Assembly: GCA_001179505.1 (NCBI GenBank)
Contig: CDMY01000937.1
Coordinates: 1-9,736, forward strand
Origin: Vitrella brassicaformis CCMP3155
Lineage: Eukaryota; Protista; Chromerida
DNA: 9,736 nucleotides
Direction of reading: 5' to 3'
Under the pieces are notes generated by a model, which worked only from the letters and a program-made list of their open reading frames with translations, did no database searches and was not told the origin of the DNA. Position 1 is the first letter of the stretch. Every line of letters starts with the position of its first letter. A program made the position numbers and the translations under genes. Positions 1 to 9,736 of the stretch are shown piece by piece.

Positions 1-1
1 C

Positions 2-280
2 CAGATGGCCTGCGTCCTCCTCAGGCTGCTCGACTAACTCTGAATCATCACCTGCCCCGACGTCCTCCTCAGCATCAAAAAATGGATCCAGTTCATCGTC
101 CACTTCGACGCCTCTAACATTTCGCAGAGGCAAAGGGTGTGTGGGAAGGGGGGCACCTTTGGATGATGCTGGGGTGGGAAAGGGGTTGTCCACCTCTTCG
201 TCAGAAGAGAAACGGTCAAACGGGGGAATTCCACCAGAGGCCAGGCTGGTGGGACTACGGCTCTCTGCTCTTCTTCCTCC
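2..280 (-). CDS. Partial acidic ORF overlapping the end of ORF1 in the -1 frame; open to the window edge, no ATG
   Basis: After TGA at 281-283 the frame reads GGRRAESRSPTSLASGGIPPFDRFSSDEEVDNPFPTPASSKGAPLPTHPLPLRNVRGVEVDDELDPFFDAEEDVGAGDDSELVEQPEEDAGHL with no stop. Its composition resembles the upstream acidic part of ORF1 better than ORF1's own tail does. Confidence 0.5.
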
Positions 281-1695
281 TCAATCCCGTCTTCCTCCTC
301 CCATTGCAGGCCCCGTCCTGGTTGAGGCGGAGTTGGTGATAGCTGCATTGGGACGGGGGCCAGTGGAGATATGTGGCGCCGTCGGAGACCTCGAGACCTT
401 TCTCCAAACCCAGCAAGGGAGAATTTGTCATCTGGAATGCCGCGGATGTAGGGGGAGAAGCGAGCCCGCCTCTCTAATATATATCCAGCCAGGCCCAGCT
501 CATCAAGGTCTTCATATGTGTGGTCGGCCTCGAGAGCCCCCAGGACCTCGTGAATAGCCAACGCTCGGCCAAATGGTCCCGTCCGCTGAGTAAGCGAGTG
601 CCTCTGCCTGACGAGCTCCCAGAAATGTTCGATAGGCATGTCGAGGTTTGGTGTCTGATCAGGGATGTCCTCGATGACCAAGCTCAAGTGCTCGCGGGCC
701 AGCCTTAGGAGGTTGCCCATTCGGTAGCCCTCCCTCCTCAGCCGGTCCCATCCACGCTCCATAGCCTTTTTCAGAGTCTCGTCCTTGACCCTCATGGCGA
801 CAAATCGCTCTTTCAGAGCATCGGCAAGGTCTCGGGGAATCGCATGCTCGCCAACCTTCAGACCAGCCTCTGCATCCTGTGGGGACTCATGTCTCCGTNN
901 NNNNNNNNNNNNNNNNNNNNNNNNNNNNNNNNNNNNNNNNNNNNNNNNNNNNNNNNNNNNNNNNNNNNNNNNNNNNNNNNNNNNNNNNNNNNNNNNNNNN
1001 NNNNNNNNNNNNNNNNNNNNNNNNNNNNNNNNNNNNNNNNNNNNNNNNNNNNNNNNNNNNNNNNNNNNNNNNNNNNNNNNNNNNNNNNNNNNNNNNNNNN
1101 NNNNNNNNNNNNNNNNNNNNNNNNNNNNNNNNNNNNNNNNNNNNNNNNNNNNNNNNNNNNNNNNNNNNNNNNNNNNNNNNNNNNNNNNNNNNNNNNNNGC
1201 ATCCTGTGGGGACTCATGTCTCCGTTTTCCCCGACCAATTGGCACAGCAGCAGCAGCAGCGGCAGCTGCGGCAGGCATTGGGTGGTCTGGCTCAGGCTGG
1301 GGCTGAGGCGGGGCATCACGCATTTGGTCGTCTGTGTCGGGCTGAATGTTGGGCAGGGGAGGGAGGTATGGGGGAGGCATCGGTATGTTTTCGGGAATCA
1401 CTGGTGGCGGAGGGGCATTCGGGTGGAGGAGCGGTCCGTGTTCGCCCGGCGAAGGGACGATTGGTGGCAGTATTGCACGGCCGCCCGCTTGCAATGCAGG
1501 AGGCGGTGGAGGGGGGGCAGGTGCTGCTGCTGCTGCAGCTGCTGCAGGTGGAGAACCTCTCGCCCTTCCTGCAGCCTGACGATTCCTCGGACCTCTCACC
1601 CGCAGTAAGGGCTCGCCTCGACGATTTAAACCGTCCAGACGTGGCGGGAGTCCAAGCTCACTTCGCCAGTCTTCAGCCTGTTCCCGCCTGTTCAT
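34..1695 (-). CDS. Intronless Pro/Ala-rich protein with a central helical region; possible gag-like ORF1 of a retroelement (about 444 aa if gap 1 is collapsed)
   Basis: Long ORF from ATG 1695 with two poly-Ala/Pro tracts, then a globular-looking segment (DLADALKERFVAMRVKDETLKKAMERGWDRLRREGY...HFWELVRQRH...YILERRARFSPY). It has no microsatellite introns, unlike the host genes in this window. The frame is preserved when the duplicated gap flanks are merged. The gag call is inference; no Zn knuckle or RT is seen. Confidence 0.6.
   Translation of the reverse strand: MNRREQAEDWRSELGLPPRLDGLNRRGEPLLRVRGPRNRQAAGRARGSPPAAAAAAAAPAPPPPPPALQAGGRAILPPIVPSPGEHGPLLHPNAPPPPVIPENIPMPPPYLPPLPNIQPDTDDQMRDAPPQPQPEPDHPMPAAAAAAAAAVPIGRGKRRHESPQDXXXXXXXXXXXXXXXXXXXXXXXXXXXXXXXXXXXXXXXXXXXXXXXXXXXXXXXXXXXXXXXXXXXXXXXXXXXXXXXXXXXXXXXXXXXXXXXXXXXXXRRHESPQDAEAGLKVGEHAIPRDLADALKERFVAMRVKDETLKKAMERGWDRLRREGYRMGNLLRLAREHLSLVIEDIPDQTPNLDMPIEHFWELVRQRHSLTQRTGPFGRALAIHEVLGALEADHTYEDLDELGLAGYILERRARFSPYIRGIPDDKFSLAGFGERSRGLRRRHISPLAPVPMQLSPTPPQPGRGLQWEEEDGIEEEEEQRAVVPPAWPLVEFPRLTVSLLTKRWTTPFPPQHHPKVPPFPHTLCLCEMLEASKWTMNWIHFLMLRRTSGQVMIQS
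899..1198. other. Scaffold gap (300 N), probably a false gap
   Basis: An identical 27-mer, GCATCCTGTGGGGACTCATGTCTCCGT, lies at 872-898 and 1199-1225 on either side of the N run. Confidence 0.85.
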
Positions 1696-1710
1696 ATCAA
1701 ACCTGAGTTA

Positions 1711-2030
1711 TCTGTCAAATCACAACAGAGAGAGCAGCAGAGCCGATATCGGTATTGGTGATACAAAATTGAGTGAAGGGCATCTCGCCAACCAGAGTGA
1801 GTGAGCTGATGATGATGGCGGTGGATTGATAGCCCTTTGAGTGACGGTTCAGATGCACCGGGTGCGGTCCGTGTCTGTCAAGTCACTGCAGAGAAAGCAG
1901 TGGGTCAGATAGGTATTGGTGATACGCGAATTGAGTGAGGGATATCTCGCCAACCAGAGTGAGTGAGTTGATGATTGGACTGGATTGATTGCCCTTTGAG
2001 TGACGGTTCGGATGCGCCTAGTGCGGTCCG
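1711..2030. repeat. Tandem imperfect duplication, unit about 160 bp (1711-1871 and 1874-2030)
   Basis: Shared blocks occur twice at 159-163 bp spacing: TCTGTCAA (1711/1874), GGTATTGGTGATAC (1751/1912), ATCTCGCCAACCAGAGTGAGTGAG, GCCCTTTGAGTGACGGTTC and GTGCGGTCCG (1862/2021). Confidence 0.92.
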
Positions 2031-2737
2031 GCGCGGTGCTTTGGTTGCTGAGAACGGAGTGCTGTCAGAAGGGTGCCAATTGTGAAAGAACGTGACCGAG
2101 CGAGGAGCTGCTGCTTTGTGTGTGAGAGGCTCTCACCAGGCCGGTTCACATTGGTGTCACACAATCTGGGTGGGCTGCTTCTCTGCAATTTCATTATATG
2201 GGGGTCACATGCGAAATGGGGCCTGCATGTCGAGATTCTCGACGTTTGCGAGTGGACCCCCGGTGTGTATACCCGATTGAATCACACCATCTGCGCGGTT
2301 ATTTTTTACTTCTGTCGGAAAGGATCTGAGCTACCCCCTAACCACCGATACGGGGGCAGCCAGTCGCGAGTAGCGGTCACAGCGCTTGTCGAGGGACTCA
2401 TCAAAAAGACCAACCGCCGCCGATCAGACCAGGGAACCGCACGTCGCATAGCGAAACACAGAGCTGTCAACAAGCATAGAAGCGCAAATCGATCACGAGC
2501 CACATCACAGGGGACGCGGAAAAGGGGAGCGAATAAAAGCACCAGCATCGTGTTCCCATTACCTACCGCAACGATGTACGATGAAACGGAGTGTTAAGAA
2601 ACTACTCCGTTCACACGTAGGCGCCCATGCCATCACGTGATGTCTCCGAAGCGGCCTGATCGGGTCCCGGCGAACCAGTAACGATAAAGCGCCAAGCAAA
2701 GCGCCGGCAGCACGAGACATCGAAGACATAGACGGAA

Positions 2738-2788
2738 AGACAGACAGACAGACAGACAGACAGAGAGACAGACAGACAGACGGACAGA
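2738..2788. repeat. (GACA)n microsatellite
   Basis: Direct reading of the sequence. Confidence 0.9.
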
Positions 2789-3175
2789 GAATGATTCTGA
2801 GGCATACGGTGACTCAGCTCTCCTCCCTCGCTTCGTCACCGTGATGCAGCCTTCGCCTGCACTGTACCGGTTTACTGTTGGCATTTGGGAGCGCGCACGT
2901 CGCGCTGTCGGGCTCGAGACCGGATGGCTCTCTCCCATTTGACTCGGTACAGGCAGGCTCAGATCAGGACAGGCAGGACAGGCAGGATCAGCAGCGACGG
3001 GATGTCCGGGCTCGACGAGCGAGCCCGGACCCATGGGTAGCGGAGTCGAGAGTATTGCTTTGTTTTTTCCCAGGTCCGTGAAACCGAGTGCTGTCCAATC
3101 TCGGCGTCCGTGACGCCATATATGCACGACGTGGTGCGGCGAAAAGCTGGTGCTTCGGCCGACGAGCGGGCCCTC

Positions 3176-3348
3176 CACTCAGAAAGCTGGCCAGACACTC
3201 AGAAAGCCAGCCAGCGCCACGGAAAGCCAGCAGGCAGAAGGCCAGCTTTCCAAGCGGAAATCCAGCTTTCCAAGCGGAGATCCAGCTTTCCAAGCGGAAA
3301 TCCAGCTTAAAGCTGAATGGAAAGCCAGCTTTCCAGGCGGAAAGCTGA
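3176..3348. repeat. 20-bp-period minisatellite with palindromic GGAAAGC/GCTTTCC cores
   Basis: RGAAAGCYRG at 3181, 3201 and 3221; then CCAGCTTTCCAAGCGGARAT x3 (3242-3301); then CAGCTTAAAGCTG, GGAAAGC-CA-GCTTTCC (3319-3334) and GGAAAGCTG. Confidence 0.9.
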
Positions 3349-3887
3349 CCCGAAAACGGCAGTTTCGGACAAGCAGAAGGACCGGAGGAGCTCCCTCGTT
3401 CATTGAAGCCGGCCTTTCTTTGTTTTTTTACCGCAAAGAAATACGACGGTCACCGTGGTGACGAAGGACGATGACAGCACCATTGCAAAAAGTCCCATAC
3501 TCGGAAAGACGGGACGCCCACAGGCCCCCAGGGTTGTCTCAGCGACTATTGATTCATGCACGAGAAGGTCTTTTTTGTCTGCTGACATTGCACTGTACAA
3601 GAAACGGACTCAGTCTCTCTCACCCGAGTCGCCTCATGCACCGCACCCGGACGGCCAGGATGGGATGGATGCCACCCCTCGCAACAATACCAGAATGAAT
3701 GCCCCTCCCTCCCTGCTACGGTAGGAACGCCTCTAATCCGTAGAGGCCTCACACACACCTACAGGCACGTCCACGCACAGCACATGGTGTGGATGTGAGT
3801 GTGAGTGTGAATCCCTCCCCTCCCCTTCTCTCCCCAAGCATCCCCCTTCACATACATACACCCATGGTACATCGGCACACAACATGC

Positions 3888-4187
3888 NNNNNNNNNNNNN
3901 NNNNNNNNNNNNNNNNNNNNNNNNNNNNNNNNNNNNNNNNNNNNNNNNNNNNNNNNNNNNNNNNNNNNNNNNNNNNNNNNNNNNNNNNNNNNNNNNNNNN
4001 NNNNNNNNNNNNNNNNNNNNNNNNNNNNNNNNNNNNNNNNNNNNNNNNNNNNNNNNNNNNNNNNNNNNNNNNNNNNNNNNNNNNNNNNNNNNNNNNNNNN
4101 NNNNNNNNNNNNNNNNNNNNNNNNNNNNNNNNNNNNNNNNNNNNNNNNNNNNNNNNNNNNNNNNNNNNNNNNNNNNNNNNNNNNNNN
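3888..4187. other. Scaffold gap (300 N)
   Basis: N run. Unlike gap 1, the flanks show no overlap. Confidence 0.95.
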
Positions 4188-4432
4188 GCCAACAGCCTCC
4201 CAGATGCAGCCCAAAATGATTGATGTGCCTCCCTCCCGTGCTACGCCTTGCATCAGCCACGTGACACTACTCGCCTCGGGCCACACACAAGCAGTTTCCC
4301 GTCTCTGTGGCAAGGTCTAGCAAAAGAGGGGACGCACCAGCTGCTTCACACGCGTGAATTGAATGACACGCCCCATCAAACAAGGCACATCAACCCACAT
4401 CACCAGGCGCCTGCCTGCCTGCCTGCCTGCAG

Positions 4433-4515
4433 ACCGTCTGTCTACCCGGCTGGTGTGTCAGGAATGGCCAGATCGGTCGTCATTCAAAACCAACATGAAT
4501 GGCAAAAAAAGAGGG
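4433..4515 (+). other. Candidate isolated exon of an unresolved plus-strand gene
   Basis: Preceded by (CTGC)n-AG and followed by GTAAGG plus (GGGA)n. It reads either RLSTRLVCQEWPDRSSFKTNMNGKKRG or TVCLPGWCVRNGQIGRHSKPT*. Neighbouring exons are not established. Confidence 0.3.
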
Positions 4516-4695
4516 GTAAGGATGGCTGGGAGGGATGGAGGGAGGGAGGGAGGGAGGGAGGAAGGGCAAAAGGGGGCTGGCTGGGCCACACTAAAAGGCT
4601 GAGTGAGAGACGGGCATGCATCGCATCGATCGCATCGATGGAATGAAAATCGGGCGGTGAGTGAGTGAAGGATGGATGGATGGATGGACAATGGA

Positions 4696-6138
4696 TCACC
4701 ACTCGTCGTCTTCTTCCTCATCCCCCTTCCCTGGCCGCCTGCACACACACACACACACACACACACACGAACGAACATGTAGACACATGCATCCGCCTTG
4801 CGTGCATTTATCACCGCCCGTCCGTCCATCCATTGAGTGCCTACTTGTCTGTGTCAGTTTGTTGCCGCCTGCCCTGTGTGTACGCCTGGTACTGCGGGCG
4901 TCTGTATCCCTGTTGCCTCAGGTACTCCTCTGCCTCAGGATCGATCCCCTCCCGAATCCAGCTCTCCTTGGCGTCCTCATACTCGTCCAACGCACGACGA
5001 ATGCGCGCTCGCTCACGGCGTCGCGCACTGAACGAACGAAGTGAATGGTTGTCAGCCGACTATGTGATGCAGTCGTCGCTATGGTGTGGTCGGTCGCCGC
5101 GTACCTGGCGGCCTGTTGCCAGAGGCCGAGTACGAGCACCCCCACAGCGCCTGTCGTGAGCCACAGGCCAGTCGCCTTGTCGCCCGCACTCACCACCTCC
5201 TCCACCACATCGTCGGCCACATCGGACGATTGCCTGACACACACACATCCACCCCCAGACATCCACCAACAGTCATCCATGCCATGCCATGTGTGTCGCT
5301 CGCTAGTCAGTACGCCGGCCGACCTGACCTGCGTCGCAGGAATGCGATCATTGAGAGGAGTTTCCGCGCTGACGGGGTGTGGGGGGCGATGGTGGCCAGA
5401 CCTGCCGGTCCGGCAGCTGGCGATGTGGCTGTCGTGGGAGGCAGTGGGATGGATGTGAGGTGCATGTTGAGCCACCGATAGACAAACACCGTCAGCCCGA
5501 TGATCAACAGATGCTTCAGACATATCTGCAGGAAGGCCTGCACACACACACACACACACACGCACGAACAGATACATACACATTCCCCTATGGGGTATGT
5601 CGGCATGCGCCTCCTCTGTCTGTCAGCGCACCGCATCCGTGATTGGCATGTGGTGCAGTCTTGTCCACTGCCCCTTGGCAGCATGGAACGTCCTCATCAG
5701 CTGACCAGACACTGCCGAACAGAACTGCCTCACCAACACAGGATACCAACACGCACCCGCACCTCCTGCACCGACATCGGCCGCCAGCGCCGTCACATTG
5801 CCCTTCGACGATGCCGAGGCGGCCTCAAGGGCAGCAACAGCCTCCCTCCGTTGATAGACCTCAGCATAGCTCGAGGGGTAGAACCGCTCAGCAGACGATG
5901 TCACAGGGGCCACGGGCGGCTGCCGAGTGTCTGCGTGTGTCTGCGGTGGCGGCACGGCCACGGATGCGCCGAGGGTCGGTGCGAGGCGAGCACTGGCTGA
6001 TGACGGCCTGATGTGGTGACGCGAAAGGCGGACAGAGGGAACGGTGCTGTGGAAGGTGAAGGCGGCAGCGAGGTGAGCAACAGCAGCCACATATACAAGA
6101 ACCGCCAAGCGGGCGACAAGCAGGGAGGGCGACGACAT
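4696..6138 (-). CDS. Plastid-targeted hypothetical membrane protein, about 339 aa; exons 6138-5763, 5711-5632, 5537-5329, 5233-5105, 5027-4845, 4738-4696
   Basis: All introns are GT-AG with matching phases (1,0,2,2,2); the 51-nt first intron is in frame and uncertain. The N-terminus MSSPSLLVARLAVLVYVAAVAHLAAA-FTFHSTVPSVRLSRHH looks like a signal plus transit peptide. Two hydrophobic segments (ICLKHLLIIGLTVFVYRWL; GLWLTTGAVGVLVLGLW) are followed by a charged helix (ARRRERARIRRALDEYEDAKESW) and an acidic end (GDEEEDDEW*). Confidence 0.85.
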
Positions 6139-6418
6139 GATAGATGAGCAGCACACAAACGTGCAGGGCTGACTCCGGAACTTCGGCATGGATCACATAA
6201 CCAATGACGCCCGGCGCACTCTCTCGACGAAGCTGACCCCTTCAAACACTTGCAGATCCTCGCAACTAAGCTCGCAGTTGAAGACAATCCAGGAGCGCAT
6301 CAAGCATCCATCTGTCCATCCATCTGCAAGAGCTGCCACAACCCGTGTTTGGATCTCTCATCACTTTGAGTGCAAGCCTTACGCAGCTGGTGTTGGTTCC
6401 ATTAGAGCTACCGAGAGC
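6139..6418. promoter_or_regulatory. Short divergent intergenic region; probable bidirectional promoter and 5' UTRs
   Basis: 280 bp separate the ATG at 6138 (-) from the ATG at 6419 (+). No specific element is confidently identified. Confidence 0.55.
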
Positions 6419-7811
6419 ATGCCTTCCTCTCCCGCCCATCGACCATCGCCATTTCGGCTCTTTCTCACCCTCGCGGTGGTCTGTCTATGCCAGATCTGCT
6501 CGTCAGTGGTGCTGGCGTTCAGGCCAGCGCTGCACTCGGTGAATGGCCTGTCGAGGAGCGGCGCTGTGCTGGGAAGGGAGAAGAGGCAAAGGCAACATCC
6601 TGTGCTGCTGCATGGGAGGAATGGTGTGGTGTTGATGAGCTTCTCCACTGGTGGGTGGGTCACACGGAGGAATGATTGATTCACCATCCACGTGTGTGTG
6701 AGTGCGTGCAGAGACTGAGAAGGATGTGACTCCTGAAGAGGCAGCTGAGGTGGGCGGGGCGGGCAGGCAGGCAGACAGGCAGACAGGCAGACAGGCAGGG
6801 ACATGTGGGATGGATGGTTGGCATGTGTTACCAAGGTGCCATCCATCCATTCATCCCTCCCCTGCGTGACAATGTGTGTGTGTGTGTGTGTGCTTGGTGT
6901 GTGTGCAGTTTCAGCGAAAGGTGTCTTGGGAGAATCCCATCGACCCGCCGGTCAAGCAGGAGATCAAGCAGCAGGTCCAGGGCAAACTCAGGCAACTCAA
7001 AGAATCGGGTAAGTACATAGGCAGCAGATAAAGTGGATTGGGGCGCGTGTGCGTGTTTGAGTACATCATCCTTATTAATTCTTGTGTGTGTGTATCCATC
7101 GTCCATCCACGTGGACTGACAGGTCTGTACGATCAGCTTTACAACCAGACGGCGGTGGACCAGATGAATGTCTACAAGGGGCCGTACGACAGCGACAACA
7201 TACTCAAGAACCTCTACACCGAAGTCACGGAGAGGATAGAATGGCCATGTCAGTACGCCACGCCCTGGCCAGTGGGACGGACGGGGCACTCACTGTGCTT
7301 CGGCCGGCTGACTCCGTGTGTGTGTGTGTGTGTGGGTCATGGGGTCCATGTGTCTGTGTGTGTGCAGCATTTGGCCGTCAGGCGGAGCTGCTGATCAAGT
7401 TCTTCATCTTCTGCTTTGTCGTCATCCTTTTCTCACTTGCCACCGTAGGCATCGCATCGCATCGCATCGCATCGCATCGCATCGCATACCTACACACACA
7501 CAGAGAGAGGGATGGGTGCCTGCATCCGGTGCATCCATGTATGTATCCCTCTCCCCCTCTATCGCTGCGTGCCGTGCCTGCAGGAGCTCCTGGCTCAGTA
7601 CTTTCTCAAGGCGGTGGGCGACTTTCCCGACGTCGACCCCTGGACCTGGCTCATCAAGTCAGTCAGTCACCACACTCTCACTATCTCTCACACACACACA
7701 CACGAACAGACTTACTTCGTCGCACGCGTCCACGTCGATCGCACACGGACGGATGGATGGATGGATGGTGCAACAACTCTGTCTGCCCGCACATCGATCG
7801 CTCTCTGCCCC

Positions 7812-7845
<34 letters not shown>

Positions 7846-7958
7846 GTACCATCCGCTCATTCAGAGGCCCCACATGGCGGTCAGGAGGCAATCCGCTGGG
7901 ACGGTACGCAATGCATGTCTCTCTCTGTTCGGGCATACTTGTTGACGTCAGACACTAG
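6419..7958 (+). CDS. secE: Nucleus-encoded, plastid-targeted SecE-like preprotein translocase subunit, about 230 aa; exons 6419-6650, 6712-6749, 6909-7008, 7123-7248, 7368-7444, 7584-7657, 7865-7903, 7952-7958 (3' end uncertain)
   Basis: GT-AG introns with matching phases. The leader is FRLFLTLAVVCLCQICSSVVLA-FRPALHS.... The spliced core ILKNLYTEVTERIEWPSFGRQAELLIKFFIFCFVVILFSLATELLAQYFLK fits the SecE pattern of amphipathic helix, WP hinge and single TM, and resembles my recollection of plant SECE1 (EEVKEIEWPAF). Gene structure confidence is about 0.85; the SecE identity about 0.65. Confidence 0.65.
7448..7487. repeat. (GCATC)n microsatellite inside an intron
   Basis: Direct reading; it starts within the first few bases of the intron whose GT donor is at 7445. 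Confidence 0.9.
7813..7845. repeat. (TCTG)n microsatellite inside an intron
   Basis: Direct reading of the sequence. Confidence 0.9.
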
Positions 7959-8319
7959 GGGACGTTTGATGATTCCCAAGGACACTCACCCACAATCATG
8001 TATGTTTCTGGTGTGCTGCGTGCTGTGTGCTGTGTGCTGTGTGCGCCACTCAGGTATTTTTTCCTCCCGACGCAGGAGGCGCAGTGACTGACGCTACGCT
8101 GGATGGGATGGGCGGCGACACCATCACCGACAAAGAAACAAGTAGCTAGACGACTAAGGCGTTCACTCATTTAGAAGTGGGGGGGCAGGCAGGGAGGCCA
8201 GTGTGGGCTGGAGGATCGGTGTGTGTGTCGTTCGTTTGAGCGGTGTGTGTCATGAGAGAGACGGACAAGGAAACAAACATACATATAGATGCACTAGCGC
8301 GCGCAGGTGTGGGGTAGTA

Positions 8320-8545
8320 CACGGATGGATGGATGGATGGATGGGCTGAATGAGTGCGCACGCTGGCGGGGCAGACAAATTGATGGATTGATTGATTCCT
8401 GGAAGCCACATGAATGCTTGCTGTGCCGTTCATTCCGTGAGTCAGTCAGTCAGTCAGTCAGTCATTTGTCCGTCAGCTCCCCTACCGAGCTGTCTACACA
8501 TCCGATCGACAGCGGCACAAGTTTGTCTGTCTGTCTGTCTGTCTC
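8320..8545. repeat. Cluster of (GATG)n, (GATT)n, (GTCA)n and (TCTG)n microsatellites; non-coding
   Basis: Direct reading. The ORFs here are microsatellite-derived. Confidence 0.8.
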
Positions 8546-9063
8546 GCTCATGCTCACATCGATCACACATGCAAGACACACAGAACGTACGTACGTATAC
8601 CGCACACATGCATCGATATTAATATACCACATCAGATTCAGCGGTTCTACGAAATTCCCGCATTTGTACATTGCGCACAAACGCCTCGTGTCTCGCTGCA
8701 ACGATACCTTGGCGCGCAACGAGACACAATTAATGACGGACCCAGACCAAACCAAGTAAGAGACACGAAAGCACATTGTCACCGAGTGCATGCGAAGCGT
8801 CCTTAAGTGCCTCACAACGTCATTTCATCGGTTGGCTTCCATGACAGGAGTAGCGAGGCCCTGTGACATGAAAGGCATACCAAGTCGCTCCAGCCTCGCG
8901 GCCGATTTAGTAATTGCACAGGCGATATACAGGGCTTTCTTTTATCTGTTCGGTTGAAAGACAGAGTACATCGTTACGGTACGTGTGTTGGTACCGGTTC
9001 TGTACGTGCAGTACGGTGTGTGAGTGTATGGGATCGTTCGGCCGATCCCGAGTCCTTTACCAA

Positions 9064-9688
9064 TCACAAACACACGATCTCCCCAACAGACCCCCGATGA
9101 ATGGATCTCTGCTCATCCTGCATGCCTTTGTGTGAACAGCCTTGCCGTGCGGGGGTTTTCTGCTTCGCGAGCATCTGCACCGCCAGATCAACATCCACAC
9201 CGCCGCTCCAATTTGGCGCAGCAGCTGCAGAGGGAAAAGACGCGGACAGAGACAGCAATGCAGACAGGCATGAGCCAGTCAAGATCCTCGTGCAGTTTTG
9301 GCGTGCCCAGCGGTGGTCGCGGCTGTTTGCCGCTGAGGGCTGTCGCCATCCGTACTGTACACATCAGAGGACCAGTTCCTCGGGACTTCCGTCCGATTGG
9401 AATGTAACGGGCTCTGAAGCCGGTGCATCATCCTGCGCGTGGGCAGAGAATTCAAGTGGAAGTTCAAGTTGCTCCGCCGGAGACTGAGCCCCCAGGGAGC
9501 CCCCAGGATGATCGAATTGTTCCTGAAGATGCTGACCACGGAGCTCACCGCCGCTCAACCGCAACACGACGTTGAACACGTCATGAAAGTCAGCGATGAA
9601 CCAGCAGATCTTCTCAGCGGCGAGGCGCATGTCATTGACCCAGAGAGCACAGGCGCCACTGGGACCAACGACGTGACCTGCGGCCTGC
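9064..9688 (-). CDS. Partial hypothetical gene (3' exons 9688-9549 and 9224-9064); strand and intervening structure ambiguous
   Basis: TTTCTGTAG acceptor, then a GC3-rich segment (ALWVNDMRLAAEKICWFIADFHDVFNVVLRLSG) and a G|GTGAGC donor. A strong TCTTTTCCCTCTGCAG acceptor then precedes a phase-compatible exon, AAPNWSGGVDVDLAVQMLAKQK...IVCL*. The intervening DNA also looks coding. Confidence 0.35.
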
Positions 9689-9736
9689 CTACAGAAACCT
9701 ACTCAGAAGAGGGGGTTGTCTATCATGGGGACGGAG

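What the first reader, a model, noticed from the sequence alone, without database searches (positions are those of the whole stretch)
6419..7657. Hidden SecE-like subunit for a complex red-derived plastid
Seen: the motif LYTEVTERIEWP|SFGRQAELLIKFFIFCFVVILFSLAT|ELLAQYFLK only appears after splicing, because intron 7249-7367 splits it at the WP hinge. It is therefore invisible in the six-frame ORF track. Established: SecE (amphipathic helix, conserved WP, TM clamp) partners SecY; it is nucleus-encoded in green plants, while secA/secY are commonly plastid-encoded in red lineages. Inference: this is the nuclear SecE of a secondary plastid, with an extra ~90-aa soluble region and a Trp-rich C-terminal extension (DFPDVDPWTWLIKGPTW). 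I do not know whether it has been described in this lineage.
Basis: partly seen in the sequence, partly recalled or inferred. Interest (0 to 1): 0.7.

Follow-up and report, generated by a model that had tools for sequence, protein, structure and literature searches.

The report
Candidate divergent plastid SecE gene
A small, spliced and expressed gene of the alga Vitrella brassicaformis encodes a plastid-directed single-pass membrane protein that looks like the so far missing SecE partner of the plastid's SecY protein-export channel, but standard sequence-profile tests do not confirm the kinship.

Summary
An 8-exon GT-AG gene (6419-8087, + strand) encodes a 239-aa protein. It is identical to an uncharacterised Vitrella brassicaformis CCMP3155 protein (CEM37317.1). 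Intron 7249-7367 splits the IEWP|SFG hinge, and no six-frame ORF shows the motif. Spliced transcript contigs fit the model to the base, and a related metagenome contig keeps the exons (96.7%) but not the introns (68.5%).

The SecE reading is plausible but unproven. In favour:
- a signal peptide with Phe at +1 and a basic transit-like stretch;
- helix, W-P break, then one long membrane helix;
- the [KR]-[IV]-x-W-P-S hinge and an acidic residue 28 after the Trp, as in 72 of 91 bacterial SecE;
- protein-language-model neighbours that are only clusters holding SecE (PF00584) members, the nearest from diatoms;
- a published chromerid inventory with plastid-encoded SecA and SecY but no SecE.

Against:
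- no Pfam or NCBIfam SecE match;
- my own SecE HMM, hhalign and an anchored matrix see only the WPS hinge;
- no homologue outside Vitrella;
- fold searches are non-specific;
- the tail after the membrane helix is unusually long.

I put about 0.6 on a divergent plastid SecE. That would be a new member of a known kind, of moderate interest.

The parts
6282..6418 (+). 5' untranslated leader, as far as the transcript contigs reach
   Evidence: X2 record 6 starts at 6282 and X1 record 2 at 6300. There is no ATG in 6282-6418.
6419..6650 (+). Exon 1, residues 1-78. It holds the signal-peptide-like segment (1-33, ...VVLA), Phe34 at +1 and a basic transit-peptide-like stretch (34-77).
   Evidence: It is 100% identical to P0001 residues 1-77. 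The donor GT is at 6651.
6712..6749 (+). Exon 2, residues 78-90 (acidic start of the likely mature protein)
   Evidence: GT-AG borders. The length is needed for the 454-nt sum.
6909..7008 (+). Exon 3, residues 91-124 (soluble, helical)
   Evidence: It is 98% identical in relative L001.
7123..7248 (+). Exon 4, residues 124-166. It holds the helix 147-161 and the hinge R-I-E-W-P.
   Evidence: It is 96% identical in L001.
7249..7367 (+). Intron 4, which splits the hinge right after W164-P165 (phase 1, inside the Ser166 codon)
   Evidence: GT...AG borders. It is 72.7% identical with 30 gap columns in L001, against 95-96% in the flanking exons.
7368..7444 (+). Exon 5, residues 166-191: SFGRQAE plus the hydrophobic membrane core
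   Evidence: Kyte-Doolittle 19-residue windows reach up to 2.6.
7584..7657 (+). Exon 6, residues 192-216: Glu192 (28 residues after the Trp), the end of the long helix and the start of the Trp-rich tail
7865..7903 (+). Exon 7, residues 216-229 (GPTWRSGGNPLGR)
8054..8087 (+). Exon 8, coding part: residues 229-239 plus the stop TGA. The 3' UTR runs on to at least 8315.
   Evidence: The transcript contigs cover 8053-8315.

Best explanation
The gene encodes a highly divergent, nucleus-encoded SecE of the Vitrella plastid.

Inferred route: the precursor enters the ER through its signal peptide. It then crosses the inner plastid membranes by means of the Phe-initiated transit peptide. It inserts with its N-terminal soluble part and surface helix (147-161) on the stromal side. 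The long helix 166-203 crosses the thylakoid membrane, and perhaps the inner envelope, and the 36-residue Trp-rich tail faces the lumen.

There it would clamp the plastid-encoded SecY, as bacterial SecE clamps SecY, so that SecA-driven export can work.

Shown here: gene structure, expression as spliced RNA, purifying selection, the motif and the helix-break-helix layout. Inferred: targeting, topology, binding to SecY and homology itself.
For: 1. Gene model and expression. Spliced contigs fit to the base and the translation is identical to P0001. Exons are 96.7% identical to the relative and introns 68.5%, with 13 of 15 exon changes at third codon positions.

2. Presequence typical of red complex plastids. 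The role of Phe at +1 is from PMC12136025.

3. Hinge. E157-x3-R-I-x-W-P-S compares with cyanobacterial E-E-L-x-K-V-V-W-P-S. W and P are invariant in 38 SecE, and K at -3 and D at +28 are nearly invariant; P0001 has R161 and E192 there. An acidic residue at W+28 occurs in 72 of 91 SecE.

4. AlphaFold2 layout. Helix 147-161, a break at I-E-W-P, then one 38-residue helix with pLDDT 92-98.

5. Atlas neighbours.
- By features, the nearest clusters are two diatom clusters of 209 and 176 aa (scores 0.87 and 0.85, 200 and 194 shared features) and a streptophyte SecE cluster (0.83).
- When clusters with any PF00584 member are skipped, no usable hit remains.
- By shape of the core, the diatom cluster gives TM 0.74 and a bacterial SecE cluster TM 0.60.

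6. Need. SecA and SecY are encoded in the Vitrella plastid genome, and SecE is listed as absent in both chromerids.

7. Low Pfam sensitivity. Only 28% of the plant SecE cluster and under 10% of the diatom clusters carry PF00584. A Pfam miss is therefore common for plastid SecE.
Against: - No SecE hit in Pfam or NCBIfam at E<=10 for the whole protein or for residues 130-239 or 145-210.
- My HMM of 86 SecE cores gives -0.5 bits (E 0.05 for one sequence) and aligns only around WPS.
- hhalign gives P 0.015 and probability 2.9%.
- An anchored matrix gives -10.9 bits, against 61-116 bits for real SecE. 57% of block shuffles with WP held fixed score as well.
- The exhaustive phmmer run finds no homologue outside Vitrella, not even in Chromera.
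- The PDB sequence search gives no SecE.
- Fold searches with my own models are non-specific.
- From the Trp to the C-terminus there are 76 residues, against 37-53 in 91 SecE (corrected count).
- Atlas scores below 0.9 are only leads by the tool's own calibration.
Confidence: 0.6

Rival explanations
1. A lineage-specific, plastid-targeted single-pass membrane protein unrelated to SecE, for example a small photosystem, assembly or membrane-shaping subunit. Its W-P at the membrane interface would be a convergent or chance feature.
For: All profile and matrix tests fail beyond the WPS hinge. There are no relatives outside Vitrella. The long C-terminal tail and the roughly 70-aa N-terminal soluble part are untypical. 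Helix-kink-helix shapes match many unrelated proteins.
Against: The combination [KR]-[IV]-x-W-P-S directly before a membrane helix, an acidic residue at +28 and a plastid presequence should be rare by composition. My rough estimate, not a tool result, is well under one per proteome. The language-model neighbours are exclusively SecE-bearing clusters. Vitrella needs a SecE and none is known.
Confidence: 0.3
2. A genuine SecE homologue that serves a second, inner-envelope SEC system, like plant SECE2 with SCY2, rather than the thylakoid channel.
For: Plants have two plastid SEC systems (stated in PMC6242988). The unusual extensions might reflect a specialised paralogue.
Against: Only one SecY and one SecA are listed for Vitrella, both plastid-encoded. 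No second SecE candidate is known. I could not separate the SECE1 and SECE2 types, because no eukaryotic SecE sequences could be fetched.
Confidence: 0.07
3. Not a plastid protein at all: a secretory-pathway or ER membrane protein whose signal peptide merely resembles a bipartite leader.
For: Targeting is inferred from sequence only. The cleavage-site motif is reported as weaker in chromerids (PMC12136025).
Against: Phe at +1 is followed by a 44-residue stretch with 7 K/R and 1 D/E, which is typical of transit peptides. The nearest language-model neighbours are plastid or bacterial SecE clusters.
Confidence: 0.05

Closest known systems
Bacterial and cyanobacterial SecE (Pfam PF00584; solved examples 7xha_E, 5eul_E, 3din_D, 2zjs_E/5aww)
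   Same: A surface helix, then a W-P hinge, then one long membrane helix. The hinge is [KR]-[IV]-x-W-P-[ST]. An acidic residue lies 28 residues after the Trp.
   Different: There is no significant profile match. Alignment needs a 3-residue insertion (F-G-R) after WPS and a 1-residue shift before it. P0001 carries a roughly 70-aa N-terminal soluble part and a 36-aa Trp-rich tail. It is nucleus-encoded with a bipartite presequence.
Plant chloroplast SecE (SECE1, thylakoid; SECE2, envelope)
   Same: It is nucleus-encoded and imported, with a single C-terminal membrane helix and an N-terminal stromal extension (established knowledge). A streptophyte SecE cluster is the third-nearest Atlas neighbour, with score 0.83 and 191 shared features.
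   Different: It could not be aligned here because no plant sequence could be fetched by reference. Plants use a simple transit peptide, not a signal peptide plus transit peptide.
Two diatom 'hypothetical protein' clusters of the ESM Atlas (209 aa with 54 members; 176 aa with 64 members)
   Same: They are the nearest neighbours by language-model features (0.87 and 0.85). For the 209-aa cluster the shape of the core also matches (TM 0.74 over residues 140-208). Precursor length is similar. Both vanish from the list when PF00584-bearing clusters are excluded.
   Different: Fewer than 10% of their members carry PF00584.
Cryptophyte nucleomorph-encoded secE
   Same: A SecE gene of red-algal nuclear ancestry serving a complex red plastid (PMC9548191).
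   Different: It is recognisable as secE by ordinary annotation and is encoded in the nucleomorph, not the host nucleus. It was not compared here.

Membership tests
SecE (PF00584 / bacterial-type SecE) | Significant match to a SecE sequence profile | tested here: not met
   Pfam and NCBIfam give no SecE hit at E<=10. My own HMM gives -0.5 bits. hhalign gives probability 2.9%. Positive controls work: 38 of 38 SecE sequences hit PF00584, and the same profile finds the solved SecE chains.
SecE (PF00584 / bacterial-type SecE) | Hinge motif with invariant Trp-Pro, preceded by a basic and an aliphatic residue and followed by Ser/Thr | tested here: met
   P0001 has R161-I162-E163-W164-P165-S166. W and P are invariant and K is nearly invariant in 38 SecE.
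SecE (PF00584 / bacterial-type SecE) | Invariant Glu six residues before the Trp | tested here: inconclusive
   P0001 has Val158 at -6 and Glu157 at -7. MAFFT aligns Glu157 to the invariant column only by adding a one-residue gap.
SecE (PF00584 / bacterial-type SecE) | Acidic residue near the far end of the membrane helix, 28 residues after the Trp | tested here: met
   72 of 91 SecE have D/E at that spacing, and P0001 has Glu192. If the 3-residue insertion favoured by HMMER and MAFFT is accepted, this match is lost.
SecE (PF00584 / bacterial-type SecE) | Surface (amphipathic) helix, break, then one long membrane helix | tested here: met
   AlphaFold2 without an alignment gives helix 147-161, a break at 162-165 and helix 166-203 with pLDDT 92-98. 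The hydrophobic moment is 0.35-0.41, against a median of 0.42 in SecE. The shape is not specific to SecE.
SecE (PF00584 / bacterial-type SecE) | Protein ends shortly after the membrane helix | tested here: not met
   There are 76 residues from the Trp to the C-terminus, against 37-53 (median 41) in 91 SecE.
SecE (PF00584 / bacterial-type SecE) | Fold match to solved SecE chains | tested here: inconclusive
   Foldseek on the PDB gives no SecE. VIA-align's top 50 are coiled coils. In the Atlas, with the Atlas's own model of the core, a bacterial SecE cluster gives TM 0.60. With my model a SecE cluster appears only in row 9 at TM 0.43.
Plastid SEC translocon subunit | Partner SecY and SecA present in the same organelle, and no other SecE known | tested here: met
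   This is a literature look-up. SecA and SecY are encoded in plastid genome HM222968 (Vitrella), and SecE is marked '-' for both Chromera and Vitrella (PMC6668581, supplementary file 4). I did not search the Vitrella proteome myself.
Plastid SEC translocon subunit | Plastid (stroma-side) targeting | tested here: inconclusive
   The evidence is sequence features only: a signal-peptide-like segment 1-33, Phe34 at +1 and a basic stretch 34-77, with the motif's meaning taken from PMC12136025. No predictor or experiment was available.
Plastid SEC translocon subunit | Physical association with SecY and a requirement for SEC-dependent transport | not testable with these tools
   This needs multimer modelling, co-purification or genetics.

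The most novel reading that the evidence does not exclude
This is the SecE that published inventories of chromerid plastids list as missing. Together with poorly recognised diatom proteins it would form a divergent 'complex red plastid' SecE lineage. That lineage would have gained a stromal soluble domain and a lumenal Trp-rich tail, giving the SecYE channel of these plastids an extra docking or regulatory surface that bacteria and plants lack.
Probability: 0.3. Interest if true: 0.55.

Novelty: new member of a known kind. Interest (0 to 1): 0.45.

Why it matters
SecY is not known to work without SecE in bacteria or plant chloroplasts (established knowledge). Yet the published table of translocation components for Chromera and Vitrella shows plastid-encoded SecA and SecY and a blank for SecE (PMC6668581).

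A concrete candidate makes that gap testable. It also suggests that SecE of red-derived complex plastids is routinely missed by Pfam or KEGG-type annotation. Finally, it offers a handle on thylakoid protein export in the closest photosynthetic relatives of apicomplexan parasites.

It does not change the known picture of SEC transport, so the interest is moderate.

Tried and rejected
1. Homologue searches for P0001.
- Exhaustive phmmer with residues 85-239 returned only P0001 itself, an unspliced ORF of a close relative (P0002), and a repeat-derived ORF (P0003) whose WPSF match I take as chance.
- A word-indexed search at E<=10 gave nothing new.
- A JGI metagenome scan gave no relative.
- The PDB sequence search gave no SecE.

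2. Attempt to fetch eukaryotic plastid SecE for a bridging profile. I searched with an alignment of 38 SecE sequences, placing a 199-aa sequence first to widen the length window. The 120 rows shown were all cyanobacterial. No plant, red-algal or diatom SecE could therefore be aligned, and no phylogeny was made.

3. Fold searches on two AlphaFold2 models gave only generic long-helix or coiled-coil matches, so I rejected them as evidence either way.

4. DUF5499 (E 0.14, below its cut-off) was rejected as noise.

5. TatA/Tha4-like reading. It was considered and rejected because the order of elements is reversed there (membrane helix first, amphipathic helix after). Only one weak Atlas row pointed that way.

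6. Sec61-gamma. It was rejected because that protein is tail-anchored without a presequence (established knowledge).

7. Splicing of the upstream neighbour gene. No GT-AG solution fitted the contig pieces near a masked repeat, and Pfam found nothing in neighbouring ORFs.

The many 'joints' at 7698-7770 to 8521-8526 are microsatellite cross-matches, not splicing.

Full report
**What is in the sequence**

The window is eukaryotic nuclear DNA. It has about 57% G+C, short GT-AG introns full of microsatellites, and two 300-N gaps.

From the ATG at 6419 I built an 8-exon model on the + strand:
- 6419-6650
- 6712-6749
- 6909-7008
- 7123-7248
- 7368-7444
- 7584-7657
- 7865-7903
- 8054-8087

It encodes 239 residues. 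Intron 4 (7249-7367) lies directly after W164-P165.

In the six-frame list the halves of the motif sit in different ORFs (7038-7394 and 7082-7945), so the joined motif cannot be seen without splicing.

**Is the gene model real?**

Three independent lines say yes.

1. Two runs hold transcript-like contigs that jump the introns. X2 record 6 aligns 6282-6649 to its positions 1-368 and 8053-8315 to positions 823-1085. X1 record 2 does the same. After the one-base ambiguities at the borders, 454 nt are left between, which is exactly the sum of my six internal exons (38+100+126+77+74+39). The DNA-like runs X3 and X4 cover the introns.

2. A database search, made with the unspliced ORF that contains exon 1, returned a 239-aa protein identical to my translation. 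It is named 'unnamed protein product [Vitrella brassicaformis CCMP3155]', accessions CEM37317.1 / A0A0G4H183, and has no Pfam domain on record.

3. A 3.5-kb metagenome contig from a close relative (L001, found through P0002) aligns from 6863 to 8397. The coding exons are 96.7% identical, with 13 of 15 differences at third codon positions. The introns are 68.5% identical with 220 gap columns. That is the signature of purifying selection on precisely these exons.

**The protein**

- Residues 1-13 carry two Arg.
- Residues 14-33 are a 20-residue hydrophobic core ending ...VLA.
- Residue 34 is Phe.
- Residues 34-77 have 7 K/R against 1 D/E.

This is the layout of a bipartite presequence of plastids of red-algal origin. 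In these, a Phe at +1 of the transit peptide is the hallmark, although the motif is reported as weaker in chromerids (PMC12136025). Targeting remains an inference.

The likely mature part starts with an acidic, helical soluble region of about 70 residues (78-146).

AlphaFold2 without an alignment then gives a helix at 147-161, a break at I-E-W-P (162-165), and one uninterrupted helix at 166-203 with pLDDT 92-98. This long helix contains the hydrophobic core. After it comes a poorly modelled 36-residue tail with three Trp.

**Tests of SecE kinship by sequence**

Direct scans failed:
- Pfam and NCBIfam at E<=10 give no SecE hit for the whole protein or for residues 130-239 or 145-210.
- The PDB sequence search finds no SecE.
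- An exhaustive phmmer run over 1.84 billion representatives finds only the protein itself, the relative's unspliced ORF and a repeat-derived ORF.

To get my own yardstick I fetched 120 bacterial loci through a ribosomal protein L11 pattern. I took the ORF upstream of nusG and obtained 91 SecE sequences, about half of them cyanobacterial. All 38 representatives hit PF00584 (best E 6.7e-22). Their profile also finds the solved SecE chains, so the controls work.

Against this set:
- HMMER with all filters off gives -0.5 bits (E 0.05 for a single sequence) and aligns only R-I-E-W-P-S plus part of the helix, with a 3-residue insertion.
- hhalign gives P 0.015 and probability 2.9% over 9 columns.
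- A gap-free matrix anchored on the Trp gives -10.9 bits, against 61-116 bits for real SecE. 57% of block shuffles that keep WP fixed do as well.

So, outside the hinge, the residues are no more SecE-like than chance when measured against bacterial SecE.

**What does match**

SecE conservation is concentrated in very few columns. In 38 sequences only E, W and P are invariant, and K, V and D are nearly so. P0001 compares as follows:
- W164 and P165 match the invariant W and P.
- R161 sits in the K column.
- I162 sits in the V position before the Trp.
- S166 follows the Pro, as in most cyanobacteria.
- Phe occupies the V column.
- Glu192 lies exactly 28 residues after the Trp, where 72 of 91 SecE have D/E.
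- The invariant Glu aligns (Glu157) only with a one-residue gap.

The hydrophobic moment of the pre-hinge helix (0.35-0.41) is close to the SecE median of 0.42.

**Evidence from the ESM Atlas**

With residues 85-239, the nearest clusters by language-model features are:
- a diatom cluster of 209 aa, score 0.87, 200 of 256 shared features;
- a diatom cluster of 176 aa, score 0.85, 194 shared features;
- a streptophyte cluster in which 28% of members carry PF00584, score 0.83, 191 shared features.

Repeating the same query while leaving out every cluster that has a PF00584 member left no usable hit. The diatom clusters therefore contain SecE-annotated members, and everything near this protein in that space is SecE.

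With the core alone (140-215), the Atlas's own model matches the 209-aa diatom cluster at TM 0.74 and a bacterial SecE cluster at TM 0.60.

By the tool's own calibration, scores under 0.9 are leads, and a third of shuffled proteins also get family-consistent neighbours. Even so, the family found is the one predicted beforehand, and the shared-feature counts are in the range typical of true family members.

These numbers also show that PF00584 misses most plant and nearly all diatom members of these clusters. A Pfam miss is therefore weak evidence against a plastid SecE.

**Fold searches with my own models**

These are uninformative. They return long-helix and coiled-coil proteins at Z 5-6, Foldseek finds nothing, and a SecE cluster appears only in row 9 at TM 0.43.

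**Biological context**

- Supplementary file 4 of Fussy et al. 2019 (PMC6668581) lists SecA and SecY as encoded in the plastid genomes of Chromera (HM222967) and Vitrella (HM222968). It lists SecE and SecG as '-' in both.
- A preprint on apicomplexan-like parasites likewise treats secA and secY as ancestral chrompodellid plastid genes (10.1101/636183).
- Cryptophytes keep secE in the nucleomorph, which shows that SecE of the red lineage is a nuclear gene of the endosymbiont (PMC9548191).
- Full-text searches found no paper describing SecE in chromerids, diatoms or haptophytes.

So a SecE is expected in Vitrella, none is known, and this protein is a fitting candidate.

**Weighing**

By composition, the conjunction should arise by chance in well under one protein per proteome. 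The conjunction is the [KR]-[IV]-x-W-P-S hinge immediately before a membrane helix, an acidic residue at +28 and a plastid presequence. This is my rough estimate and not a tool result, while one true SecE is expected. That, together with the Atlas neighbours, favours SecE.

Several points hold the confidence down:
- every profile test fails;
- no Chromera orthologue was found;
- the C-terminal tail is long;
- I could not align any eukaryotic SecE.

I put 0.6 on a divergent plastid SecE and 0.3 on an unrelated lineage-specific plastid membrane protein. The rest goes to an envelope-type paralogue or a non-plastid protein.

**Comparison and novelty**

If the reading is right, this is a new and very divergent member of a known family, not a new kind of system. 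The particular features are:
- the bipartite presequence;
- the roughly 70-aa stromal region;
- a 3-residue insertion after WPS;
- the Trp-rich lumenal tail, conserved in the relative.

**Limits**

- No eukaryotic SecE sequence could be fetched by reference, so no bridging profile or phylogeny was made.
- No multimer model, targeting predictor or Vitrella-wide proteome search was available.

Noticed in passing
window 4200-6243, minus strand: A head-to-head neighbour gene. Transcript contigs (X1 record 1, X2 record 5) cover 4200-4401, 4844-5027, 5105-5232, 5328-5529 and 5631-6237/6243. Its 5' end therefore lies only about 40-60 bp from the 5' end of the SecE-like gene (6282-6300), which suggests a very short shared promoter region. 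Its first ORF (6189 downwards, MPKFRS...) also has a hydrophobic signal-like core followed by ...AAAF, so it may be a second plastid-targeted protein. Pfam finds nothing in it, and I could not resolve its splicing near a masked repeat at 5530-5630.
   Followed up: partly
L001 (ENA metagenome ERZ893784, contig k147_3884660), 66-1672 = window 6863-8397: A second Vitrella-like lineage exists in an environmental assembly. It is 79% identical overall, with exons nearly unchanged (4 amino-acid changes in residues 90-239) and introns heavily rearranged. It could serve for comparative gene-model checks across this genome.
   Followed up: partly
window 7715-7899 and 8455-8639: Very high summed contig depth (over 1,000, against about 10-50 elsewhere) and dozens of false 'joints' between 7698-7770 and 8521-8526. 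They are caused by (GGAT)n and (GTCT)n microsatellites that recur genome-wide. Introns here also carry (GCATC)n at 7449-7485 and (TG)n/(CA)n runs.
   Followed up: no
window 899-1198 and 3888-4187: Two assembly gaps of exactly 300 N each. ORFs that span them (for example 34-1695 on the minus strand) are artefacts of the gap.
   Followed up: no
P0003 (202 aa, from the protein library): An ORF made of three tandem ~70-aa repeats, each holding SWPSF(S/T)RS-IRIEYFV-CS. It matched the hinge and helix region at E 1.5e-4. It looks like a translated DNA repeat rather than a relative, and its source is unknown.
   Followed up: no
window 8885-9442: Further transcript-like contigs in run X2 (8885-9132, 9308-9442) point to another expressed gene downstream. 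The ORFs there (9024-9407, 9101-9487) have no Pfam match.
   Followed up: no
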